Part shown: piece after piece, positions 1-12,852 of the stretch
How positions within the stretch are numbered: position 1 is the stretch's first letter
Layout of the letters: the number at the start of each line of letters is the position of its first letter
DNA from: Salpingoeca rosetta
Lineage: Eukaryota; Protista; Choanoflagellata
NCBI GenBank assembly: GCA_033442325.1
Contig: JAWQFM010000021.1
Coordinates: 1 to 12,852, forward strand
Reading direction: 5' to 3'
DNA length: 12,852 nt
Notes under the pieces: generated by a model
The model's database searches: none
What the model saw: only the letters and a program-made list of their open reading frames with translations
What the model was told of the DNA's origin: nothing
Translations under genes and position numbers: made by a program

Positions 1-216
1 GTGTGTGTGTGTGTGTGTGTGTGCTCGCTTCTTTCCGTTGCCCATGTGCGCCTGTGGTGGACGCATGTTTAATGCCGCGCTTCCCAACAGCAACAATTTC
101 CCTTCACGTATTGGCACATCCTTTGTCGCCCTCTGCCCAGCTCTCACAATTGCGTTGTCACTGCATCACCATCATCACGACGACGACGACGACCACCACC
201 ACCGCCGACTAAACAG

Positions 217-4194
<3,978 letters not shown>

Positions 4195-4238
4195 GTGCGT
4201 CAGCTTGCAGGGCTTCTTGCTTTGTTGGCAATTGCCTG

Positions 4239-4240
<2 letters not shown>

Positions 4241-4333
<93 letters not shown>

Positions 4334-4335
4334 TG
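4241..4335 (+). repeat. (GT)n microsatellite, about 45 units
   Basis: Direct reading. Confidence 0.97.
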
Positions 4336-4958
4336 AGGGAGGAGCAGGATGTCAATTGATGTCAATTGATGAACAAAGAGGAAAAGAAAAAGGAGGAACA
4401 GAAAGACCAGATGTGAGTGTGCTGTGGTGAAAGGCCCAACCCAACGGTGGTGGTGATTGTGTGAAACGGCGTCTTGGTGGGAGAAAGAGATAATGGAGAG
4501 GCTGAGTGTTTGGGGAGAAGAAAGAAGGGAACACCGCTGCAAGCACAACAGCAAATGAGCACCAAGGAACAAACAGCGCCCAGAAGCAACGTCAAAGGTG
4601 GAAGGAAGAAGTGGACACGGAATCGGAAGGAGGATGAGGAAGAACGAGGGAAAGGAGGAAGAACAACAAAGCACAAGGGCGTCGCATGTGGAAAAGAGAA
4701 GGAACACGTTTGTCATGTGGAAAAAAGAGAAGGAACAAGATGATCATCATGTCATGTGCACTTGTTGCTTCATGCTTGTTGGGAGTTGGCTGTTGGGAGT
4801 TGCACGCACACACACACACGCACACGCACACACACATGCACACACACATGCACACACACACATGCACACGCACGCACACGGTCGGGTTCTCCCACCATCA
4901 CACAGCAGCACAGCAGCACACAAGCAAGCTGGCAAGGTGGGTTCCACTGCACGCTCAC

Positions 4959-5780
4959 CTTCTTTGCTTTCCTTGGGAAAAGAAATGCAAACGGGTTCGT
5001 GCTGTTGCTGTTGCTGCTGCTGTTGGCTGCTGGGTTGCTGTCGTGGGTGGTTGGTGTTGCTCACGGAAATTTCCTCGCAATCACCAAAAGCAAGGCACGG
5101 CACGGCGATGTTGGGAATTGAGAAGGCGCGGCGGGGAAATTGGGCGGCAATGGCTCGCGACAGGGCAGCTGAGGCGAAGAAAGGCAATGATGGTGTGGAG
5201 GGGAGGGTGCTGAGGTGGGGTTTGCTGATGTGAACGTATCAATGCGCGCTCGCTCTCGGGCCTGGTCGGTTGTTGCAAGATGTTGCGCAGCCGCAGCAGC
5301 TATTCTCGGGTGGGTGTTGTGTGGCGGTTTTTGTTTGTGTTTGAATGGAAGGAAGGATGCGCTGTGGCGGTTTTTTTGTTTTTGTTTTGTTCGGGTGTGG
5401 CAGGTTGGGGCGTGGCTTCGTTTGTGCTTGCTTGCTTGGCGAGCTGGTGATGATATTTGGGGCGCGCGCGCGGGCTTGCGCGGTCTCCTGGTGTTTGGCG
5501 CTGTTGGCTGGTCGGGAAGGGCGTGTGTGCTTTGGTTTGCTTGTTTGGCCAGTGTGCGCTTGCTTTGCTTCGCTTGTGGTTTTTTTGTGCTTGCTTCGTT
5601 TGAGGGGTAACGGTCGAGTTTTGGCGGCACAACCAACCAACCAACAACGCGCAATGCTGACCAAGGCGCGAAGTAGGAGGAGCGCGTTTGCGTGTTTGCT
5701 TGCGTGTGTGTGCGAGTTGGCTTGCGTGCGTGTTTGTGTGTGTTCGAAAACCTTGATGACGGTGGTGGTGGCGAATGAAA
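4959..5780 (-). other. Putative 5' (probably untranslated) exon region of a minus-strand transcript; 5' boundary uncertain
   Basis: Strong minus-strand donor AAG|GTGAGC at 4959/4958, followed by (GT)n on the minus strand (4805-4878), the same layout as the phase-consistent introns of the ABC gene. No convincing coding frame. Confidence 0.35.
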
Positions 5781-6030
5781 ATGTAAATGTCAGCCATTGG
5801 CGCCACAACGAGTCCGCGAACTGCTCGAGCATGCCCATGCATGTTTGCCGACGACGACAACGACACCCGAAAATACACACACGGAGTTTCTGCAAACGCT
5901 TGTGCAAATCGCAGATCAGGCTGCAATTGGCAAAGGGCAACTGAACCGACATTCATACTTTTTGTGCTGTTCAGATTCAACGTCCCTTGCGTTGTGGAAA
6001 ATAGCCGGGAAACTCACCTAATTTTCCGGA
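5780..6030. promoter_or_regulatory. Putative bidirectional promoter region
   Basis: Microsatellite-poor stretch between divergent first donors (minus 4958, plus 6057). Contains two ATTGG (reverse CCAAT) motifs near 5796 and 5926. Inference only. Confidence 0.25.
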
Positions 6031-6409
6031 TCCGCACAGCACACAGCAGGCAGACGGTGAGCTGGGCTCGCGGTTGTTTGTGTGTGGTGATGCGCAGGCA
6101 GGCGGAAGAGAGTGTGTGCGTTGGGCGAGGCTCAAGTTGAAGAGCAACGAAGTGGGAGATGGGATGCGGGGATGGGGTTGGTGTTGGTGCACACCTGTGT
6201 GTGCATGTGTGCATGTGTGTATGTGTGTGTATGTGTGTGGGCTGCGAACAAAGAGCAGTTCACTGTGTTATGCTGCGTGCGTTTTGGTTGTTCTTCCTTT
6301 CCTGCTCTCATGCACACGCATGTGATCTCATTCTCATCCTGTGTGCGAATGGATTGCGCCTTGTTTGTATCGTTGGTGAAGTGCCGTTCAGACGAGAGCA
6401 AACACACAC

Positions 6410-6451
<42 letters not shown>

Positions 6452-6708
6452 CCGACGTGCACAGGTACAGAAAGGTGTGATTCACACTTGCGCTTGCAGT
6501 TCTTTGCGTGCGAGCCATCTTCCGTGTTTTTGTCAATGTCATGTGGTGTGTGTGTGTGTGCGTGATGTGGTGTGATCTTCTCACCTGATGACACGAAACA
6601 ACCACACACAAACACATCCCACACACACACACACATATCCCCCCCACACACACTCGCACGCACATATGCTTTTGCCAGACGCCCGTCGCTGCATTGGTGT
6701 GATCAGCC

Positions 6709-6773
6709 ATGTCCACCAGCGAGCTGACCGAGGCCCTCCTCGGTGGCGCCACACACGAAAGCGACGACGGTGC
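6709..6773 (+). CDS. Probable N-terminus of an unknown protein (MSTSELTEALLGGATHESDDG...) running into the assembly gap
   Basis: GCCATG context and coding-like codon usage. Acceptor ttttgccag ends at 6678 after a CA tract. Upstream donor cg|gtgagc at 6057 and a possible micro-exon from 6452 to 6464 or 6474 suggest a spliced 5' UTR. Confidence 0.5.
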
Positions 6774-6873
6774 NNNNNNNNNNNNNNNNNNNNNNNNNNN
6801 NNNNNNNNNNNNNNNNNNNNNNNNNNNNNNNNNNNNNNNNNNNNNNNNNNNNNNNNNNNNNNNNNNNNNNNNN
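6774..6873. other. Assembly gap (100 N)
   Basis: Run of exactly 100 N, usually a placeholder of unknown size. Confidence 1.
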
Positions 6874-6874
6874 C

Positions 6875-6876
<2 letters not shown>

Positions 6877-6953
<77 letters not shown>
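6877..6953 (+). repeat. (CA)n microsatellite at the contig edge
   Basis: Direct reading. Confidence 0.97.
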
Positions 6954-6955
<2 letters not shown>

Positions 6956-6965
6956 TCCTATTCAC

Positions 6966-7330
6966 CTGCGTGGAAGTTGAAGAACTGGTGGATGGGCCTG
7001 TAGCGACCGCTGATCTTGACGAGCCCCTGCGCAACAACGCCTTCCTTGTACGCGTACATCGGTGATGGTAACGGTGATGGTAAAGGTGATGGTGATGGCA
7101 GTGAGCGACAAGGGAGGGAAGTGAAGCCGAGGTCAAAAGTTCAGCATGCGCAGTGCATCATCATGTTCAATTCACCATGGCACCATCATGCTTGATACAC
7201 GGTTTGGAACACGCGGTGTTACGCACAGGCGTACACAGCACACACACGCACATACACGAGCACGTACTGACCTCAGGGCAGCTGGTGTAACAGGGGAAGA
7301 TGATGCTCTCAACTGACATCCTCTTGGTGC
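6966..7330 (-). CDS. Two probable exons of an unidentified minus-strand gene (7330-7272: TKRMSVESIIFPCYTSCPE; about 7059-6966: MYAYKEGVVAQGLVKISGRYRPIHQFFNFHA), continuing into the gap
   Basis: Minus-strand donors gag|gtcagt (7271) and cag|gtgaat (6965), each followed by GT-rich tracts. Phase-0 join; C/G-ending codons. The second acceptor is ambiguous. Confidence 0.55.
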
Positions 7331-7426
7331 CTGCATCTCATCATGCCGCAGTGCATGGCCTGGTCGATCGAGGTTGTGTGTTCGTGAGTGTGTGAGTGAG
7401 TGTGTGTGTGTGTGTGTGTGTGAGTG

Positions 7427-7466
<40 letters not shown>

Positions 7467-8048
7467 GTTGTGTTTGTGAGTGTGTTAGAGAGTGAGCGAG
7501 GGTGAGAAGCACATTGCCATTGCTATGGGTGAACGCTGTGCCTCGTCTGCGACAACACGAACACGTGATGTTGATTGTGATGGTGCGGTCAACATGTCTG
7601 TTGACGAAAGGAAACAACTCATCAAAGCACAGCGCGTGTGGAAGAACAAACAAACCTGTGTGGTGGTGTTGTTGGCATTTCTTTGGCTGCTGCCTGCAGT
7701 GGTGCGGATGATGATGGGCAGTGGCGGACGAGGAAAGCAACCACAGCAACTACCACAGAAACAAAGCTGGTTGTAGAAAGAACAGCAGAGACAAGCAAGA
7801 AGACAGCTCACACACACACACACATGTGAGTAAGAAGAGTGATGAAGTGAGGGACAACATCACAACCATTGCCACCTGCTTCATCAGCACAGTGAGGTGC
7901 GCGCAAGCCAACAACAATGACTGGAACATGCGAGCGACACTTTGGCTTGTTCACCTGTCGTTGATGTGCACCCTTGGTATACCAGCCTTGCTTGGTGTGG
8001 GTGTCACGACGCAATGCGCTCGTCCGTCATTGCCCCCTCCCACCACAA

Positions 8049-8063
8049 ACACACACAGCACAC

Positions 8064-8139
<76 letters not shown>
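8049..8139 (+). repeat. (CA)n microsatellite ending at the 8140 acceptor
   Basis: Direct reading. Confidence 0.95.
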
Positions 8140-8140
<1 letters not shown>

Positions 8141-10030
8141 CCATCGTTGGTGCCGGCCATCCTAGACGCATTCTCAGACCTCAAGTACGAACACGACGTT
8201 GATGATGTTGGTGGTGGTGTTGTCGATGATGCTGTGTATCTGCGGTGTGATCCTCAGTCACCATGTTCTTGGATTGCGACGCAGCCATTCCACCACCATC
8301 CCTCACCCATCTACCCTCCCCCCCCCCCAACACACACACCACGACCACCCTCATCCACACCCTTGCTGTGCAGTGTGGCGCCGGCACGCCTGCGCCAGAT
8401 CTGCGATCACGTGTTGGGCCAGCTTGGATCGCACAGTCCAGAGTGCCTCCCAATCGTCATCAAGTTTCGCATGCAGCAAGGTGGTGGCGGTACTGTTGAG
8501 GGCGGCGAGGAGTGGGAGATGATGCCACAGTGTGTGACTGTGTGACGGCGATCTCACATGCGCTTGTCTGCAAGTGTCGCTGTGGCTTGTTCTCTCGCAG
8601 CCGCTCCCTCACATGCCTTGCACACACTCACACACATGCACGTTGATGTTCCGCGGATGGAATGGATGCGATTGCGCTGACAGCGAACATGATCGACTCC
8701 TCCACCATGCAACACCAGCAACGGGGCGATGATCACGATGTGTTTGTCTGTGGTGGCTGCCATCAAGAACGGGCTCGCATTTGATGCGCGCATTACAAAG
8801 GCGTGGCTGCGGCCAACTCAAGACGACCACGGCCCAGCCAATCACCGCCCTCGACCTGCTTGTGCTGCTGCTGCTTCACCAAGCACCAGAACGCCCACTG
8901 CCGCGGCGCAGAGACCACCGTGATCAAGCTTGCAAGCACGGGCCGGCTCACCGCCGCCATGGCCGCTGCCACGTTTGCCAGACACACGCGCGCGTTCTTG
9001 ATGTGCTTCAAGTCGATTGTGCACATGATCGACATCCTGAACCGGCAGCAGGAGGCCGCGTGCCGCCACCTCGCCTCCACGGCCGGAGGTGGTTGGGGCG
9101 CTGGTGGCGCACATTGGCACGGGGCAGGCACAGGAGGTGGACGCAGCCATGCCCGTGCTGCTATGTCGCTGGCCACAGGCCACCTGAAGTTGCTGCACCC
9201 GATTGCGCTCATGCTGAACGGCATCCTGGACTGCCTGAGCAACCTGCACTTCATCCACATCCGGCAGCTCTTCCGTGTCCCGACCACGCTCACGTCTGAC
9301 CGCTAGCGCACTGCCGCCGCAGGCCTCAGCATTGATGACGAGAACGAGGATGGTGGGTGAGATTGTGTTTGAGTGTGTGTGTGTGTGTGTGCGGATGAAC
9401 GTGTGTGCATGAACTTGTGCGTTGGGGAAGGCGTGTTGGACAACATCATGTCCTTCCATGAAGAGTGTCTCTCACCCTTCTCATTCAACCACCACCACCA
9501 CCACCAACACCACCACAATCCCTTCTGCATTGCACTGGGTGTACGGCAGCTGTCTCAATCGAACGAAGAGCTGAAACGCACCGGCACCATCGCCGCCGCC
9601 ACCGTCACCCGCACCTTGTTCGCTCTTGCCAACGACGCAGACATCTCCATCGACCGTGCGTTCGTGCATGCGTGTGTGCGTGTGTTCATGTGTGTGCGTG
9701 TTTGCGTGCGTTTGCGCCCTTGTTTGCAGTTCACCTGAGTCCCCCGTGTGGACTTGTCGTGCTCCTCATCATCCACGACTCACCTGTCTCCGCGCCTGTC
9801 CAACAGGCGACCATCTCTCCTCACTGTTGCAGGCATTGCACTTCATCTATGTCGACAAGTGTGTTCAGCTGACATGCTCCGTTGCCACAACGCCTCCACG
9901 TCCACGCCCAGTCATTTGCCCTTCTATCGTGGCGTCGTTTCCTCCCCTCCCCCCACCGCCAGCACCAACAACCATCAAGAGCAAGCACATCTGTCGGGAT
10001 GCGTGCACGGGGATGGCGGACTCACCATCG
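8141..10030 (+). pseudogene. FANCD2: Fanconi anemia group D2 (FANCD2)-like unprocessed pseudogene fragment (middle of the protein)
   Basis: Colinear blocks matching recalled FANCD2 sequence. PSLVPAILDAFSDLN/VAPARLRQICDHVLGQLGSHSPECLPIVIKF (exons 8141-8184, 8374-8480) vs 'VPILDVLSSL..LEDLPVIIKF'. VVAAIKNGLAFDARITKAWL..HR/LDLLVLLLLH vs 'VIKSAIRYEKTISEAWI..HKVFDLVMLFIIY'. EVVGALVAHIGTGQAQEVDAAM vs '[22 protein letters not shown]'. LNGILDCLSNLHFIHIRQLFRV vs '[22 protein letters not shown]'. VRQLSQSNEELKRTGTIAA vs '[20 protein letters not shown]'. Within exons the blocks fall in different frames, with stops at 8678, 8690 and 9304. Confidence 0.85.
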
Positions 10031-11009
10031 ACCCACCGCCGCCACGGCCGCTTGGCTTCAGGTCGCTCGCCGACCCCGACGTACCCGTGTGTTGGCCGCC
10101 GAGACCCCCAAGCGCACGTTACAGCCCGACAACACCGTCAACACGATTGTGGTTTGAGCAGACGGACGGGTGCGCCCCAAGCGCGGGAGACGTGCTCTAG
10201 CTTCTCGTCGGAAGGACACGCACGTGGTCGTCAGCGAGAAGACGCTGCAGGCACCGTTCGAGACGAAGCTGCAGCTGCTGTCGGGGATTGCCGCCGAGTT
10301 TGCGGGTACTGTGCACAGCAAGACCGACGTGGAGACAAGACTGCGGAAGCACGCTGCCGAAACGCGAACCTCTTCGTGTTCCTGATGTCGCTGCAGCCCT
10401 TTGTGTGGTGGAACCTGTCGCACGCTGGGGACGCGCAACCTGAACCCGGAGGAGGAGACGATAGAGGAGGTGCAGCACGAGAGTTGGGCGCATCCCCGAC
10501 TAGCGTGGGCCTGCAGCGACGACGTGCTGTTCCGCACGGTCGCGGACGGACAACGAGTCCAGGCTAGCGACCCAGCCCTCCGACGAGGCTGCTGGGCGTC
10601 GTGCACGTTGAGTAACTGACCTGTTGCCGATGCCCCACACATTCACGTGCTGATGGAACTACTTTTCCGCCAACCGCGCCCTGGAGCTGATACGCAAGGC
10701 GGGCGTTGTGGGCGTGGACGTGGACGTGGGAGTGAAAGAGGACCTGTTTGCTTGCCAGTGTATGGTTGACGTGTGGTGTGGTAGTATGCTCGTTGCTTGT
10801 CAGCCGGTTGAATTGCGTGAAGAGTTTACCAAAGTGTGAAACAAGCAACGTCAAGCAAGTAAAAGCAAGGGGAAAGCAAGCACGTGAAGGAAAGACAGGA
10901 GCAAAGGAGCAAAGTGACCAACCAGCAAACCAGCAAGCACAGACACACACACACATACACACACACACACGCACGCACGCAAACACATACACACACACAC
11001 ATACCTGTG

Positions 11010-12798
11010 CTACAAGACACTGCAGCAGCCACCTGAGTCACTGGGCAGAATTGCACCTTGAACCTTCACATCAGCACCGCGAATGCGCCGCAGTTCGCGC
11101 TCCGCGTCGCGCGTGTCTGGGTGGTCTGGGCCGACCGTGCTTGTGTAACCGTCGAGGGCCCGCTGCATGTAGGCGCAGGCCTGCTCCTTGTCACCGCGCG
11201 TGTCGTGCAGCAGGCCGATGTTCTCAAGCGTCATGGCTACGCTCGAGTGCTTCTCCCCCAGCGTCTCCACCTTGACGGCGAGCGCCTGCTCATAAACCTC
11301 AACCGCCTTGTCGTACTCGCCCTTGTCGGCGTAGGCGGCGCCGAGGTTGTTGTACGTCTGTGCCGTGCTCGGGTGCTTTTCACCCAACGCCTCCACCTTG
11401 ATGGCGAGCGCCTGCTCATAAACCTCAACCGCCTTGTCGTACTCGCCCTTGTCGGCGTAGGCGGCGCCGAGGTTGTTGTACGTCTGTGCCGTGCTCGGGT
11501 GCTTCTCACCCAACGCTTCCGCCGTGATGGCGAGCGCCTTCTCGTACAGCGCAATCGCTCTGTCGTACTCGCCCTTGCTGTAGTAGGCGCTGCCGAGGTT
11601 GTTGTACGTGCTCGCTGTGCTCGGGTGTTTCTCGCCCAGCGTCTCCACCGTGATGGCGAGGTCCTTCTCGTAAAACGCAATCGCTCTGTCGTAGTCGCCC
11701 TTGTTCTTGAAGGCGATGCCGAGGTTGTTGTACGTCTGTGCCGTGCTCGGGTGCTTCTCACCCAACGCTTCCACCGTGATGGCGAGGTCCTTCTCGTAAA
11801 ACGCAATCGCTCTGTCGTAGTCGCCCTTGTTCTTGAAGGCGATGCCGAGGTTGTTGTACGTTATGGCTGTGCTCGGGTGCTTCGCGCCCAACGTCTCCAC
11901 CTTGATGGCGAGGGCCTTCTCATGGTACGCAATCGCCTTGTCGTAGTCGCCTTTGCTGTGGTAGGCGATACCGAGGTTGTTGTACGTCTGTGCCGTGCTC
12001 GGATGCTTCTCACCCAGCGTCTCCACCCTGATGGCGAGGGCCTTCTCATAAAACGCAATCGCCTTGTCGTACTCGCCCTTGCTGTAGTAGGCGAGGCCGA
12101 GGTTGCCGTACGTGTTCGCTGTGCTCGGGTGCTTCTCGCCCAGCGTCTCCACCTTGATGGCAAGGGCCTTCTCATAGAACACAATCGCCTTGTCGTACTC
12201 GCCCTTGTCGCTGTAGGCGATACCGAGGTTGTTGTACAACGCCGCCACGTTCCTCCCCTTCTCCCCTTCAGTGCGGAGGTAAACCGCCAGCGCTGTCTCG
12301 TAGTAGGCAATGGCGCGGTCGTGCTCGCCAAACTGCTTCAGCACCAACCCAACGTGGCCGCACAACTGCGCGAAGGCGTCAGTGCTGTCCTCGCCTCGTG
12401 CCCGCATGGCTTCCACGGCACCCACCGCCTTTTGCAGGCACCACGCGCGCAGCTGGTCCTTCACGGCCTGGTTGACTGCGCTGAAGCCGCCCGCCCACGA
12501 CTGGATCGCCGTGAAGATCATGTGCTTGTCGTGTGGGTTGAAGGCGTCGGCTCGCTCTGCCTGCACGCGCACCAGCGTGTCTGTGACGGCTTTAAAGTCA
12601 CCCGCGATGGCGTTTTCGAGTGCCTGTTCTTCGCTGTTGGGTAGTTGGATGGTGACCTCTGTGCCTTCGTTGCTGATGCCACAGAAGATCTCCCACAAAC
12701 ACCACGCGCGTGTCAAGGGAACAGGGTCTCGCCACGGCATGAGCACCAGCAGCACATGGCCAATGTTGGCAATCGACTGCTTGAACGTGGTGCTCCAC
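11010..12798 (-). CDS. TPR-repeat protein (kinesin-light-chain/TPR_12-like 42-aa repeats) with N-terminal TIR/HET-like domain and C-terminal CaaX; last coding exon only, 5' exons lie beyond the window
   Basis: Acceptor ctttctcgacacccag| at 12799, then an open frame WSTTFKQSIANIGHVLLVLMPWRDPVPLTRAWCLWEIF... through 10 TPRs to SGGCCSVL-TAG (11012-11010). Confidence 0.92.
11241..12248 (-). repeat. Coding tandem array of eight highly similar 126-bp units (42-aa TPR)
   Basis: Consensus TAxTYNNLGxAYxxKGEYDKAIAFYEKALAIxVETLGEKHPS; 8 x 126 = 1008 bp exactly; one divergent capping TPR on each side. Confidence 0.95.
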
Positions 12799-12852
12799 CT
12801 GGGTGTCGAGAAAGGGAAAGGGGAGGAATTGGGGTGGAGGGAAGACGAAGAC

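Follow-up and report, generated by a model that had tools for sequence, protein, structure and literature searches.

Extended TIR-like domains joined to TPR arrays and putative membrane anchors form an expanded protein family in Salpingoeca rosetta

Bacteria, plants and animals all rely on TIR-type enzymes in immunity; the fungal HET domains are poorly understood cousins of these enzymes. HET (PF06985) is the cell-death effector of HET-E/D/R and of many non-NLR incompatibility proteins. HET is reported to be remotely related to TIR, with homologues in stramenopiles, haptophytes, choanoflagellates and green algae (Dyrka 2014, PMC4986451). The TeTIR domains of TEP1, NWD1/2 and NPHP3 are described as always lying directly upstream of a NACHT ATPase (bioRxiv 10.64898/2026.09.21.753143), and a 2026 atlas of eukaryotic TIRs reports several uncharacterised divergent clades (PMC13142454).

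We analysed a window comprising the first 12,852 bases of contig C21 in the 55.4 Mb genome of the choanoflagellate Salpingoeca rosetta. One minus-strand exon runs from 12798 to the stop codon at 11012-11010, with all 595 codons open. Its translation begins WSTTFKQSIANIGHVLLVLMPWRDPVPLTRAWCLWEI..., and a pyrimidine tract and a cag acceptor at 12801-12799 precede it. A profile of alignment A2, built from 32 diverse family members, matched C21 at 12405-12797 with E=1.7e-53. The exon from 12798 to 12375 comprises a helix (WWSTTFKQSIANI), strand C, the Glu-bearing helix C, strand D and a helical extension. The first-pass annotation had reported a hydrophobic strand, HVLLVLMPW, followed by R-A-W-C-L-W-E at 12710-12690, and the translation gave the motif at exactly those positions, after the strand. 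HVLLVLMPW aligns to strand C of the S. rosetta TIR_2 domains. The features of the locus are summarized in Table 1.

Table 1 Features of the TIR-like/TPR gene and its flanks in the window.
Feature	Positions	Strand	Basis
3' end of intron before last exon	12799..12852	-	sequence; match to RNA reads breaks off at 12799
C-terminal half (about residues 128-268) of extended TIR-like domain	12375..12798	-	profile, model, fold matches, dN/dS 0.12
HVLLVLMPW, strand C equivalent	12732..12758	-	strand at model residues 141-145 (DSSP)
R-A-W-C-L-W-E motif	12690..12710	-	conservation, profile alignment
Glu codon, candidate catalytic residue	12692-12690	-	aligns with invariant Glu of S. rosetta TIR_2 domains
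KLC-type 42-residue TPR array	11076..12374	-	10 Pfam stretches including divergent capping repeat
C-terminal tail ADVKVQGAILPSDSGGCCSVL	11013..11075	-	translation; paralogs share ending
Cys-Cys-Ser-Val-Leu box, candidate palmitoylation and geranylgeranylation site	11027-11013	-	sequence
Stop codon	11010..11012	-	translation
3' flank, probably untranslated, common to paralogs	10700..11009	-	79-93% identity past stop of PH-type paralogs
(TG)n microsatellite in 3' flank	10938-11001		TRF

Stranded RNA reads revealed a convergent plus-strand transcript at 10000-10670, terminating close to where the TPR gene has its 3' end; an ORF in this region (9626-10567) had no Pfam match. On the plus strand at about 2100-4200, exon-like ORFs resemble the transmembrane region of ABC transporters (ABC_membrane, E=9e-4 for 3028-3213) and probably belong to a neighbouring multi-exon gene. 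CA/TG microsatellites of at least six units occupy about 720 bases of the window, and 100 N at 6774-6873, an assembly gap or masked stretch, are flanked by (CA)n.

The N-terminal half of the domain was read from the full-length annotated paralogs P0001, P0002, P0004 and P0009, which are 94-97% identical to the window copy across the common part. Annotated S. rosetta PTSG_ proteins match the exon product at up to 97% identity, and a literature search on six PTSG_ locus tags found no paper. The four paralogs contribute about 127 further N-terminal residues, which include ATVFVSHAW and PVFFWFDLFMNNQ. It had been predicted that the upstream exons would carry F[I/V]SH[A/S]W and W.D.F..NQ-like motifs, and ATVFVSHAW and FFWFDLFMNNQ were present in the full-length paralogs as expected.

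Stranded RNA reads showed splicing at 12798/12799 to an upstream exon ending ...NVTANLPQE(W), and the intron position (profile 121/122) is the same in about 58 paralogs. The reads over 12789, 12666 and 11078 all carried paralog-type bases; the splice junction is therefore shown for the family and not for the window copy. Depth over the copy-specific tail was about 0 in three RNA runs. The tail was found without mismatch only in a contig of run X1, which matches 11011-11233 with zero mismatches; the RNA label of X1 is a guess. RNA reads, every one with T at 11078, matched the window as far as 11052 and went on as ...RTGGALGEEE. Their source is an expressed paralog that shares ADVKVQGA but retains an acidic linker, and 11052 is the point at which the window copy departs from it.

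A search with P0001 residues 1-270 against 1.84 billion representative proteins returned 4915 clusters (at 50% identity) at E<=0.001, of which 553 reached E<=1e-30. In A2 the region is a single domain of about 250 residues with twelve invariant columns, including F72, S74, W77, D109, R157, W159, C160, E163 and D217. Among 303 homologous domains, the R, W, C and E of the motif are kept in 299, 302, 300 and 301, respectively, and the remaining two domains have Asp in place of Glu. Judged by this conservation, R-A-W-C-L-W-E is no chance match. The proposal of a TIR/HET-type enzyme had hinged on a Glu conserved among paralogs, and it is so conserved. A small hypervariable patch (AGDFK / RDDYK / FDDYE / RSSYK / RGSYT) interrupts this conserved domain in the helix that follows strand D (exon residues 64-69, about 12608-12591 in the window).

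P0001 residues 1-270 matched no Pfam family at E<=10, and the 120 best short homologues had no precomputed Pfam domain over it. TIR_2 (PF13676) appeared below threshold in 4 of the 32 members (best E=0.0058), short of its gathering threshold of 28 bits; no other family matched more than one member. The HET model (PF06985) had no match at E<=10 on P0001 or at E<=1 on the 32 members. A six-frame HET search of the genome gave no match, but its controls were equally silent, and the search therefore carries no information. Formal membership of Pfam TIR_2 or HET, as the label TIR/HET-like could be taken to imply, did not hold at the HMM thresholds. PADLOC gave a single weak ThsB match, in one member, and searches of PDB chains with the single sequence and the profile returned noise only. 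Against six S. rosetta TIR_2 domains, hhalign in default local mode gave a probability of 0.6% over 32 columns; the greedy alignment covered strand A to the Glu, with the Glu aligned (E=0.0018, probability 15%). An F-x-S ... W-x-D ... W-C-x-x-E pattern is common to the N-domain and the TIR_2 domains of the same genome.

An AlphaFold2 model of the 97%-identical paralog P0001, built with A2, had a pLDDT of 92.6 and a pTM of 0.90. It shows a flavodoxin-like parallel sheet with alternating helices from strand A to helix E. The best Foldseek matches were the plant TIRs RPP1, RPPT and SNC1 (E from 6.7e-3, probability up to 0.96), and the top structural matches overall were plant TIRs, SARM1 and ThsB. 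The Glu stands at the start of helix C after strand C, a feature of TIR-type NADases. According to the model, the N-domain is an extended TIR-like fold, in agreement with the flavodoxin-like TIR fold on which the first-pass annotation had staked its case. Homodimer prediction of the N-domain scored 0.00, which is evidence neither way.

The TPR array matched TPR_12 (PF13424, E=1.2e-160) and TPR_10 (PF13374, E=4.2e-121) in 10 stretches each, and also TPR_NPHP3 (PF24885). TRF detected a tandem period of 126 bp at 11241-12237, with 7.9 copies at 87% identity. The window TPRs are 62-95% identical to each other and include two adjacent near-identical pairs (93% and 95%). By anchor-motif count, paralogs have 1 to 9 TPRs. 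Across 185 repeats, entropy peaks at positions 9, 12, 16, 19, 20 and 38, of which 9, 12, 16, 19 and 20 are spaced as one face of helix A. The repeats are thus internally conserved with few variable positions, as the idea of a diversified TPR sensor had anticipated. That no NOD separates the motif from the TPRs was also upheld. The exon had no Pfam match to NACHT or NB-ARC and no Walker A motif ([AG]xxxxGK[ST]) over its whole length. The spacer from R-A-W-C-L-W-E to the first TPR helix (exon residue 142) is ~105 residues, compared with the earlier estimate of about 90, and its residues belong to the single compact N-domain (pTM 0.90).

In kinesin light chain, an LFP motif is a cis ligand of the TPR groove. 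A Q-x-LL[LMV]RF[IL] motif occurs once or twice in the linkers between TPR array and C-terminal module of many paralogs (e.g., P0001:505-550; P0028, P0033, P0035 and P0036) but not in the window copy. The motif may likewise bind the TPR groove in cis, or may in part reflect introns read through by the gene models.

The window protein ends ...SDSGGCCSVL*. This end places Cys at -4 and an aliphatic residue at -2 of the extreme C-terminus, with an adjacent Cys, as in a CaaX box. A CaaX box with Leu as X suggests geranylgeranylation, and the adjacent Cys suggests palmitoylation. The closest paralogs (the C4 and C20 copies) continue after ...RIRG with an acidic linker and a PH domain (PF00169, E=1.5e-7). 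About 480 bp covering linker and PH domain are missing from the window copy relative to them, and tblastn with paralog PH regions found no PH exon in the window. The DNA of the CCSVL tail has no second copy in the genome, even with as many as 3 mismatches allowed in 36 nt. An origin of the tail as an accident of the deletion was ruled out, since more distant paralogs share ...DSGGCCSVL: the ...SGGCCSVL end recurs in P0017, P0020, P0022 and P0024, and P0019, P0028 and P0035 end in CCSIL, CCTLI and CCGMQ. The CC-a-a-X tail recurs in paralogs and is thus no accident; it is a putative lipidation site, in line with the lipid anchor suggested at the outset.

Among 38 annotated paralogs, 18 end in a PH domain, 7 in a CC-a-a-X box and 3 in a Cys-rich hydrophobic tail. 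Three interchangeable membrane-targeting ends, as predicted here, argue for a family that would work at membranes, and for the suggested lipid anchor as a real, selected feature. The third type of end, seen in P0006, P0014 and P0025 (e.g., DWAVLVLCCPCLVAALPFLCIYSCVKSVCQK), resembles either a tail anchor or a segment palmitoylated at several sites.

The suspected expansion of the family was evident genome-wide. The A2 profile detected at least 66 S. rosetta loci with the second domain exon, none with internal stops, and about 58 first exons were found. Of the 19 copies nearest the window copy (88-94% DNA identity), 16 lie no more than 77 kb from a contig end, each of them transcribed outward, toward that end. 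At most 24.5% of the genome lies within 100 kb of an end; a binomial test for end clustering gave p about 8e-8, with the copies not independent of one another. The other 46 copies are dispersed. The window clade is subtelomeric. Its members lie 12-77 kb from the ends of C20, C29, C33, C7, C1, C25, C2, C11, C24, C4, C36, C17 and C30, always pointing outward, within repeated subtelomeric blocks. The window opens its contig with (GT)n and contains no TTAGGG repeats. Shared subtelomeric repeat blocks were described in the S. rosetta genome paper, which left the genes in them unnamed (PMC4054682). At least 52 other S. rosetta loci match Pfam TIR_2, 29 of them over threshold, none belonging to the TIR-like/TPR family; several are near contig ends (e.g., C29:26466, C30:19274, C26:20811 and C36:42521).

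Selection was estimated from ten close copies. dN/dS was 0.12 in the domain part of the exon and 0.54 in the first 31 codons of the TPR region. The N-domain is under purifying selection.

Named homologues of the domain were found in the oomycete Aphanomyces euteiches (an ankyrin fusion), the diatom Chaetoceros tenuissimus and the chytrid Phlyctochytrium planicorne, and a further one in a EukProt entry labelled UC1. The named clusters of the ESM Atlas gave no usable match, and the structural neighbours there were the family itself. The Atlas neighbours are oomycete, haptophyte and chlorophyte clusters, in which the domain is fused to TPR, DUF285, methyltransferase or HNOB; elsewhere it is fused to cNMP-binding, zf-MYND and PH domains. 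The family spans choanoflagellates, oomycetes, diatoms, haptophytes, green algae and a chytrid. None of 185,579 prokaryotic genomes contained the signature peptide, and a scan of IMG/VR for signature peptides likewise gave no relative.

These proteins have three parts, namely a TIR-like domain with an invariant Glu, a TPR array and a membrane-targeting module, and we propose with moderate confidence that they are membrane-tethered receptors with Glu-dependent N-glycosidase activity. The family looks like a stripped-down receptor with a putative role in immunity. Of the NOD-less effector-sensor receptor suggested by the first-pass annotation, the architecture, fold, Glu and family size stood, and formal TIR_2 or HET membership did not. 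The protein would sit on a membrane through its CC-a-a-X box, PH domain or Cys-rich hydrophobic tail. The TPR array would bind a ligand or, like the ARM domain of SARM1, keep the N-domain inactive. As a NOD is absent, clustering would need the TPRs, the membrane or a multivalent ligand. Upon engagement the TIR-like domains may act as Glu-dependent N-glycosidases, most likely on NAD+. A role in defence or non-self recognition would be the most speculative step; an immune or self/non-self function would fit a family that is expanded and subtelomeric, with a variable sensor and a shuffled domain.

Two other readings of the TIR-like domain must be set against that proposal. The family might be a non-catalytic scaffold or adaptor, its TIR-like part a protein-interaction module as in MyD88 and TLR TIRs. 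Its KLC/NPHP3-like TPRs would then recruit cargo at membranes for trafficking, ciliary or signalling functions of a non-immune kind, and its copy number would be a by-product of subtelomeric duplication. The TPR_12 and TPR_NPHP3 matches are indeed of the kinesin-light-chain/NPHP3 type, many animal TIRs among the structural matches are adaptors, S. rosetta is known to have repeat blocks common to its subtelomeres (PMC4054682), and RNA depth is low. We nevertheless consider a scaffold unlikely, if a serious contender: thousands of divergent clusters keep the Glu, Arg, Trp-Cys, Ser-His and Asp residues almost without exception, which is more what one expects of an active site than of an interaction surface; in alignments the Glu falls on the catalytic position of TIRs; and shuffling has joined the domain to many different repeats of the sensor type. 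An N-glycosidase with this superfold but another substrate (a nucleoside 2-deoxyribosyltransferase, a DNPH1/MilB-like nucleotide hydrolase, or an enzyme directed at nucleic acids or NAD caps) and no TIR-type NADase activity appears decidedly improbable. Only TIRs held the top Foldseek ranks, TIR_2 and ThsB were the sole recurrent sequence hints, and the shared F-x-S ... W-x-D ... W-C-x-x-E pattern points to the TIR_2 domains of the same genome. These observations have to be balanced against the nucleoside 2-deoxyribosyltransferases 1f8x, 7o62, 6evs, 8rh3 and 1s2d and MilB 4ohr, which score equal to TIRs and whose families share the catalytic Glu position (bioRxiv 10.64898/2026.09.21.753143).

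A separate question is whether the window copy itself works. It could be a decaying or silent subtelomeric duplicate that has lost linker and PH domain and may lack intact 5' exons, in which case the finding would describe the family and no working gene. The missing stretch of about 480 bp, the paralog-type bases in all reads at diagnostic positions and the near-zero depth over its tail in three RNA runs are what such a duplicate would give. Yet its 595-codon exon is open, and its dN/dS of 0.12-0.2 against nine paralogs places it under purifying selection. Rather than a random read-through, its tail is the ...DSGGCCSVL conserved in another subfamily, and the X1 contig matches 11011-11233 perfectly. 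Decay of this copy thus seems rather improbable to us.

The proposal of a membrane-tethered, Glu-dependent receptor can be extended, although we doubt that all of the following would hold together. The family would be an ancient, eukaryote-only group of NOD-less, membrane-tethered TIR/HET-like receptors missing from domain libraries. Its subtelomeric S. rosetta clade would diversify TPR sensors in the manner of NLR or antigen-variation repertoires and, upon encountering bacteria, viruses or non-self cells, trigger Glu-dependent cleavage of NAD+ or nucleotides for signalling or cell death. If true, animals' closest living relatives would have an immune repertoire of TIR enzymes. A family of 4915 clusters has no Pfam model and no detected prokaryotic members, its architecture is receptor-like without the usual NOD switch, and three interchangeable modules are predicted to tie it to membranes. 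S. rosetta is amenable to genetics, and its interactions with bacteria are defined. Its family could show whether TIR/HET-type enzymatic defence or allorecognition was already present in the unicellular ancestors of animals, and could reveal the nature of HET-like chemistry.

Several known systems come close to the family. With the STIR-clan TIRs (Pfam TIR_2 PF13676; SARM1, plant TNL TIRs and bacterial ThsB), it shares the flavodoxin-like strand-helix core, the F-x-S of strand A and W-x-D of strand B, and a hydrophobic strand C that leads into x-W-C-x-x-E, whose invariant Glu occupies the catalytic position, as well as fusion to repeat-type sensor domains. The S. rosetta N-domain differs in falling below the Pfam threshold, in its extra length of ~100 residues (65 at the N-terminus, together with a helical extension at the C-terminus) and in its additional invariant His75, Gln115, Trp127/128, Arg157 and Asp217; no prokaryotic member with the signature motif was found. 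Three blocks, x-S-x-x-W, W-x-D-x-x-x-x-N-Q and R-x-W-x-x-x-E, are visible in A2 in this order; the pattern resembles, and may be, that of fungal HET, judged by the HET consensus and the published description. As in HET, the domain is associated with highly conserved TPR or ANK repeats, and the taxa reported for HET homologues are those found for our domain family; it differs in having no Pfam HET match and no attached NACHT. HET homologues in choanoflagellates were already noted in 2014 (Dyrka 2014, PMC4986451).

TeTIRs, compared here by description, are likewise extended TIR-like folds (200-350 residues) with a catalytic Glu and escape standard TIR models, and NPHP3 also has KLC-type TPRs; the S. 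rosetta family differs in having no NACHT. SARM1 (ARM-SAM-TIR) resembles the inferred arrangement of a NOD-less TIR with a helical repeat regulator. The S. rosetta proteins differ from it in their reversed domain order, the lack of a SAM oligomerisation module and TPRs in place of ARM repeats, and their autoinhibition would be an assumption by analogy. Fungal HET-NACHT-TPR and plant TIR-NB-ARC-TPR proteins follow the same effector-plus-TPR logic, with 42-residue TPRs of high internal identity, variable repeat number and few hypervariable positions (Dyrka 2014); the S. rosetta family differs in lacking the central STAND ATPase and having a putative membrane anchor. The family fails the TIR_2 and HET HMM tests and has no NACHT, the defining domain of NLRs and TeTIR proteins; by those criteria it is no member of these groups, but it would work like TIR_2 TIRs, HET, TeTIR and SARM1.

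What the first reader, a model, noticed from the sequence alone, without database searches (positions are those of the whole stretch)
11241..12248. TPR array shows homogenised scaffold with hypervariable positions and recent unit duplications
Seen: the scaffold is nearly invariant, but variation clusters at unit position 3 (A,N,Q,I,Q,S,Q,Q), position 10 (I,L,I,I,I,S,A,A), positions 12-14 (YSD,YYS,YHS,FKN,FKN,YYS,YAD,YAD), position 28 (A/D) and position 32 (K,R,K,T,T,T,K,K). Units 4/5 and 7/8 are near-identical neighbours, and 'TAQT' recurs with different downstream halves, suggesting recombinant units. The whole array sits in one ~1.8 kb exon in an otherwise intron-dense region. Inference: unequal crossing-over or gene conversion reshuffles a repertoire of binding surfaces, like high-internal-conservation repeats of fungal NLRs. 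The i/i+3/i+7 spacing fits one face of helix A, probably the concave groove.
Basis: partly seen in the sequence, partly recalled or inferred. Interest (0 to 1): 0.75.

Follow-up and report, generated by a model that had tools for sequence, protein, structure and literature searches.

The report
Diversifying TPR array in choanoflagellate family
The repeat array is real: it is the binding domain of one member of a family of at least 70 genes in the choanoflagellate Salpingoeca rosetta, with a conserved scaffold, fast-changing groove residues, and pieces copied between family members on other scaffolds, much like fungal immune-receptor repeats but in a different protein architecture.

Summary

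- **Gene and family:** the gene is in Salpingoeca rosetta, 11 kb from a scaffold start. It belongs to a family of at least 70 genes: an unnamed N-domain (weakly TIR-like by fold), a TPR array, and a membrane-targeting tail.
- **Variable positions:** across 197 units from 38 paralogs, variability peaks at unit positions 13, 3, 10, 32, 24, 23 and 14. Positions 3, 10, 13 and 14 correspond to canonical TPR positions 2, 9, 12 and 13, the concave ligand face.
- **Selection:** those four codons give omega 1.5-1.9, against about 1.0 for the helix-B sites and 0.2-0.27 for the scaffold.
- **Scaffold:** it is held by purifying selection, not by fresh DNA homogenisation. Unit-to-unit dS is about 0.3, and invariant residues use several codons.
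- **Reshuffling:** it is real. Close paralogs carry 3-10 units, units 7/8 and 4/5 are recent partial duplicates, and tracts of 174 nt (identical) and 164 nt (2 mismatches) are shared with paralogs on other scaffolds against 12-16% background divergence.
- **Limits of the fungal analogy:** there is no NOD domain, internal identity averages about 75%, and allelic variation is untestable here.

Another first-reader note in this scan covers the same stretch.

The parts
11010..12798 (-). Last exon (exon 2) of a Salpingoeca rosetta gene of the N-domain/TPR/membrane-tail family; the stop codon is at 11012-11010.
   Evidence: Open frame. Acceptor cag at 12801-12799 after a pyrimidine tract. The junction ...EW|WSTTF is seen in annotated paralog proteins and in L010 DNA.
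12423..12797 (-). C-terminal half of the unnamed, weakly TIR-like N-domain, including the invariant motif P..LTRAWCLWE. The first half lies in exon 1, which is hidden in the N gap after 12852.
   Evidence: 53 of 125 columns are invariant across 13 divergent paralogs. Omega is 0.08-0.37 against the 17 close paralogs, mostly 0.10-0.16. Pfam finds nothing. VIA-align matches TIR folds at Z 5.2-6.4 on a relative's model.
12249..12374 (-). Degenerate N-terminal cap TPR unit.
   Evidence: In 42-residue register with the array, HMM score 27 against 90-99 for the canonical units.
12123..12248 (-). TPR unit 1; it keeps the 'first unit' identity across paralogs.
   Evidence: Its nearest relatives are mostly first units of other genes. 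In the close clade, 17 of 21 first units have a first unit as nearest neighbour.
11997..12122 (-). TPR unit 2.
   Evidence: Its nearest relative is unit 3 of L038, 8 nt different.
11871..11996 (-). TPR unit 3.
   Evidence: Its nearest relative is unit 3 of L006 on scaffold C7, 5 nt different.
11745..11870 (-). TPR unit 4 (FKN / D28-T32 type), partial duplicate of unit 5.
   Evidence: 10 of 126 nt differ from unit 5, with nt 10-101 identical.
11619..11744 (-). TPR unit 5 (FKN / D28-T32 type).
   Evidence: Its nearest relative is unit 3 of L005, 8 nt different.
11493..11618 (-). TPR unit 6.
   Evidence: 2 nt different from unit 6 of L002 on scaffold C2.
11367..11492 (-). TPR unit 7, recent tandem duplicate of unit 8.
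   Evidence: 6 of 126 nt differ, all in nt 91-121; the two units are mutual nearest neighbours.
11241..11366 (-). TPR unit 8.
11115..11240 (-). Degenerate C-terminal cap TPR unit (NIGLLH type), conserved across the family.
   Evidence: TPR_10 E = 8e-10. 146 nt with 2 mismatches against L003 and L010.
11013..11114 (-). C-terminal tail ending in CCSVL, a CaaX-like prenylation box with an adjacent cysteine.
   Evidence: Translation. The same kind of ending occurs in L013 and L024, while other paralogs carry a PH domain or a Cys-rich hydrophobic tail.
11885..12058 (-). 174-nt tract identical to the paralog on scaffold C7 (L006), spanning units 2.5-3.9.
   Evidence: Background mismatch between the two arrays is 12.4%; permutation p <= 2e-4.
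11466..11629 (-). 164-nt tract with 2 mismatches to the paralog on scaffold C2 (L002), spanning units 5.9-7.2.
   Evidence: Background mismatch is 15.8%; permutation p <= 2e-4.
10938..11001 (+). Imperfect (CA)n microsatellite, (TG)n on the gene strand, a few bases beyond the stop codon.
   Evidence: A (TG)n run also flanks the exon in most paralogs: 36 of 37 upstream and 30 of 44 downstream.

Best explanation
**What it is.** The 1,008-bp array is the ligand-binding domain of one member of a large Salpingoeca rosetta gene family. Each protein has an unnamed, probably TIR-like N-terminal domain, a helical linker, an array of 42-residue kinesin-light-chain-type TPR units between two cap units, and a membrane-targeting tail. 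In this gene the tail is a CaaX-like CCSVL ending.

**How the protein varies.**
- The units stack into a TPR superhelix.
- About 32 of the 42 codons are held by purifying selection on the fold.
- Four helix-A positions lining the concave groove (unit 3, 10, 13, 14 = canonical TPR 2, 9, 12, 13) change amino acid faster than synonymous sites change.
- Each gene therefore carries a different groove surface.

**How the arrays are remodelled.**
1. Tandem duplication or unequal exchange within an array. This gives units 7/8 and 4/5, and 3 to 10 units in otherwise close paralogs. End units keep their place.
2. Ectopic gene conversion between paralogs on other scaffolds. Its tracts start and end inside units.

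The youngest clade sits mostly near scaffold ends, which would favour such exchange.

**Shown here:** the anatomy, the pattern of selection, the mosaic tracts and the copy-number differences.

**Inferred:** that the groove binds peptides or proteins, and that the family acts as a repertoire of recognition proteins coupling binding to the N-domain at a membrane.
For: **Identity.**
- Pfam TPR_12 E = 3e-161 and TPR_10 E = 3e-121.
- Relatives carry S. rosetta names.
- There are 122 matching places in the genome, roughly 70 genes.
- The 42-residue period is strict in the close paralogs, with occasional 40-, 41- or 36-residue steps in distant ones.
- The AlphaFold model has pLDDT 90.1. Helix A covers unit positions 41'-14 and helix B covers 18-36.
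- The closest solved folds are KLC1/2, LGN, OGT and consensus TPRs.

**Variability.** Entropy over 197 units from 38 genes peaks at positions 13, 3, 10, 32, 24, 23 and 14.

**Mapping.** The CTPR alignment gives unit position p = canonical p-1. Canonical 2, 5, 9, 12, 13, 33 and 34 form the variable concave face (PMC1261162).

**Selection.**
- Parsimony counts give dN > dS at position 13 (p = 8e-4) and position 14 (p = 4e-5). Thirty of 42 codons show purifying selection at uncorrected p < 0.01.
- 52 disjoint close unit pairs, with window units excluded, give omega 1.55 (CI 1.26-1.87) for {3,10,13,14}, 1.01 for {23,24,32,35} and 0.27 for the rest.
- The GY94 ML model on 125 units gives omega 1.93, 0.99 and 0.20. 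The likelihood-ratio test against omega = 1 gives 2dlnL = 8.1.

**Reshuffling.**
- Nearest relatives of window units lie in other genes at other array positions.
- Identical or near-identical tracts of 174, 164 and 85 nt sit in 12-16% background divergence.
- The whole exon is a mosaic of best matches to different paralogs.
- Close paralogs carry 3-10 canonical units while their N-part is 87-94% identical.
- Unit-to-unit dS is 0.32-0.48, against 0.29 gene-to-gene.

**Location.** Twelve of 18 close paralogs lie within 75 kb of a scaffold end (binomial p = 9e-6).
Against: - Omega above 1 rests on short units, a poorly resolved tree and sequences that recombine; recombination is known to inflate such tests.
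- Selection on codon usage in this GC-rich genome could lower dS and so inflate omega.
- The site set was partly chosen by its variability.
- Per-site tests give only about neutral values at positions 3 and 32.
- No atomic coordinates were available, so 'concave face' comes from sequence alignment plus literature, not from measured exposure.
- No ligand, expression or population data exist here.
- The gene's first exon lies in an assembly gap, so its integrity is unknown.
- The scaffold start has no telomere repeat, so 'subtelomeric' is unproven.
Confidence: 0.7

Rival explanations
1. This is an ordinary expanded TPR family. Scaffold residues are conserved for folding, and surface positions merely drift under relaxed constraint, as in all TPRs. 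Duplications and conversions are by-products of high copy number, with no adaptive diversification of a binding repertoire.
For: - Canonical positions 2, 9, 12 and 13 are the most variable in TPRs in general (PMC1261162).
- Per-site omega at positions 3 and 32 is about 1, and the helix-B set is 1.0.
- Codon bias could depress dS.
- Unit-to-unit dS of 0.3-0.5 shows most units are not young.
Against: - The set {3,10,13,14} exceeds neutrality in two independent analyses: CI 1.26-1.87 and a likelihood-ratio p of about 0.004.
- Positions 13 and 14 are individually significant.
- The N-domain of the same genes evolves at omega near 0.1, so the contrast lies within one gene.
Confidence: 0.2
2. This is a fungal-type array of highly conserved repeats in an NLR: concerted evolution within the array keeps the units nearly identical, while a NOD-containing receptor uses them as its sensor.
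For: - Same repeat type: the Podospora 42-residue TPR structures 4Y6C and 4Y6W match at E = 1e-31.
- Same location of variable sites, and repeat-number variation, as in PMC4986451.
- Units 4/5 and 7/8 are 93-95% identical in protein.
Against: - No NACHT or NB-ARC domain appears in the Pfam results for this protein or for any of 49 relatives.
- Mean unit identity is about 75%, and 26 of 28 unit pairs are 62-81% identical.
- Only 28 of 197 units have their nearest relative in the same gene.
- Within-gene and between-gene distances are close: 27.9 against 31.5 nt.
Confidence: 0.05
3. The unit order and the near-identical neighbours are assembly artefacts of a repeat next to a gap near a scaffold end.
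For: The array lies 600 bp from an N gap and 11 kb from a scaffold start. Reads could not be inspected.
Against: - The array contains no N, and every pair of units differs by at least 6 nt.
- The frame is intact across 1.8 kb.
- Dozens of paralogs assembled elsewhere show the same strict 42-residue architecture with other unit orders.
Confidence: 0.05

Closest known systems
Highly internally conserved TPR repeats of fungal NLRs (Podospora anserina; Dyrka et al. 2014, PMC4986451)
   Same: - The same 42-residue kinesin-light-chain-type TPR.
- Variable and positively selected sites on the concave side of the helices.
- Repeat-number differences.
- Evidence of recombination within and between family members.
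- An N-terminal domain of HET/TIR flavour.
   Different: - There is no NACHT or NB-ARC domain.
- Internal identity averages about 75% rather than above 85%.
- Synonymous divergence between units is about 0.3, so homogenisation is local and partial.
- Exchange is mainly between paralogs, not within an array.
- The C-terminal tails target membranes.
- Allelic polymorphism is untested.
Kinesin light chain TPR domain and the 42-residue TPR-like class (PDB 3NF1, 7AI4, 6FUZ; 4Y6C/4Y6W)
   Same: Sequence and fold: E = 1e-31 to 4e-38 by sequence and Foldseek E of about 1e-11. The units have the same length and the same conserved Asn pair in helix A.
   Different: KLC has six fixed, individually conserved repeats and is a single-copy cargo adaptor. 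Here unit number and order vary among about 70 paralogs, and the groove residues diversify.
General TPR ligand-site hypervariability (Magliery and Regan 2005, PMC1261162) and designed consensus CTPR proteins
   Same: The scaffold is close to the CTPR consensus (E = 6e-111 to a 16-repeat CTPR). The variable positions coincide with canonical 2, 9, 12 and 13.
   Different: Canonical positions 5 and 6 are fixed as Asn-Asn here. An 8-residue extension of helix B adds further variable sites (32, 35). Here variability is measured among units of one recently expanded family, with omega above 1.
TIR domains (SARM1, plant TIR-NLRs, bacterial ThsB)
   Same: A relative's N-domain model aligns to many TIR folds over the same 175 residues, at Z 5.2-6.4. 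An invariant W-x3-E motif recalls the TIR catalytic-glutamate motif; that resemblance is from my own knowledge and was not aligned here.
   Different: There is no Pfam TIR or HET match at E <= 10, no Foldseek match and no profile match to PDB sequences. The Z values lie in the range that unrelated models also reach.

Membership tests
Pfam TPR_12 / TPR_10 (42-residue KLC-type TPR) | Matches to the family HMMs above the curated cut-off, repeated in tandem. | tested here: met
   TPR_12 scores 524 bits (cut-off 30.1) in 10 stretches. TPR_10 scores 393 bits in 9 stretches.
Pfam TPR_12 / TPR_10 (42-residue KLC-type TPR) | Helix-turn-helix units forming a superhelix. | tested here: met
   AlphaFold model with pLDDT 90.1 and alternating helices of 16 and 19 residues. 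Best structural matches are TPR superhelices.
Fungal-type highly internally conserved (HIC) repeats | Repeats more than 85% identical over at least 100 residues (PMC4986451). | tested here: inconclusive
   Units 4/5 (95%) and 7/8 (93%) pass, covering 168 residues. The other 26 pairs are 62-81% identical and the mean is about 75%.
Fungal-type highly internally conserved (HIC) repeats | Repeat-number polymorphism between alleles. | not testable with these tools
   Only one genome is available. As a proxy, close paralogs carry 3-10 canonical units.
Fungal-type highly internally conserved (HIC) repeats | Positive selection at concave-face positions. | tested here: met
   Omega is 1.55 (CI 1.26-1.87) and 1.93 (likelihood-ratio p of about 0.004) for positions 3, 10, 13 and 14. 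Recombination and codon bias are caveats.
Fungal-type highly internally conserved (HIC) repeats | Concerted evolution: units more alike within an array than between genes. | tested here: not met
   Within-gene units differ by 27.9 nt on average against 31.5 between genes, and only 28 of 197 units have their nearest relative in the same gene. Exchange is mostly between paralogs.
NLR / STAND receptors | A central NACHT or NB-ARC nucleotide-binding domain. | tested here: not met
   Neither appears in the Pfam scan of this protein or in the precomputed Pfam lists of 49 relatives. Full-length paralogs go straight from the N-domain to the TPRs.
TIR domain | Match to a TIR family HMM. | tested here: not met
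   No TIR family at E <= 10 in either exon piece, in read-through references or in TPR-free relatives.
TIR domain | Flavodoxin-like TIR fold. | tested here: inconclusive
   VIA-align gives Z 5.2-6.4 to SARM1, RPP1, ThsB, MyD88 and others over model residues 158-333. Foldseek finds nothing at E < 0.1, and Z below 8 can arise by chance.
HET domain (PF06985) | Match to the HET HMM. | tested here: not met
   No match in the proteins. The genome-wide six-frame search also found none, though its control genomes did not ring either. The three-block motif resemblance is from memory only.

The most novel reading that the evidence does not exclude
The family is a NOD-less innate-recognition repertoire in the closest unicellular relatives of animals. 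A TIR-like effector domain is wired directly to a diversifying TPR sensor and anchored to membranes by interchangeable tails (prenyl, transmembrane or PH). The genes sit near chromosome ends, where ectopic gene conversion continually generates new groove surfaces. This would be functionally analogous to fungal NLR repeats or to subtelomeric variant-gene families, and possibly used against bacteria or viruses.
Probability: 0.3. Interest if true: 0.8.

Novelty: new variant of a known kind. Interest (0 to 1): 0.6.

Why it matters
Repeat arrays that diversify a binding surface by duplication and gene conversion are a recurring way for organisms to build recognition repertoires. Fungal NLRs and lamprey VLRs are examples. 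This array shows the same signature in a choanoflagellate, in a simpler architecture without a nucleotide-binding switch.

That would give a tractable model organism in which to ask how recognition repertoires arose before animals. It would also let one test whether TPR grooves in this family bind microbial or self ligands. Even on the conservative reading, the family is a clean natural experiment on which TPR positions tolerate and attract change.

Tried and rejected
- **Pfam on the N-domain.** I scanned each exon separately, by reference, and also in-frame read-through references that include the intron. Nothing matched but weak TPR hits. TPR-free relatives were also blank for TIR and HET.
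- **HET HMM over the genome.** No hit, but the control genomes were silent too, so this is uninformative.
- **Profile of the exon-2 N-part against PDB sequences.** Only chance-level hits.
- **Foldseek of the N-domain model.** Nothing below E = 0.1.
- **ESM Atlas look-up.** Only unnamed protist clusters.
- **Exact-protein look-up of the window's product in other assemblies.** Not on record.
- **Relic PH-domain or transmembrane tail downstream of the stop.** None found.
- **First conversion-tract test.** The mismatch penalty was too mild and merged tracts. I reran it with a stricter penalty.
- **Nearest-neighbour clustering by clade as a test of concerted evolution.** Uninformative, because the window's clade is consensus-like and attracts units from all clades.
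- **Second batch of paralog loci.** About 24 distant paralogs are therefore not in the unit set.
- **Joined exon-1/exon-2 protein.** I did not build or search one. Annotated full-length paralog proteins returned by the search were used instead.
Full report
**1. What is there**

Tandem Repeats Finder reports a single array at 11241-12237, with period 126, 7.9 copies and 87% matches. On the minus strand an open frame runs from the window's end to a stop at 11012-11010.

Reading the minus strand from 12852 downwards shows a pyrimidine tract, a cag acceptor at 12801-12799, and then coding sequence starting at 12798. Paralogs with complete upstream sequence have a first exon of about 127 codons. 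It is followed by an intron of about 250 nt rich in (GT)n and the same acceptor.

Annotated full-length relatives carry the junction ...EW|WSTTF. In this locus an N run begins right after 12852 and hides exon 1.

The organism is Salpingoeca rosetta, because all close relatives carry PTSG names. The window is the first 12.85 kb of a 1.27-Mb scaffold. I did not build or search a joined exon-1/exon-2 protein. Each exon was searched by reference, and the full-length proteins used were those returned by the protein search.

**2. The observation**

- In the frame of the gene, eight 42-residue units occupy 12248..11241 without indels, between a degenerate cap unit on each side.
Twenty of 42 positions are invariant in the window.
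- Units 4/5 differ at 10 of 126 nt and units 7/8 at 6 of 126; all other pairs differ at 14-29.
- In both near-identical pairs the differences are clustered. Units 4/5 are identical over nt 10-101, and units 7/8 over nt 1-90. Each pair therefore shares a tract of about 90-100 nt rather than a whole unit.
- Pfam assigns the array to TPR_12 (E = 3e-161) and TPR_10 (E = 3e-121).

**3. The family**

A six-frame search of the genome finds 122 matching places, which merge into roughly 70 genes.

The 42-residue period is strict in the close paralogs, with occasional 40-, 41- or 36-residue steps in distant ones. In the 21 genes closest to the window's, the number of canonical units ranges from 3 to 10. 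The non-repeat part of the same exon is 87-94% identical in DNA in the 17 of them where it could be read.

The C-terminal ends differ as cassettes between a conserved C-cap and a conserved 3' flank:
- a PH domain in most paralogs;
- a Cys-rich hydrophobic tail in some;
- a CCSVL or CCSIL ending in the window's gene and two others.

**4. Where the variation lies**

Over 197 canonical units from 38 genes, Shannon entropy peaks at positions 13 (3.5 bits), 3 (3.1), 10 (2.8), 32 (2.6), 24 (2.5), 23 (2.3) and 14 (2.3). Position 12 (0.66 bits) is not hypervariable and position 28 is only moderately so (1.2 bits).

The AlphaFold model of the exon product has mean pLDDT 90.1. It places helix A at unit positions 41'-14 and helix B at 18-36. 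Aligning the units to the designed consensus CTPR gives unit position p = canonical TPR position p-1, with an 8-residue insertion at unit positions 31-38.

Magliery and Regan found canonical positions 2, 5, 9, 12, 13, 33 and 34 to be the most variable in TPRs. All lie on the concave face, and 2, 5, 6, 9, 12 and 13 contact ligands in HOP (PMC1261162). Unit positions 3, 10, 13 and 14 are exactly canonical 2, 9, 12 and 13. Canonical 5 and 6 are a fixed Asn-Asn pair here.

Positions 23, 24, 32 and 35 lie on helix B and its extension, and I cannot say which face they occupy. D28 occurs with T32 in 32 of 34 cases (Fisher p = 1e-18). It is one half of a coupled i/i+4 pair, not a free site.

**5. Is there an excess of non-synonymous change?**

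Three analyses agree in direction.

| Analysis | Helix A {3,10,13,14} | Helix B {23,24,32,35} | Remaining codons |
|---|---|---|---|
| 52 disjoint close unit pairs, window units excluded | 1.55 (bootstrap CI 1.26-1.87) | 1.01 | 0.27 |
| GY94 codon model on 125 unique close-clade units, shared scaled tree | 1.93 | 0.99 | 0.20 |

- A parsimony count of changes on a tree of 190 unique units gives dN > dS at position 13 (p = 8e-4) and position 14 (p = 4e-5). Positions 10 and 35 are marginal, positions 3 and 32 are about neutral, and 30 of 42 codons show purifying selection at uncorrected p < 0.01.
- In the codon model, fixing omega at 1 for the helix-A set costs 4.07 log-likelihood units, which is p of about 0.004.

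Caveats: the units are short, the tree is weak, recombination is demonstrably present and inflates such tests, and codon bias may depress dS. I read this as good but not final evidence for diversifying selection at the groove positions, and as neutrality at the helix-B sites.

**6. Is the scaffold 'homogenised'?**

Only in part.
- Invariant residues use several codons. Positions 2 and 37, for example, each show more than 60 synonymous changes on the tree.
- Mean dS between the window's units is 0.32. It is 0.12 for units 7/8 but 0.30 for units 4/5.
- Units within a gene are barely closer than units between genes (27.9 against 31.5 nt). Only 28 of 197 units have their nearest relative in the same gene, although that exceeds the 5 expected by chance.

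The near-invariant scaffold is therefore maintained by selection on the protein. On the other hand, unit-to-unit dS (0.32 in the window, 0.48 in the close clade) is not much above the gene-to-gene dS of the non-repeat part (mean 0.29). An array inherited unchanged from a deep ancestor would be saturated. The arrays have thus been turned over on the time scale of the clade's expansion.

**7. How units are reshuffled**

The nearest relatives of the window's units lie in other genes and often at other array positions:
- unit 6 is 2 nt from unit 6 of the C2 paralog;
- unit 3 is 5 nt from unit 3 of the C7 paralog;
- unit 2 is 8 nt from unit 3 of the C30 paralog;
- unit 1 is 11 nt from unit 6 of the C20 paralog.

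No paralog is collinear with the window. Collinear comparison finds the following tracts, each with p <= 4e-4 against shuffled mismatch positions:

| Paralog | Tract | Window coordinates | Background mismatch |
|---|---|---|---|
| L006 (C7) | 174 nt identical | 11885-12058 | 12.4% |
| L002 (C2) | 164 nt, 2 mismatches | 11466-11629 | 15.8% |
| L004 (C10) | 85 nt identical | 12053-12137 | 14.8% |

The tracts begin and end inside units, and the non-repeat part of the exon is a mosaic too. First units keep first place in 17 of 21 cases and last units keep last place in 12 of 21, while internal units are interchangeable. This is the pattern expected from unequal exchange inside arrays.

The conclusion it pointed to is nevertheless borne out at the DNA level.

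**8. Setting**

Twelve of the 18 closest genes lie within 75 kb of a scaffold end, where at most 18% of the genome lies (binomial p = 9e-6). TTAGGG arrays mark some scaffold ends but none is listed for this one.

The 3' flank of the gene is also duplicated among paralogs. The exon is bracketed by (TG)n runs in most family members.

**9. The rest of the protein**

The exon-2 half of the N-domain is extremely conserved. Fifty-three of 125 columns are invariant across divergent paralogs, and omega is mostly 0.10-0.16.

- Pfam, HET and TIR models find nothing.
- A PDB profile search finds nothing.
- Foldseek finds nothing.
- A full structural scan of a relative's model (pLDDT above 90 over most of the domain) puts many TIR-superfamily folds at Z 5.2-6.4 over the same 175 residues. 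These include SARM1, RPP1, ThsB and MyD88.

That is suggestive but within the range of chance matches.

Dyrka et al. report HET-domain homologues in choanoflagellates and relate HET to TIR (PMC4986451). I could not show that this family is what they saw. One relative from an environmental assembly joins the same N-domain to ankyrin repeats instead of TPRs.

**10. Comparison and verdict**

The closest known system is the set of highly conserved TPR repeats of fungal NLRs. It has the same repeat type, the same location of selected sites, repeat-number variation and recombination (PMC4986451). Membership fails on three points:
- there is no NOD domain;
- average identity is below the 85% criterion;
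- within-array concerted evolution is not the dominant mode.

It works like that system, but it is a different architecture in a different lineage. I found no paper describing this family in four relevant literature searches.

Two first-reader notes of this scan on the same stretch propose a TIR/HET-like-TPR-lipid-anchor receptor and a CaaX ending. My results agree on the architecture and leave the TIR assignment open.

I rate the finding as a new variant of a known kind.

Noticed in passing
window 11013-11036; L013, L024, L003, L010, L011 and the PH-tailed paralogs: The C-terminal tails are interchangeable cassettes between a conserved C-cap TPR and a conserved 3' flank. The window's gene and two others end in CCSVL or CCSIL (CaaX-like), several end in a Cys-rich hydrophobic tail, and most carry a PH domain. 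All three would put the protein at a membrane.
   Followed up: partly
G000 scaffolds: C21:11 kb, C2:49 kb, C33:29 kb, C1:29 kb, C7:24 kb, C16:22 kb, C29:16 kb, C20:15 kb and others: The paralogs closest to the window's gene are concentrated near scaffold ends: 12 of 18 lie within 75 kb (binomial p = 9e-6). More distant paralogs are internal. TTAGGG arrays mark some scaffold ends, but none is listed for C21.
   Followed up: partly
window 12423-12797 and exon 1 of paralogs (e.g. L010:820-1200): The N-terminal domain is unnamed in Pfam. It carries the blocks FxSHAW, FFWFDxFxxNQ and the invariant P..LTRAWCLWE. It has a weak TIR-like fold signal (Z of about 6), and ESM Atlas finds look-alike unnamed clusters in haptophytes, green algae and diatoms.
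   Followed up: partly
P0048 (environmental assembly): The same N-domain is fused to ankyrin repeats instead of TPRs, so the repeat sensor appears to be swappable, as in fungal NLRs.
   Followed up: no
window 10938-11001; introns and 3' flanks of L002-L051: The large exon is bracketed by (TG)n microsatellites on the gene strand in most paralogs: 36 of 37 upstream and 30 of 44 within 300 nt downstream. In several paralogs the intron run is in frame, so the whole gene reads as one open frame.
   Followed up: partly
window 9540-11000: The 3' flank of the gene is 81-88% identical to the 3' flanks of many paralogs, so the duplicated unit extends at least 1.4 kb beyond the stop codon.
   Followed up: partly
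window 12853 onward (L031:3853-5290): An N run of about 1.4 kb starts immediately after the window and covers the expected position of exon 1. It could be an assembly gap or withheld sequence; I cannot tell which.
   Followed up: no
L011 (C16), L022 (C3), L019 (C57), L005 (C1): Several paralogs look damaged or chimeric. L011 and L022 have the start of the array in another frame. L005 loses the frame in its last units. L019 and L022 share four identical units. L011 has two identical non-adjacent units (1 and 5).
   Followed up: no
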